Notes under the pieces: model-generated
What the model was told of the DNA's origin: nothing
The model's database searches: none
Seen by the model: the letters and a program-made list of their open reading frames with translations, nothing else
Assembly (NCBI GenBank): GCA_026014495.1
Contig: JAOZIF010000165.1
Location: forward strand, 1 to 41,900
DNA from: Candidatus Bathyarchaeum sp.
GTDB taxonomy: Archaea; Thermoproteota; Bathyarchaeia; Bathyarchaeales; Bathyarchaeaceae
DNA: 41,900 bases
Direction: 5' to 3'
In this document: positions 1-41,900 of the stretch, piece by piece
How positions within the stretch are numbered: the first letter of the stretch is position 1
How the letters are laid out: the number at the start of each line of letters is the position of its first letter
Translations under genes and position numbers: made by a program

Positions 1-53
1 TTAGGACCCTGTCCCGTAGGGGTTCGTGGGTTCGAATCCCACCCCCCGCACCA
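1..53 (+). tRNA. tRNA-Leu(TAG), 3' part (5' end outside window)
   Basis: Anticodon loop (c)T-TAG-GA at 1-6, stem strand CCCTG, long variable arm (TCCCGTAGGGG), T-loop GGTTCGAATCCC, 3' end CCCCCGCA-CCA. Confidence 0.9.
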
Positions 54-140
54 TTTTGCTGGAGAATTTGTTTGGTTTGATTTTTTCGCTTATTCCTAAA
101 TGCTTAAAACAAACATAATCTTAGTGGCTATCAAAACAAA

Positions 141-809
141 ATGGCTAGCTCTTGTATGGCAGGAAAAGATAAAATGCCGCAAGTTGAGAATCCCACTGGT
201 TTTTTTGGAAAACTGTTAGCAAGAGGTATGGCTTGGGGACATAGGGGTTTTTATAAAAATGCTGCCAAGGTTCTTGATCTTCAGCCTGATGACAGTTATC
301 TTGAGATCGGATTTGGTTCTGGTTTATTTATCAAAAAATATGCTGCCCATGTTTCCAGAATAGCTGGATTAGATTATTCTAAAGATATGGTGAACTTAGC
401 AAGCAGCATCAACAAGGGGCTCGTTAAAGCAGGAAAAGCTGAATTCAAAGAAGGAAACGTATCCTCTATACCGTGGGGTGATAATGAGTTTTCTGTAGTT
501 GTGGGGATTGAAACATTTTTCTTCTGGCCCGAACCAAAAACTGCACTAAAAGAAATCTTAAGAGTATTAGCACCTGAAGGCAGGTTAGTTCTTGAAATGG
601 CTTACAACAAGGATGATGGAAGAGACCACACAAAACATATAGAAAAATATAATTTTACACTATATAGCGGCGAAGAAATGAAGAAATTACTAGTTGAATC
701 TGGGTTTAGCGATGTTTCTATTGTTTATTACAAAAGCATATGGATTCCATTCAAAGGACATGTTGTTCCTAAAGGCATGGTTGTAAAAGCAAAAAAAGGC
801 AAAAACTGA
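141..809 (+). CDS. Class I SAM-dependent methyltransferase (UbiE/Methyltransf_11-like)
   Basis: Motif I YLEIGFGSG, acidic GLDYS, EGNVSSIPW, LKEILRVLAPEGRL. True start may be ATG 156 or 173. Confidence 0.85.
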   Translation: MASSCMAGKDKMPQVENPTGFFGKLLARGMAWGHRGFYKNAAKVLDLQPDDSYLEIGFGSGLFIKKYAAHVSRIAGLDYSKDMVNLASSINKGLVKAGKAEFKEGNVSSIPWGDNEFSVVVGIETFFFWPEPKTALKEILRVLAPEGRLVLEMAYNKDDGRDHTKHIEKYNFTLYSGEEMKKLLVESGFSDVSIVYYKSIWIPFKGHVVPKGMVVKAKKGKN

Positions 810-836
810 TACTAATCGTTTACTGGGAAACTGATT

Positions 837-863
837 GGGTTCAAATCCCGCTCCGCACCATTT
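837..863 (+). repeat. Degenerate copy of a tRNA 3' end (att-like)
   Basis: GGGTTCAAATCCCGCTCCGCACCATTT versus GGGTTCGAATCCCACCCCCCGCACCATTT at 28-56. Confidence 0.7.
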
Positions 864-963
864 GATGCGTCTGCTTTTCTGTTTGGGTCAGAGTTTTTTT
901 ATTCTCTAGTTGAGAGCAAAGGATTTTAGGCGCTGTGATTTTGTTCAAAAGCTGTGATTTGCA

Positions 964-1650
964 TTGCCGTATTGTGAAAATTGTGGAAAAGAGGTAAGCT
1001 CATCTTCAAAGTTTTGTGGACGATGTGGTTCTCCAGTAAACGTTGACACGCAAGCAACAACTGTGGATTCGCCTAAAGCAGTAAGTGCTGCTCCACAACC
1101 TGCTCCAAGCGTTTCTCCACAGACACAAACAAAGTCCACGTCTGAGCCAGTATTGGGTGTTTTGATGTTAAGAAAACCTAAATCTCTTGGCAGATATGAC
1201 AGCTTTTCAGGCGTATTGACGGGTCAGCGGCTTATTTTTGCTCAAATGACCGGCGATATGTTAAAGGATGCAATTAAGCAATCCAGAGAGCAGGCTAAAT
1301 CTGAAGGTAAGGGCTTTTTTGGTCAATGGGCTGAGCAACTTAAGGCTTCGGCGTCTTTTGCACAGCGTTACTACAGTATGGAGCCTTCAGTAGTGTTGGC
1401 TGAGACACCTGGCAACTCTGCAGTTCAAAACAGTTCTGTAAACGAAGTCAAATTGAAACTCAAAGATACTGGAACTCAAAATAATACTCGTGAATTTGAG
1501 ATTGAAATAAAGTCCAGTTCTGGAAAGTACAAGTTTAGAATGGATGAAAACAACGATTACGTGCAGATGCTAAAGACTGTTTATGGAGACCGAGTTAAAA
1601 CTCCGTTTGGATACTTCAGTAAGGGCGGAATGAAATTTAGTATAGGCTAA
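964..1650 (+). CDS. Zinc-ribbon domain-containing hypothetical protein
   Basis: N-terminal CxxC...CxxC (YCENCG...FCGRCG), Pro/Ser/Thr-rich linker, then a globular C-terminal domain. TTG start. Confidence 0.75.
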   Translation: MPYCENCGKEVSSSSKFCGRCGSPVNVDTQATTVDSPKAVSAAPQPAPSVSPQTQTKSTSEPVLGVLMLRKPKSLGRYDSFSGVLTGQRLIFAQMTGDMLKDAIKQSREQAKSEGKGFFGQWAEQLKASASFAQRYYSMEPSVVLAETPGNSAVQNSSVNEVKLKLKDTGTQNNTREFEIEIKSSSGKYKFRMDENNDYVQMLKTVYGDRVKTPFGYFSKGGMKFSIG

Positions 1651-2735
1651 TTGCCACCAATTGACTGTATTTCACTGCTTTGAGGTATTCCATCTTCATT
1701 TGTGTCTACCCAATGGAACATGTAATAGCAGTCTGTGTAGGCGTCAAGGTTTTGGGACATAACTTCTTTGAAGTATATTCCTGACGCCCAGGTTCCTTTC
1801 CATCCGACGCCATACATGACCAAAAAAGTGTTGTCGCCTTCCACATCATAAAACACCATTGCAATGAACATGTCTTCACTGTATCCGGAAGACGCAATGA
1901 CTGATAAAGGAAAATCGCAAATAGGTGCGCCTGTTCTGTTTTCAAAACAAAGATAATCCCCGTTCACGGTGAACGTGATAGGCAACAGATTTTTTACTGT
2001 TTCATAATAGTTTACGACCACGTTAGCAAGCCGTCCTCCAAACAGCGCGATTGTGGAATTGTTTATGGTTGTGGTGTTGATTGCGCCTGAAGGTAGCAGC
2101 CAGTTTTGTTGTGTGCTAAAGCCGTAGTTTTGAGTGTTTGTGCAAAGGTTTCTTAGTATTTCTCCTGATGTGCCGTCGTAAGTTGCTTCTGCCTGATTTT
2201 GGAGGGATGGATTGTTATAAATGAAGTACACTGTGTTAGCTGGGGCATTTAGAATCTGTTCGTTGGCAACTTCACTTAAACTGAGGTTACACTCTTTACA
2301 TTCTATTAAAATGTTAAAACTAAAGCTTGTTACGTCTTTGATTTTGGGAGAAACAGCCAACTCTAGTTGTATATGTTCTACTTGATTTGTGTATATGGGG
2401 TACCCCGTGTAGTCCCATGACAGCATCATGTTTTGTTGTGCATCTAGGGGCAACCAGTTTTGGGTCATAAGCTTTAGTACTACAGAATTGTTGCCTTCAT
2501 TTCGCACGTAGAAGTCATAATATTGTGTTGCCCCTGCGAGCAAGTTTCCCCAGTCTACTTGGTATACTACTTTTTCGCAGGTTGGGTCTGAATAAATTTG
2601 TACATTGTTTGATACCTCAACCGCAGAAACACTAAGAACGGGAGTTCTAAGAAACAGTAAATTAATCTGAACAAACGCAAACAGCGATACGCTAAGCAGC
2701 AAAATCGAGGCATACGATTTGTTGCGCTGCAACAT
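1647..2735 (-). CDS. Secreted/surface protein: N-terminal DWG/WDY domain plus S-layer-C-like domain
   Basis: Hydrophobic signal peptide; domain shared with 32460-33029; C-terminal ALFGGRLANVVV...YGVGWKGTWA resembles S-layer C-terminal domains; several N-x-S/T sequons. Confidence 0.7.
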   Translation of the reverse strand: MLQRNKSYASILLLSVSLFAFVQINLLFLRTPVLSVSAVEVSNNVQIYSDPTCEKVVYQVDWGNLLAGATQYYDFYVRNEGNNSVVLKLMTQNWLPLDAQQNMMLSWDYTGYPIYTNQVEHIQLELAVSPKIKDVTSFSFNILIECKECNLSLSEVANEQILNAPANTVYFIYNNPSLQNQAEATYDGTSGEILRNLCTNTQNYGFSTQQNWLLPSGAINTTTINNSTIALFGGRLANVVVNYYETVKNLLPITFTVNGDYLCFENRTGAPICDFPLSVIASSGYSEDMFIAMVFYDVEGDNTFLVMYGVGWKGTWASGIYFKEVMSQNLDAYTDCYYMFHWVDTNEDGIPQSSEIQSIGGN

Positions 2736-2870
2736 TTTTCACCCATATTTTAACCTTTTAATCATAACAAGAAGTTAAATTTTGGGGTATATAGACGGTA
2801 CAAGTACCTCAAATAAGTCCAGAGATTGAAACCTCACAAAACCCAGCAACAACAAAACACAAACCCGCCA

Positions 2871-2920
2871 GCATATTAGGAGACTAATATAGGTACATTG
2901 TTAAAAACAACCTTTTTTCA
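2871..2920 (+). repeat. Dispersed hairpin repeat A, copy 1
   Basis: GCATATTAGGAGACTAATATAGGTACATTGTTAAAAAC; core TATTAG-GAGA-CTAATA. Confidence 0.8.
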
Positions 2921-3158
2921 AAAAAAAAAACAAGAAAGAACACGCCTGCTCTTCAATTCTGTTTTCTTTGCTTTTGTCGGCAGCAATGGTGACTGTAATC
3001 TGTAAACAAGGCTGTCTAATCACTCAAGAATCTCAAAACGTAAAAAAACGCCAAAAAGTGCCAAGTTTAGACTGTTCTGCTTATTTATACGCGTTCAAAA
3101 AATCCATACAAAATCATTATATTACTCTTGCTTATCCTTAAGTGAAAACGTAACTTCG

Positions 3159-3911
3159 GTGATGAAACAAATGAAAACCATCAACATTGCCATGATAGGT
3201 GTTAGCGCTGCACTTTATGCTGTAGTAGGCATCTTAACAAACATGGGACTTGTAACTCCCGTTGTGGGCGTAGTAAAATTTTGGCCAGCAGTCATAATCC
3301 CCGGAATTTTTGCTGTGCTTTTTGGTCCTTGGGTAGGCGGAATTGGTGCAGCAATCGGAATCTTCGTTAGTGACATGGTTCAACCTGGACACGGAATAGC
3401 TCTTTTAGCGCTCACTGTTGGGTCAACCTCAAATTTTGCTGGGTTTTATCTAGTTGGTTTGATTTCAAGAAAGAAGATGAAGTGGCGTGACATACTTATC
3501 CTATTAGCTGTTGGTAGTGTGGCGTTAACTGGAATGAGTGCTTACCTGTTCTTAATTGAACAGTTAACTCTAGAGGTTTTAGCCATTTTCTTGGGAGTTA
3601 TCTTCGCTTCAGATGTCCTAGTTGTTGGATTTGGGTTATGGAAACCTGAATGGAAAACCTATGGTTTAGCATCTGTTGTTGGACTTCTTGTTGGAAGCGC
3701 AATAATCGGTTTTGGTCTTTTGGCCTACAGCCAAATTCTTCCATTACCCCTAACAACTGGATATGAACGCAACGCACCAATATACGCAAGCTTATTCTGG
3801 ATGCTTTGGACATTTGCTACCGAAATTCCATTCCTTGTAACAATTGTTCCACCTGTTGTAAAAATATGCTACCGTGCATTCCCTTTCTTAGCACCTCAAG
3901 ATAAACCATAA
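3159..3911 (+). CDS. ECF transporter S component
   Basis: N-terminal AALYAV motif, LFGPWVGGIGAAIG, about 7 TM segments; stop overlaps the next ATG (TAATG). Confidence 0.75.
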   Translation: MMKQMKTINIAMIGVSAALYAVVGILTNMGLVTPVVGVVKFWPAVIIPGIFAVLFGPWVGGIGAAIGIFVSDMVQPGHGIALLALTVGSTSNFAGFYLVGLISRKKMKWRDILILLAVGSVALTGMSAYLFLIEQLTLEVLAIFLGVIFASDVLVVGFGLWKPEWKTYGLASVVGLLVGSAIIGFGLLAYSQILPLPLTTGYERNAPIYASLFWMLWTFATEIPFLVTIVPPVVKICYRAFPFLAPQDKP

Positions 3912-4858
3912 TGGAGAAAACTGACATGCTCAATCTAGCAAGAGCCTTTAGCCCTGCTGGCATCTCTAGCTTTTTTGAGATATGTGACCAAACCGCAAAT
4001 GGAAAACTGATTGCAGACCCCGAGCAGGTTGGTGCTCGTGGGGGCGGTTTTTCTCCAGACAAAGGCGTTTTAACAGAGGTTGTTGTGGCTGAGGCTAAAG
4101 AAAAACAGGTTCAAGTGTTCATCAACGGGAAATCTTGCCCTGAAGCTGAAACAACAAAATCAGTTGTTAACGCCCTTTTGAAACATGTTTCAGAAACATA
4201 CAATGTCACCGTAAACCATCACGTGGAGGTTCCTGTTGGTGCTGGTTTTGGCTCTAGTGCAGCAGGCGCCCTAAGTGCTGCTTTGGCTCTAAGTAAAGCG
4301 TTGAGGCTGAATTTCACATACAATCAATTAGGCAGAGTAGCTCATGTTGCTGAAGTAAAATCCAAAACGGGTTTAGGAACAGTTGGTCCACTACTATTTG
4401 GAGGCTGCGGATTAACAATCAAGCCTGGAGCACCCGGATTAGCTCAGTTAGACCGCATTCCTGTTTCTTCTGACCACAGACTAGTCATTGGCACATTTAG
4501 ACCATATCCTACAAAAGAAATACTTTCTTTTCCAGAACAAAGAGAAAGAATTAACTACTGGGGACAAAAAACTCTCAAACGTATCCTTGCAGACCCATCT
4601 TTGGAGAACTTTATGGATGCTTGCAAAACATTTTCCTTGGAGACGGGTTTTGCTACGAGCCGCGTCAAAAAGTTGATGGAACTGTCCGAGAACGCGGGGG
4701 CTGTTGGTGCTGCACAGAACATGTTGGGGGAAGCTGTTCATGCCTTGGTTACCGTAGACAACTTGGAATCTGTTCATGAATCCTTCAAAAAGTTATTACC
4801 AAAAGAAAAGATTATAATCGCAAACCTTGACTTTCAAGGCGCACGCATAGTCGGGTGA
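3911..4858 (+). CDS. pok: Pantoate kinase (GHMP family)
   Basis: PAGISSFF N-terminus, GHMP motif PVGAGFGSSAAG, GLGTV, QNMLGEAV; adjacent to coaD. Confidence 0.85.
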   Translation: MEKTDMLNLARAFSPAGISSFFEICDQTANGKLIADPEQVGARGGGFSPDKGVLTEVVVAEAKEKQVQVFINGKSCPEAETTKSVVNALLKHVSETYNVTVNHHVEVPVGAGFGSSAAGALSAALALSKALRLNFTYNQLGRVAHVAEVKSKTGLGTVGPLLFGGCGLTIKPGAPGLAQLDRIPVSSDHRLVIGTFRPYPTKEILSFPEQRERINYWGQKTLKRILADPSLENFMDACKTFSLETGFATSRVKKLMELSENAGAVGAAQNMLGEAVHALVTVDNLESVHESFKKLLPKEKIIIANLDFQGARIVG

Positions 4859-4867
4859 TAATGTATC

Positions 4868-5335
4868 GTGGAACGAATGTTTAAGACCGTGGCTGTTGGA
4901 GGAACCTTTGACCTATTTCACAATGGTCATTTAGCCCTGTTGCTTAAAGCATTCGAGGTTGGTAACTATGTTCTTATTGGTTTGTGCTCAGATGACTTTG
5001 TCAAGTCAAGGAAGCCTCACAGTATAGCGTCCTATGCCCAGCGTCTTGAAGACCTAAAAGAGTTCTTGAAAAAAAACGGGCTTTTGGAACGAGCAGAAAT
5101 TACGCCCTTAACTGATGCTTACGGAGTCACATTGTCAGATACACGAATCGATGCCATTGTTGTAAGTGAAGAAACAGAGCCTCGTGCTTATGAAATCAAC
5201 AAAAAACGGAAAAGTTTGGGCTTATCATCCTTGCCCATTGTAACTGTCAAGATGGTTTTGTCTGAAGACCATTACCCAATCTCGTCTACGCGTATCTGGT
5301 TTGAAGAGATTGACAGAGAAGGACACTTGCTCTAA
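4868..5335 (+). CDS. coaD: Phosphopantetheine adenylyltransferase (archaeal/eukaryal type)
   Basis: VGGTFDLFHNGH (HxGH), IVVSEET, ISSTRI. Confidence 0.9.
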   Translation: MERMFKTVAVGGTFDLFHNGHLALLLKAFEVGNYVLIGLCSDDFVKSRKPHSIASYAQRLEDLKEFLKKNGLLERAEITPLTDAYGVTLSDTRIDAIVVSEETEPRAYEINKKRKSLGLSSLPIVTVKMVLSEDHYPISSTRIWFEEIDREGHLL

Positions 5336-5395
5336 CTTTAGCGACTGTTTTAAGCTCCTTTGTACACAGTTTATGTCAAAGACTGATGTGATGCA

Positions 5396-6511
5396 GTGAA
5401 AAGAACAGGGGTTACAAACCTTCCACTCCATTACGGTAAAGCGCCAAGATGGCTTGTTTTTAGAATGCAAAAACTAGCCAAAGAAATGGTGACCATAATG
5501 GTGGACGAGTATGGCGTGGACATGTTCTTGCGGCGCGTTTCTGATCCCTTGTGGTTTCAGGCTTTGGGTTGCGTTTTGGGTTACGATTGGCATTCCTCTG
5601 GTGTGACTACTGTTTTAACGGGGGTTCTAAAGATCGCAGTAAACTCAACAGAGGTTGGTTTAACTGTTTGTGGCGGAAAAGGAAAGACCTCCCGTAAAAC
5701 TCCTGCAGAAATTGACCTTCTGGGCGAAAAATATGGCTTCTCCTCAAACAAACTTGATGGGTTATTATATGCTAGTAAAATGAGCGCCAAAGTCGACACA
5801 ACTGCCGTTCAAGCAGGTTATCCCCTTTATCATCATGCCTTTTTTGTCACCGAACATGGAGAATGGGCTGTAGTTCAGCAAGGACTAAACACCGAGAACC
5901 GCTCAGCACGGAGATACCATTGGCTGTCTGAGAACGTTAAAGATTTTGTTGTTGAACCGCACGATGCCGTAGTTGGAGACATAAAACATGATGTTGTGTT
6001 AGACATGACTGCACAGGCAAGTGAAGGCTGCAGAAAAACCTCTACTGACATCATCAACGAGAACCCAAAAAAGTTGAGAAAAACTCTGTTTTCTATTCGT
6101 CCCACAAATCAAAAATCTTTGCAGGAGTGGATTCCATCGCCTCTGGAAAAAAATTATGCGGTCGATGCTTTTTCTTTACCACGTAACCTTGATTGGAAAG
6201 CAGTTAAACGAGCATACGATTTTCAGCCCAAAAATTACGAAGAATTACTGGGTATCAAAGGCGTAGGTCCTGCAACTGTCCGTGCTTTAGCTTTGGTTTC
6301 CGAGTTGGTTCACGGCGAGAAGCCATGCTGGGATGACCCTATCAAATACAGTTTTTGTGTGGGTGGAAAAGATGGGGTTCCTTATCCTGTGGACAGGGCA
6401 ACTTATGATGAAACGATTGAAATTTTGGAGAATGCTGTGAAGCAGGCTAAGGTTGGTGGTAAGGAGAAACTTAATGCAGTGAAACGGCTTCGTGTTCTTG
6501 CTGCTAGGTGA
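5396..6511 (+). CDS. DUF763 domain-containing protein
   Basis: LPLHYGKAP, YDWHSSGVTT, KVDTTAVQAGY, HhH-like GIKGVGPATVRAL, GGKDGVPYPV. Confidence 0.85.
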   Translation: MKRTGVTNLPLHYGKAPRWLVFRMQKLAKEMVTIMVDEYGVDMFLRRVSDPLWFQALGCVLGYDWHSSGVTTVLTGVLKIAVNSTEVGLTVCGGKGKTSRKTPAEIDLLGEKYGFSSNKLDGLLYASKMSAKVDTTAVQAGYPLYHHAFFVTEHGEWAVVQQGLNTENRSARRYHWLSENVKDFVVEPHDAVVGDIKHDVVLDMTAQASEGCRKTSTDIINENPKKLRKTLFSIRPTNQKSLQEWIPSPLEKNYAVDAFSLPRNLDWKAVKRAYDFQPKNYEELLGIKGVGPATVRALALVSELVHGEKPCWDDPIKYSFCVGGKDGVPYPVDRATYDETIEILENAVKQAKVGGKEKLNAVKRLRVLAAR

Positions 6512-6595
6512 TGTTAACTGTTTTTTGGGATTGTTTATGTTTTAATTCAATTTTAACATGAATGGTTAAAAACTTCTTATATCTTAAGTCTTGTA

Positions 6596-6844
6596 TTGCA
6601 ATATGATGTAAGTGTGCCAACAATGCCGAAAAAAGCTCATATCACAGTGAACTTGTTGCCCGAAGCATCAAAATCAACAACAACTCAAATCAAAGGCAGA
6701 ATACGAAACAATGCAAAAATCCCCTTATGCAAAGAAATAGAGGCCATAACAATAGAAGATATTGACGCATCCTATGAGAACTTGAAAAAACACGGCATTT
6801 CCAGCAACGTAGCACGAAACCTCATGGATTTGTACACCGAGTAA
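6596..6844 (+). CDS. Small hypothetical protein
   Basis: 82-aa ORF filling an intergenic gap; start could be ATG 6623. Confidence 0.5.
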   Translation: MQYDVSVPTMPKKAHITVNLLPEASKSTTTQIKGRIRNNAKIPLCKEIEAITIEDIDASYENLKKHGISSNVARNLMDLYTE

Positions 6845-6916
6845 CAAAAAACATTGCCAAACAGTGTAGCACCCAAAAATCTGAAACCCTAAACTTGAAT
6901 CACTAACTTTCGTAAG

Positions 6917-7462
6917 TTACGATATTTTTTCGCGCACTTGTGTGGTCACATCCAATTCAGCAAACATCTCCCTTTTCGCTTTACATATTGGACAAACATA
7001 AGGTGGGTCTTCGCGGAAACATACATAGCCGCATTGTTTGCAGTACCACAATTTTGTTTGTATTTCAGGCGTTTTCTTTATTGCTGTTTTTGCACTTTCG
7101 GCTGTTTGTTCAGTGGAAATTGTGTATGCTCTGCCTTGTTTTTCTAGGGGTCTTCTTTCTGGAATGGGTTTTGCAGACTTTTTTTTGTCATAAATCTCTT
7201 TTGTGACGTATAACCCGCAGTAACATTGTCCATAATCGTTTACATCGGGGTCTCTGTAGTCACATGGGCAGATTATATCTCTGTCCAGTTCCAGCTTTCC
7301 TGAAGCTAATCTACATGGGCACGAAGGGTAGCCATAGCGTTGTTCGTTTTTGTGCAGTCCTTCAAGCAGGTCTTTGAGAAGCTCTTGGTCGGATGCTAGA
7401 TAATATCCGTTGGTTTTTGCGTCATTTTCTGCTCGTTTTCTTGTGTTTTCTATTGTTGTCAA
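6917..7462 (-). CDS. Ferredoxin:thioredoxin/disulfide reductase catalytic subunit fused to a rubredoxin-like domain
   Basis: CPC, CPC and CYC motifs, followed by WYCKQCGY...PYVCPICKA. Confidence 0.9.
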   Translation of the reverse strand: MTTIENTRKRAENDAKTNGYYLASDQELLKDLLEGLHKNEQRYGYPSCPCRLASGKLELDRDIICPCDYRDPDVNDYGQCYCGLYVTKEIYDKKKSAKPIPERRPLEKQGRAYTISTEQTAESAKTAIKKTPEIQTKLWYCKQCGYVCFREDPPYVCPICKAKREMFAELDVTTQVREKIS

Positions 7463-7743
7463 AGCTCCAAAACCTCTCTTAGTTTGTCTTGTGGTGCACC
7501 AGTCAACAGAATCTTGTTGTCTATGATTACGGTTGGATATGCAAGTGGTCCTCCACGGGTTTGGATGTCTTGCCTAATTTTGTTTCTATCTTCACTGCTA
7601 CAAAGGTCGACGTCAATGTATTCGTATTCAATCTCATTCTCGTTCAAGAATTTCTTGGCACGTTTGCACCAGCCACATGTGCTTATTGCGTACAAGAGAA
7701 CGTGGTGCTTGTTGTTTTTTCCCGCAACTTTTACGGTTTGCAT
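7459..7743 (-). CDS. Glutaredoxin/NrdH-like redoxin
   Basis: STCGWCKRAK active site, cis-Pro YPTVII; 4-bp overlap with the FTR gene. Confidence 0.9.
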   Translation of the reverse strand: MQTVKVAGKNNKHHVLLYAISTCGWCKRAKKFLNENEIEYEYIDVDLCSSEDRNKIRQDIQTRGGPLAYPTVIIDNKILLTGAPQDKLREVLEL

Positions 7744-7848
7744 CTATATCTCCCCTTTTTACTGTTACTTTTGCGATTTGATAAAAATTAACTAATAATT
7801 GTAAATGCTATTGTTCCTCATTAAGGTATCACAAAAGACAGACAACAG

Positions 7849-8865
7849 CTATATCAAGTTCATGTGATCCGAAGGCTTGCTCCCAAGCAGCAACCTGTAG
7901 TGGTCACTTTTTCCTTTTTGTTGAATTCTTTCAAGTTTACCGTGTGCAATCACGTTTTCACCACTTTTTGCGTGTTCACAAAATCTTCCTCGAAATGACA
8001 CGATCTCCTCAATTGGCTCAACTTTTGGTCCTTCAAGAGTTTCCACATTGGTGAGCTTGTATGTGCATGGCGTGAAGAGTGATTCTGAAGCGTCTGCAAC
8101 TGTGGCTTTTATTGTTGCGTTGCCTTGTGGATTGTAGATGATGCTGCCGTATTGTTCACTGATTTCGTTGTGGTCTTTTACGAAGCGGATGAAGAAGTGT
8201 TTTCCCATAAATTTGCCGTGTGAGATTTTTCGGGAGTCGGTTCGAACGAAATCTTCGAAAGATACGTTGGTGTCCTTCGAACGAAAATCGAACAGCTCTT
8301 TTAGTCCTTGTATGTCGTACGCTTCAAATGGGCTGTTTTTGTCTTTTAGCAGATTTTTCATGGTTTCTGCTACTTTGTATCCTGTCTTGGACCCGTAAAC
8401 GACTAGGTCAATGTCTGATGAGGGCTCCTGAAGATTAACTAAAATAGAGCCTGAAACGCCCAGTTTGCTCCATTCTACACCCGATTTTTCTTGGAGGACT
8501 TGCATGAACCGTAACGCCGCTGTTTCTGCTTCATCTAATTTGGTTTTAGCTCGCAGGTCTTGTATTCCCTGTGCTGGCTGATAGTGATGTTTTATGTCCT
8601 CTACTGGAACTTCACAGAGCAAAGTGTTGAAGACAGGGTCATCTACTAAGTATTGTGGGTATTCTCGTTTTAGCAGGTCGTAGCGTTTGGCGAGTGCATA
8701 GTATTTGCTGTAATGTTTTCCGTCTCTTTCTCGGTTGCCGTTTGGGTCTGGAACATAACGGATGAAAGCCACCACACGGTCTGGAGGATGAACTACTCCT
8801 TTAACATCAAAAACTATGTTATCTTTTGTTTCTATGAGGTCGCCTTCTCTAAATTTTGTGCCCAT
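7849..8865 (-). CDS. Predicted nucleotidyltransferase (COG1665-like)
   Basis: Pol-beta-type motif GVSGSILV...SSDIDLVVYG. Confidence 0.75.
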   Translation of the reverse strand: MGTKFREGDLIETKDNIVFDVKGVVHPPDRVVAFIRYVPDPNGNRERDGKHYSKYYALAKRYDLLKREYPQYLVDDPVFNTLLCEVPVEDIKHHYQPAQGIQDLRAKTKLDEAETAALRFMQVLQEKSGVEWSKLGVSGSILVNLQEPSSDIDLVVYGSKTGYKVAETMKNLLKDKNSPFEAYDIQGLKELFDFRSKDTNVSFEDFVRTDSRKISHGKFMGKHFFIRFVKDHNEISEQYGSIIYNPQGNATIKATVADASESLFTPCTYKLTNVETLEGPKVEPIEEIVSFRGRFCEHAKSGENVIAHGKLERIQQKGKSDHYRLLLGSKPSDHMNLI

Positions 8866-8890
8866 TTTGTAGCCTTCTTTTTTGTGGGTG

Positions 8891-9661
8891 CTATGCTTTT
8901 AGTTTGGCATTTAATTTAGTTTGCAACGAGTCTAAAGCTGTTACTCTTATTCCGTTTCTTTTTAGTGCTAAAATTACGGCACTGCCGATGAGTGCTCCAA
9001 TGAGGCAGTTTAGTGAATCTGCTATTGCGTAATATATTGTTAGGGGTGCCCAGACCGGATAGAAGTCTGGTGTTCCCCAGCTTAGTACCCAAACTGCAAT
9101 GTTGTTTCCTGTGATTGTTTCACCGCCTATACGGGCTATCCATGCTAAGCACCAAAGAGCTACTGGTAGATACTTTTGGTTTCTAGTGACTATTGTGTTA
9201 ACAATCCGCTTCCGTATCGGTGGTATAGCAATAAGCGCTAATACAAACCAGTACTGCCAAGTGATAATAGGCATTATTTCATACCATGCAAATGGATGAG
9301 CAAACCATATCACAAGCTGACCTAAAAGAATCAATATCGCTTCTTTCCATCGGTTGAACAAAACTAGCCCACTCATTAATGCCGCTAATGTAGGCGCAAG
9401 AAACGTCAATATTCCAATAGATGTTGCGGGATTAACGTATGGAACTGTCCAGCCAAAAATTAAACCTGCTACTGTTCCGTATGCTGGACCTAGTAGTGGA
9501 GCTGTCAGGCTTGAAAGCAAAACACTGGAAAATGTGATGGTTACAGGTGTACCCGGAACCGGATAGATTATCAGGAAGCTGACTGAAAGGAGAAGGGCTG
9601 CCCAAATTGAGATTAAGGCTATGTTGAGGCTGCTGACTGTTTTGTTATTTGTTCCAGTCAA
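8891..9661 (-). CDS. Membrane protein, ECF S-component-like
   Basis: IWAALL motif, LLGPAYGTVAG, multiple TM segments. Confidence 0.6.
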   Translation of the reverse strand: MTGTNNKTVSSLNIALISIWAALLLSVSFLIIYPVPGTPVTITFSSVLLSSLTAPLLGPAYGTVAGLIFGWTVPYVNPATSIGILTFLAPTLAALMSGLVLFNRWKEAILILLGQLVIWFAHPFAWYEIMPIITWQYWFVLALIAIPPIRKRIVNTIVTRNQKYLPVALWCLAWIARIGGETITGNNIAVWVLSWGTPDFYPVWAPLTIYYAIADSLNCLIGALIGSAVILALKRNGIRVTALDSLQTKLNAKLKA

Positions 9662-9766
9662 ATTTGTTTCCTCAAATTTTTCATATACAAAATGTATTTT
9701 TTTACATTCTACGTTTTTCTATTTATCTTGTCGTTTGCTATATAAGATTAATCTTGACTTTCAACG

Positions 9767-9821
9767 TTTTTCAGAAAAAGCTATTTTTCAACAATGTTCT
9801 GCTATTAGTTTTCTAATATGC
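9767..9821 (-). repeat. Dispersed hairpin repeat A, copy 2
   Basis: Minus strand GCATATTAGAAAACTAATAGCAGAACATTGTTGAAAAATAGCTTTTTCTGAAAAA, starting about 10 nt after the EamA stop. Confidence 0.8.
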
Positions 9822-9830
9822 ATGAGGTTT

Positions 9831-10712
9831 TTAGTTTATGCTGATTAATATGACGCCTGTGATGATTAAAATGGCGTTTGCGACAAGTTTGAAGCTGATT
9901 TTTTCGATTTTTCTGAGGAATATGTAAGTGAATAGTAAGATAAATAGTAGTTCGGTTTGTAGGATTGGGGCGACTATTGAGACCATTTCTTGGCTTAGTG
10001 CAATAAAGGATAGTAGCCATCCTGTGGCTATGCCTATTCCTGGTTTCCAGAACATTTTGATGTCTTGTCGTGAAAACTTTGTGGCTCTTTTGTGACTGGA
10101 GAATTTTAGCACAATGAGATAAACGATTAGGGCTGTGGTGTATCCAACTGCGACTCCCAGTAGTGGCTGGTTGTAGATGTTTAAGCTTTCTTTTCGTACG
10201 ATTTGTGAGAAGGCTATGGCTAACGAGCCAAGTATGGGGATGATTAAGCCTTTTTTTGATGAATGTGTGGGTCTGGCTTCGTTGTTGTTTATGGTTTTTC
10301 CGATTAATATTACGCCCACTATGATGCATCCAAGTCCAATCCAGTTTTCCGTGGATAGTGTCTCGCTTAGAAGCAGAATCGCTGTGATGGAGGTGTATAT
10401 TGGGTATGTTGCGAATATTGATGCATTTGTTGAGATGCCTGCGGTTTCCATTCCCTTGAAGTAGAATAGTCTGGCTATTGCTGGGGCAAGTAGTCCCGCG
10501 ATTACGAAAAGCATTAGGGCTTCAAGGTTTACTGTGTTTAGGTTCGTGAACGCTAGGGCAAGAGGCCATAAGATGATGTTGCCCATGATTGTGACCGTCA
10601 ATGATATGTAAACAAAGTTTGATTTGTCCAAGTTCTTTCTGACCAGTATCTGTGACAACCCAAATGACATCGCAGAAAGCAAAGCCAGAACAATACCAAA
10701 CATGACTGCCAC
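9831..10712 (-). CDS. EamA/DMT family transporter
   Basis: About 10 TM segments in two repeated halves; YFKGMETAGISTNASI...PIYTSI. Confidence 0.85.
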   Translation of the reverse strand: MAVMFGIVLALLSAMSFGLSQILVRKNLDKSNFVYISLTVTIMGNIILWPLALAFTNLNTVNLEALMLFVIAGLLAPAIARLFYFKGMETAGISTNASIFATYPIYTSITAILLLSETLSTENWIGLGCIIVGVILIGKTINNNEARPTHSSKKGLIIPILGSLAIAFSQIVRKESLNIYNQPLLGVAVGYTTALIVYLIVLKFSSHKRATKFSRQDIKMFWKPGIGIATGWLLSFIALSQEMVSIVAPILQTELLFILLFTYIFLRKIEKISFKLVANAILIITGVILISIN

Positions 10713-10839
10713 AAAACTGTACGGAGACTATTAAACAAAACCATTTACCCCTTTTGCTGAGCGTGCCTAGAAGGCATTTTAAATTGTGATTTTAGTTTCA
10801 TAAACAATAAATTAGTTTCAATCTAAAAGCCATTAGAAA

Positions 10840-10965
10840 ATGTTGGGCCTGTTAGTTTTTGTAGTGTCTTTCCTTTGTCTTTTCATTGGAACTATACTGT
10901 TTCCCAGCATGCCGCCTGGGCAACTACTATGTGACGTTTTCGGAAACTCGATACTGTTAAGTTAA
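10840..10965 (+). pseudogene. 5' fragment of a small membrane-protein gene truncated by the transposon left end
   Basis: ATG 10840: MLGLLVFVVSFLCLFIGTILFPSMPPGQLLCDVFGN, running into the left TIR, where it stops (TAA 10963-10965). Confidence 0.5.
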
Positions 10966-10972
10966 GTTACCT
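10950..10972 (+). repeat. Left terminal inverted repeat
   Basis: GATACTGTTAAGTTAAGTTACCT; starts like IS6-family ends (IS26 GGCACTGTT). Confidence 0.9.
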
Positions 10973-10984
10973 AAAAAACTAGTT

Positions 10985-12187
10985 TCAAGTCAGTGTTTTT
11001 TGGCAGGTTCCACTTTTGAATCTCTTGATTCTCTGTATGTGAGTCTTTTCAACATACTTCTTTTCAGCTAAATATTCAGGTAAATCCATGTGTTTTATTA
11101 CACCTCTAAGATTTAGTGCTTCCCAAGCCAACTGTTCATTATTAATTAGCGCCTCACACCGTTGTAGCTTGGACTTGGACGAGAACGAATCCAAAAACTT
11201 TTGCCACGAAATACACGAATTGTCTTTTGGATACATGTCAGCTATTCTTTCAGTACCAACAACTCTATAATAACCATAGTCATTACGGTTAAAAAGACGC
11301 AATTTTCTTTCTTCAGTCTCAGGGGTTGGACCTAAACCAATTCCACCAACATCAAATTTTGGACGTTTATGCTTTTTTCCCAATCCATCAAAACCAAACC
11401 CGAAAGAAAAAATGTTTTTTGAAGTCACAGCTTCCCTTTTTTTGGATAACCGACCTGCACTTACATTATAAGCGTAAAGAAATGTGTTATCCAAAACTCT
11501 TTCTTGAACTAATAATTTGAAAACATCGAGGAGGTCAGCCTCCATTGTGATGGGGTTCCTTGCAGCGAAATCATAATAAAAAGCGTTAATTTCGTTCTTT
11601 AGATAGAATAAAATTAATTCATTTGTGTACTGGTATGGTAGTTTTGGTATCGCCCCCATAACAGGTTTACCATTATACCTCCGTAGATATTCCAAAGTAG
11701 CAGAAATAAATTTGAGATATTTCTGGAATTTTGCATCAGAATTTATCCCATCAGTAATTAAGGGAATGTTTGGTATTGGTACGATACTTGAATTGGCATG
11801 TGCTCTATTTAGAATAAACTGCCAAATAGTATCGGATGGATACCTTTGTATAATGCATTCAAAAATACAAATATCAAACTCATGTTGTGAGCTATTATTT
11901 GATTTAGGCTTTTGTGCGCGTATTCTTCTTTCAAAAGCTTGTTTTACGGTCATATCCTTAACGAGCTTATTGAGCGGTCTGTTTTTGTTACTTATTTCAC
12001 AATAAATTTCGTTAAGCCCTCGTGTGCCTGAGGCTACATTTTCATTGCTGTTAATGAGTTTGTTATTATATGCCACAATAGGTGTTTTTATGGAAAAATC
12101 ACTAGCAATACGAAGACTTTTAGTTGAGTATAATGTTTCATCGTTTTTGTCTTTTTCAAGCAGTTTAACTTCTAGTCTAGTCATCAT
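10985..12187 (-). CDS. Hypothetical protein, probable tRNA-guanine transglycosylase (TGT)-like TIM barrel
   Basis: N-terminal SIKTPIVAY resembles TGT IETP; C-terminal LINNEQLAWEALNLRGVIK resembles TGT HNL...IREAI; no DSGG or CxCxxC motif. Confidence 0.5.
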   Translation of the reverse strand: MMTRLEVKLLEKDKNDETLYSTKSLRIASDFSIKTPIVAYNNKLINSNENVASGTRGLNEIYCEISNKNRPLNKLVKDMTVKQAFERRIRAQKPKSNNSSQHEFDICIFECIIQRYPSDTIWQFILNRAHANSSIVPIPNIPLITDGINSDAKFQKYLKFISATLEYLRRYNGKPVMGAIPKLPYQYTNELILFYLKNEINAFYYDFAARNPITMEADLLDVFKLLVQERVLDNTFLYAYNVSAGRLSKKREAVTSKNIFSFGFGFDGLGKKHKRPKFDVGGIGLGPTPETEERKLRLFNRNDYGYYRVVGTERIADMYPKDNSCISWQKFLDSFSSKSKLQRCEALINNEQLAWEALNLRGVIKHMDLPEYLAEKKYVEKTHIQRIKRFKSGTCQKTLT

Positions 12188-12197
12188 TTGCCCCTAT

Positions 12198-12680
12198 TTA
12201 TTTTGAACATCTGAATGTTGATTTGTTAAGTTTATTCAAAAGCTTTTCCTTGATTAATTGGTCTATTATGCCCAAATGATTCATTAGATTCAATAAACCT
12301 TCAGTGCCTGTTTTCTTTAATCCTAGTTTGTCTGCTACTCTTCTTCCTGCACCTTCATCAATCACACATTCAAAAGGTTGATTTTGTTTTTTTAACTCTA
12401 AAGCATACTGTAATACTTCAACTTCACCATAGTCGAGCATTGGATAAAGTTCTTTAAATGTATCAAATTCTTTTTTCGATACTTGTTTAGTAATAATCCA
12501 TTTTTCATCTATCGCTTTAGCGAGTCTAGATTTTCCCGGTTCTTTTTTTACCTCAAATGCAACACCATCAGTTACAATAAGTGAATAACCAATCAAAGTA
12601 AGGGCATACAAGTACTCCCCATCATCCATCTCCGTCATAAAACCAATAATCGTTGAGGCATCCAAAATAAGCGAAGTCAT
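12198..12680 (-). CDS. PIN-domain toxin (DUF3368/COG2405-like)
   Basis: LILDAS, VAFE, LDYGEVE, VIDEGAGRRVADKLGLKKTGTEGLL; acidic PIN residues retained. Confidence 0.8.
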   Translation of the reverse strand: MTSLILDASTIIGFMTEMDDGEYLYALTLIGYSLIVTDGVAFEVKKEPGKSRLAKAIDEKWIITKQVSKKEFDTFKELYPMLDYGEVEVLQYALELKKQNQPFECVIDEGAGRRVADKLGLKKTGTEGLLNLMNHLGIIDQLIKEKLLNKLNKSTFRCSK

Positions 12681-12686
12681 TCCACA

Positions 12687-13271
12687 TCACTCAGCGAAAA
12701 CGGAGACACCCTTTGATTGTAATAACGCGATTACATCTTCTTGATATAACCCAGAAATTTCAGCAGCTTTCCCAAGACTTATTTTCTTTTTTTTGAACAA
12801 ATTAACAGCGACTTCTTGTCTCTTTGTTTCTATTCTCTTGAACTCTAACGAGTCATCTCGCATGTCTGGGTATGAGTAATAAATGAACCCTAACAACTCA
12901 TCTTTTGTCAAGTCATTCAGAAACAACTTCATTTCTGAAATCGAGTTCATTTTAGAAGTAAATTCTATCTCCAATTTTTTTGCGATTTTTTTCCCATATT
13001 TTGTAAGTTGTTTTTGTTTCGGGTCAACAATCTTTTCTATACGTAGTCTATCAGTCTGCTCATCAGCTAATTCACTATATGGCCCCATAAAATCGGATTC
13101 AAACTCAGCCTCTTCTGCTAAGTCAGGCAATATTTTTGAAATAAGGAACAACTCTTTTTGATACCATAATTTGCCTTTTATAGGTTCCAAATTATTTGCA
13201 GCATAGAGAAGAATGGTTATTTTTTGTGTTAATGATAGGCGTTTCTCTATGTTATTGCTCGTCTTCGACAC
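12687..13271 (-). CDS. Antitoxin-like fusion: SocA/Panacea(DUF4065)-like N-domain plus UPF0175 HTH
   Basis: GKLWYQKELFLI...FESDFMGPYS; C-terminal AVNLFKKKKISLGKAAEISG. Confidence 0.7.
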   Translation of the reverse strand: MSKTSNNIEKRLSLTQKITILLYAANNLEPIKGKLWYQKELFLISKILPDLAEEAEFESDFMGPYSELADEQTDRLRIEKIVDPKQKQLTKYGKKIAKKLEIEFTSKMNSISEMKLFLNDLTKDELLGFIYYSYPDMRDDSLEFKRIETKRQEVAVNLFKKKKISLGKAAEISGLYQEDVIALLQSKGVSVFAE

Positions 13272-13422
13272 TCTCCTCAGTCACAGGTTCAAGCAAGATA
13301 ACCTTAACTTGCTTATGTATCCACGCTTTTGGCAAGTATATCCTTCCCGTCGTACCTGACACGGCAACTCTCCTTTCTAATACTTGATAACCTGAAACTT
13401 TAACTTCCATTTCGGCATTCAT
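13252..13422 (-). CDS. DUF2080-family transposon-associated small protein (AbrB-like), not in ORF track
   Basis: MNAEMEVKVSGYQVLERRVAVSGTTGRIYLPKAWIHKQVKVILLEPVTEESVEDEQ; alternative start 13410; overlaps the start of the antitoxin gene. Confidence 0.8.
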   Translation of the reverse strand: MNAEMEVKVSGYQVLERRVAVSGTTGRIYLPKAWIHKQVKVILLEPVTEESVEDEQ

Positions 13423-13547
13423 AATAATAGCTATATTATAGCTTATTTATATCTTTTTTTAATTATTTTATGGCTATTTTATAGCTAATAAACGTAAGGT
13501 ATATATACTTGGGTATCCTAAAGGATACCTGTAAGAGCGTGAAAGAA
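13423..13547. promoter_or_regulatory. Divergent promoter region with two TATA boxes and three palindromes
   Basis: Minus-strand AAAAAAAG-ATATAAAT at about 13445-13460; plus-strand GTATATATAC at 13499-13508; GCTAT-N3-ATAGC at 13430-13442 and 13473-13485; GGTATCCT-AA-AGGATACC at 13512-13529. Confidence 0.7.
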
Positions 13548-14456
13548 ATGAACTGCAAATATTGTGACTCTGAGAACATAATCAAGAAAGGAGTCAGACA
13601 TAACAAGCAAACTTACAAGTGTAAAGACTGTGGTCACATTTTTGTTGCTAACGGCAAATTTTCAAGAATGCGAAACGACAAGCACATCATAGTTACAGCT
13701 CTTAATCTCTACTATGACGGCTTATCTCTCCGAAAAACACAACGCAACTTAGAACAGATTTTTGGAGAGAAAATATCTCAAGTCACAATATTGAACTGGA
13801 TTAAGAAGTATTCACGACTTGTAAAAGAATACATGATTTCTCAGGTACCACAACTTTCAGGATTATGGCACGAAGATGAAACAGTAATCAAGTGTGAAGG
13901 AAGAAACGTTTGGTTCTGGGAAATGATAGATGAAGATACAAAATTTATGGTTGCTTCTCACCTATCTAACACAAGAACGTTTAATGATACAGTAGCCATC
14001 TTCAAGAAGGGATTTGAGCAGAGCAAGGTTCGACCTAAAGCGGTTTTTGTCGATGGCTGCAACGCTTACTATCGAGCGTTCAACAAAGTGTTCTACACCC
14101 TCCGAAAAGATACTCGCCCAGAGCTAGTGCAAAGAGTTGGAGTAAGAACTAGAGAAACAAACAACATAGTTGAAAGACTGCATGGTACACTTAAAGATAG
14201 AACAAAGCCAATGCGAGGACTCAAGAATTATGAATCCACAAAACTACTGCTTGAAGGATACTCAGTCCACTACAATTGTGTTAGACCGCACCAAAGTCTA
14301 GGCGGTAAAACTCCCGCTCAAGCTACAAGAATGAACGTTCCAAACAATTGGAAAGGCTTAATTGATGAAGCAACGAAACATGAAGCAATTCTATTAGCTA
14401 AAGTGTTCGGTGAAAAAACGGAAGAAAAACAGGGAATAAAGGTGGTCAGTAAATGA
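13548..14456 (+). CDS. IS6-family DDE transposase with N-terminal zinc ribbon
   Basis: CKYC...CKDC, HTH, WHEDET / VFVDG / NNIVER catalytic triad, HYNCVRPHQSLGGKTPA. ATG 13548 is preferred to TTG 13509, which lies just after the TATA box. Confidence 0.9.
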   Translation: MNCKYCDSENIIKKGVRHNKQTYKCKDCGHIFVANGKFSRMRNDKHIIVTALNLYYDGLSLRKTQRNLEQIFGEKISQVTILNWIKKYSRLVKEYMISQVPQLSGLWHEDETVIKCEGRNVWFWEMIDEDTKFMVASHLSNTRTFNDTVAIFKKGFEQSKVRPKAVFVDGCNAYYRAFNKVFYTLRKDTRPELVQRVGVRTRETNNIVERLHGTLKDRTKPMRGLKNYESTKLLLEGYSVHYNCVRPHQSLGGKTPAQATRMNVPNNWKGLIDEATKHEAILLAKVFGEKTEEKQGIKVVSK

Positions 14457-14620
14457 AAAAAATCTTAGTAGCTCTACCAAAGGGTGTAATTGACATTTTA
14501 GACAAAGAAGTTGTTGGCAAACTAGGCGAAGGTTATAGTGACACATTACGCACAATTATTATGAATTGGTTAGGCGAACAGGGTTACTTATCAAAAGGTG
14601 GAAAAAGTGAAAAAATCTAA
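14453..14620 (+). CDS. Ribbon-helix-helix (CopG-like) protein, 55 aa, not in ORF track
   Basis: MKKILVALPKGVIDILDKEVVGKLGEGYSDTLRTIIMNWL...; ATGA overlap with the transposase stop. Confidence 0.75.
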   Translation: MKKILVALPKGVIDILDKEVVGKLGEGYSDTLRTIIMNWLGEQGYLSKGGKSEKI

Positions 14621-14759
14621 AGTTGACAGAGAACCAACCGAAGAAATAGACCTTTTAGATGATATGCTCTCAAGTCTAGTTGACTTGCTTATTGAGAAAG
14701 GCGTTATTACAGAAGAAGAATATGAGAAGCGAATTAAGCAACGAGTTAAAATAAAATAA
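14607..14759 (+). CDS. Small acidic protein with SHOCT-like motif, 50 aa, not in ORF track
   Basis: GTG start after GGTGG RBS; LVDLLIEKGVITEEEYEKRI. Confidence 0.65.
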   Translation: MKKSKVDREPTEEIDLLDDMLSSLVDLLIEKGVITEEEYEKRIKQRVKIK

Positions 14760-14764
14760 ATTTT

Positions 14765-14959
14765 CTAATTTTTCTCTTTTCCCAAATATATTAACAACAT
14801 TGCCAATAACCCAAGAATAGTTATTTGAATTGAATAACTCAGCACTTGGTAGTTAACGCAAAAATAAATGAACAAAAGTAAGTCAATAAAGGCGATAATT
14901 AACCCAGCTGTGAATAATATCCAATTCATAGTAACCAATAATTTTGAAGCAAAAGACAT
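14765..14959 (-). CDS. Small two-TM membrane protein (passenger gene)
   Basis: 64 aa with two hydrophobic segments; starts 16 bp inside the right TIR. Confidence 0.55.
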   Translation of the reverse strand: MSFASKLLVTMNWILFTAGLIIAFIDLLLFIYFCVNYQVLSYSIQITILGLLAMLLIYLGKEKN

Positions 14960-14975
14960 ATCTTAAATTTTCGGC

Positions 14976-14998
14976 AGGTAACTTAACTTAACAGTATC
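14976..14998 (-). repeat. Right terminal inverted repeat
   Basis: AGGTAACTTAACTTAACAGTATC, the exact reverse complement of 10950-10972. Confidence 0.9.
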
Positions 14999-15208
14999 GT
15001 AGTGGACGATAAAATATATGCAATTGGAGGCCAACAAGGTACTGCTCAAACCCCAACGAAATACTGCAACACAAACGAAGTTTACACTCCAACGGGTTAC
15101 ATTCCAGAGCTTTCTTCTTGGTTAGCTCTTCCCTTGGTTATAACAGGTGTATTGGTTGCTGTTTTAGTTAAGAAAAAGTTACAAAAAACTGCTTGTACAA
15201 GAGATTAA
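14999..15208 (+). pseudogene. 3' remnant of a Kelch-repeat surface protein with a PEF-CTERM-like tail
   Basis: VVDDKIYAIGG...NTNEVYTP (Kelch repeat), IPEL, TM segment, KKK; begins exactly at the TIR junction. Confidence 0.75.
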
Positions 15209-15218
15209 TAAAAAAACA

Positions 15219-15256
15219 TTTTTTCAACAATGTTCTGCTATTAGTCTCCTAATATG
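15219..15256 (-). repeat. Dispersed hairpin repeat A, copy 3
   Basis: Minus strand CATATTAGGAGACTAATAGCAGAACATTGTTGAAAAAA. Confidence 0.8.
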
Positions 15257-15306
15257 ATTTTGTCTGTTGGGCAGGGATGCTCTGTTACTCTTGTGGTTTA
15301 TGTCGT

Positions 15307-15894
15307 TCAGGATGTTTTGTTAGGGCGCCTGTACATTATGATTGATAACAGGGTTGTTGCAATGAAGAGGGGCAGAACAAATAATGTGGAGAACTCAGGT
15401 ATGTCGTTTTCTTGATTTTTAGTGTCAATTGTGAAATAGATTGTGTCAGCCCAAGAAGCTTCATAGTCTGCGCTGCCCGGATAAGTTGGTTCGAACGATG
15501 CACTTAAAGGGCTTGCTCAATGGTAATCATATATGCCACACAGAACATAGATAGTTAAACTGTGTGAGCCCTCAGGCAATTCTGGCAAGGTTACATATCC
15601 AGTTGCTTTGTTGACAACATGTAGTTCTGTAGGGTTTTTGGGGACTAAGGGTATAGTGCCTTCATATTTTTCGTCGATGCTGTAAGTTAAAGAACAGTCT
15701 ACGCCCAATCCAATACCGAAAGTGAGGTTTAGAATTAAACAGTTGGAATTGTAGGTTCTGTTGAGGGGAGAATAAACGATGGTTCCAGACGAAAGGCAAA
15801 TGGAATCTTCCGATTCAGCCGCAACAACATGAGCATACAGAAGCGTGATAGAGGAAAACAACAAGAAAATAAATATTGACTTAAGTTTACTCAA
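15307..15894 (-). pseudogene. PEF-CTERM surface protein with an in-frame TGA at 15517-15519
   Basis: Signal peptide; frame continues 69 codons past TGA (YDYH*ASPLSASFEPTYPG...NDIPEFSTLFVLPLFIATTLLSIIMYRRPNKTS). Confidence 0.75.
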
Positions 15895-16066
15895 TTCAAC
15901 TCACTTTATGATTTGTTTATTTTTTTGGTAAACAACTGCAGCGATTGTGACAACAACACAATTACATGCAGGGCTCTTTGTCACTAATGTACAATCAAGA
16001 AGTGTCGTTTAGCTCTGCTTGCGGAACACAGTTGTTCCGATTGTGGAACAAAGAGTTGTGGGTTGA

Positions 16067-16537
16067 TTAATAATTTGGGTCTGAATGATGAATTTTGGTT
16101 TTTCTGCGTGCCCTTAGGCCCTCTACTAGGAATAAAACCAAGGCTGCGGCGGTTATTGATGTTAACAGGAGAAAGAAGATTTTGAATTGTGATGTTTCGA
16201 CGGAGAAATGAATTGCTAGAACTACAAGTTCTGTAATTAGTATTGCTGAGAAAATGGATGAATAAACCAAGGGATTAGGAATAAGTCTCCTATCAATCCA
16301 GGTGTAACCGTGGACTGCAACTTTTTCTTTTGCAATATAATTGCCTTCCTCGTGCTTTGTCACCAAGCCCATGAGTTCTAGTTTTTGAAGGTGCCTGTAT
16401 GCAACGCTGGGACTGCTCAGGTTCACGCCTCTCATTACATCTCTTGGACCAACTGGATGCTTCGCTTTAACGATGTACAAGTATATTCGCAGTGTTCGAC
16501 CTTGTAGTCCGTCAGTGTCTAAATGCGATACAGCCAA
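16067..16537 (-). CDS. Winged-HTH regulator with C-terminal TM helices
   Basis: PVGPRDVMRGVNLSSPSVAYRHLQKLELMGLV, then two hydrophobic segments; RBS GGGGGT before TTG. Confidence 0.75.
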   Translation of the reverse strand: MAVSHLDTDGLQGRTLRIYLYIVKAKHPVGPRDVMRGVNLSSPSVAYRHLQKLELMGLVTKHEEGNYIAKEKVAVHGYTWIDRRLIPNPLVYSSIFSAILITELVVLAIHFSVETSQFKIFFLLLTSITAAALVLFLVEGLRARRKTKIHHSDPNY

Positions 16538-16674
16538 CTACCCCCTGTTATACTTGCGTCAAGGTTTCAATTGTAATATAAGTTTTTACAAAAATGAGAA
16601 AATACGGAGCACAATAAACAAATGATTTAATCAATCATCAAAAAGGAAACACAAACTCATAGTATTGCTTGAAA

Positions 16675-16726
16675 TTTCTGAAAAAACCTAGTTTTCAACA
16701 ATATTCTGCTATTAGTCTCCTAATAG
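16675..16726 (-). repeat. Dispersed hairpin repeat A, copy 4
   Basis: Minus strand CTATTAGGAGACTAATAGCAGAATATTGTTGAAAACTAGGTTTTTTCAGAAA, 8 nt after the HDAC stop. Confidence 0.8.
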
Positions 16727-16734
16727 GAGTGGAA

Positions 16735-17595
16735 TTAAAGCTTCATTATGTTTCCTTCGATTCCACTAAGGAGTGCATGAGCATCCCTGCCTACGTATTC
16801 GCCTATGTATCCTCCTTCTAGCACGCCAAAAACAGGTTTCTTGTAGGCTCCAATTATGCGTCCAATCTCCAAGTAACATGAAGTGGTCAAACCCAAAGAA
16901 GCAAGGTCTCCTTGGTGAGCATCAAAGCCCGCGGATATAGCAATCACCTCAATGTTTTCCATTTCAACTTGACTAAGTGCAGTTTCCAGAGTTTTCAGGT
17001 ATAAAGTGTCCCCTGTTGAGTAGGGCAACGGAAAGTTTAGGCAGTTACCCTGTGAGACTAGACCTGTTCCAGGGTATGTTGGGTGCCTGTGTAGTGAAAT
17101 GAATTTGACTTTTGGGTCTCCTTGGAAAATTTCTTGGGTTCCGTTTCCATGATGGCCGTCAATGTCCAAGATTAAGGTGGACTTGTCGAGTTTTTTGACG
17201 GCGATTGCGATGTTGTTGAAGTAACAAAAACCCAATGTTGGAGCGCCCATTGCTGTGCCGTTTACTCCAGCGTGATGTCCTGGAGGTCTAGTGAAAGAAA
17301 GTCCGTTTATTTTTGCAGCCATTAGTGCTGCTCCTGTGGATAGTAGGGCGTATTCATAGATGTTTTTGGGTGCTGGCGTGTCTCCATCTAGGTAGCTTTC
17401 AGCTTGTGCGTTTTTGATGTGGTCAACGTATTCGCTGGTGTGAACGCTCAGCAGGTCTTGGTGCGAGGCTGGTTTTGGTTCCACAAAATTGTGTCTTTCA
17501 CGCAGTATTTCAATGGCAATTCTAACTCGTTCTGGCCGCTCTATGTGACCAACCCAGTTATATTCAAGGCACCTTTCAGAGAATACAATTTTCAT
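16735..17595 (-). CDS. Histone deacetylase/AcuC-family Zn-dependent deacetylase
   Basis: RPPGHHAG, GFCYFNN, DIDGHHGNGTQ, SAGFDAH, LEGGY. Confidence 0.92.
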   Translation of the reverse strand: MKIVFSERCLEYNWVGHIERPERVRIAIEILRERHNFVEPKPASHQDLLSVHTSEYVDHIKNAQAESYLDGDTPAPKNIYEYALLSTGAALMAAKINGLSFTRPPGHHAGVNGTAMGAPTLGFCYFNNIAIAVKKLDKSTLILDIDGHHGNGTQEIFQGDPKVKFISLHRHPTYPGTGLVSQGNCLNFPLPYSTGDTLYLKTLETALSQVEMENIEVIAISAGFDAHQGDLASLGLTTSCYLEIGRIIGAYKKPVFGVLEGGYIGEYVGRDAHALLSGIEGNIMKL

Positions 17596-17644
17596 CTCTT
17601 CTATCCTCTATTACAGTTAGCATACGCGAACAAGTTTTGCAGGT

Positions 17645-18199
17645 TTATGCTACGAGGTTTGCAAGTTCTACGCATCTGGACTTGACGATTTGATACAAAC
17701 TGTTTCGCATGTTTTCTCCAGACAGGTTTGAGGCTCGCAACAGTCCCAGCTTCTTTGACAATTCTAGATCGCCCAGTGAGCGAATCCAGTTTTCGAAGTC
17801 TCTTCGAGGTAGATGAAATTCTATGCACTTTAGGTCTATTGTCTGGATTTTGTCAACAAACTCGCTTAGGCTAGCTGCATGAATTCCAGAGTAATTATCA
17901 AGTTCAGAACAGAAGTGGAAGGCTTTCTCGAACGGAACTGCACCCAGAATATTCTGGGCTATGTTTTTGTCTATTTTTGGTAAGCCTATGGCTTGTTTGC
18001 CTAGGTTTGTTATGGTGTAGTAGTGTTTCTGGGGAACAGAAACGTATTTTGCTTTTATGAGCCCCAGCAAATACCCCATCGCTGAGGAAGAGTTTAGCCC
18101 TACTTTTTCTGCTAAGTCTTGTATGGTCATTGGCTTTCCTGCAGCCCATAATTCCACCAAAATTTTGCCCCTGATTTTGCCTTCGCTCATAACATACAC
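17645..18199 (-). CDS. wHTH plus DUF5752-like domain protein
   Basis: N-terminal HTH (TIQDLAEKVGL); C-terminal AFHF...SLSEF...IEFHLPRRDFENWI..LGD.EL. Confidence 0.75.
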   Translation of the reverse strand: MYVMSEGKIRGKILVELWAAGKPMTIQDLAEKVGLNSSSAMGYLLGLIKAKYVSVPQKHYYTITNLGKQAIGLPKIDKNIAQNILGAVPFEKAFHFCSELDNYSGIHAASLSEFVDKIQTIDLKCIEFHLPRRDFENWIRSLGDLELSKKLGLLRASNLSGENMRNSLYQIVKSRCVELANLVA

Positions 18200-18380
18200 C
18201 TTCCCGAAAAAATATCGGCAATTCAGATTATTAATGTATTCGTAAGTATTTACTTACTTTATTATTAATTTTCTTTTGGACATGGATGCAAAACATACTC
18301 AATTCATTCCCCACCTTCAGCCATAACACTTTAACAGGTAATAATGTTAATTTCGTCTTAATAGCCTTTATCTCGACAAA

Positions 18381-18433
18381 TCAAACCATGTTAGAAGAAA
18401 ATATCACAAAAATATTCTTCTGAAACATCAATC
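18381..18433. repeat. Dispersed hairpin repeat B, copy 1
   Basis: TCAAACCATGTTAGAAGAAAATATCACAAAAATATTCTTCTGAAACATCAATC; closely similar to 21394-21447. Confidence 0.7.
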
Positions 18434-18468
18434 CCCCATGGCTCTAATCATCTGCTAATTTTTAATTT

Positions 18469-19263
18469 TTATACCAACGCGTTTTTTCTGGCTTTTTGCC
18501 ATAAAAATTCAAAGTGGTCTTCAGCTAAAGTCACTAGACTAGGGTTATTTGACCATATCGCAGGAGAAAGTTTCAAATCAACTGTTGGTTTCACATAAAT
18601 GAACACTTCTTTATTATCATACATAGCCATCAATGTTTTGGGAATAACCGAAACAAACCCAACCTGAGCAGAAGGAGCTTGCCAAGAAGTGTTTACAACA
18701 TCAAAAAGTGATGCTTCAGTTTCTTCTATTACTACGCGACCAGTCACACCCCTGAACCATGCTTGCTCTAGTGATTCCGAAAGATACGAACAAGCCAACA
18801 TAAATCTCTTAGATAATGTAACAACATCGATGCTTTTTTTGGCTTTATCAATACTTTCTCTTAATCTTTGTATAATCGCTTCTTTTGAAGGAACTAAAAT
18901 GAATTTTGATTCTCCTTGAAATGGTTCGTCAATTAATGTTTTGTTGTTGAATTTTGTGATTAAAGAATCAATTTTATATTTTAACTTGTTGTGTTTTTTT
19001 GATTGGCGTTCAAATAAAATATTAAGTCCAGTTTCTATTGGAATTGCTTTGAACTTGAATGGATAGTTAATTTCCTTTTCTACTAATGCTAATCTCTGGA
19101 GTGCAGAAATTATTCGATACACATCAGAACGAGCAATATTTGAAACTTTTGAAATCTCTGAAGCATCTAACGATTTTTTCTGGCAAATAGCAAGGTAGAC
19201 CTTTGCCTGTGAGCTAGTGAGTCCCAAATCAGTTAGAGTTTGGACGTCCCCCGAAGCATCCAT
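18469..19263 (-). CDS. TrmB-family transcriptional regulator
   Basis: LTDLGLTSSQAKVYL, ISKVSNIARSDVYRII..L..L.LVE; PLD-like effector domain. Confidence 0.88.
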   Translation of the reverse strand: MDASGDVQTLTDLGLTSSQAKVYLAICQKKSLDASEISKVSNIARSDVYRIISALQRLALVEKEINYPFKFKAIPIETGLNILFERQSKKHNKLKYKIDSLITKFNNKTLIDEPFQGESKFILVPSKEAIIQRLRESIDKAKKSIDVVTLSKRFMLACSYLSESLEQAWFRGVTGRVVIEETEASLFDVVNTSWQAPSAQVGFVSVIPKTLMAMYDNKEVFIYVKPTVDLKLSPAIWSNNPSLVTLAEDHFEFLWQKARKNALV

Positions 19264-19401
19264 TTACCCAGATTCACCTGTTACTTTGAAGTTTTAATCT
19301 GTTAATGCTTTAAAGTTTTTTGATTTGTTTATAGAACCCCCACAAACAAGTGCTTAACTACATCATATAAAAAATGATGCTAAAAAAGGCGAGAATACCC
19401 A

Positions 19402-21195
19402 ATGAAAAAAATTTTAAAAAACAAAAAAATAACAACAATGACATTGCTTTTAGTCTTAACGCTAACTACTGTACCATTCATTGTTCCTTGTTCATATTCT
19501 CAGCTATCTGAGTCTGAGAGTTCCACACCATCTGAATGGATAAAACTAATAACGGAGACACCTGACGGCGCATACCGCGACCCTCCGGGTGTAACACAAT
19601 ACCCACAGACAACAACACCCTCTGGAACAGAAGACAAGACAGGCTTTTCTGAAGGACCAGCACCTTATACAAACCATACACTATGGAGAGCAGATATACC
19701 AGTTTATGACTGGAACAAAATAATTGCATCCAGAGGCAAGATATACTTTGGAAGTACCCTTGACCACTGCTATTATTGCCTTGACCAAAACACAGGAGAA
19801 GTAATTTGGCAACACAATGTAACAGGTGGAAGTCAGAGATGGCCTCAAATTGCATTTGGTTTAGTATTTATTAGAGACGAAGGACACGTAACTGCTCTAA
19901 GCCTTAACAATGGAAACAAATTCTGGACGTATGAAGAGTCTGGTAGTCCAGCACTATCTGTCGCATGGCCTCAAGTATTTGAGGATGGAGACGCAGTTTA
20001 TCTTAGTTCAAGAAGTAACACAACATGCCTCAAGGTTGTACATCAAGAGTATCCTGCAGTCAGAGTGATGTGGAACAGAGACACTATACGCGGCAGACTT
20101 GCGTATTATGACCATAAACTCTATGGAGCTGGTTCATATAGCACATGGGCATCTTGCGTAGACGCAGCAACAGGCGATTTGATTTGGAACTTCACGGGCA
20201 CTGGTGATCCTATTGACATGTTTTACCCATCCCCAACAATTGCATATGGAAATGTGTACCTTGGTACAGAAAACGATGGGAGCGTAGAATTTTCGGACCA
20301 TGTCGTTTGTCTAGATGCTGAAACAGGTGACTACAAGTGGACTTATGAAACAGACGAATATTTTGTGCAGTCCATATCCGCGGGTTATGGTAACATATAC
20401 ATTGCTGGCGGCGAGAGGAACTCAATTCATTGTGTAGATGGAGAAACTGGTCAAAAGAAATGGGAATATAATGCTCCTGGATTTGTTGACTACTACGATA
20501 TTCAAATCGGTGGAAACGCAATCTATTTTGTTTGTGCTGCAATAAAGGTCCAGGGCTTCCCTGTGCCTGGCACTTACCCAGGTCTAGTGATGTGTCTTGA
20601 TGCAATTACAGGTGATGTTATATGGAGTTACCACACCGAAACTGCTGCGACTTCACCTACACTTGTTGACGGAAAAATATATACACAAACTGAGGAAGAC
20701 TACGTTTGGTGTTTCGGTAAAGGACCTACTACTACAACAACTGCTGTAACTTCAAAAGGAATATCGCTCGGACAAAGTACTGTTATATATGGCTCTGTAG
20801 AGGACATGTCTCCGTTCAGCCAACAACATCCTGAGCTCCAATCTCCGGTGGTGGCTGGAGTTCCAGTTGTGTTAAGTTATGTCAAAGACGGAACGTGGAC
20901 CGATTTCGCTACCGTAAATACGGCCTCCGATGGATCATATATGTACACTTTGACTCCTCTAAACGAGGGAAATTATAGAGTAGTGGCACGTTTTGAAGGA
21001 ACAGACGCTTATCACTGGTCAAGTGCACAGGAAGTAATTCAGGTAAGTCCAGCATCATCACAGGCGCAGCCAATAACACCTGAAGAAGCAATAGAAGCAC
21101 CCCTTGTTACCAGCGAAACAGCCATCATGATAGCAGTTGCCATAATCGCAATCGCAGGAATAGTTGTTTTCTGGGTACTACGAAAACGAAAATAA
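19402..21195 (+). CDS. PQQ-binding-like beta-propeller surface protein with Ig-like domain and C-terminal TM anchor
   Basis: Signal peptide, repeated CLDAxTGxxxW, GKGPTTTT linker, C-terminal TM plus RKRK. Confidence 0.85.
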   Translation: MKKILKNKKITTMTLLLVLTLTTVPFIVPCSYSQLSESESSTPSEWIKLITETPDGAYRDPPGVTQYPQTTTPSGTEDKTGFSEGPAPYTNHTLWRADIPVYDWNKIIASRGKIYFGSTLDHCYYCLDQNTGEVIWQHNVTGGSQRWPQIAFGLVFIRDEGHVTALSLNNGNKFWTYEESGSPALSVAWPQVFEDGDAVYLSSRSNTTCLKVVHQEYPAVRVMWNRDTIRGRLAYYDHKLYGAGSYSTWASCVDAATGDLIWNFTGTGDPIDMFYPSPTIAYGNVYLGTENDGSVEFSDHVVCLDAETGDYKWTYETDEYFVQSISAGYGNIYIAGGERNSIHCVDGETGQKKWEYNAPGFVDYYDIQIGGNAIYFVCAAIKVQGFPVPGTYPGLVMCLDAITGDVIWSYHTETAATSPTLVDGKIYTQTEEDYVWCFGKGPTTTTTAVTSKGISLGQSTVIYGSVEDMSPFSQQHPELQSPVVAGVPVVLSYVKDGTWTDFATVNTASDGSYMYTLTPLNEGNYRVVARFEGTDAYHWSSAQEVIQVSPASSQAQPITPEEAIEAPLVTSETAIMIAVAIIAIAGIVVFWVLRKRK

Positions 21196-21300
21196 CCAAA
21201 TTTTCCCTCCCTTCTTTTTTTGGGAGTAAACCTTCAACGGAAGAAAAATGGGGACTGAAAAAGCACCTGCACAAAAATGGAAATAACTGAAGCGGTAGTA

Positions 21301-21360
21301 GCTGTTTTGTTTTTTCATTTTTTTGCTCTTTGATCACTTGTGTAGGAGCCTCAGCAAACC
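21301..21360 (-). repeat. Dispersed repeat C (leader plus start of a secreted-protein gene), copy 1
   Basis: 17-bp identical core AGGAGCCTCAGCAAACC shared with 41580-41638; the minus strand leads to ATG AAA AAA. Confidence 0.65.
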
Positions 21361-21393
21361 CCAATTTTTCTTAATAGTGTTTATCGCGCTAAG

Positions 21394-21447
21394 TCAAACC
21401 ATATCAGAAGAAACTATCACAAAAAATATTCTTCTGAAACGTCAATC
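21394..21447. repeat. Dispersed hairpin repeat B, copy 2
   Basis: Contains TCAGAAGAA-N16-TTCTTCTGA. Confidence 0.7.
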
Positions 21448-21448
21448 T

Positions 21449-21583
21449 CTACGCGTCCGACTGTCTGTTAGGTTTTAATTTTGCCTGATACGCTGTTATG
21501 AAAAGCGTTCCTATTGCTAAACTCAACATTAATAATGCACAGGTATAAAACTCTGGGATTGTTGCAGTTTCAAAAGTGTCCAA
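21449..21583 (-). pseudogene. PEF-CTERM tail remnant
   Basis: LDTFETATIPEFYTCALLMLSLAIGTLFITAYQAKLKPNRQSDA*, with in-frame stops immediately upstream. Confidence 0.6.
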
Positions 21584-21799
21584 TTATTGGGGCTAAACGC
21601 GTTGTTAATTTATTCAGTGTTGGTAACTGAAAAAATTGTTTTGCAAGTCTATGAACTGTTTCACGATAGATTAAAAGCCAATTTGTTCAAATCAAAGGTA
21701 CTGAACTGGCTCTGCTTAGTCACATTTTTAAGGCTTAACCAAAATATGATGCTTTAATCACAATCAAACGGGCTTTAGGTTCATAGGGGAAATGCAAGG

Positions 21800-22756
21800 T
21801 TGAATGACATTGAGATAAATTCTGTAACTAAACGTTTTGAGGATACACTAGCAGTTAACGACATCTCTATGAATGTTGCAAAAGGGGAACTGTTTGGTTT
21901 ACTTGGTCCTAATGGCGCAGGCAAGTCTACTCTCACAAAGATGATTTCTGGAATACTAAATCCAACATCAGGTACAATCAAAGTAGGAAATTATGACATC
22001 CAAAAAGACTCCATGAAAGTTAAAGAACTGCTTGGTGTTGTTCCACAAGACATCGTACTATACGATTACTTGAATGCTAAAGAAAACCTCTCGTTTTATG
22101 GTAGACTTTATGGTTTATCAGGAAAAAAACTCAAAGAACGAATTAATGAGTTGCTAAAATTCACCCAACTTGACAAAAAAGCAGTGAAACGGCATGTCTC
22201 CACATACTCGGGAGGAATGAAACGACGAGTAAACATTGCCGCTGCACTCTTACATGAACCCCAAGTCATACTGCTCGACGAGCCCACCGCGGGGCTTGAC
22301 CCACAAAACAAACATGCACTATGGGAAATCATTCAATCATTGAAGAGTCAAGGAAAAACCATCGTTTTGACGACGCACATGATGGAAGAGGCAGAAGAGT
22401 TGTGCAGCAAAATTGCAATCATGGATCAAGGCAAAATCATTGCTTTAGGTAGTCCAAGCGAGCTAGTTAAGAAAATCAAACTGGAAAACACAATAACTCT
22501 AGTTCCTGACAAGACATCAGCTAGACTCATTGAAGAAATCAAAAGCATTTCTGGCGTCAAAAACGCGTATACAGCTCAAGATGAAAACGAAAAGACAGAA
22601 ACAATAAAGGTGATTACAGACAATCCCGACGACATACTTTCAGATGTAGTAGCATCAACTGTAAACAATGGAACAAAAGTCTTGTCAGTTCAGCTTTCAC
22701 GCGTAACATTAGAAGATGTGTTTATTACGTTAACAGGAAGGAGCCTAAGGGAGTGA
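21800..22756 (+). CDS. ABC transporter ATP-binding protein (DrrA/CcmA-like exporter)
   Basis: GPNGAGKS, YSGGMKRR, LLDEP, H-loop TTH. Confidence 0.93.
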   Translation: MNDIEINSVTKRFEDTLAVNDISMNVAKGELFGLLGPNGAGKSTLTKMISGILNPTSGTIKVGNYDIQKDSMKVKELLGVVPQDIVLYDYLNAKENLSFYGRLYGLSGKKLKERINELLKFTQLDKKAVKRHVSTYSGGMKRRVNIAAALLHEPQVILLDEPTAGLDPQNKHALWEIIQSLKSQGKTIVLTTHMMEEAEELCSKIAIMDQGKIIALGSPSELVKKIKLENTITLVPDKTSARLIEEIKSISGVKNAYTAQDENEKTETIKVITDNPDDILSDVVASTVNNGTKVLSVQLSRVTLEDVFITLTGRSLRE

Positions 22757-22763
22757 AAAACAA

Positions 22764-24026
22764 ATGAAAGTAAAAAGAGCAATTAACCAAGTAGCTGCAG
22801 TTGCAAAAACCGATTTTCTGGGAGTGCTCAGAAACAAAACTGCAATCTTTTTCACGTTACTCTTTCCGTTATTTTTCATAGTCATTATTGGATTCACTTT
22901 TGGTCAAAGTGGCACAACAGAAACAAGCAGTATTGTTGTAGGCGTAGTCAACCTTGATGGCGAACTGATTGCCGTAAACGCCACAAACTCAATCAATGGT
23001 ACAATCGGAGACCTGCTTGTTGAAGCATTAGAGAGCGCAAACTTCACGATTTATGGCTATGACGATTACGGCGACAGGGATACAAACGGAACAGCAGCAT
23101 ACGCTATTAGCAGAGGAGACATAGACGCAATTATGGTTATTCCAGCTAACTTCACAGAAACACTCAGCTTCCAATACACAGATAATCTGGGCGCACAAGT
23201 TGCAACACAATCCCACCTCCAGTTACATGTGGACCCAACTGACACAACAGGCGCACTAATAACGCAGCAAAGCATTCTTGGTTTTACCTCTGCATTCGTG
23301 AAACAGTACCAACAAGTTGCCATACAACAGGTTCCAGCAGACATGCAATCATACATACAAGTTCTCGCTGACCCAATCACAGTTTTAGTCAGTGATGCAG
23401 AAGTTACAGAAGAAGAACTGCAATGGATAGACTATATGGTTCCGGGCACACTGGGACTTGTCCTTCTTTGGAGCGGACTAAATCATGCCTCTATGACAAT
23501 CGCAACAGAACGCACCAAAGGAACGTTCCAAAGAATGATTATTGCTCCCGTCTCTCCCACAATTGTGCTGCTTGGAAAATTTATCTCAAACTTGACTCTA
23601 GTTTACATGTCTGGCTTTGTCATGCTTGTTAGCGGAGTACTGCTGTTTCAAGTGAACCTGTACTGGAACATCCCCGTAATCATCTTGGCAATGTTCTTGG
23701 GCTCGCTATCCGCTATTGGAATTGGGTTAATAATCTCTTCCGTCACAAAGAACGAAGAAGCAGCCAACTCAATCGCAGTAATAATCAGTGTTCCACTGCA
23801 GTTCTTTATCGGAGCATTCTTTCCACTTACAATGATGCCAGAAGCAGCTCAAGTATTCGGCGAAGCTTTGCCCTTCACAAAACTTGTCAACATCATGAAG
23901 GACGTAATGACCAGAAACTTACCCTTTGATGCAGTGATTCCAGAACTATTGTACCTAACCGTTTCAGGCATAATCCTGTTTAGCTTAGGAACAATCGCAT
24001 ACCGAATAGCGCTAAAGAGGCTCTAG
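22764..24026 (+). CDS. ABC-2 type permease
   Basis: N-terminal TM, large extracellular loop, ERTKGTFQRM, five C-terminal TMs. Confidence 0.9.
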   Translation: MKVKRAINQVAAVAKTDFLGVLRNKTAIFFTLLFPLFFIVIIGFTFGQSGTTETSSIVVGVVNLDGELIAVNATNSINGTIGDLLVEALESANFTIYGYDDYGDRDTNGTAAYAISRGDIDAIMVIPANFTETLSFQYTDNLGAQVATQSHLQLHVDPTDTTGALITQQSILGFTSAFVKQYQQVAIQQVPADMQSYIQVLADPITVLVSDAEVTEEELQWIDYMVPGTLGLVLLWSGLNHASMTIATERTKGTFQRMIIAPVSPTIVLLGKFISNLTLVYMSGFVMLVSGVLLFQVNLYWNIPVIILAMFLGSLSAIGIGLIISSVTKNEEAANSIAVIISVPLQFFIGAFFPLTMMPEAAQVFGEALPFTKLVNIMKDVMTRNLPFDAVIPELLYLTVSGIILFSLGTIAYRIALKRL

Positions 24027-24079
24027 GTAACACAGCACATTTATTAGATTAGCCACCAATTGTTTAGTAGGTAAGTTGT

Positions 24080-24313
24080 ATGGCAAAATCAATCAAAGAA
24101 CAGGTAGCACAATGCATCGAAGAAGTTAGACCACAACTGCAAGCTGACGGCGGAGACATAGAACTTGTAGACGTAGAAAATGGCATCGCAAAAGTTAAAC
24201 TGAAAGGCGCATGTAACGGCTGTCCAATGTCCGCGATGACCTTACAGTGGGGCGTAGTAAGCTGCATAAAAAAGCGAGTACCTGAAATCAAGAACGTTGA
24301 AGTAGTTCAATAA
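24080..24313 (+). CDS. NifU/Nfu-like Fe-S scaffold domain
   Basis: VRPQLQADGGDIELV...GACNGCPMS. Confidence 0.9.
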   Translation: MAKSIKEQVAQCIEEVRPQLQADGGDIELVDVENGIAKVKLKGACNGCPMSAMTLQWGVVSCIKKRVPEIKNVEVVQ

Positions 24314-24495
24314 CACGGTGCAAGTTACAGCCATCTGAATAAAAAATAATCGATGTTTTTAGATTAACACATATCCGTTGACTGTTACATATTCAGAATC
24401 TGTGTCATCAAATACACCAATCAAGACACACAATTCACAAAACATTATACACTAAACGGCTAAAGGGCTAAAATCTAGCGAGGTAAAATTTAGAT

Positions 24496-26217
24496 TTGAA
24501 GCTGCATAAAAAGACACTTGTCCTTTTAGGCGTAACATTCACAACTTTGATTATAATACAATATGCTGCGTCACAACTGGTTTTCTTAAACAGTTTCGCC
24601 ACACTTGAACAACAAGATACAACTCAGAACGTTGAACGCGCAATTAACGCCCTAAATGCTGACGTGAATAATCTAGATGCCTTTGTTTACGATTGGGCGG
24701 CATGGGATGATACATACAGTTTCATCCAAGATATAAATGAACAATATATCGAGTCGAACCTCGTTGATGAAACATTCATCGGTTCAGAACTCAATCTCAT
24801 GGTATACGTTAATTCTTCAGGTGAAATCGTTTACAGTAAAGCCTTTGACCTTGAGAACGAAGAAGAAACAGCTGTTCCAGAAAGTATTCAGCAATACCTC
24901 ACAACCAACACGGCGCTGTTACAACACAGTAAAACAGACAGCACTGTGAAAGGACTTTTGCTTCTTCCTGAAAATCCAATTATACTTGTTTCAAGACCCA
25001 TAATAACAAGCACAGATGAAGGCCCAATTCTTGGTTCACTAATTATGGGATACTATCTAGATTCCACCAAAATCAATGAATTAGCCAAGACAACCCAGTT
25101 ATCAATTGAAATTCAGCAACTTGACTCACAAGTAACCGCTGATGTTCAGGAAGCAATAGCATCTATAACAGATGAAGAACCGATTTTCATAAAGCCCATA
25201 AATTCTGAACATGTTGCAGGGTACACCATAATTAAGGATATTAATGGTGAAGCAGGTCTAGCGCTGAAAGTAGAGTTGCCCAGAAACATCTACCAGCAAG
25301 GCCAAAGCACCAGCATCTACTTTATGATTATAGTATTAACCACAAGCATAATCGTTACGGCAGTAAGTATGATAGGTTTAGCAAAAGGCGTGCTGTCAAG
25401 ACTAACCCAATTGAGCACAAGCGTCAAAGGCATAAGTTCACAGCAGAACCCTGCGAAGCGCGTAACAGTAACAGGAAAAAATGATGAAATAACAGATCTT
25501 GCTGACGAAATCAACCGAATGCTTGCAACCTTAGAGCAGTCTCAGGATAAACTACAAATCACCAATGAAAAGCTGAGTGTTGTTGGCAAATTAACTAGAC
25601 ATGACATTCGAAACAAGCTTTCTGTCATTGTAAATTACGTGTATCTGGCTAAACAAAAAGTAGCAGGCAACTCTGATGTCACAGCCCATTTGGATAACAT
25701 TGATTCAACCATTGACCAACTTGAAAGCATCCTTAATTTCTCAAAAACATATGAAGCAGTGGGCGTGGAAGAGCCTTCATACATAGAAGTAAAAGGGTTT
25801 GTTCAAGAAATAGTCATGTTTCTTGGATTAAGTAATATAAAATTCGTGAATGAACTCGACGGCTTAACATTATTGGCTGATTCTCTGTTGCGACAAATCT
25901 TCTTCAACTTGATTAACGACACTTTGAAGAACGAAGAAAAAGTAAACCAAATCCGAGTTTACTACGAAACGGGAAAAGATGAACTAAAACTGATTTATGA
26001 GGATAATAGCAGTGGAGTACCAGAAAATGAAAAAGAGCTAATCTTTAACGAAACATACGGAAAAGACACAGGCTACGCTTTATATCTTACAAGAAAAATC
26101 TGTGAAGCCTACGGATGGTCAATCCAAGAAACAGGCAAACATGGAAAAGGCGTCAAATTCGTTATTACAATACCTAAAATAAACAAAAATAAGAAACAAA
26201 ATTACCATATAAAGTAA
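24496..26217 (+). CDS. CHASE4-HAMP sensor histidine kinase-like protein with degenerate ATP-binding boxes
   Basis: TM, DWAAWDDTY (CHASE4), TM, HAMP (NDEITDLA), H-box RHDIRN, HATPase-like C-terminus. Confidence 0.85.
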   Translation: MKLHKKTLVLLGVTFTTLIIIQYAASQLVFLNSFATLEQQDTTQNVERAINALNADVNNLDAFVYDWAAWDDTYSFIQDINEQYIESNLVDETFIGSELNLMVYVNSSGEIVYSKAFDLENEEETAVPESIQQYLTTNTALLQHSKTDSTVKGLLLLPENPIILVSRPIITSTDEGPILGSLIMGYYLDSTKINELAKTTQLSIEIQQLDSQVTADVQEAIASITDEEPIFIKPINSEHVAGYTIIKDINGEAGLALKVELPRNIYQQGQSTSIYFMIIVLTTSIIVTAVSMIGLAKGVLSRLTQLSTSVKGISSQQNPAKRVTVTGKNDEITDLADEINRMLATLEQSQDKLQITNEKLSVVGKLTRHDIRNKLSVIVNYVYLAKQKVAGNSDVTAHLDNIDSTIDQLESILNFSKTYEAVGVEEPSYIEVKGFVQEIVMFLGLSNIKFVNELDGLTLLADSLLRQIFFNLINDTLKNEEKVNQIRVYYETGKDELKLIYEDNSSGVPENEKELIFNETYGKDTGYALYLTRKICEAYGWSIQETGKHGKGVKFVITIPKINKNKKQNYHIK

Positions 26218-26233
26218 CCAGCCGACACGAAGA

Positions 26234-26575
26234 TTACGACCTAATCATTATCAAAAGCATCTTGAACCGTTTAGTTGCCTTCAACGCATGGGGCTTGTTT
26301 GCAGGCATTACCACCATTTCTCCAGTCTTCAACTGAGCAGAACTACCAGATATTGTCACTTCAACTTCACCATCCAAACTATAAACCAATGCATCAAAGG
26401 GCGCCGTGTGCTCACTAAGTCCTTGCCCTTCATCAAATGCAAACAAAGTTACAGTTCCAGCTTCTTTGTCAACTATTGTTCGACTAACCACAGAGCCTTC
26501 TTGATAATCAATCAAAGATGCAAGTTTTGTTGGGTGGTCAAAAACAGTCTCAGTTCCTGTTTTGTTTTCTTTCAC
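26234..26575 (-). CDS. Cupin domain protein
   Basis: SEHTAP...LDGE...MPANKPHAL. Confidence 0.85.
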   Translation of the reverse strand: MKENKTGTETVFDHPTKLASLIDYQEGSVVSRTIVDKEAGTVTLFAFDEGQGLSEHTAPFDALVYSLDGEVEVTISGSSAQLKTGEMVVMPANKPHALKATKRFKMLLIMIRS

Positions 26576-26611
26576 TATTGTTTCACCTCGTTGCCAGTGA
26601 ATTTCAAATGG

Positions 26612-26932
26612 TTAGCCTTCTTTTAGGTGGCACTTTCCACCTGTTGGACAGAATTTTTCAGCATGATTCTCAACGGTTTTGAACAGTGCTCCAACAGTTT
26701 CTTTGTTAACAGAGTAGATGCGCTTTTTTCCGTCCCGTTTGATGTAAACAAAGTTGCATTCAAGAAGAGGTTTAAGGTTATGCGAAACCATGCTCTGCTC
26801 TTGTCCAATGGATTCGGCGAGCTCGTTTACGCTCATTGGTTGATTCATCAACTGCTCAAGTATAGATAACCGTGCAGGATTTGCCAGATTCACAAAGAAC
26901 CTGTAGCATGTTTCGCTTAACCCCTTTTTCAT
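26612..26932 (-). CDS. ArsR/SmtB-family regulator
   Basis: LANPARLSIL, SVNELAESIGQEQSMVSHNL, C-terminal FCPTGGKC. Confidence 0.88.
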   Translation of the reverse strand: MKKGLSETCYRFFVNLANPARLSILEQLMNQPMSVNELAESIGQEQSMVSHNLKPLLECNFVYIKRDGKKRIYSVNKETVGALFKTVENHAEKFCPTGGKCHLKEG

Positions 26933-26951
26933 AGTTAATCCAACGCTGTTT

Positions 26952-28592
26952 TTAGGCGAGTATTGCTTTAAGGTCTTTCTCTGCTGTGGTTATAGGCATG
27001 ATATTGAAGTTTTTCACCAAGACATCAAGTACATTAGGTGATACAAAGGCAGGCAAACTTGGTCCCAAACGAATATCCTTTATTCCCAAATACAGCAGAG
27101 TCAATAGTATAGCTACAGCTTTTTGTTCATACCAAGAAAGCACCAATGACAAAGGAAGCTCGTTCACGCCAACTCCAAACACGTCCGCCAACGCCACAGC
27201 CACTTTTATCGCAGAGTACGCATCGTTACATTGTCCCACATCAAGAAGTCTAGGTAATCCTCCGAGGGTGCCCAAGTCTTTGTCAAAGAACCTGAATTTT
27301 CCACACGCTAAAGTAAGAACAATTGTGTCTGCTGGAGCTTTTTCAACCAGTTCGGTGTAGTAGTTTCTTCCGGGCTTTGCTCCGTCACAGCCTCCAACCA
27401 ACAGTATGTGTCTAAGATTCTTGTTTTTTACCGCCTCAACAACCTTGTCTGCAACACCCAAGATTGTGTTTCGGGCGAACCCAACCATCACACTTTTTCC
27501 ATCTGTGTCTTCGGGGAATCCCTGTAGCTCCAACGCTCTTTCTATTACTGGAGTGAAATCTTTGTCAGCAATATGGGGTACGCCTGTCCAGCCAACAAGA
27601 CCAGTAGTGAAAATGTTTTTGGTATAATTGTCTAGGGGACGTTGGATACAGTTTGTGGTCATCAGGATTGCTCCAGGAAACGCTTTGGATTCTTTTTGCT
27701 GATTTTGCCATGCAGTTCCGTAGTGACCATAAAAGTGGGGGTACTTTTTTAGTTCAGGGTAACCGTGGGCGGGAAGCATTTCTCCGTGCGTGTAAACGTT
27801 GATTCCTTTGCCTGCACTCTGTTTGAGTATGATTTCTAAATCTTTGAGGTCATGTCCAGAAACAAGAATAGCTTTGCCCTTTTTTGCACCCAAGGGAACT
27901 TTGGTCGGCACTGGATGACCATACGTTCCAGTGTTTGCAGCGTCTAGAAGTTCCATTGCACGTAAGTTTATTTCGCCACATTTGAGAACCATCCTGACAA
28001 GGTCGTTTACAGTAAGGGATTTGTCAAGAGTTGCTGCGAGTGCCTCATGTATGAATGAAAATACTTTGGTGTCTTTTTGTCCTAGAATGTATGCGTGGTC
28101 TGCGTATGCGGCAACGCCCTTGATTCCGTAGATTAGAAGTTGCTGAAGAGAATGAACGTCAGGGTCTAGGCTTGGGTCTGATTTTACGCCTACCAGTTTG
28201 CCCTGTTCTACTAGTTCGTTAACCGTGTTTTTTGGGACAAAAGTTACGGGGTCAGAAAGTACTATTGTTGCTCCTGCAGTTTCAGCCTTTTTTCGTAGTG
28301 AGTCTCGATGGTGTGCAGCTTTTTTGATTAGGCTTACGAATCTGTCGGGGTCAAAGTTTACGTTTGTGAGTGTTGAGAATAACGCTTTACATGTGAACAT
28401 GTCTGTTTCTTCGTCTGCTATTTTGTGTTTTCTGGCTTGTGTGGCTACTTGTGAGAGCCCTTTTAGTGTGTATATTAACAGGTCTTGTAGTGCTGCTACG
28501 TCTGGGCTTTTTCCACAGATGCCAAATTGTGTGCATCCTTTTTCGTTGGCGGTTTGTTCGCATTGGAAACAGAACATTTGTTTTTCGCTCAT
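26952..28592 (-). CDS. hcp: Hydroxylamine reductase / hybrid cluster protein
   Basis: MFCFQCEQT...GCT...CGK, SGHDL, HGEM, TTNC, GGCDG, LACG, GQCND, WYEQKA. Confidence 0.95.
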   Translation of the reverse strand: MSEKQMFCFQCEQTANEKGCTQFGICGKSPDVAALQDLLIYTLKGLSQVATQARKHKIADEETDMFTCKALFSTLTNVNFDPDRFVSLIKKAAHHRDSLRKKAETAGATIVLSDPVTFVPKNTVNELVEQGKLVGVKSDPSLDPDVHSLQQLLIYGIKGVAAYADHAYILGQKDTKVFSFIHEALAATLDKSLTVNDLVRMVLKCGEINLRAMELLDAANTGTYGHPVPTKVPLGAKKGKAILVSGHDLKDLEIILKQSAGKGINVYTHGEMLPAHGYPELKKYPHFYGHYGTAWQNQQKESKAFPGAILMTTNCIQRPLDNYTKNIFTTGLVGWTGVPHIADKDFTPVIERALELQGFPEDTDGKSVMVGFARNTILGVADKVVEAVKNKNLRHILLVGGCDGAKPGRNYYTELVEKAPADTIVLTLACGKFRFFDKDLGTLGGLPRLLDVGQCNDAYSAIKVAVALADVFGVGVNELPLSLVLSWYEQKAVAILLTLLYLGIKDIRLGPSLPAFVSPNVLDVLVKNFNIMPITTAEKDLKAILA

Positions 28593-28614
28593 ATTATCTC
28601 ATCCACAACATATA

Positions 28615-28630
28615 ATGAATTAATTTTCAT
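28615..28630. promoter_or_regulatory. Probable ArsR/SmtB-type operator upstream of hcp
   Basis: ATGAA-TTAATT-TTCAT (TGAA-N6-TTCA core), between a minus-strand TTATATG TATA box near 28645-28651 and the hcp ATG. Confidence 0.6.
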
Positions 28631-28742
28631 ATGTGTTATCTTTCATATAAGCTGTTCGGTCAACAAAACAAACAGCAAAAACAGTACATAAAACAAAACA
28701 CCAATCACACCACGAAAACAAAACACACTAAACTATACACAA

Positions 28743-30509
28743 CTACAAGTAAGCTTCCGAAGCGTACCTTCGCATCATCCTGTGACTGTTAAAATAGTAC
28801 GCAACCTTCCCAATCGAATTCTCCATCAACTGAATCCAATCATCCCTGTTCCGATAAAACGTCGGAATAATCAGATACTCCAGCTTGTCATACAACTGAG
28901 TAACCTCACGTCGCCTTCGCTCAGCCTCTTCTAAGTTTTCTTTCGGCGAAGGACCAATAGCCCAACCAGTGACACCCTCAATACAGCCCTCAACCCACCA
29001 GCCATCCAAAACACTAAAATTAATCACCCCATTATGCGCCGCCTTCATACCGCTTGTGCCCGAAGCCTCAAACGGCGGAATAGGAGTATTCAACCACACA
29101 TCCACACCAGAAGTGAGCTTAGCCGCCATGTCAAGACCATAATTTTCCAAGTATACAACATTCATTACGTCATTTAGTTTTTCTTTCATTTCATGAATCT
29201 CTTCGATTAACCGCTTCCCCATCCAGTCCCTCGGATGAGCTTTGCCCGCAAAAACCACCTGCAGCTTACCCACATTATTGATTTCTTCAAGGCGCTTCAA
29301 GTTTGAAAACAACAAAGTAGCTCTTTTGTACCCAGTAAAGCGGCGCGCAAAACCCAACGTAAGCACATTAGGGTCAAGCTGGATACCCGACTGTTCACGA
29401 ACATAACGAATAAGATTTGCCCTCGCTTCCATGTGGGCGCGCCAAACTTCTTCATCAGGAATTGTGTCAACGCGGACAAGCAACTCAGGCTCGTTTGCCC
29501 ATCCGGGTAAATACTTGTCATAAAGCCTCCTAAAACACTCACAAGTCCACGTAAAAGAGTGAACACCATTAGTTATAGCCGAGATGTTGTAGCCCGGAAA
29601 CAGTGTTAAAGAAAACTCTTTGTGCCGTTTTGCTACTCCATTCACATACTTGCTGGTGTTTAGTGCCAGACGGGTTAGATTTAGTTGGTCTTCTCCGCCA
29701 AGCGCCTTCATTGTTTCAAGAGGAATAATGTCACCCAACAAATCTTGGACAACACTGTATGAGAACTTGTCGTGACCCGCCTCCACTGGAGTATGAGTTG
29801 TAAATATGCAAAGGTCTCGTACACTGTCCAACTCTTTTCCATTTTTTGTCAACAACTCCAATGTAAGAAGACTGGAGTGTCCCTCGTTCATGTGATATTT
29901 TCCAACAGAAAACCCTGCGGCATCAAGCATTTTCACGCCGCCAATTCCCAAAACAATTTCCTGCTTAAGCCGATAGTCTCTGTCGCCGCCATACAAGAAA
30001 GAAGTGATTTCTCTATCTTCTGCAGCGTTGCCTTCAACGTCAGTGTCAAGAAACAGAACAGAAACCAATCCACCGCTGGGACTCTGGTAATCATAAAGCC
30101 AAGCTTTCACTTTGACAGGACGATTTTGTATACTCAACTCAACTTGCGTTGGCAACTCATTCATCAATGTGGAGGGCGTCCAATCGTCAGGGTGCTCAAT
30201 TTGTTTTCCATCCTTAATTTCCTGCCGCAGATATCCTTTACTGCTAACAAGAGTAACCCCCACCAACGGAATCTTAAGGTCAGCACTGGACTTGATCACA
30301 TCACCAGCCAATACACCTAAACCGCCACTATAGGTATGAATGTCATTGCTCAGCCCGATTTCCATAGAAAAATATGCGATTTTTTTCCCCCGCAAAAAAG
30401 CACGCTTACAGTATTCGCCACAGAAATAGTAGGTTCTGCCCCTCACGTCAGCCTTGAATTCGTCCTTTGGCTCAGTTAAAGGCAATCCACAAACGGGGTC
30501 TCTAATCAT
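28743..30509 (-). CDS. glgP: Alpha-glucan (glycogen) phosphorylase with N-terminal YHS/TRASH domain
   Basis: YSGGLGVLAGD, EASGTSGMKAAHNG (PLP lysine); N-terminal DPVCG...YYFCGEYC. Start at ATG 30509 after a GAGG RBS rather than 30545. Confidence 0.92.
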   Translation of the reverse strand: MIRDPVCGLPLTEPKDEFKADVRGRTYYFCGEYCKRAFLRGKKIAYFSMEIGLSNDIHTYSGGLGVLAGDVIKSSADLKIPLVGVTLVSSKGYLRQEIKDGKQIEHPDDWTPSTLMNELPTQVELSIQNRPVKVKAWLYDYQSPSGGLVSVLFLDTDVEGNAAEDREITSFLYGGDRDYRLKQEIVLGIGGVKMLDAAGFSVGKYHMNEGHSSLLTLELLTKNGKELDSVRDLCIFTTHTPVEAGHDKFSYSVVQDLLGDIIPLETMKALGGEDQLNLTRLALNTSKYVNGVAKRHKEFSLTLFPGYNISAITNGVHSFTWTCECFRRLYDKYLPGWANEPELLVRVDTIPDEEVWRAHMEARANLIRYVREQSGIQLDPNVLTLGFARRFTGYKRATLLFSNLKRLEEINNVGKLQVVFAGKAHPRDWMGKRLIEEIHEMKEKLNDVMNVVYLENYGLDMAAKLTSGVDVWLNTPIPPFEASGTSGMKAAHNGVINFSVLDGWWVEGCIEGVTGWAIGPSPKENLEEAERRRREVTQLYDKLEYLIIPTFYRNRDDWIQLMENSIGKVAYYFNSHRMMRRYASEAYL

Positions 30510-30562
30510 AAACAAAAACCTCTCAACGCACACCTTGCAATACAATCATGGACATAAAATAT

Positions 30563-32161
30563 TCACTTTTTCTTCCTCTTTAAGGTTCTAGACTCTGAAG
30601 CAGTAATTTTATTCAACTGAGCTAACCTTCTTTCAACTATTCCAAGAACCTTCTTGCGCAGAGCCTCACCTTTCAACTTTCTGTTCAAACTGTTAACCGT
30701 TGCAATCTGGTCAGCCAACAGTTCATCGCCGACAACCTGACTTAGCCAGCGCTCAAAATCGCCCCTTTCCATATGAAACAAAATAGCGCTTACATCAATC
30801 ATCTTTAGCGCCGAATAAAACTCGTTTAAGCTACGAACAGTCAAACCAGAAGAACGGGCAAACTCGTAAGAGAACGTGAATCCCATCCCAGCAGGAAGCC
30901 GCCTTAGCAATCTTTTTGCCGCCAACTCGGGTTTCTCAAGTTCTAAGCGGATTCTGGCTTCAAGGTCAGAAAGAATACGAGAATAAACAGCAAAAGCTTC
31001 CACGGGGCTACCCATGGAACTAAAGTAATTGTGCACATCTCCAGGTCCGCCACCTTTTATGCTAAGATAGTACAGGTGGTCGCTCAGTTGCAGGTAACGC
31101 CACAGCCTAACCAAGTCTTTGTCGCCGATTCCCTTAACCAGCAGTTCCAGTTCCTTCAAAGAATCGTAACAGATGTTTTGAATCGGATTACCAATCCATG
31201 CGCTGGCATCTCGTTCAATGTCTGCCCACGAAACCGTGCTGTATTCATGAATATCAACTTCGCCTACTGGAGTATGCTGTTTAATAACTTCAGAAGGTGT
31301 TCTCCAATTCAGGTGATGCCACTTGTTTACTTCGTCGGGTAATGCTCTGAGGAACTCATGTATTCCACCTTCTGGCCAGTGGTGTTCCCCAAAGGTTTCA
31401 TAGTCAACAAAAACAACTATAACCTGTCCTTGGGTTCCAGCTAACCAGCGCGCATATTTTGTAGCATCCAAAGGATACTCATTCCAGCCTGTGGAGGAAA
31501 AACGAAACCCTATATCGTCAGAAAGGCGGTAATTGCGCAACAACACACGAAAATCAGAGTCTTTGGCTTTGTAAACATAGTTTGGGCTTCGCCCACGCAG
31601 AGTCTTATCGATGCCTTCAGTGACAGTGCCCTTGTAGCCTAGTTGTTCCATGGTTTTGGCGATGGCATTATTGTAGAGCAGTTCAGTGTTTTCAATAAAG
31701 GTTGGCTCATAACCAAACAGCTCTTTCATGAGTTGTCTGTGCATTTTGACTTGTTCCACAAACTCTGAACGGTCATCTCCATAAAGACTGGCCAAAGAAT
31801 GATAGTAAGTTTCTTCCATAAATTCGACGCAGCCAGTTTCGGCGAGTTGCTTGAAGGACTCAATGAGGCGGGGACTCCACAGTTGGCACTGCTCAAGAAA
31901 GACTCCTGATATGCCGTAGGTTACTTTGAACGGTTTTCCTGTGCTCTTGGTTTTGTTGATTTGCTCTAAGATTATCTGGTTTGCGGGAAGGTAGCATTTT
32001 CGTGCGGCTCTCTCGAAAACGTAACGATTAAGCCCATTATCAAAATAGAGGTCAAAAAGGTCTTTAGTTGTTAGTTTTTCTTTGAAAAGCAGGTCTGAGT
32101 GAAAGTTTCGGTTCAGCCTGAAGGGCTGGTGAACCTCAAACATTAAACAAACATCTGTCAT
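30563..32161 (-). CDS. GH57 alpha-amylase with C-terminal DUF5752-like domain
   Basis: FEVHQP, ETYYH, ENTE nucleophile, DYETFGEH, SDHLYY; C-terminal FHMERGDFERW..VVGD. Confidence 0.9.
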   Translation of the reverse strand: MTDVCLMFEVHQPFRLNRNFHSDLLFKEKLTTKDLFDLYFDNGLNRYVFERAARKCYLPANQIILEQINKTKSTGKPFKVTYGISGVFLEQCQLWSPRLIESFKQLAETGCVEFMEETYYHSLASLYGDDRSEFVEQVKMHRQLMKELFGYEPTFIENTELLYNNAIAKTMEQLGYKGTVTEGIDKTLRGRSPNYVYKAKDSDFRVLLRNYRLSDDIGFRFSSTGWNEYPLDATKYARWLAGTQGQVIVVFVDYETFGEHHWPEGGIHEFLRALPDEVNKWHHLNWRTPSEVIKQHTPVGEVDIHEYSTVSWADIERDASAWIGNPIQNICYDSLKELELLVKGIGDKDLVRLWRYLQLSDHLYYLSIKGGGPGDVHNYFSSMGSPVEAFAVYSRILSDLEARIRLELEKPELAAKRLLRRLPAGMGFTFSYEFARSSGLTVRSLNEFYSALKMIDVSAILFHMERGDFERWLSQVVGDELLADQIATVNSLNRKLKGEALRKKVLGIVERRLAQLNKITASESRTLKRKKK

Positions 32162-32459
32162 GGTTGACCACTAAAGCCAAAGTAGAACATTAGAACACTA
32201 ACAATTAACTTTGAGGTTCTGGGCATCAATTTTCCCATCATCAGACTATATGTTAAAGGAAACTACCGTGTAAATAAGTAAAACGAAAAAACAGCGATAT
32301 AAAGAGTTTTAATACCAAAGCAAACAACCACAACAATTGTTCTTTTTTGCTAAAAAACGTCAAACATAAATGTTTATCATCCAGAAACATTGTCATATTA
32401 TAACATAATGAATACTTTCGTTTACATTTTGTCAAGAAATAAGTAAAAGGCGGTTTTGG

Positions 32460-33029
32460 ATGAGCAAAAGCTGTGAACCAATAAAGAAAAGGGAATACAA
32501 AATCATTGGCAAGTTGAAAAAACACATCTCATCCTTTTTTGGCTCTTTAAAACCTTCACGAAAAACACTATTACTTGTAGTAATCGTGGCCATAGTATCC
32601 ATTGCAAGCAGCACTTTAATCAGCGTTTTATTAATTCATTCAAATCCTGAAATCTACGTGCCAAGTCTTGGAACAATCAAAACAATTGAAGTTGAAGCGT
32701 ACGAGGACGCAAATTGTGGAACTGCAAAAGAAATGTTTGATTGGGGAGAACTCATGCCCGGAAACATATCGACTCAATTAGTGTATATCAAAAGTGTCAG
32801 TAATTTTGTAGTGACACTAAACCTTAACTTAACGGATTGGAGCCCACCAGAGATTTCAGAATACATAACAATAACATGGGACTACAATGGAACAACACTC
32901 AAGCCTAACGATGTTATTCCAATAGCAATAACTATTTCAGTTTCGTCTTCAGACGGTTTCATCAATTATCTTGTGCACAACCAAGTTACACAATTCAATG
33001 TTGACCTTCACTTCATTGCTTCTGAATAA
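32460..33029 (+). CDS. Membrane-anchored or secreted protein with DWG/WDY domain
   Basis: Single N-terminal TM; YEDANC...FDWGELMPG...DWSP...WDYNG; paralogous to 1647-2735. Confidence 0.7.
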   Translation: MSKSCEPIKKREYKIIGKLKKHISSFFGSLKPSRKTLLLVVIVAIVSIASSTLISVLLIHSNPEIYVPSLGTIKTIEVEAYEDANCGTAKEMFDWGELMPGNISTQLVYIKSVSNFVVTLNLNLTDWSPPEISEYITITWDYNGTTLKPNDVIPIAITISVSSSDGFINYLVHNQVTQFNVDLHFIASE

Positions 33030-33120
33030 AAGACAGCTACACGTTTTACAATGGTTACAACATACCCAAAATCGTCAGGGCACCAAAAAGATGAATTGAT
33101 AAAAAACAAACTAAACTTAG

Positions 33121-35211
33121 TTATAACAGAGAATTTAGGACATCTTGTTCGTGGGACGGTCTATTCAATGCTACATCCTCAATGTACGCCCGCAAAGGCT
33201 CTGCTACGCTCCAAGCCTGAGAAATACAGCCTCTGGAATAGTGAGGCGCATTTCCATCAAATATTTCACTGATTGTACCTAACCCAGCATTATACAACTG
33301 CACATTGAAAAGTGGCTGCAAAAAGTTCTTCAAAGCAAAGTTTCGCCAGTATTCTTCATGACTTTTTGTTTTCAAAAAAGCTGTGATAAAGGGACCTAAA
33401 AGCCACGCCCAGACAGTGCCGTTGTGATATGCGCTATCGCGGTGCCCCCAGTTGCCAAGATATGTTCCGATATATCTTGAGTCAGTTTCAGGAATCGTTT
33501 TTAGTCCATATTTGCCCCACAGGTTTTTCCAGACCGCTTCAACGACCAACTCCATTTTTGGGCTGTCAATTACTGGAAAGTCTAATGATGCGGCAATCAA
33601 CTGGTTTGGGCGCAACGTTGAGTCAGCTCCATCCTTATTGAGTACGTCATAGAGGTACCCGTTTTTGTCGTTCCAAAACTTTTTTACAAAACTCTCTTTA
33701 GCTGTTTGAGCCATTCTGGAATATGTTTGTGTTTTGTCCGTTTGATTGAAGCGCGTTGCTAGAAGCTGCATTGTTTTTAGCGCATTATACCACAGGGCTT
33801 GAATTTCCACTGCCTTACCGTTTCTAGGTGTAACAAAACGGTCAATTGTTGTGGCGTCCATCCAAGTAAGCTGTGGACCATGAGCAATCAAACCGTCATC
33901 GTCCATGTGAATACCAAAAATGGTTCCCTGAACATGATAGTCCATTATTTCATTCAAGGTGTTCCACAGTTTTTCTTGAACAAACCTAAAGTCTCCAGTG
34001 TACTTGAGGTACTGAAGAACAGCATTAAAGAACCACAAAGTAGCGTCCACAGTATTATAGAGCGGGATGTCTCCAGCCTTGTCTGAAAAACGATTAGGTA
34101 TGATTCCGTTACTACAATAGCGCTCAAAAGTCAACAAAATCTCTTGTGCATCAGCAAACCTTCCAGTTACAAGAGTCAACCCAGACAAAGAAATAAGCGA
34201 ATCCCGTCCCCAATCATCAAACCAGTGATACCCCGCAAGCACTGACTTTGTTCCACTTGAAGCCCTCGATACAATAAATGAATCTGCTGCTTGAAGTAGC
34301 CACTTTAGCCAGTCTTCAAGTTCCAAGCCAGCATTGTGTTCTTGAAACTGCTTCAACAGTTTTTTCCGTCGCTCTAGCTCCCCAACATATAATCTGTCAA
34401 TATCTTCTAGTTCTGTACCAAAAGACGAAAATAGGCTCTGGGCTTCTGTGTTGTTCTTTGCAGCCACTGCAAGAACATAGAATTTTTTTGTTTCTTTAGG
34501 ATTTATAGAGACTTTAAAGAATCCGGGTCTAAAATTGTCGTCGATGCTGTTTTCGCTTCGGGAGGCATCAACCCTGAAAAATAGTTTCTCTATCCACCAG
34601 CTCTCATCCACAAATGAGGCATTGCTACTTGATGACAGAATCAGGGATGAAAGCGAGTCCGAGGGCTCGATTGTTATTGCGTCTTTGTGGCGTTTTTTGA
34701 TGAAAGTCCAGTCTATTTTGTTTTTGTCTGTTGTGTTGTAGATGTGCCGTGAATTGACAAGAGGTGAAACATTAAACGAAACTTTTTCTTCCAAAGGATT
34801 GTTGACTTTGTATATTACTGCTGTTGCGTTCTTCATGTAAGGCATAAAGATTGTTTTCTTGACGCTAACACCCTTAACATCATATCTAAATGTGGGAAAT
34901 GGGGTTACACTAAATTCTGAAAGAAAATTGTAGCCTTTAGGATGCATGACATCAATGAACTCGTTTGAGCCTAAATCGTAGCTTTCATTTCTTATTTGCA
35001 GGGTCTCATCAAGTTTTGTTAATAGCACCCACCGGTTCACAGGTGGATTGAAGGCTGCAACAAGCAGACCATGATATTTTCGTGTGTTGATTCCCAAAAC
35101 GGTCGATGAAGCGTAGCCGCCTAGTCCGTTAGTTACAAGCCACTCTTTACGTAGAGCCTCGTTAACGTCAGATAGAACGTCTTGCCCAAGACATATTTTG
35201 GGTAAACCCAA
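33121..35211 (-). CDS. Glycogen debranching enzyme (amylo-alpha-1,6-glucosidase, archaeal type)
   Basis: EWLVTNGLGGYASST, YHGLL, AGYHWFDDWGRD, LTWMDA, VEIQALWY, YHNGTVWAW, QAWSVAE. Confidence 0.92.
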   Translation of the reverse strand: MGLPKICLGQDVLSDVNEALRKEWLVTNGLGGYASSTVLGINTRKYHGLLVAAFNPPVNRWVLLTKLDETLQIRNESYDLGSNEFIDVMHPKGYNFLSEFSVTPFPTFRYDVKGVSVKKTIFMPYMKNATAVIYKVNNPLEEKVSFNVSPLVNSRHIYNTTDKNKIDWTFIKKRHKDAITIEPSDSLSSLILSSSSNASFVDESWWIEKLFFRVDASRSENSIDDNFRPGFFKVSINPKETKKFYVLAVAAKNNTEAQSLFSSFGTELEDIDRLYVGELERRKKLLKQFQEHNAGLELEDWLKWLLQAADSFIVSRASSGTKSVLAGYHWFDDWGRDSLISLSGLTLVTGRFADAQEILLTFERYCSNGIIPNRFSDKAGDIPLYNTVDATLWFFNAVLQYLKYTGDFRFVQEKLWNTLNEIMDYHVQGTIFGIHMDDDGLIAHGPQLTWMDATTIDRFVTPRNGKAVEIQALWYNALKTMQLLATRFNQTDKTQTYSRMAQTAKESFVKKFWNDKNGYLYDVLNKDGADSTLRPNQLIAASLDFPVIDSPKMELVVEAVWKNLWGKYGLKTIPETDSRYIGTYLGNWGHRDSAYHNGTVWAWLLGPFITAFLKTKSHEEYWRNFALKNFLQPLFNVQLYNAGLGTISEIFDGNAPHYSRGCISQAWSVAEPLRAYIEDVALNRPSHEQDVLNSLL

Positions 35212-35233
35212 GTTAGTGACCTGCCTGCCAGTT

Positions 35234-36109
35234 CTAATGCAAGAGCTTAGCTATGTTCTTTCCTGTATCCACGCCAAAATGAGTTGCTACGGTACTACAT
35301 TTGCTCCGCAACAGTAAAGCATGAGGTACTGGAAGCTTAACTTCTGTAAGAGTTTCAGCGTGACCCATTCCTTTAGCAACCACAAAATCTACTGAACGAT
35401 AAAGCTCAAGAAACTCGTCAGAACAGTCTTTGGGAAACAAACCAACAAAGTCTGAGCCAGTGGACATTACCTTGTCTGCTATTTTGTCCATTCCAACAAC
35501 TTTTGCGTCCTCCAACAGGGCATCATTAAGGATTGGACCCTCCTTAACGGCTACAGTAACATGGGCACCAAGATTTTTTAGTTCAGCAACAAGCAACATG
35601 TCAAGGGCGATTTCTCCAGCGTTATCAGTTAAGTAAAGAACATTTTTTGCATTCTTTGCTTTGTCAAATATTTGCGAAATCTCATCGATTGCCAAGTCGG
35701 TTTCTGCTTGCTTGATGAGATTCTCAAGGTCCTCGAATTTGAAGGGATTATCGGGCAAATCAAATTCCATTATGTTGCCCACAATAGCAGAAAGACAGGC
35801 CTTTCTAAAGCGAATCTGCGGTGAAGATTCCTTCAAAACAATGCTCTGAGCAAGAGGTAAAACTTCCAGGGCCTTTTGGTTACTAAGCTCTTTCTTTTGC
35901 TTGTAAGGGTCTCCTGTTAGTTCACGTATCAGTTTGTCCCGTTTTGTTCCTAAATAGGCAGGATTTGCTGTTGGCTTGAATTCTTCAGATAAGAACCTCA
36001 GAATTGTGGATAACGTTTTAAATTGCAGAACCTTGTCCTCTGTTGCTTCTTGGATCTGAAGGTAACCACGATTAAGAATGCATGAAATACATCTAAGTTC
36101 AACGTTCAA
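35234..36109 (-). CDS. ARMT1/DUF89 damage-control phosphatase
   Basis: RCISC, DPYKQKK, VGNIME, TDNAGEI, NDA, KGMGHAET. Confidence 0.85.
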   Translation of the reverse strand: MNVELRCISCILNRGYLQIQEATEDKVLQFKTLSTILRFLSEEFKPTANPAYLGTKRDKLIRELTGDPYKQKKELSNQKALEVLPLAQSIVLKESSPQIRFRKACLSAIVGNIMEFDLPDNPFKFEDLENLIKQAETDLAIDEISQIFDKAKNAKNVLYLTDNAGEIALDMLLVAELKNLGAHVTVAVKEGPILNDALLEDAKVVGMDKIADKVMSTGSDFVGLFPKDCSDEFLELYRSVDFVVAKGMGHAETLTEVKLPVPHALLLRSKCSTVATHFGVDTGKNIAKLLH

Positions 36110-36229
36110 TATTCCGAATCACCTAACCAACATTTTGCTGCAATCCTACACGGATACAGGTAACCGATTGATTGCTTAAACGAACAAGGAACCCAGAACA
36201 GAAAATATAAACATTGTCAAAAGATGTTT

Positions 36230-36925
<696 letters not shown>

Positions 36926-37011
36926 TCAACCGCTTAATGCTACTCATCAGGAACTTAAAGTTTTAGCCTTTTATTCAGAATTCAACAGGGACATTTTGCT
37001 CAATTTTATCA

Positions 37012-38373
37012 TTAGTAAGGCGGTCGCCCGGTAGTTGTAAGATTGACTGAAGAGATTTCGCCTGACCTCCAGACGGTCAAAGTGACAGTTTGTCCAGCTG
37101 AAACTTCAAGTTCCATGTATTCAGTCCAGTCTTCTAGGCTAAGAGTGGGATGACCATCAACAGCCAAAATGATGTCTACTGCAGTATAATTGAAGGACCC
37201 GTCATGAGAAGTAGAGCTTATAGCAGGCATTAAACCTGCTGCTTCGGCTGGATAACCTGACATTACACCCAAAACTAGAAGCCCAGTTTGGTAAGAATCG
37301 ACGTTAACAATGTTTAAGGCAGTTATAACATCGGGAGTCAGTGTAATTATGTAAATACCTACAAAAGGATGTGTGTAGTTTCCTTCTGCTAGAAGGGAAG
37401 GAACCACCCGTTTCAAGATGGATACGGGAACCGCAAAATTGAAGCCTACGTCTGTGCCCGCGTTTGTTATACCGATAACATTCCCAGAAAGATCAAGTAA
37501 AGGTCCACCTGAACTACCGGCGGCAGTAGTTAAGTCCAATTGTAGTACAGGCACAATTAGGGGGTCAAGGTAAATTAGCCTGTTGACTTGACTTATGTAA
37601 CCAACAGAAAGACTGTCTGTAAATCCAAGAGGATTACCTATTGCTACTGCTTGCTGTCCAATGTCAACAGATTCATCACTAAAAGTCAATGGCTCAGCTT
37701 CATCAGGAGCCAAAGATACTTCTAAAACTGCAACATCAGAGTAAGCGTCAGCGCCTATCAGTGTTGCTTGTGTTCTTGTTCCGTCAAAGAACTCGATTTC
37801 TATATCTGTTTCGGTTGTAACTACGTGATAATTAGTGATTATTGTGTTTTTGTTTTCAAACAGGAAACCTGAACCCTGTCCCAGCGGAGTTGTAATCACT
37901 ACAACTGACTTGTAAGCATCAGCGTAGACTTGCTCGGGGGTCTGACTGAGCATTTGATCAATCATTAGTTCTAGATTTGAAAGATCAGACACAATACCTT
38001 CTAGTGTGGTCTCGATTTCATCCAAGACTACAGATGTACTCTGGTTGAGCGCACTTATTTGGTTGGCCATATTTGACAGGGTTACTGTAACCGCTTCGAG
38101 GTCGTCTTTTGTATCATTTAAACCGACTTGTAGTTCACTAATCTGCTCTTCGTGTGTGTTAAGTGTGTCTAGGGCAGTTTGCAGTTCAGTAAGCTGTTGT
38201 TCATTTTCAGTCAGGGTGTTTTGTAGTTCGATAAGTTGTTCATTTTGAGCATTAAGTTGTTCGTGAACCTGAATGCTATCAAGCAACAAGTAAGTATTAA
38301 AAGCCGAAAACACAATAGCGACAACGGCTATCACAGCCACTAGCTTCAATGTTTTATTAGACATAAACTCCAA
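37012..38373 (-). CDS. HtrA/DegP-like serine protease with N-terminal anchor, coiled-coil stalk and PDZ domain
   Basis: TNYHVV, SDVAV, GSSGGPL triad; heptad region at about aa 30-140; C-terminal PDZ-like domain. Confidence 0.88.
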   Translation of the reverse strand: MEFMSNKTLKLVAVIAVVAIVFSAFNTYLLLDSIQVHEQLNAQNEQLIELQNTLTENEQQLTELQTALDTLNTHEEQISELQVGLNDTKDDLEAVTVTLSNMANQISALNQSTSVVLDEIETTLEGIVSDLSNLELMIDQMLSQTPEQVYADAYKSVVVITTPLGQGSGFLFENKNTIITNYHVVTTETDIEIEFFDGTRTQATLIGADAYSDVAVLEVSLAPDEAEPLTFSDESVDIGQQAVAIGNPLGFTDSLSVGYISQVNRLIYLDPLIVPVLQLDLTTAAGSSGGPLLDLSGNVIGITNAGTDVGFNFAVPVSILKRVVPSLLAEGNYTHPFVGIYIITLTPDVITALNIVNVDSYQTGLLVLGVMSGYPAEAAGLMPAISSTSHDGSFNYTAVDIILAVDGHPTLSLEDWTEYMELEVSAGQTVTLTVWRSGEISSVNLTTTGRPPY

Positions 38374-38470
38374 TAACCCTAAATTGGTATTAAGAGTTTT
38401 GTAGTATCACCCAAAGCGTTGATAACTTCAAAACACCAGAATCGCCACTGCTTATTTAATTATCATCTGG

Positions 38471-39220
38471 CTAGAATTGTCTTATTTTCATGGCTATTTT
38501 TGATAATGACTGAGTGATAGGGTGTTCTTTCTTTTCAAAAGCGAAAAGATACTCTCCTCCTGATTGAAGGACATCACAAGAACATGGAATAAGGTCAATT
38601 ATAGGTAAATTATGTGTATCGAGTTTGATGTGTGTTCGTCCTGACAGGATTGTTTGGGGAACTTTGTTAACTACAATTCCTGTCTTTTTTTCATAAAGGT
38701 CATAGAGGTCACGTATCATTCGTTGTGTTCCATCTACATCCGATTTATCCACTGAAGTCACCACCAACACTACATCCGCTATGACAATTGCGTTAATTGA
38801 AGAATACTGAAGCCCTGGACTAGAATCACATACTACATAATCGAAATTCATGTCAGTTAGCAGATGTTCTTTAAGCGAAAGAAGCCGTCCAAGAGCCTCC
38901 ATCTCCCATTTTCGGTCCTTAGAAGACATATCCCGAATGGCTTCTGTGGAAGGGTTAGCCAAACCAACAAACAAGTGTCCATCTTTTATGTATTGAGGAG
39001 TACATTCTGACAAAATGTTCTCTGCCTTGCAGGATTTATTCAAGTAATTATTGATCCAGCAGTTGGTAGTGTTATTGAATGTTGAACTGAGGCTAGGAGC
39101 ACGAAGATCCAAATCCAACAAGCAGACTTTTTTGCCGAGGTTAGCAAAAGTCATGGCTAAATTAACGGATAGCAGTGTCTTGCCAGTTCCGCCTTTGTAT
39201 GAGTGAAGCGTTACGATCAA
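38471..39220 (-). CDS. MinD/ParA-family ATPase
   Basis: Deviant Walker A KGGTGKT, DLDLRAP, CDSSPG, NKVP. Confidence 0.88.
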   Translation of the reverse strand: MIVTLHSYKGGTGKTLLSVNLAMTFANLGKKVCLLDLDLRAPSLSSTFNNTTNCWINNYLNKSCKAENILSECTPQYIKDGHLFVGLANPSTEAIRDMSSKDRKWEMEALGRLLSLKEHLLTDMNFDYVVCDSSPGLQYSSINAIVIADVVLVVTSVDKSDVDGTQRMIRDLYDLYEKKTGIVVNKVPQTILSGRTHIKLDTHNLPIIDLIPCSCDVLQSGGEYLFAFEKKEHPITQSLSKIAMKIRQF

Positions 39221-39322
39221 GGATCGGTTAACTCCTCATGTTTGTTGTGGGGTCTGGATACCAAGTCGTATCTAACTCCATTAGATATCTTTTCTTCCTG
39301 CTTAATATATGAGATATGTCAG

Positions 39323-39337
39323 TGTCTGAATCAGACA
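39323..39337. promoter_or_regulatory. 15-bp palindrome in the MinD/nreA divergent region
   Basis: TGTCTGA-A-TCAGACA, next to the AT-rich TTAATATAT at 39302-39310. Confidence 0.4.
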
Positions 39338-39467
39338 TACAGATTCAGTTAGAGAGAAGATAACAAAATTTGATACCCAAACTGTTAACCTGGAAAATTT
39401 GGGGATAATAGAAAAATCTTTCTAACGTAGTTAACAAGTTAGTGTCTGAGCTTTCGGCGGAGTAAAG

Positions 39468-40859
39468 ATGAGGCGAGTAACTGGAGGAAAAAGAAACGCC
39501 AAGGTTATAGGGCAAGTAAAAAAACAAAAGCCCGTTTCAAACGATAACCAGTGGGTTAGGCAACTTCTAGATGACCCCAGCCTCGCTGCAGACATGAACT
39601 ACAACAAAAATCAGTTAGTGACCAAAACTAAAGCAAATAGTCTATGCGTAGCCTGTAAAGGCGGCAAGTTTCTGTGCGGCAAAACCAGATGCCCGCTCGT
39701 TGTTAGGTTCAACTCTTACTTTAGGTCAGCTACTCTTTTACAAGGCACTGATTTAGATGGAGCATGTCCGCCAGGAGTCTTTGTGGGCAGGATTGGTTAC
39801 CCTCACGTTTATGCTGGACCTCTTGTTCCGCCTATTCATGAGGATACAAGCAGTTACGATGAGCCTGAATCGTGGTTTGGAAAGTCAATAGATGAAATTG
39901 TGGGTTTTCGTTCCTTGCTTGTGCGAGGTAAACATAGGGTTCATGTGAAAAAGTTTGAGGATTCAGGGAAAATCATGGATCAAACAATTGATTTAGCATT
40001 GTCAGTTAGCCCTGTTGATGTTGAGTTGTCCCTCAAGAAGAAGCCTGCCGCCGCACTTGTTCTTGATGACCAAATTCAGCCTTTTGGACCCTCTGCGCCA
40101 CTAAAGAAGATGAGAGTGTCGAATTCTCGGTGGGATAAGCACATTCAGAAGGCTTACTTTGATGATGACTTGAATGCCTCTGAGGCTGTTACATCTCTGT
40201 TTCAGGATGGAACTTTAGTTACGAAGATTCAACGTGCCTTTAGTGTTGGCGCCTTTGGATTAAAGAAACAAAGACGGCTGGTTCCAACTCGCTGGAGCAT
40301 AACAGCAGTGGACAGCATTATCTCAAAAGGCATGATGGAAAAAATCAAAACATTTCCTGAAATCAATGAGTACCGGGTCTACGAGTCCAACTATTTAGAT
40401 AACAGATTTGAGATTTTGATGATGCCCAGAGAGTGGGGCTACGAAGCTATGGAAGCATGGTATCCAGGCACAATTTGGAATCCGAGCAGCACAGATGTTG
40501 TCCTGTTTTCTGATTGGGAAGGCTTTGATGGTCGAACCACGTATGCCAGCATTGGAGGATGTTATTATGCGGCTCGTTTAGCGGTTGGCGAATTACTCAT
40601 TAAGGAAAGAAGACAAGCGTCTGTGATTGTTTTAAGGGAGGCACATCCTGGGTACATCATGCCTGTTGGGGTGTGGCAGGTAAGGGAGAACGTACGAAAT
40701 GCTTTGCATCAAAAACCACTAAAATATAACACCTTAAAAGAGGCGTTAGCCCGAATTGGCAATCAGTTCCAGATTCCAATCAAACAGTGGATAGATAAAA
40801 GCAGCCTGTTACAAAATGCACTGTTCCAGAAGAGAATCACAGACTATTTACGTAAATAG
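39468..40859 (+). CDS. nreA: Nre-family DNA repair protein (PCNA-interacting)
   Basis: CVACKGGKFLCGKTRCP, FVGRIGYP, LVPTRWSITAVD, GGCYYA, GVWQVRE, C-terminal PIP box QKRITDYL. Confidence 0.92.
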   Translation: MRRVTGGKRNAKVIGQVKKQKPVSNDNQWVRQLLDDPSLAADMNYNKNQLVTKTKANSLCVACKGGKFLCGKTRCPLVVRFNSYFRSATLLQGTDLDGACPPGVFVGRIGYPHVYAGPLVPPIHEDTSSYDEPESWFGKSIDEIVGFRSLLVRGKHRVHVKKFEDSGKIMDQTIDLALSVSPVDVELSLKKKPAAALVLDDQIQPFGPSAPLKKMRVSNSRWDKHIQKAYFDDDLNASEAVTSLFQDGTLVTKIQRAFSVGAFGLKKQRRLVPTRWSITAVDSIISKGMMEKIKTFPEINEYRVYESNYLDNRFEILMMPREWGYEAMEAWYPGTIWNPSSTDVVLFSDWEGFDGRTTYASIGGCYYAARLAVGELLIKERRQASVIVLREAHPGYIMPVGVWQVRENVRNALHQKPLKYNTLKEALARIGNQFQIPIKQWIDKSSLLQNALFQKRITDYLRK

Positions 40860-40961
40860 ACATAGTAATTGAATTTTTGTGATAACTCGAAAAATATTGT
40901 TACAGAAAAAACGGATAACCTTGAAATGATGAGTAGGTAATATATCACAGGGATAACAGAT

Positions 40962-41156
40962 ATGGATAAAATTGCGGACAAAAACTTTTTTTCGTTTAGG
41001 ATGTTTCTCATTATATTCTATTGGATTATTGGCACAATAATTATGATTTTGAGCGTATATGCTGATGTCAATGTTTTTTGGGGTTTAGCTGTTATTGCCG
41101 CTGGGACTATCTTGCTAATTGCCGACCTGCTTACTAAGCATAATAATAGCAGATAA
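40962..41156 (+). CDS. Small two-TM membrane protein
   Basis: 64 aa with two hydrophobic segments. Confidence 0.5.
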   Translation: MDKIADKNFFSFRMFLIIFYWIIGTIIMILSVYADVNVFWGLAVIAAGTILLIADLLTKHNNSR

Positions 41157-41297
41157 ATCAATTACTTTGTCAAAGAAATGGACTAGTTTACTAGTTTGGT
41201 TTAGTTTCACTCTTCTCTCCACTAGTTTTGATGTTGATTGGACCTTAGATTTATCTGCACTTCCAGACAAAGCATGCTAACCGCGGGAGGAATTAAA

Positions 41298-41414
41298 GTG
41301 GAGAACTTAGAATACAAACAGTTGATAATTAGGCGCTTAACTCACATTCAAAACCTTGCAAAACAAAAAAAATTCTCTGAAATCGAGTCTCTAATAAACA
41401 GTAATTACGTATAA
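41298..41414 (+). CDS. Possible 38-aa small protein (not in ORF track)
   Basis: GGAGG RBS 7 nt before GTG; MENLEYKQLIIRRLTHIQNLAKQKKFSEIESLINSNYV. Confidence 0.35.
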   Translation: MENLEYKQLIIRRLTHIQNLAKQKKFSEIESLINSNYV

Positions 41415-41579
41415 AGAGAATGCAGGTTAGGGTTACAGAAACACCAGATAAAAATTGCAATTAAATTTTTGTTTAAGTATGATGACGTTTCGGTCAAGGT
41501 TATATTAATTTTGTTTTGTGCATAAAATAGCTGAAAAGACTCAGGCATGGAAAATAAAAATAACAAAAGCAAAAAGGCG

Positions 41580-41638
41580 GCTGTTTGTCTTTTTCATTTT
41601 TTCTCCTCTTTTCGCCCGTGCAGGAGCCTCAGCAAACC
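41580..41638 (-). repeat. Dispersed repeat C, copy 2
   Basis: Minus strand GGTTTGCTGAGGCTCCT...GAGGAG-AAAAA-ATG AAA AAG ACA. Confidence 0.65.
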
Positions 41639-41745
41639 TCTTTATTGTATGTAACTATAAAAAAAGTTAACTGAACGTTTTTCAGTTTGGGGTTCCAAAA
41701 TGGTTATTCAAAACGCAAAAATGCGGTTATTCACATGTTAGTTAA

Positions 41746-41802
41746 GCATATTAGGAGACTAATAGAGGTATATTGTTGAAAACTAGCTTTTTTTCTGAAA
41801 AA
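41746..41802 (+). repeat. Dispersed hairpin repeat A, copy 5
   Basis: GCATATTAGGAGACTAATAGAGGTATATTGTTGAAAACTAGCTTTTTTTCTGAAAAA. Confidence 0.8.
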
Positions 41803-41846
41803 ACCAAACAACAGAACAAAGAACACATACACTAACTTTTTGTGAA

Positions 41847-41900
41847 TGGTGGGGTCGCCCGGATTTGAACCGGAGTCCCGAGAGTCCAAGTCTCAGAGCC
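41847..41900 (-). tRNA. tRNA, probably Pro(TGG), 3' part (5' end outside window)
   Basis: Minus strand TGAGA-CTTGGAC-TCTCG anticodon arm, TCCGG-TTCAAAT-CCGGG T arm, CGACCCC-A-CCA end. Confidence 0.8.

Follow-up and report, generated by a model that had tools for sequence, protein, structure and literature searches.

Insertion sequences of the IS6/IS26 type are textbook transposons that can mobilize other genes only when paired with a second IS copy. Classical members measure about 0.8 kb, with one gene, no zinc finger, ends that start with GG, and an 8-bp target duplication (PMC7986276, PMC6807381). Their cargo travels only in pseudo-compound transposons, which consist of two directly repeated copies (PMC7986276, PMC6807381), and their terminal inverted repeats (TIRs) are expected to start with GG and to have G as the seventh base (Harmer and Hall 2019, PMC6807381). 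Transposition of IS6 elements is expected to proceed exclusively via cointegrates, which host recombination then resolves. The only IS6 "transporter IS" in a 2021 review is ISDsp3 from Dehalococcoides (PMC7986276), a 1,456-bp element with one hypothetical passenger gene and an 8-bp duplication, found as one copy in one bacterium (PMC7986276, PMC6807381). The IS6 entries of ISfinder that have archaeal hosts (ISH14, ISHme1, ISPfu1, ISMja1, ISC774, and others) are 671 to 853 bp long and encode transposases of 206 to 237 aa without a zinc finger; several start with GA instead of GG, and none carries cargo. Finally, the ISCpe7/ISCbo1 group of Clostridia (clade VII of Harmer and Hall 2019, clade h of Varani et al. 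2021) has long transposases with a zinc finger. ISCpe7 itself measures 1,274 bp, makes an 8-bp duplication, and has one gene, for a 340-aa transposase with an extra zinc-ribbon insert; an inverted-repeat scan of its locus revealed no clear terminal pair in the stretch examined.

Ends of the element and its relatives

Our analysis concerns a 4,049-bp unit in a Bathyarchaeia genome, located at positions 10950-14998 of a 41,900-nucleotide stretch of DNA (the window). The unit is bounded by a perfect 23-nt inverted repeat, with GATACTGTTAAGTTAAGTTACCT at 10950-10972 on the plus strand and its exact reverse complement at 14976-14998, which a repeat finder extended to 24 nt by pairing C10949 with G14999 (10949-10972 and 14976-14999). 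Between the repeats lie one transposase open reading frame (ORF) and seven others of 53 to 400 aa; all eight are open, and there is no second IS copy. A single TIR pair around a transposase and passenger genes is the structure of a unit transposon, or transporter IS (tIS). In contrast to classical IS6 elements, which span about 0.7 to 0.9 kb (up to 1.76 kb) and encode a transposase only, a single copy here holds cargo between its own ends. The first-pass annotation had described this arrangement of TIRs, one intact-looking DDE transposase, and cargo, and our analysis confirms it. Searches that allowed up to 3 mismatches returned no further TIR match in the window (0 expected from 100 shuffles) and no third match in the whole 2.19-Mb assembly, in which the unit is a single copy. 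Its GC content is 33 to 38%, compared with 39 to 44% in the flanks.

Evidence that these ends delimit a mobile unit comes from other genomes. With the window copy included, 33 elements enclose a homologous transposase between ends that match GATACTGTTAAGTTA with no more than 3 mismatches, and the first 15 nt of the left TIR are common to the ends of the 32 related elements. The hosts belong to Bathyarchaeia and Nitrososphaeria or are Methanolobus vulcani and Methanomethylicus. Element length ranges from 1.9 to 8.0 kb, the smallest relative having 1,870 bp and three genes, and most members have perfect TIRs of 22 to 28 nt. Just outside the ends, target duplications are exact and 9 bp long in 29 elements, 8 bp long in one, and 9 bp long with a mismatch in one; targeting of attachment sites is not evident from the 29 duplications. 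The same ends and homologous transposases thus enclose different cargo at 32 other loci, which bears out the earlier proposal that one TIR pair moves cargo as a unit, and no scatter of TIRs unlinked to the transposase was found. Among viral contigs, no relative of the transposase was found, and an exact search for the TIR returned one solo end without a transposase.

These comparisons also bear on whether the locus might be a minimal, core-only IS that lies by chance between unrelated inverted sequences, or an IS26-style pseudo-compound structure. Nothing speaks for this idea except the prior expectation that IS6 elements are 0.7 to 0.9 kb long. The core itself has no TIR-like sequence beside it when up to 3 mismatches are allowed, only one transposase copy is present, and the end motif recurs 1.9 to 8 kb apart around the transposase at the 32 other loci, with 9-bp duplications just outside. 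We therefore consider it extremely improbable. Instead, the unit very probably belongs, as a structurally complete copy, to a family of IS6-like unit transposons in archaea. The family is widespread among archaea and carries cargo, and we found it described in no paper.

Transposase, core operon, and affiliation with IS6

The transposase ORF spans 13509-14456 on the plus strand and opens at a TTG codon (13509; 315 aa). Translation probably starts at the ATG at 13548, since homologues begin with MNCKYC, giving a protein of 302 aa (13548-14456) with an N-terminal CxxC...CxxC zinc finger, a helix-turn-helix, and a DDE domain. It scores 142 bits against the NCBIfam equivalog model for IS6 transposases (NF033587 transpos_IS6), above the cut-off of 125, and matches Pfam PF13610 (DDE_Tnp_IS240) with an E value of 2.7e-21. 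When nine sequences were aligned (eight family members and ISCpe7), C16, C19, C38, C41, D123, D182, E222, and K229 were invariant, such that the catalytic signature of IS6 is present, with the lysine seven residues past the glutamate.

At the nucleotide level, the window element is homologous to 30 others only at 13496-14760 and at the ends. The internal homology begins at 13496-13501 and stops at the stop codon of the 53-aa gene (14758-14760), defining a 1.26-kb core that consists of the transposase and two small genes, over which the best relative is 79% identical. Upstream of the operon, the promoter region (13496-13547, plus strand) includes a TATA-like TATATATA at 13500-13507 and an 18-bp palindrome, GGTATCC-TAAA-GGATACC, at 13512-13529; both are conserved across 29 elements. 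A TIR-like site that follows the palindrome (GATACCTGTAAG, resembling GATACTGTTAAG of the TIR) was considered as a relic end and rejected, because in the members from Nitrososphaeria it fails to co-vary with the TIR.

The first small gene (14453-14620, plus strand; 55 aa) has a start codon that overlaps the transposase stop (ATGA) and is kept in 30 of the 32 related elements at 43 to 83% identity. By sequence pattern alone its product is CopG/ribbon-helix-helix-like; profile searches were without a match, and one against solved structures returned no meaningful hit. An AlphaFold2 (AF2) monomer model was of low confidence (pLDDT 64), and a homodimer prediction scored 0.35 against a mark of 0.42, which is evidence neither for nor against dimerization. 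The second gene (14598-14759, plus strand; 53 aa, or 50 aa from 14607) overlaps the first, encodes a small helical protein with a weak, sub-threshold SHOCT-like match, and is kept in 28 of the 32. Seven passenger genes had originally been counted. Five of them count as cargo, while the 55-aa and 53-aa genes that follow the transposase belong to the conserved core. The three smallest genes are each supported, these two by conservation and a 56-aa gene by its NCBIfam score for DUF2080.

The initial assignment to IS6 has its basis in the transposase profile and the end motif, whereas the 9-bp duplication, the A at base 2, and the multigene structure depart from it. The ends of the window element read GATACTGTT and share G1, CTGTT at positions 5-9, and G7 with IS26, IS257, and IS6100, whose DDE transposases are recognized by the same NCBIfam and Pfam models; base 2 is G in two related elements (L032 and L055). 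In place of the 8-bp duplication of IS6, the window copy has none and its relatives mostly have 9 bp. The best named match to the transposase is the ISCpe7 group, with 27 to 30% identity over residues 16-297, zinc finger included, and the same DDE/K signature. This group is also nearest in a small tree, where the join is long-branched and not firmly placed. However, the present family is archaeal, its elements are 1.9 to 8 kb long, and it has a three-gene core, cargo, and 9-bp duplications. ISHme1 aligns over the catalytic domain only (29% identity) and sits on a very long branch. Like ISDsp3, the window element combines an IS6-type transposase with passengers inside one TIR pair, but the family differs from ISDsp3 in that at least four archaeal lineages host it and its cargo is varied, reaches about 6 kb, and flanks the transposase on either side.

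An argument can be made that these elements are not IS6 at all, and form a separate, unnamed archaeal family that is kin to the long zinc-finger ISCpe7 group at the level of the superfamily and has a chemistry of its own, for example cut-and-paste with a 9-bp stagger. Exact 9-bp duplications flank 29 of the 33 elements, whereas almost every IS6 entry has 8 bp (PMC6807381); identity to the ISCpe7-type and ISHme1-type transposases is low, very long branches lie between the family and the short IS6 transposases, and the core has three genes. Harmer and Hall have moreover argued that IS6/IS26 proper should exclude the archaeal and the long zinc-finger groups (PMC6807381). Nevertheless, the transposase exceeds the curated IS6 equivalog cut-off of NCBI, the ends keep the G1, CTGTT, and G7 of the IS6 consensus, the lysine lies seven residues past the catalytic glutamate, and two archaeal IS6 entries in ISfinder (ISH15 and ISPfu5) are likewise listed with 9 bp. 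We judge a separate family somewhat less likely than not.

In our preferred reading, the mobile machinery has three parts: the 23-nt TIR pair, the 1.26-kb core operon, and the TATA box and palindrome before it. Whatever lies between the core and either end is exchangeable cargo. We envision that the transposase binds both ends and inserts the whole unit by a 9-bp staggered cut, perhaps through replicative cointegrate formation followed by host recombination, by analogy with IS6/IS26. The CopG-like protein probably represses the core promoter via the palindrome.

Flanking genes and the missing target duplication

Reading frames on both sides of the window copy are cut off at the element. To its left, the start of a hydrophobic ORF (10840-10949, plus strand) is cut by the element after 36 codons, for which no homologue was found. 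To its right, the last 69 codons of a gene for a Kelch-repeat surface protein (14999-15208, plus strand) are cut exactly at the TIR; this remnant matches Pfam Kelch_1 and shares 42% identity with the C-terminal end of a Kelch protein that is encoded on contig C169, measures roughly 365 aa, and has a signal peptide and a C-terminal anchor. There is no direct repeat at the element's ends, where the left flank finishes with GGAAACTC and the right flank begins with GTAGTGGA. Because the target duplication is lacking and a truncated surface-protein gene adjoins the element, we infer that a deletion came after insertion and would have removed the duplication along with most of the Kelch gene. In classical IS26, intramolecular replicative transposition results in an adjacent deletion without a duplication (PMC7986276). 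The configuration seen here fits such an event without being proof of it, and the deletion could stem from intramolecular transposition or from recombination between two copies.

Synteny did not reveal an empty site in the relatives examined (G001, G018, and G006). In all three, synteny extends to the EamA and deacetylase genes on either side of the region, and the interval between them holds different, unrelated surface-protein and glycosyltransferase genes in each, so that no pre-insertion sequence can be aligned. Two other candidates were set aside. One GC-rich metagenome contig matched the 20-nt left-flank junction by chance only, and contig C7 of G020 has, besides a related element, just a homologue of the 156-aa gene in the window's flank, which does not amount to a shared locus.

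Could the window copy be an immobilized relic, a former family member that is now fixed and owes its intact look only to a young age or to selection on its cargo? It lacks a target duplication, is single in the assembly, and has no close copy elsewhere, and its truncated neighbor points to rearrangement after insertion. Yet neither end has a mismatch, none of the eight ORFs is disrupted, the residues invariant in the nine-sequence alignment are all kept, and an adjacent deletion leaves the element itself undamaged. We consider a relic unlikely. Still, the mobility of this particular copy is unproven, given the missing duplication, the single copy, and the lack of a near-identical relative. Nor does our study sustain the suggestion of the first-pass annotation that perfect TIRs and an intact triad reflect recent activity, since perfect TIRs are the rule in this family and thus no sign of recency.

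Cargo and a possible role in the spread of defense genes

As read from the sequence, the true cargo of the window element is five genes, namely a four-gene leftward operon and one unsupported membrane ORF. The operon, on the minus strand, begins with the 56-aa DUF2080 "transposase-associated" protein (13252-13422; NCBIfam NF033496, 47.3 bits with a cut-off of 22), which overlaps the next gene by 20 nt and was not found in the other 32 elements. A 194-aa protein follows (12687-13271), with a C-terminal UPF0175 domain (Pfam E 8.3e-11, residues 149-192) and an N-terminal domain of no family; it is a putative antitoxin or DNA-binding partner. Third is a DUF3368-type (PIN-like) putative toxin of 160 aa (12198-12680), for which the Pfam DUF3368 match is sub-threshold (18.8 versus 27.3 bits). 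The two adjacent genes match both component profiles of the PADLOC candidate PDC-S70, a putative type II toxin-antitoxin-like system (PDLC05075, E 1.3e-4, for the C-terminus of the 194-aa protein; PDLC05071, E 6.8e-18, for the 160-aa protein).

The last gene of the operon (10985-12187) encodes a 400-aa protein without a match in Pfam, NCBIfam, or PADLOC. Its AF2 model (pLDDT 83.6, pTM 0.86) has a predicted fold that resembles the TIM barrel of tRNA-guanine transglycosylase (TGT/DpdA), a superfamily marked by catalytic aspartates and a zinc site; the top Foldseek matches were all TGT, with E values of about 1e-6, TM scores of 0.47 to 0.58, and 7 to 11% identity. A TGT-type zinc site is unlikely, as no cysteine is invariant in the alignment of the protein's family. 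The gene is present in 8 of 401 Bathyarchaeia genomes, and the two closest homologues of the protein are 78 to 80% identical. The DUF2080 gene is the sole copy in 25 genomes of the genus, with none found in the 24 others searched, and the 400-aa gene was not found in the 12 other congeners searched, which fits import with the element. The UPF0175/PIN-like/400-aa module recurs in element L042, weakly in L043, and in genome G347, where the surrounding sequence (about 7 kb upstream, 8.8 kb downstream) has no TIR or transposase. Most likely, it is a toxin-antitoxin or defense module that stabilizes or benefits its carrier. On the right-hand side, the fifth gene (14765-14959, minus strand) is an ORF only, of 64 hydrophobic residues with two predicted membrane spans, without a family or a homologue in other elements.

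Across the family, cargo varies, and it does so even within a starred clade of our tree that unites the nine closest transposases. The tally includes five N6_N4 methylases, some of which carry a fused Mrr-type nuclease domain; Eco57I-type methylases and GmrSD, three each; and SacI with a Dam-type methylase, HicB, NYN, and PDC-S70. What is exchanged is mostly restriction-modification, GmrSD, and toxin-antitoxin genes, and many cargo proteins match no family. Unit transposons of the Tn7-like and Tn3 families likewise use one TIR pair to hold variable cargo rich in restriction-modification, toxin-antitoxin, and other defense genes. Their machinery is unrelated, however, and the present elements are much smaller, with neither TnsABC/TniQ nor a resolvase and res site.

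A broader proposal, to which we give just short of even weight, is that these elements are a distinct, undescribed transposon family with a three-gene core, 9-bp duplications, and two sharply bounded cargo bays. They would be a main shuttle by which restriction-modification, GmrSD, toxin-antitoxin, and as yet unknown immunity genes pass between Bathyarchaeia and also reach Nitrososphaeria and methanogens, and the DUF2080/UPF0175/PIN/TGT-fold operon would be a new defense or addiction system that uses a base-exchange-type enzyme. A 2025 census reported no CRISPR-cas loci in 23 complete Bathyarchaeia genomes (PMC12669027). The elements offer a concrete means by which innate immunity genes can spread in a patchy fashion among uncultured archaea. 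They are also a practical route to new archaeal defense genes, because the boundaries between core and cargo are sharp and many cargo proteins have no family. One member resides in a cultured methanogen, Methanolobus vulcani B1d, which opens the mechanism to bench testing. More generally, a widespread archaeal branch in which a single copy carries several kilobases of exchangeable cargo widens the known scope of the IS6 transposase type.

Ends and relatives of the element

Independent comparative evidence supports the interpretation of the 4,049-bp block as a unit transposon. Its left end is the 23-nt GATACTGTTAAGTTAAGTTACCT at 10950-10972, and the exact reverse complement lies at 14976-14998. 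This confirms the perfect terminal inverted repeats (TIRs) claimed in the first-pass annotation; no third copy was found at ≤3 mismatches (0 expected by chance). A repeat finder added one base to each TIR, for a length of 24 nt. Across the whole assembly, a 2.19-Mb metagenome-assembled genome of 196 contigs that is 93% complete, there were only two TIR matches, and the block was single copy. Cargo genes approach the inverted repeats to within 12 bp on one side and 16 bp on the other.

The first-pass annotation had suggested looking for the same ends around different cargo, and these were found in three other species of the genus, whose transposases are 72-75% identical to that of the window. 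Specifically, the first 15 nt of the repeat occur on both sides, 3.4, 5.4, and 5.7 kb apart, with other genes inside and a 9-bp direct repeat directly outside the ends of each element. When the scan was extended to one genome per species across prokaryotes, 46 loci were recovered. In 33 elements, the window copy included, an end could be located on either side of the transposase; these elements are 1,870-7,988 bp long. Target duplications were exact 9-bp repeats in 29 of these elements, 8 bp in one, and 9 bp with one mismatch in another; among the 33, a duplication was absent only from the window copy and one other element (L040). A 2.05-kb member (L067), for example, is flanked by CGGTAAAAG. 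Hosts include Bathyarchaeia, Nitrososphaeria, Candidatus Methanomethylicus, and the cultured Methanolobus vulcani B1d. A close transposase (E ≤1e-80) was detected in 13 of 401 sampled Bathyarchaeia species genomes, at one to three copies each, which makes the family patchy and of low copy number.

Three further loci deserve mention. The M. vulcani B1d element (L061 8954-12161, NZ_VIAQ01000015.1) is a 3,208-bp member whose ends are perfect over 22 nt and whose 9-bp duplication is CCTTATGGG; since its host is a cultured methanogen, bench tests would be possible. In a related element on contig C7 of genome G020 (L024 3890-3941, equivalent to L041 13658-13698), two end sequences stand in tandem. 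Here, an outer end of the 'GACCC' type, complete at 26 nt, directly adjoins an inner end of the 'GTGATG' type known from sister elements, and the 9-bp duplication goes with the outer pair. This arrangement has the look of one element inserted in another, with later recombination between their cores, which is one possible route of cargo exchange. Finally, the 22-nt end sequence of the window element occurs once, as an exact match, on a 14-kb contig classed as viral (L091 5407-5428, IMGVR_UViG_3300032069_000851). Given that this contig has neither a partner end nor a transposase, the sequence is a solo end or relic.

A conserved core and exchangeable cargo

At the nucleotide level, the window element is homologous to 30 others only at the ends and across 13496-14760, a segment that holds the promoter, the transposase, and the genes for a 55-aa and a 53-aa protein. 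These three genes lie on the plus strand, where the 55-aa gene overlaps the transposase stop and is itself overlapped by the 53-aa gene. A leftward operon of four genes starts at 13422 on the minus strand and encodes a DUF2080 protein of 56 aa (NCBIfam NF033496, 47.3 versus 22 bits), a 194-aa protein whose last 45 residues form a UPF0175 domain, a DUF3368-type PIN-like protein of 160 aa, and a 400-aa protein of no sequence family. A hydrophobic ORF of 64 aa occupies the last 200 bp of the element, also on the minus strand. Of the seven passenger genes originally proposed, five stand as cargo, but the 55-aa and 53-aa genes belong to the core, being present in 30 and 28 of 32 elements, respectively.

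In 29 elements, the transposase start codon is preceded by a TATA-like box and then an 18-bp palindrome of the GGTATC-N6-GATACC type (13512-13529 in the window). The 55-aa protein has a CopG-like pattern, with a short N-terminal strand segment and then two helices, although profile and structure searches did not confirm such a fold. Judging from its sequence, it is the obvious candidate to bind the palindrome. The right half of the palindrome and the bases that follow (13523-13537, GATACCTGTAAG) resemble the TIR at 10950-10961 (GATACTGTTAAG); because this likeness does not covary with the ends in the Nitrososphaeria members, it may be due to chance.

Outside the core, the DNA differs between elements, including the nine with the closest transposases. 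The cargo includes five N6_N4 methylases, some of which carry fused Mrr-type nuclease domains; three fused restriction-modification enzymes of the Eco57I type, one accompanied by a specificity subunit; a SacI endonuclease together with a Dam-type methylase; and three GmrSD enzymes. HicB, NYN, and ParA proteins, an SDH-type protease, and many proteins of no family are carried as well.

In the window element, the 160-aa and 194-aa proteins match both components of the PADLOC candidate system PDC-S70. Together with the 400-aa protein they form a trio that recurs in one other element (L042, 42-57% identity) and weakly in a second (L043). Furthermore, the trio is present as a three-gene operon in the same order, at 47-62% identity, in a genome from another Bathyarchaeia family (G347 contig C3, L100 7001-9226), where neither a transposase nor an end sequence lies in the roughly 7 kb upstream or the 8.8 kb downstream. 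The trio is thus an independent module, which the transposon acquired. Its 400-aa protein is rare, occurring in 8 of 401 Bathyarchaeia genomes and in 0 of 12 other genomes of the genus, and the window's DUF2080 gene is the sole one in 25 genomes of the genus. The AlphaFold model of the 400-aa protein is confident (pLDDT 83.6) and matches tRNA-guanine transglycosylases (TGTs) only, with TM scores of 0.47-0.58 at 7-11% identity. Since no cysteine is invariant in the protein family, a TGT-type zinc site is unlikely. From the model, we regard this protein as a putative TGT-fold enzyme attached to a toxin-antitoxin-like pair, a function that we infer.

The insertion site

Read in frame from 14999, the right flank encodes the final Kelch blade of a surface protein together with its C-terminal membrane anchor. 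This piece shares 42% identity with the C-terminus of a paralogue of about 365 aa on contig C169, which combines a signal peptide and Kelch repeats with the same anchor. The Kelch gene is cut exactly at the inverted repeat. On the left, the flank contains the start of a hydrophobic ORF, 36 codons long, that may be the signal peptide of the same gene. The left and right pieces do not share a reading frame, and about 260 codons would be missing between them. The simplest reading of the absent duplication is that the element inserted and that a deletion beside it followed. Such a deletion could have arisen by intramolecular replicative transposition, a route known to produce adjacent deletions in IS26 (PMC7986276), or by recombination between two copies, and either would leave the element itself intact. 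Among the relatives examined, there was no empty site for comparison, and each interval held different surface-protein genes.

Between the conserved EamA and deacetylase genes lies an interval (10713-16734 in the window; L086, L087, and L088 in relatives) that varies within the genus, ranging from 2.3 to 9.2 kb. Depending on the species, it contains genes for glycosyltransferase, Cthe_2159, CotH/lamin-tail, or other secreted or anchored proteins. An approximately 47-nt repeat (consensus GAAAAAAGCTAGTTTTCAACAATGTTCTGCTATTAGTCTCCTAATATG), which includes a small hairpin (TATTAG-N4-CTAATA), sits in intergenic DNA outside the transposon, at 9775-9820, 15211-15256, and 16681-16728 on the plus strand and at 41782-41747 on the minus strand. 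It has 51 matches in its own genome and, in all species of the genus that were searched, dozens in each genome; some copies are followed by a conserved CCGCACAGAAGTGTGAATAA.

Relation to the IS6 family

The window transposase scores 142 bits on the NCBI IS6 equivalog model (cut-off 125) and matches Pfam DDE_Tnp_IS240. Aligned with seven relatives and ISCpe7, its zinc-finger residues C16, C19, C38, and C41 are invariant, as are D123, D182, and E222 and, seven residues past the glutamate, K229. Because homologues start with MNCKYC and the TTG at 13509 falls within the promoter elements, the true start is probably the ATG at 13548, giving 302 aa. The genus also has a second set of transposases, 36-39% identical to that of the window and several with one internal stop (G020 C6:62341-63204, G006 C6:100178-101017, G011 C3:151512-152348, and others), and the window's own genome has a relative at 26% identity (C126:864-1607). 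These probably represent other IS6-like lineages.

Members of the IS6 family are 0.7-0.9 kb long, with 14-bp repeats and 8-bp duplications, and their cargo is moved as pseudo-compound transposons; longer zinc-finger members form clade h, and ISDsp3 is the sole member of the family listed with a passenger gene (2021 review, PMC7986276). ISCpe7 and ISDsp3 measure 1,274 and 1,456 bp, both with 8-bp duplications, and 37 archaeal entries measure 671-853 bp, with 9-bp duplications in two (Harmer and Hall, PMC6807381). By the same authors' argument, neither the archaeal nor the long groups sit well in the IS6 family (PMC6807381). The best named match to the window transposase was the ISCpe7 group, at 27-30% identity, and the alignment with ISHme1 was confined to the catalytic domain. 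A small tree placed our family far from the short IS6 transposases, with the ISCpe7 pair as its closest neighbour, through a long-branched join that was not resolved.

The window element resembles IS6 in its transposase and end motif, but differs in having a central three-gene core, two cargo bays, and, across its family, 9-bp duplications. Within the limited coverage of full-text literature, where absence is not proof, we found no account of archaeal IS6-type elements with multigene cargo. The family carries restriction-modification, toxin-antitoxin, and unknown genes in archaea, unlike anything that we found described for IS6.

Follow-up and report, generated by a model that had tools for sequence, protein, structure and literature searches.

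Tripartite toxin-antitoxin (TA) systems include TAC (toxin-antitoxin-chaperone), paaR-paaA-parE and PIN-HTH-DUF955. The pairs formed by a UPF0175 (COG2886) gene and a COG2405/DUF3368 PIN gene have been predicted to be type II TA pairs (Makarova 2009, PMC2701414; Matelska 2017, PMC5499597), and the three-component COG2405 systems described use an HTH protein and a DUF955 protease (PMC5499597). Panacea domains bind and neutralise many unrelated toxins (PMC8832971), and homology to DUF4065/Panacea has been reported for the toxin-binding, DarT-inhibiting C-terminal domain of DarG (PMC13621843). The TGT fold, in turn, is employed in conflict systems by DpdA and by Cap10, the latter acting on a protein N-terminus in type IV CBASS (bioRxiv 10.1101/2025.04.06.647259). 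The stretch of Candidatus Bathyarchaeum sp. DNA analysed here (41,900 nucleotides, hereafter the window) harbors a trio of genes, referred to as A, T and X, that has the appearance of a three-part module, of toxin-antitoxin or defence type, not described before. In the literature searched, which included few subscription papers, no account of the three genes together was found, and the combination is also absent from PADLOC, Pfam and NCBIfam, in agreement with an earlier note on this DNA, which had not recognised it as a named system.

The trio belongs to a cluster of four packed genes on the minus strand, whose ORF coordinates and spacing are those first described. The cluster comprises a gene for a small transposase-associated DUF2080 protein of 56 aa (13252-13422), followed by A (12687-13271; 194 aa, GTG start), encoding a predicted two-domain antitoxin/regulator, T (12198-12680; 160 aa), encoding a DUF3368/COG2405-type PIN nuclease that is the predicted toxin, and X (10985-12187; 400 aa), a member of an uncharacterised archaeal family with a divergent TGT-fold TIM barrel, whose true start may be a second ATG at 12184. 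The first two genes overlap by 20 bp (13252-13271), while gaps of just 6 bp (12681-12686) and 10 bp (12188-12197) separate A from T and T from X, respectively. As previously noticed, the cluster is AT-richer than its surroundings, with a GC content of 0.33-0.35 between 11.5 and 13.5 kb versus about 0.39-0.44 in the flanks. Upstream of the cluster, the spacer located between the DUF2080 and transposase genes (13423-13547) contains AT-rich TATA-like stretches and palindromes, i.e., GCTAT-N3-ATAGC twice (13430-13442 and 13473-13485) and GGTATCC-N4-GGATACC once (13512-13529); on inspection of the sequence, it might represent a divergent promoter/operator region.

The cluster is embedded in a low-GC IS6-family transposon (10949-14999) bounded by perfect 24-nt inverted ends, the left terminal inverted repeat at 10949-10972 matching the right one at 14976-14999 at every position; a perfect 24-mer pair within 10.5 kb is far above chance expectation. 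Since the left repeat is located at 10949-10972, the end of the X gene (10985) lies 12 bp from it, and the left arm is filled up to that point, as had been proposed. The plus strand carries an IS6-family DDE transposase with an N-terminal zinc ribbon (13509-14456), which likely starts at ATG 13548, giving 302 aa, and matches both NF033587 transpos_IS6 (142 bits versus a cut-off of 125) and DDE_Tnp_IS240 (2.7e-21); it shares 71% identity over 302 aa with a transposase adjoining another trio in a Bathyarchaeota MAG. Two overlapping micro-ORFs of 55 and 53 aa (14453-14759, plus strand) are coupled to the transposase stop. The first had no match in the domain search and the second had a weak SHOCT-like match (0.0026, below cut-off); ORFs of 55 and 50 aa occupy the equivalent position in L011, a locus with a related transposase and a trio. 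The right arm also contains a 64-aa ORF on the minus strand (14765-14959), taken from the ORF list and lacking a Pfam match. The assembly (2.19 Mb, 196 contigs) contains one copy of the transposon. The sequences on either side of it, CGGAAACT and TAGTGGAC, show no 8-bp target duplication; the terminal-repeat sequence of the window occurs in none of the other loci retrieved, and no convincing terminal-repeat pair was found in L011. The copy carried by the transposon is evidence that the cassette moves as IS cargo. A defence-island setting was considered for the window copy and rejected, the flanking genes being ordinary ones (an EamA transporter, TrmB regulators and a deacetylase).

The earlier note had included DUF2080 in the module. 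The protein matches NCBIfam NF033496 (47.3 bits versus a cut-off of 22), and its gene is divergent from that of the IS6 transposase; it is absent from every other X locus examined. The 51-aa ORF at the equivalent position in L011 cannot be aligned with it, and DUF2080 was therefore dropped from the module and assigned to the transposase.

The A-T pair is the sole part of the trio that matches something known, i.e., the predicted COG2886-PIN TA pairs and PDC-S70. T scores 18.8 bits with Pfam DUF3368 (PF11848), below the cut-off of 27.3; its homologues at other loci carry PF11848 in precomputed tables. Moreover, T matches the PADLOC PDC-S70 PIN model PDLC05071 at 6.8e-18, and its profile matches VapC6 (2lcq) with an E-value of 0.0012. 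Residues E43, E86 and D108 are invariant across 22 homologues, and D7 is present. The two PDC-S70 component models are matched side by side, since residues 145-193 of A weakly match the partners PDLC05075/05076 (1.3e-4 and 7.1e-4); these are component-model matches and not system calls. A blank PADLOC result, which had been taken in advance as a mark of novelty, was hence obtained for X and not for T, which matches strongly, or for the UPF0175 half of A, which matches weakly.

The analysis of A revealed two domains, a Panacea/DarG-C-terminal-like one (residues ~12-145) and a UPF0175 HTH (PF03683, COG2886; residues 149-192, 41.9 bits versus a cut-off of 27.9, 8.3e-11), the latter matched by 29/29 A homologues. 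The best fold match of the AF2 model (pLDDT 94.1) is the DarG C-terminal domain 7yk3_D (Z 10.8, the next match reaching 7.4), with 147 residues aligned along model residues 12-165; the same structure is the Foldseek top match, though with an E-value of 0.076, and the A profile weakly matches 7yk3_B (E 0.038). The dual-domain architecture previously attributed to the antitoxin is thus upheld. The SocA_Panacea model (PF13274, DUF4065) did not match the A protein of the window at E up to 1, and sub-threshold matches were obtained in 4 of the 29 homologues, with a best E-value of 0.0062. The terms UPF0175, DUF3368 and transglycosylase occur in none of the supplementary files searched of the Panacea paper (PMC8832971). 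The N-terminal domain was also considered as a possible X-specific feature. This was rejected: it is present in 56 of 401 genomes sampled from the window's phylum, often where X is absent, and adjoins other genes too, including an IetA-like ATPase gene. It is therefore not dedicated to X.

X has no match in PADLOC, nor in Pfam and NCBIfam at E up to 1, and its family consists of about 260 representatives when clustered at 50% identity. Its TGT-like nature, suggested by the earlier note, is borne out by fold alone. The AF2 model (pLDDT 83.8, pTM 0.87) was structurally aligned by VIA-align with ArcTGT (1iq8_A; Z 21.7, 325 aligned residues, rmsd 4.5), TGT (3unt_A; Z 21.1), QTRT2 (Z 19.6), Cap10 (Z 15.9) and DpdA (Z 14.6), versus a Z of at most 11.7 for non-TGT TIM barrels. 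The top 50 Foldseek matches were all TGT, and a DUF5591+TGT protein was matched in the ESM Atlas (TM 0.67). At the profile level, a PDB search with X returned no TGT, only noise; the hhalign comparison between the 144-member X family alignment and 18 clean ArcTGT sequences (local mode) was collinear and full-length, with a P of 6.6e-4 and a probability of only 27%. The motifs common to the two families in this alignment are an N-terminal ..TP, SDI, hLF(D/N) and a C-terminal N-x-(E/L) helix.

It might be supposed that X is a working guanine/7-deazaguanine transglycosylase of tRNA or DNA, the cassette being modification-based. The best structural matches and the motifs held in common with ArcTGT point in this direction, and the host genome encodes a canonical ArcTGT of its own and so presumably has preQ0. 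However, PF01702 is not matched even at E 1, and the Cys residues of the CxCxxC...H zinc site have no conserved counterpart in the X family: among 26 close and 144 diverse members, no Cys is invariant or reaches 80% conservation, and PCsCpvC of ArcTGT aligns with YPxD-SCI of X. The catalytic Asp nucleophile of TGT is that of the D-h-F-D motif (D280 in Z. mobilis and D249 in P. horikoshii). The DLFD of ArcTGT faces R297-L-F-N300 of X in the hhalign alignment, which is of low confidence, so that the nucleophile position appears to be an Asn, which is invariant in close relatives and less than 80% conserved across the wide family; nor is the position of the guanine-recognising Asp conserved in the X family. 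No QueC, QueD, QueE or DpdB/C-like genes are present in the cassettes examined. The action on tRNA or DNA guanines originally envisaged finds no support in these residues, and a transglycosylase activity of X is regarded as highly improbable. Since the zinc site and apparently also the canonical Asp nucleophile have been lost, X would carry out some other chemistry. Its family keeps E60, D206, N241, D267 and H273 in at least 92% of the 144 diverse members.

In order to place the window copy in a broader context, the neighbourhoods of X homologues were compared. X adjoins A in 35 out of 35 informative GTDB species loci from many archaeal phyla, in all seven intact matches (7/7) of a 401-genome sample of the window's own phylum, in all the metagenome contexts examined and in one IMG/VR contig. 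The co-occurrence check across archaeal genomes called for by the earlier note thus gave a positive outcome, and the linkage, the gene orders and the co-varying distances speak for a conserved mobile three-component unit. Three gene orders were observed, i.e., A-T-X (17), a divergent T<-A | X-> arrangement (18) and X-A-T (2), and in many loci T and X overlap by their stop and start codons. The three proteins diverged together, their pairwise distances being correlated (r 0.85 for X-A, 0.80 for X-T and 0.86 for A-T; Mantel p at most 0.001). The hosts include Bathyarchaeia, ammonia oxidisers, methanogens, methane oxidisers, DPANN, Asgard, Thermoplasmatota and Thermococci; the phyla are intermixed in the X tree, and the distribution is patchy, X being present in 10/401 genomes of the phylum and in 0/6 genomes of the same genus or family. 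A tblastn search with X gave no match in PLSDB plasmids or in GenBank phages, both collections being mostly bacterial. Fused longer forms of X were not found either, which is weak evidence, as long proteins crowd the candidate list.

Some support could be found in these data for the idea that X is a non-toxic cargo enzyme, for instance one modifying nucleic acids or metabolites to the benefit or protection of the host, and that A-T is no more than an addiction module, stabilising both cargo and transposon. TA pairs often stabilise cargo located nearby. X is under strong purifying selection (dN/dS 0.045 versus its nearest relative) and has a conserved putative active site, and A-T alone fits a known predicted TA type (PMC2701414; PDC-S70). 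On the other hand, X stays by A through three gene orders, many phyla and the replacement of the toxin, the X-A distance correlation is as high as that of A-T, the codons of T and X overlap, and the A-X complex prediction (see below) passes weakly against null controls. A cargo role for X is therefore unlikely.

In contrast to A and X, which remain constant, the toxin is exchanged among three families. DUF3368 PIN proteins account for 30 of the 35 GTDB loci and ParE-like proteins for 3, while in the remaining two the toxin is either missing (L027) or lost past the contig end (L049); in the second trio of L020, the toxin is a PF01850 PIN. Where ParE_toxin (PF05016, above cut-off) takes the place of the PIN, the C-terminus of A is longer by a tail of ~35 aa. 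A-T pairs without X exist; X with A alone was never seen. In L027, an intact X lies next to a split A and the toxin is missing, a state that might be due to errors in the MAG.

On this basis, the trio is tentatively interpreted as a mobile archaeal TA-type module in which A is the hub antitoxin and autoregulator, the toxin is exchangeable and X is a second effector held inactive. The C-terminal UPF0175 HTH part of A would pair with the exchangeable toxin, here the DUF3368 PIN RNase T, and its N-terminal Panacea/DarG-C-terminal-like domain would bind the constant third protein X, a basic (pI 9.5), enzyme-like TIM barrel of TGT-superfamily descent, which A would keep inactive. If A were lost or titrated, because of element loss, stress or infection, T and X would be freed and growth would stop. 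Both T and X would accordingly have to be toxic, and the role of the system might be either transposon addiction or antiviral defence, with element maintenance or abortive infection as the outcome.

The binding of X by A is weakly supported by a predicted complex with an ipSAE of 0.49 (best control 0.00), with at least 61% of contacts common to the runs and a partner pLDDT of 86 or more. Of 80 solved complexes and 110 mismatched pairs, 58 and 2, respectively, reached the mark applied, with scores at or under 0.60 comprising only 7 of the 80 solved complexes and both passing mismatches; unless two proteins were likely partners beforehand, a weak pass of this kind is wrong more often than not. 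Other observations also weigh against X as a second effector. The existence of A-T pairs without X, together with the fact that X never occurs with A alone, fits a TA-dependent accessory better than an independent toxin; the N-terminal domain of A is common where X is missing; an intact and strongly toxic X would hardly be tolerated beside the split A of L027. Furthermore, two positions occupied by Asp in 86-90% of the family are Ser and Asn in the clade of the window copy (S134 and N258), and this copy lies outside any defence island.

Several of these points are shared by a different explanation, according to which X is not a toxin but a sensor, trigger or stabiliser that binds the extra N-terminal domain of A. 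A ligand- or substrate-dependent X might modify, sequester or stabilise A and in this way control toxin release, the candidate signals being a nucleobase, a nucleic acid or a viral product; by analogy, its logic might resemble that of the SecB-like chaperone of tripartite TAC or of Cap10, a TGT-fold protein modifier that is the fourth-best structural match of X. A constant core with interchangeable effectors is the usual pattern of sensors, and A-X is constant, the toxin being swapped among three unrelated families. With the exception of L027, which retains X with a broken A, X was not found without a toxin, and the predicted A-X complex is as relevant here as above. Against it, Panacea-type domains are known as toxin neutralisers and not as signal receivers (PMC8832971), and X is basic, like a nucleic-acid enzyme. 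In addition, a distant X branch pairs with an unrelated zinc-ribbon protein of 152-160 aa in two-gene units without PIN, which suggests that X itself can be an effector; one such pair sits between AriA/OLD-like and LmuB-like defence ATPases. A sensor role for X appears possible, if doubtful. A more specific proposal, that X is a new, non-base-swapping TGT branch that senses a ligand or acts on A, the trio working as a triggered switch for plug-in toxins, is rather improbable.

Much less work has been devoted to TA and defence systems in archaea than in bacteria, and the trio links a predicted PIN TA pair to a family that has yet to be named, with the fold of nucleobase exchangers and an apparently different active site. 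If X were an effector, as preferred here, it would represent a new toxin chemistry; if it were a sensor, it would be an example of a TA core wired to a signal, and a ligand- or infection-triggered switch would amount to a new principle of TA triggering, widespread in archaea. In either case, the exchangeable toxin and the composite antitoxin provide a natural case of modular antitoxin design.

The comparison with the described systems can be summarised starting from the COG2886-COG2405 pairs, with which the A-T pair shares the same adjacent and co-oriented families, the HTH gene upstream of the PIN gene, the acidic PIN residues and a patchy, mobile distribution. Unlike them, A is ~195 aa long, with an extra Panacea/DarG-C-terminal-like domain of 145 aa, the 400-aa TGT-fold gene is always attached, and the toxin can be replaced by a ParE-like protein or a PF01850 PIN. 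The helical domain of A resembles Panacea and DarG in its W/L-QK-hhF/Y ... GP-Y/V-S pattern and in its occurrence with varied partner genes, and A, like many PanA proteins, joins this domain to an HTH; it differs from PanA/Panacea in that the HTH is C-terminal and of the UPF0175 type, and Pfam SocA_Panacea is not reached. X shares with the TGT superfamily the (beta/alpha)8 barrel, the TGT-specific N-terminal hairpin and the C-terminal helical part. It departs from it in lacking sequence-level membership, the zinc site and apparently the conserved Asp nucleophile, in having its own conserved polar set and in the lack of 7-deazaguanine synthesis genes nearby. As regards the tripartite TA systems, the likeness is in logic only, no sequence or fold relation having been found (cf. 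PMC8832971, PMC5499597): also in the trio, a TA core is joined by an obligatory third gene, the antitoxin has an additional segment through which it could be linked to the third protein, and differing toxin families are accommodated in one framework. The third protein is, however, a TGT-fold barrel rather than a SecB-like chaperone, a repressor or a protease such as the DUF955 one of the COG2405 systems (PMC5499597).

Four minus-strand genes (10985-13422) fill the left arm of a probable IS6-family transposon of 4,051 bp, bounded by perfect 24-nt terminal inverted repeats (10949-10972 and 14976-14999). According to the ORF list, they encode a 56-aa DUF2080 transposase-associated protein (13252-13422; NF033496, 47.3 bits versus 22), the 194-aa two-domain antitoxin-like protein A (12687-13271, GTG start), the 160-aa PIN protein T, which is the predicted toxin (12198-12680), and the 400-aa TGT-fold protein X (10985-12187). 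The compact layout described in the earlier note has been reproduced, i.e., the same coordinates, a 20-bp overlap followed by gaps of 6 and 10 bp, an X gene ending 12 bp inside the left inverted repeat, and a cassette richer in AT than its surroundings (GC 0.33-0.35 versus about 0.40-0.44). The right half of the element contains the IS6-family transposase (NF033587, 142 bits versus a cut-off of 125, with a DDE_Tnp_IS240 match too), two overlapping micro-ORFs, and a 64-aa ORF. The transposase ORF is listed from TTG 13509 (13509-14456, plus strand); the alternative ATG at 13548 (MNCKYC...) is the likelier start, since this reading aligns from the first residue with the 302-aa homologue of L011, a Bathyarchaeota MAG locus harboring the trio and a related transposase, and leaves a palindrome upstream. 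The spacer 13423-13547 is a divergent control region, containing GCTAT-N3-ATAGC twice (13430-13442 and 13473-13485) and GGTATCC-N4-GGATACC at 13512-13529, immediately past the TATATATA stretch; judging from their sequence, these palindromes are likely to be operators for HTH or small regulators.

The element is present in a single copy in the assembly (2.19 Mb, 196 contigs, 93% complete), and its flanking genes are ordinary ones, coding for an EamA transporter, a Kelch fragment, TrmB-type regulators, and a deacetylase. Since the cassette is the cargo of a transposon placed amid an ordinary chromosomal neighborhood, a putative role in the stabilization of the element is at least as likely as one in virus defense. 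No 8-bp target duplication was found at the two flanks of the element, and short ORFs border it at 10840-10965 and 15002-15208 of the window, the right one with a Kelch motif fragment; the two observations are consistent with an insertion after which the DNA was rearranged or adjacent sequence was deleted. A 48-nt direct repeat also occurs in three intergenic copies (85-88% identical; 9774-9821, 15210-15257, and 16681-16728 of the window), one lying about 1.1 kb to the left of the transposon and another about 210 bp to its right, and might represent a promoter element, a MITE remnant, or something else.

The three genes A, T, and X form one unit, as the earlier note had proposed. A and a toxin adjoin X in the metagenome and MAG contigs fetched for both close and distant X homologues; A lies beside X in all 35 GTDB species loci with enough flanking sequence (38 loci in all) and at all seven intact X matches among 401 genomes of the window's phylum, and one IMG/VR contig also carries the trio. 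The relative order of the genes is A-T-X in 17 cases and X-A-T in two, and a divergent layout (T<-A / X->) is found in 18. Among A-T-X loci, the stop codon of T often overlaps the start codon of X. The pairwise distances covary for X-A (r 0.85) and X-T (0.80) no less strongly than for A-T (0.86; Mantel p ≤0.001), shared ancestry contributing to these values. In the X tree the co-directional form groups together and the phyla are mixed, with Archaeoglobus joining Thermococci and Wolframiiraptor, and Methanosarcinales joining Woesearchaeota. X is rare and patchy, being detected in 10 of the 401 genomes of the phylum, a count from a loose first look that missed distant members, several of which were later found beside A-like genes, and in none of the six genomes of the same genus or family.

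The dependence within the trio is one-sided. X was found without A and a toxin only at a decaying locus (L027) and never elsewhere in the loci examined. A-like proteins sharing the N-terminal domain are far commoner than X (56/401 genomes); those without X often adjoin a PIN gene alone, which indicates that A-T can stand without X, or unrelated genes. As an example of the latter, the gene of a 209-aa A-type protein immediately precedes that of an IetA-like AAA ATPase (L099:333-1998; PADLOC IetA, 9.1e-85), with neither X nor PIN at this locus, so that the N-terminal domain of A has other partners.

The toxin of the trio is exchangeable. In three Bathyarchaeota/Thaumarchaeota loci, a ParE_toxin protein (PF05016, above cut-off) stands in place of the PIN protein (L046:4496-4822, L047:4565-4879, and L050:4542-4853, all on the minus strand); in these loci A is extended at its C-terminus by a tail of about 35 aa, and X remains divergent and adjacent to A. 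In the Methanoperedens MAG locus L020, a stretch of 7 kb contains two distinct trios; the first is arranged as X-A-PIN, with a PF01850-type PIN and a short 163-aa A (L020:514-2705), and the second has the usual A-T-X order (L020:4819-7128). A linkage outlasting both rearrangement and toxin replacement fits poorly with the idea that X is mere cargo, which we regard as improbable. If X were a sensor, trigger, or stabilizer of A, the swapping of toxins would be better explained, and so would the fact that X is never present in the absence of a toxin, A-T pairs existing in loci devoid of X; we consider this role rather unlikely, though second in rank to that of an effector. The link to a transposon also recurs, with another version of the cargo. 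The transposase beside the L011 trio (L011:2689-3597) is 71% identical to that of the window and the two X proteins are only 42% identical, so that two related elements carry well-diverged versions of the cassette, which suggests that related IS6-type elements have exchanged cargo or have captured it repeatedly; no clear pair of terminal repeats was found around the L011 transposase-trio locus.

The dual-domain nature attributed to the antitoxin has been borne out. The C-terminal part of A is a UPF0175 HTH (41.9 bits versus 27.9). For the whole protein, modeled with a pLDDT of 94.1, one structural match alone stands out, 7YK3 chain D (Z 10.8, 147 residues aligned), which is the DarT-inhibiting C-terminal domain of DarG; the next best match has a Z of 7.4 and, as most of the lower ones, is a winged-helix domain. 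The same chain is the Foldseek top match of A, which is not significant (E 0.076), and the profile of the N-terminal domain reaches 7yk3_B at E 0.038. A homology between this DarG domain and DUF4065 (Panacea) proteins has been reported (PMC13621843). The signal in the sequence is weak: the Pfam SocA_Panacea model matches four of 29 A homologues (best E 0.0062) and does not place A in the family; the Panacea assignment of the earlier note is thus upheld by the predicted fold, which supports the term "Panacea-like", and not by Pfam membership. As for T, its match to DUF3368 falls below the cut-off; its profile finds VapC6 (2lcq, E 0.0012), and all 22 homologues compared keep residues E43, E86, and D108.

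No Pfam, NCBIfam, or PADLOC model matches X, whose family comprises 33 clusters in a word-indexed search, every one named "hypothetical", and 260 representatives at 50% identity in an exhaustive search. The AlphaFold2 model, built from 26 homologues (pLDDT 83.8, pTM 0.87), has alternating strands and helices, and TGT enzymes fill its top 50 PDB matches in Foldseek (E ~1e-6, TM ~0.53). A Foldseek-independent structure search gave Z scores of 21.7 for ArcTGT 1iq8, 21.1 for bacterial TGT, 19.6 for QTRT2, 15.9 for Cap10, and 14.6 for DpdA, followed by other barrels with 11.7 at most; ESM Atlas points to TGT as well. As modeled, X is a divergent TGT-fold protein, in agreement with the earlier description of it as TGT-like. 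A profile-profile alignment of 144 X-family members with 18 ArcTGT sequences is collinear (1-396 versus 1-350; P 6.6e-4, probability 27%), pairing the motifs "..G..i.TP" (N-terminal), "SDI", and "hLF(D/N)", and the C-terminal helix "N-x-E/L ... I-K"; it places RLFN of X opposite the TGT nucleophile motif DLFD and does not keep the base-binding Asp position. No Cys is conserved across the 144 diverse members and the close relatives, hence the family has no zinc site. The hallmarks of TGT catalysis therefore appear to be missing, and neither the suggested action on guanines nor the function proposed in the earlier note has been borne out. It is very improbable that X works as a transglycosylase of guanine or 7-deazaguanine, as it seems to have lost the residues for catalysis and zinc binding and no Que or Dpd genes lie in its vicinity.

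The family keeps E60, D206, N241, D267, H273, R297, and N349 in 86-100% of the 144 members. With a pI of 9.5, X is basic, and its dN/dS of 0.045 versus an 80%-identical relative denotes strong purifying selection. Residues 134 and 258 are Asp in 86% and 90% of the members, respectively, but Ser and Asn in the X of the window and in its three closest relatives, which may be a clade-specific change in a putative active site. Two distant relatives, P0161 and P0177 (22-23% identity), are convergent not with A-T but with a conserved zinc-ribbon protein of 152-160 aa and of no known family, 46% identical between two loci; such pairs lie at L129:4001-5696 and L126:529-2197. The L129 pair lies between an AriA/OLD-like ATPase and an LmuB-like SMC ATPase, i.e., in a defense-island setting, and these pairs possibly form a separate two-gene system.

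The predicted A-X complex scored 0.49 versus 0.00 for the best control, on a scale whose pass mark is reached by 58/80 solved complexes and 2/110 mismatches, scores ≤0.60 comprising only 7 of the 80 solved complexes, yet both passing mismatches; at least 61% of the contacts are shared between runs, and the partner pLDDT is at least 86. The prediction lends weak support to the binding of X by A. In the picture best supported, the cassette would be a mobile type II-like TA module built round A as a composite hub antitoxin, whose UPF0175 end (plus the tail where needed) would serve the plug-in toxin and would probably also bind operators, and whose Panacea/DarG-like domain would hold X. We tentatively read X as a second effector whose activity A suppresses, giving this not quite an even chance, on the basis that Panacea and DarG C-terminal domains bind toxins, that X resembles a conserved, basic nucleic-acid enzyme, and that its distant relatives seem to make two-gene systems of their own.

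The A-T half corresponds to the COG2886-PIN pairs predicted by Makarova et al. (PMC2701414) and falls within the COG2405 group of Matelska et al. (PMC5499597), whose "three-component" COG2405 systems employ an HTH together with a DUF955 protease. It also matches the PADLOC candidate PDC-S70 (T versus its PIN models, 6.8e-18); the lack of a PADLOC hit, which according to the earlier note would support novelty, holds for X and not for T. Panacea antitoxins are paired with many toxins (PMC8832971), and the supplementary files of that work that were searched contain no UPF0175, DUF3368, or transglycosylase terms. TGT-fold proteins of conflict systems include DpdA and Cap10 (bioRxiv 10.1101/2025.04.06.647259) and the TGT homologues of BREX-related systems (PMC12839542), none of which occurs in the A-T-X context. 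The view that the combination is not a named system agrees with the open-access literature searched, in which no description of the trio was found, and the cassette represents a tripartite TA-like module whose third component, X, belongs to a new family.

Follow-up and report, generated by a model that had tools for sequence, protein, structure and literature searches.

What is a protein with the fold of a tRNA-guanine transglycosylase (TGT) doing beside an antitoxin and a toxin on an archaeal transposon? The question is raised by a 400-aa gene in a 41,900-nucleotide stretch of a Candidatus Bathyarchaeum sp. genome (contig JAOZIF010000165.1, positions 1 to 41,900; this whole stretch is the window referred to below). 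A preliminary description had read the gene as an orphan with TGT-like termini that encodes a divergent TGT/DpdA-related barrel, possibly an enzyme of base excision or exchange or a sensor of modified nucleic acids. We find that the gene forms the third part of a conserved antitoxin-toxin cassette, which a transposon carries here. With these neighbors and this carrier, it probably supplies a mobile toxin-antitoxin (TA) or defense module with a new enzyme.

An IS6-type element carries a three-gene cassette

The open reading frame described earlier is intact, and it lies among the following features of the window.

10949-10972: left terminal inverted repeat, 24 bp, perfect (100% complementary to the right repeat)
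10985-12187, minus strand: TGT-fold protein, 400 aa (ORF, AlphaFold2 fold match), from an unnamed archaeal family and proposed to act as an enzyme effector or a second toxin
12198-12680, minus strand: DUF3368/COG2405 PIN-like toxin, 160 aa (PADLOC PDC-S70, E 6.8e-18)
12687-13271, minus strand: two-domain antitoxin, 194 aa, with an acidic Panacea-like N-domain (~1-145) and a basic UPF0175 HTH (149-192)
13252-13422, minus strand: small ORF, 56 aa, at the head of the leftward operon (ORF list)
13509-14456, plus strand: IS6-family DDE transposase, 315 aa (PF13610 DDE_Tnp_IS240, E 2.7e-21; rve_3, E 5e-11)
14976-14999: right terminal inverted repeat, 24 bp, perfect (repeat search)

The terminal repeat occurs in only two copies genome-wide, and these enclose the cassette and the divergently oriented transposase gene in a 4,051-bp IS6-type element. 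There are 12 nt between the TGT-fold stop codon and the left repeat, and the GC content of the element is 0.34-0.36 versus ~0.40-0.44 in the flanks. The window cassette is cargo of this element. Tn3-family transposons reportedly carry toxin-antitoxin modules as cargo, and the window likewise has a TA module within inverted repeats and adjoining a transposase, but it differs in its IS6/IS240-type transposase, archaeal host, and three-gene cargo. A related element at another locus (L042) has ends whose first 16 nt are identical to those of the window repeat, and it additionally carries GmrSD. At the head of the window operon, the 56-aa ORF overlaps the antitoxin start by 20 nt and gives a weak match, under the cut-off, to DUF2080, “putative transposon-encoded protein” (E 0.009); a 51-aa ORF occupies the equivalent position at L042.

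In UPF0175-DUF3368 pairs the antitoxin is ordinarily small, whereas the one described here has an extra N-domain of ~145 aa, and a third gene always goes with the pair. Its UPF0175 match is secure (41.9 bits against a cut-off of 27.9) and is shared by 24/24 homologs, and its gene lies 6 nt from that of the PIN-like toxin, which is in turn 10 nt upstream of the TGT-fold gene. The toxin itself scores 18.8 bits against Pfam DUF3368, under the cut-off, but its orthologs at other loci carry PF11848, and residues E43, E86, and D108 are kept in 26-28 of 28 homologs. A UPF0175 HTH gene followed immediately by a COG2405/DUF3368 PIN gene whose product keeps its acidic residues is the arrangement of the UPF0175-DUF3368 (COG2886-COG2405) pair, a predicted type II TA system common in archaea (PMC2701414, PMC5499597), and most related loci, like the window, have these families with the antitoxin first. 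Three-component variants of COG2405 modules have been described; they involve an HTH and a DUF955 protease rather than a protein of TGT fold (PMC5499597).

The antitoxin N-domain resembles Panacea (DUF4065, PanAT) in being a folded antitoxin domain with varied partners for which direct binding is predicted, and SocA_Panacea (PF13274) is matched weakly in 5/24 homologs (best E 0.0021), while the window antitoxin has no such match at E <= 1. Panacea membership is not established, since no member reaches the Pfam threshold; the best PDB match of the antitoxin model (pLDDT 93.8) is, moreover, the DarG chain of the DarTG complex 7yk3, a weak one (prob 0.97, E 0.065). The 2 domains differ in charge, the N-domain having a pI of 5.4 and the C-domain one of 9.5.

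A predicted TGT fold

Neither the TGT-fold protein nor its family profiles found a match in Pfam, NCBIfam, PADLOC, PHROG(s), or the sequences of the PDB. The AlphaFold2 model (pLDDT 83.6, pTM 0.86) retrieved TGTs as all of its best 50 Foldseek matches (50/50, E ~1e-6). A VIA-align comparison with QTRT1 (7b2i_C) gave Z 22.8 and rmsd 3.8 over 325 aligned residues, spanning 2-392 of the model, and an unbiased fold search returned ArcTGT (1iq8_A, Z 21.8), TGT (20.9), and QTRT2 (6fv5, 20.0). An ESM Atlas model (pTM 0.88) has as its nearest annotated cluster DUF5591+TGT. The predicted structure is therefore the TGT-like TIM barrel that had been proposed from the letters alone: at Z 21-23 over ~320 residues, it shares with ArcTGT, bacterial TGT, and QTRT1 (PF01702) the (b/a)8 barrel, the N-terminal sheet, and the C-terminal helical subdomain.

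At the level of sequence, the similarity to TGTs is marginal. Against an alignment of ArcTGT and E. coli TGT, hhalign gave a probability of only 15%, but this low-probability alignment is collinear from an N-terminal “FE..D...TP” segment to a C-terminal “HNL...I.EG” helix, placing a “TP” segment after the N-terminal sheet, “SDI” before b4, and an “N..E” helix at the C-terminus in register with TGTs. The TGT-like termini noted earlier are thus borne out at both ends, by this alignment and by the reach of the structural one. On the models, the protein belongs, as a diverged member, to the structural superfamily of TGTs, and its resemblance to the tRNA enzymes is greater than that to DpdA: on the same scale, the TGT relatives of conflict systems score lower (Cap10, 9ntn_B, Z 16.3; DpdA, 7ui4, Z 14.8).

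The gene is not the housekeeping ArcTGT of this organism, because the genome carries a separate, canonical ArcTGT on another contig (C73). Unlike that enzyme, the family described here is patchily distributed and mobile.

A widespread family without the TGT motifs

The description of the gene as an orphan does not hold. The window protein has 33 close clusters, and at 50% identity and E <= 0.001 the family comprises 260 clusters from many archaeal lineages. Its distribution is patchy, with members in 15/301 genomes and 12/122 genera of a phylum sample of 301 genomes. Two contigs labeled as bacterial (Terriglobia and Cloacimonadota) are short MAG contigs, and we have discounted them as evidence of bacterial hosts. 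One distant member lies among AAA_15/AAA_21 ATPase genes and DUF499, a setting typical of defense islands.

No Pfam family is matched by any of 118 members, with PF01702 at 0/118 even at E <= 1. The absence of the DSGG and CxCxxC motifs, which had been noted for the window protein, extends to the whole set: the Zn site CxCxxC is found in 0/148 members, as is CxxC, compared with 28/31 in a TGT control set, and the D[ST]GG general acid/base motif is found in 0/148. At the end of the strand that matches the TGT D-S-G-G/A site (position 110), 48/148 members have Glu and 13/148 have Asp. Across these 148 sequences, which reach down to ~22% identity, a different set of polar residues is conserved, consisting of E60 (146/148), N241 (148/148), D206 (Asp in 136/148, Asn in the other 12), D267 (Asp in 131/148), and H273 (137/148). 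The 3 patches singled out earlier as conserved-looking do fall among the family's most conserved blocks (around D206; G265/D267/G270/H273; R297/F299/Y304/Y306). The median pI of the family is 9.0.

With so marginal a sequence homology to TGT, active-site residues can be mapped only with uncertainty. Three Asp residues (Asp95/Asp130/Asp256 in the DpdA-type set) are invariant in TGT and DpdA (PMC10164549), and they have no secure equivalents in the TGT-fold protein; nor does the low-confidence profile alignment show a conserved residue opposite the guanine-reading Asp. Aligning the b6-b8 segment separately with hhalign gave only a meaningless 26-column match, and because this left the nucleophile unfixed, there are 3 candidate mappings, D267, G270, and N300, the last being the one placed at the nucleophile position by the low-confidence profile alignment. 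The order of secondary structure elements and an “FD[SC]” motif at the D267 spot in 40/148 members lead us to favor D267 as the candidate nucleophile. Two positions at which Asp predominates in the family, 134 (85%) and 258 (92%), are Ser and Asn, respectively, in the window copy, and the activity of its subclade may be altered or weakened.

Could the protein then be a working TGT- or DpdA-type transglycosylase, inserting a modified base into tRNA, or into element or host DNA for self-marking, and not a toxin at all? The TGT fold extends over its whole length, its pI is basic, the F-D-[SC] motif at D267 could supply a nucleophile, and there is precedent for TGT relatives in conflict systems, namely DpdA, a DNA preQ0 insertase (PMC10164549), and Cap10 of type IV CBASS (10.1101/2025.04.06.647259). 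These 2 proteins, however, still have the Asp residues with which TGTs read bases and catalyze, and their partners are 7-deazaguanine enzymes (DpdB/DpdC, or Cap9 with a CD-NTase). DpdA-type partners (DpdB ATPase, preQ0 synthesis genes) were not found in the window or the related loci inspected, and the neighborhoods examined likewise lack the Cap10-type operon partners, a CD-NTase and a QueC-like Cap9. With the D-S-G general acid motif, the Zn site, and a conserved guanine-reading Asp all missing, with DpdA and Cap10 fitting the model worse than tRNA enzymes do, and with an antitoxin in place of a biosynthetic enzyme as the constant partner, we consider this explanation improbable.

More improbable still is an effector whose chemistry has nothing to do with glycosyl transfer, such as a phosphodiesterase or nuclease that depends on a metal and uses a barrel comparable to those of Endo IV or TatD. 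Metal binding by E60, D206, N241, D267, and H273 is conceivable, the TGT catalytic set is not conserved, and the defense-island-like setting of the distant member beside AAA_15/AAA_21 and DUF499 would suit such an enzyme. But it is TGTs specifically that the fold matches (Z 20-22.8), down to the sheet at the N-terminus and the helical subdomain at the C-terminus; the 50 matches listed, in which other TIM barrels follow the TGT relatives at Z <= 11.8, include no nuclease barrel, and no metal-site motif was found.

Linkage to the antitoxin survives rearrangement and toxin exchange

A long UPF0175 antitoxin adjoins the TGT-fold gene in 29/32 genome loci, and 2 of the 3 loci where it does not are truncated by the contig end. 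The PIN toxin is present at 26/32. The 3 genes occur in 3 orders (UPF>PIN>TGTL; PIN<UPF< >TGTL; TGTL>UPF>PIN), so the linkage survives rearrangement, and the triad recurs at 41-49% identity with unrelated flanks, in basal members of the family (P0057, P0089), and on one viral (IMG/VR) contig. Within the phylum sample of 301 genomes, every full-length TGT-fold match has a match to the antitoxin N-domain within ~1 kb.

The toxin is the variable element. At 3 loci (L064, L065, L068) a ParE_toxin (PF05016, above cut-off) replaces PIN while the TGT-fold gene and the N-domain are retained, and the antitoxins of this clade are longer by a C-terminal extension of ~40 aa. Gene loss does not explain the missing PIN here, since its slot is filled by ParE. 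The N-domain family is broader than the TGT-fold family (37 versus 15 of 301 genomes) and is paired elsewhere with other proteins, as would be expected of a promiscuous antitoxin domain (PMC8832971). At another locus (L078), where an antitoxin homolog has no TGT-fold partner, the neighboring 386-aa gene was considered as a hidden family member and rejected (hhalign probability 0.7%). A distant subclade (P0134, P0157, P0173) has neither antitoxin nor PIN; its TGT-fold protein is accompanied only by a small Zn-ribbon partner, with no classical toxin.

In the literature searched, neither UPF0175/DUF3368 nor Panacea antitoxins are described with a TGT-like partner, and in the Panacea paper, where “transglycosylase” has 0 occurrences, no TGT-fold partner was found.

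Predicted binding of the antitoxin to the barrel

Complex prediction for the TGT-fold protein and the antitoxin gave a score of 0.62 (runs of 0.62, 0.73, and 0.01), compared with 0.00 for the best of 3 control pairs. That mark was reached by 58/80 solved complexes and 2/110 mismatched pairs, counts that are only rough because our own alignments were used. The runs share at least 37% of contacts, with a partner pLDDT of at least 85. On the TGT-fold side, the predicted interface is formed by the loops after strands b4-b8 (149, 182-185, 210-221, 245-250, 288, 291) and includes the basic residues R210, R246, and K249; on the antitoxin side, it is formed by residues 8-16, 53-80, and 139-142 and includes the conserved acidic residues E53, E56, E58, E67, and E71. 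The prediction supports binding of the acidic antitoxin N-domain to the catalytic face of the TGT-fold barrel.

Such binding is equally compatible with a non-catalytic accessory, a sensor or stabilizer that would bind the Panacea-like domain and time the release of PIN or ParE, for example on a phage or nucleic-acid cue. Comparable cases exist in QTRT2, a non-catalytic TGT paralog, and in the SecB chaperone, the third partner in TAC systems. QTRT2, the non-catalytic subunit of eukaryotic TGT, is matched nearly as well as the catalytic enzymes, has the TGT fold without the TGT catalytic residues, and functions through protein-protein contact. The antitoxin-toxin pair of the module is already complete, and no toxicity is required of the TGT-fold protein; the family has neither the Zn site nor the DSGG motif, and the window copy lacks 2 Asp residues that the family conserves. 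A sensory role has also been proposed for Panacea in multidomain antitoxins (PMC10440598). QTRT2 differs in that its partner is a catalytic TGT paralog, whereas here the partner is predicted to be the antitoxin and a different set of polar residues is conserved. Against an accessory role, the strength with which these polar residues are conserved over 148 sequences is more typical of an enzyme, and a distant subclade that retains the TGT-fold protein without a classical toxin leaves an accessory with nothing to regulate. An accessory role is conceivable, though we consider it rather unlikely.

A proposed TGT-derived effector held by a two-headed antitoxin

The explanation we prefer, whose chances we judge to be about evenly balanced, is that the protein is a TGT-derived enzyme effector, a second toxin neutralized by a two-headed antitoxin in a mobile three-gene TA-like module into which a member of the TGT superfamily was recruited. 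The basic UPF0175 HTH head of the antitoxin would pair with the classical toxin, a DUF3368 PIN nuclease in the window and a ParE/RelE toxin in one clade, and would probably act as the operon repressor, while the acidic, Panacea-like N-domain would form the other head. The basic TGT-fold protein would be a nucleic-acid-directed enzyme, most likely acting on a base or sugar of tRNA or of another RNA or DNA. Its putative reaction site would lie on the C-terminal face of the barrel, with the conserved E60, D206, N241, D267, and H273, and the Zn subdomain and guanine-reading residues of true TGTs would have been lost.

In the resting state, the enzyme would be blocked by the antitoxin N-domain seated on this C-terminal face. 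If the antitoxin were lost or displaced, through loss of the element, stress, or infection, then both the PIN nuclease and the TGT-fold enzyme would be freed, and on an IS6-type transposon such a module would serve addiction or defense. The analysis shows the predicted fold, how large the family is, the conserved linkage of the genes, the exchange of toxins, and the borders of the transposon, while binding of the antitoxin is supported by a model; we infer the toxicity, the substrate, and the chemistry assigned here to the TGT-fold protein. Evidence for a toxin role is indirect, coming from the obligate linkage to the antitoxin and from a complex model that passes its controls. A more far-reaching version, which we put forward tentatively and consider doubtful in full, is that this is the first TA or defense effector on a TGT fold, that it removes or swaps bases in tRNA, rRNA, or DNA with a Zn-free site, and that a “one antitoxin, two toxins” module has been spread across Archaea by IS6-type transposons and viruses.

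Implications for the TGT superfamily and archaeal TA systems

The known roles of the TGT fold are tRNA modification and, more recently, DNA modification by DpdA and protein-nucleobase conjugation in CBASS by Cap10. If the preferred explanation is true, the family described here would be a fourth branch of the fold, Zn-free, invisible to Pfam, distributed over many archaeal phyla, and linked to an antitoxin. This would broaden the chemistry of the superfamily and lengthen the list of toxin and effector folds in TA and defense systems, which have received little study in Archaea. The module would offer a clean example of a two-headed antitoxin with a swappable second toxin, as well as an example of defense or addiction cargo on an archaeal IS6-type transposon.

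Gene context of the TGT-fold protein

The main finding on the TGT-fold gene, a 400-codon ORF that is intact in the window, is its gene context. The gene closes a cassette in which two genes lie upstream on the same strand, with intergenic gaps of 6 and 10 nt:

12687-13271, minus strand: antitoxin, 194 aa, the last 45 residues being a UPF0175 HTH (41.9 bits)
12198-12680, minus strand: DUF3368/COG2405 PIN protein, 160 aa (PADLOC PDC-S70, E 6.8e-18)
10985-12187, minus strand: TGT-fold protein

UPF0175 and COG2405 proteins are predicted to form type II toxin-antitoxin pairs (PMC2701414, PMC5499597). The three-component COG2405 systems known to date include a DUF955 protease (PMC5499597), whereas this one has a TGT-fold protein. 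The trio recurs near relatives that share 49%, 42%, and 40% identity, where the surroundings are unrelated, as well as in basal members of the family tree and on an IMG/VR contig. Among species-representative genomes, the long antitoxin adjoins the TGT-fold gene in 29 of 32 loci, 2 of the 3 exceptions being at a contig end, and PIN is present in 26 of the 32. The cassette occurs in three gene orders, co-directional and divergent, and the linkage is therefore more than inherited synteny. Across 301 sampled genomes of the phylum, an antitoxin N-domain match lies within about 1 kb of each full-length TGT-fold match. No description of the family or of its antitoxin association was found in the literature searched.

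The preliminary description took this ORF for an orphan, and it indeed has no family match in Pfam, NCBIfam, PADLOC, or PHROGs and no PDB sequence match. That label did not survive a word-indexed search, which returned 33 close clusters, or an exhaustive HMMER search, which returned 260 clusters at 50% identity (E <= 0.001; 156 below 1e-10). Among species-level genomes, members turn up in Bathyarchaeia, Methanoperedens/ANME-2, other Methanosarcinales, Nanoarchaeota/Woesearchaeota, Nitrosopumilus, Nitrososphaeraceae, Wolframiiraptor, and Culexarchaeum; two short contigs that binning assigned to bacteria carry members as well and were left out of this host range. The gene is present in 15 of the 301 sampled genomes and 12 of 122 genera. 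A role as the housekeeping enzyme is ruled out because a canonical ArcTGT is encoded elsewhere in the genome.

A TGT fold with its own conserved residues

An AlphaFold2 model built with 31 relatives as input (mean pLDDT 83.6, pTM 0.86) has a single disordered loop at 275-292, and an independent ESM Atlas model reaches pTM 0.88. The top 50 Foldseek matches in the PDB are all tRNA-guanine transglycosylases (E about 1e-6, TM 0.47-0.58). Realignment gave Z 22.8 to mouse QTRT1 (rmsd 3.8 over 325 residues, model 2-392) and 21.8 to Pyrococcus ArcTGT, and a Foldseek-independent search ranked ArcTGT (Z 21.8), bacterial TGT (20.9), QTRT2 (20.0), Cap10 (16.3), and DpdA (14.8) above unrelated TIM barrels (<= 11.8). 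The refuting condition set earlier, a predicted structure other than a TGT-like TIM barrel, was thus tried, and the proposal survived it. The tRNA enzymes are closer to the protein than DpdA is (Z 21.8 for ArcTGT, 14.8 for DpdA).

Judged by sequence, the relationship to TGTs is marginal. PF01702 matched none of 118 family members, and a profile-profile comparison with 30 ArcTGTs and E. coli TGT gave a collinear alignment of 312 columns at a probability of only 15%. This 15% alignment pairs the N-terminal 'FE..D...TP' segment and the 'SDI' before strand 4 with TGT, 'K-P-I-M-G-x-I-P' with the TGT 'QGG' strand, and the C-terminal 'N-x-E-Q' helix with the TGT 'HNL' helix, the same pairing of termini that had been suggested by eye. 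The reported absence of catalytic and zinc motifs holds across the family, with D-S-G-G and CxCxxC in none of 148 members and CxCxxC in 28 of 31 control TGTs. Likewise, the three patches that had looked conserved are true conservation blocks of the family.

Three Asp residues are invariant in TGT and DpdA (PMC10164549), but this triad does not transfer cleanly to the TGT-fold family. None of the 148 members has the general acid motif, and the guanine-reading Asp aligns, at 15% probability, with position 140, which is hydrophobic or Asn. Candidates for the nucleophile are D267 (Asp in 131/148; 'FD[SC]' in 40/148), G270, and N300 (Asn in 86, Asp in 30). The order of secondary-structure elements in the model (b6 202-206, a6, b7 236-242, a7, b8 268-271, loop, hairpin 296-309) would favor D267. 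The family's own polar set across the 148 members comprises E60 (146/148), D134, D206, N241 (148/148), D258, D267, H273, R297, N349, E351, E356, and K376; positions 134 and 258 are Ser and Asn, respectively, in the window copy and those nearest to it. That the protein is a true base-inserting transglycosylase seems to us improbable, and that it performs an unrelated hydrolytic chemistry very improbable.

Weak matches to the TGT profile occur in two further sets of frames. Those of 609-685 aa in genomes G023 (C4:13579-13839) and G031 (C42:46758-47015, C11:59318-59572) match its C-terminal part and have one in-frame TAG each, which may reflect read-through, recoding, or broken genes. ORFs of 305-313 aa in G035 (C1:1818883-1819365) and G019 (C1:574719-575198) match its middle (113-272) and may be another diverged TGT-like group.

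The antitoxin and its partners

In its model (pLDDT 93.8) the antitoxin N-domain consists of helices and a small hairpin; it is acidic (pI 5.4, versus 9.5 for the HTH part). SocA_Panacea matches are weak (5 of 24 homologs, best E 0.002), and the only solved structure with a notable resemblance is the DarG chain in 7yk3, a DarTG toxin-antitoxin complex (E 0.0076 by profile; Foldseek E 0.065 at probability 0.97); we therefore call the domain Panacea-like, not a Panacea member.

Three loci that seemed to lack PIN have a ParE/RelE-family toxin (PF05016, 31.9-44.4 bits) in its slot, beside a UPF0175-type antitoxin:

L064: 4499-4822
L065: 4568-4879
L068: 4545-4853

The ParE-paired antitoxin has an additional C-terminal tail of about 40 residues, with no change in its N-domain or in the TGT-fold gene; thus, the C-terminal half goes with the exchangeable classical toxin and the N-domain with the TGT-fold protein. 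The linkage does not hold in reverse: in the 301-genome sample the N-domain is found in 37 genomes at 60 places, mostly without a TGT-fold gene, where its neighbors include an AAA ATPase or a 386-aa unknown protein beside a DNA methylase. At one such locus (L078:3005-6028), a close long-antitoxin homolog (E 1e-58) is followed by the 386-aa protein and an N6_N4 DNA methylase, which suggests that this antitoxin type serves other modules too.

A complex of the TGT-fold protein and the antitoxin was predicted at 0.62 (runs 0.62, 0.73, and 0.01), with the best of three controls at 0.00; 58 of 80 solved complexes reach this mark, as do 2 of 110 mismatched pairs, although with our own alignments as input these counts are only approximate. 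The runs share at least 37% of contacts, with partner pLDDT of at least 85. Predicted contacts on the TGT-fold protein (149, 182-185, 210-221, 245-250, 288, 291) fall in the loops after strands 4 to 8, the barrel face where TGTs bind substrate, and include the conserved basic R210, R246, and K249. Those on the antitoxin (8-16, 53-80, 139-142) include many conserved Glu and Asp. With a median pI of 9.0 the family is basic, in keeping with a modeled arrangement in which the N-domain would cover a nucleic-acid-binding active face as an acidic lid.

A mobile element carrying the cassette

The cassette lies in an element of 4,051 bp (10949-14999), together with a small upstream ORF, a transposase, and three small ORFs, with a GC content below that of the flanks:

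10949-10972 and 14976-14999: perfect 24-bp inverted repeats, the only two copies in the genome
13509-14456: IS6/IS240-type transposase, between the repeats

IS6 family elements normally carry a transposase only, so these passenger genes are unusual. In another Bathyarchaeota genome, an element at L042 (1253-7233) has inverted-repeat ends sharing their first 16 nt with those in the window, and contains a GmrSD restriction gene besides the cassette and a transposase of the same family; in both elements the TGT-fold gene abuts an inverted repeat. Just outside the window element, 7849-8865 encodes a 338-aa protein with weak nucleotidyltransferase (NTP_transf_2/Polbeta) matches only.

Roles for the TGT-fold protein

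In place of the antitoxin and PIN, a distant subclade has a conserved convergent gene (152-160 aa) that begins 4-17 nt past the TGT-fold stop, has no Pfam family, and encodes a C-terminal CPxC...HER...C Zn-ribbon:

L072: 1742-2197
L073: 5217-5696
L076: 4359-4820

At L073, the distant TGT-fold gene sits amid AAA_15/AAA_21/AAA_23 ATPase genes (1994-3829 and 5864-8872) beside a DUF499 protein, in what looks like a defense island.

The main rival to an effector role is a non-catalytic sensor or stabilizer, like QTRT2 or a TAC chaperone. A complete classical toxin-antitoxin pair already in the module and the loss of the TGT catalytic set both speak for it. Against it stand the polar residues, which are deeply conserved, and the distant subclade, which has only a small Zn-ribbon partner and no classical toxin; we consider it rather unlikely. 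The best-supported reading, to which we give about an even chance, is a mobile three-part toxin-antitoxin or defense module in which the antitoxin's Panacea-like head would hold the putative TGT-derived enzyme as a second effector. The novelty is a large TGT-superfamily branch that Pfam does not see and that is obligately tied to an antitoxin across Archaea.
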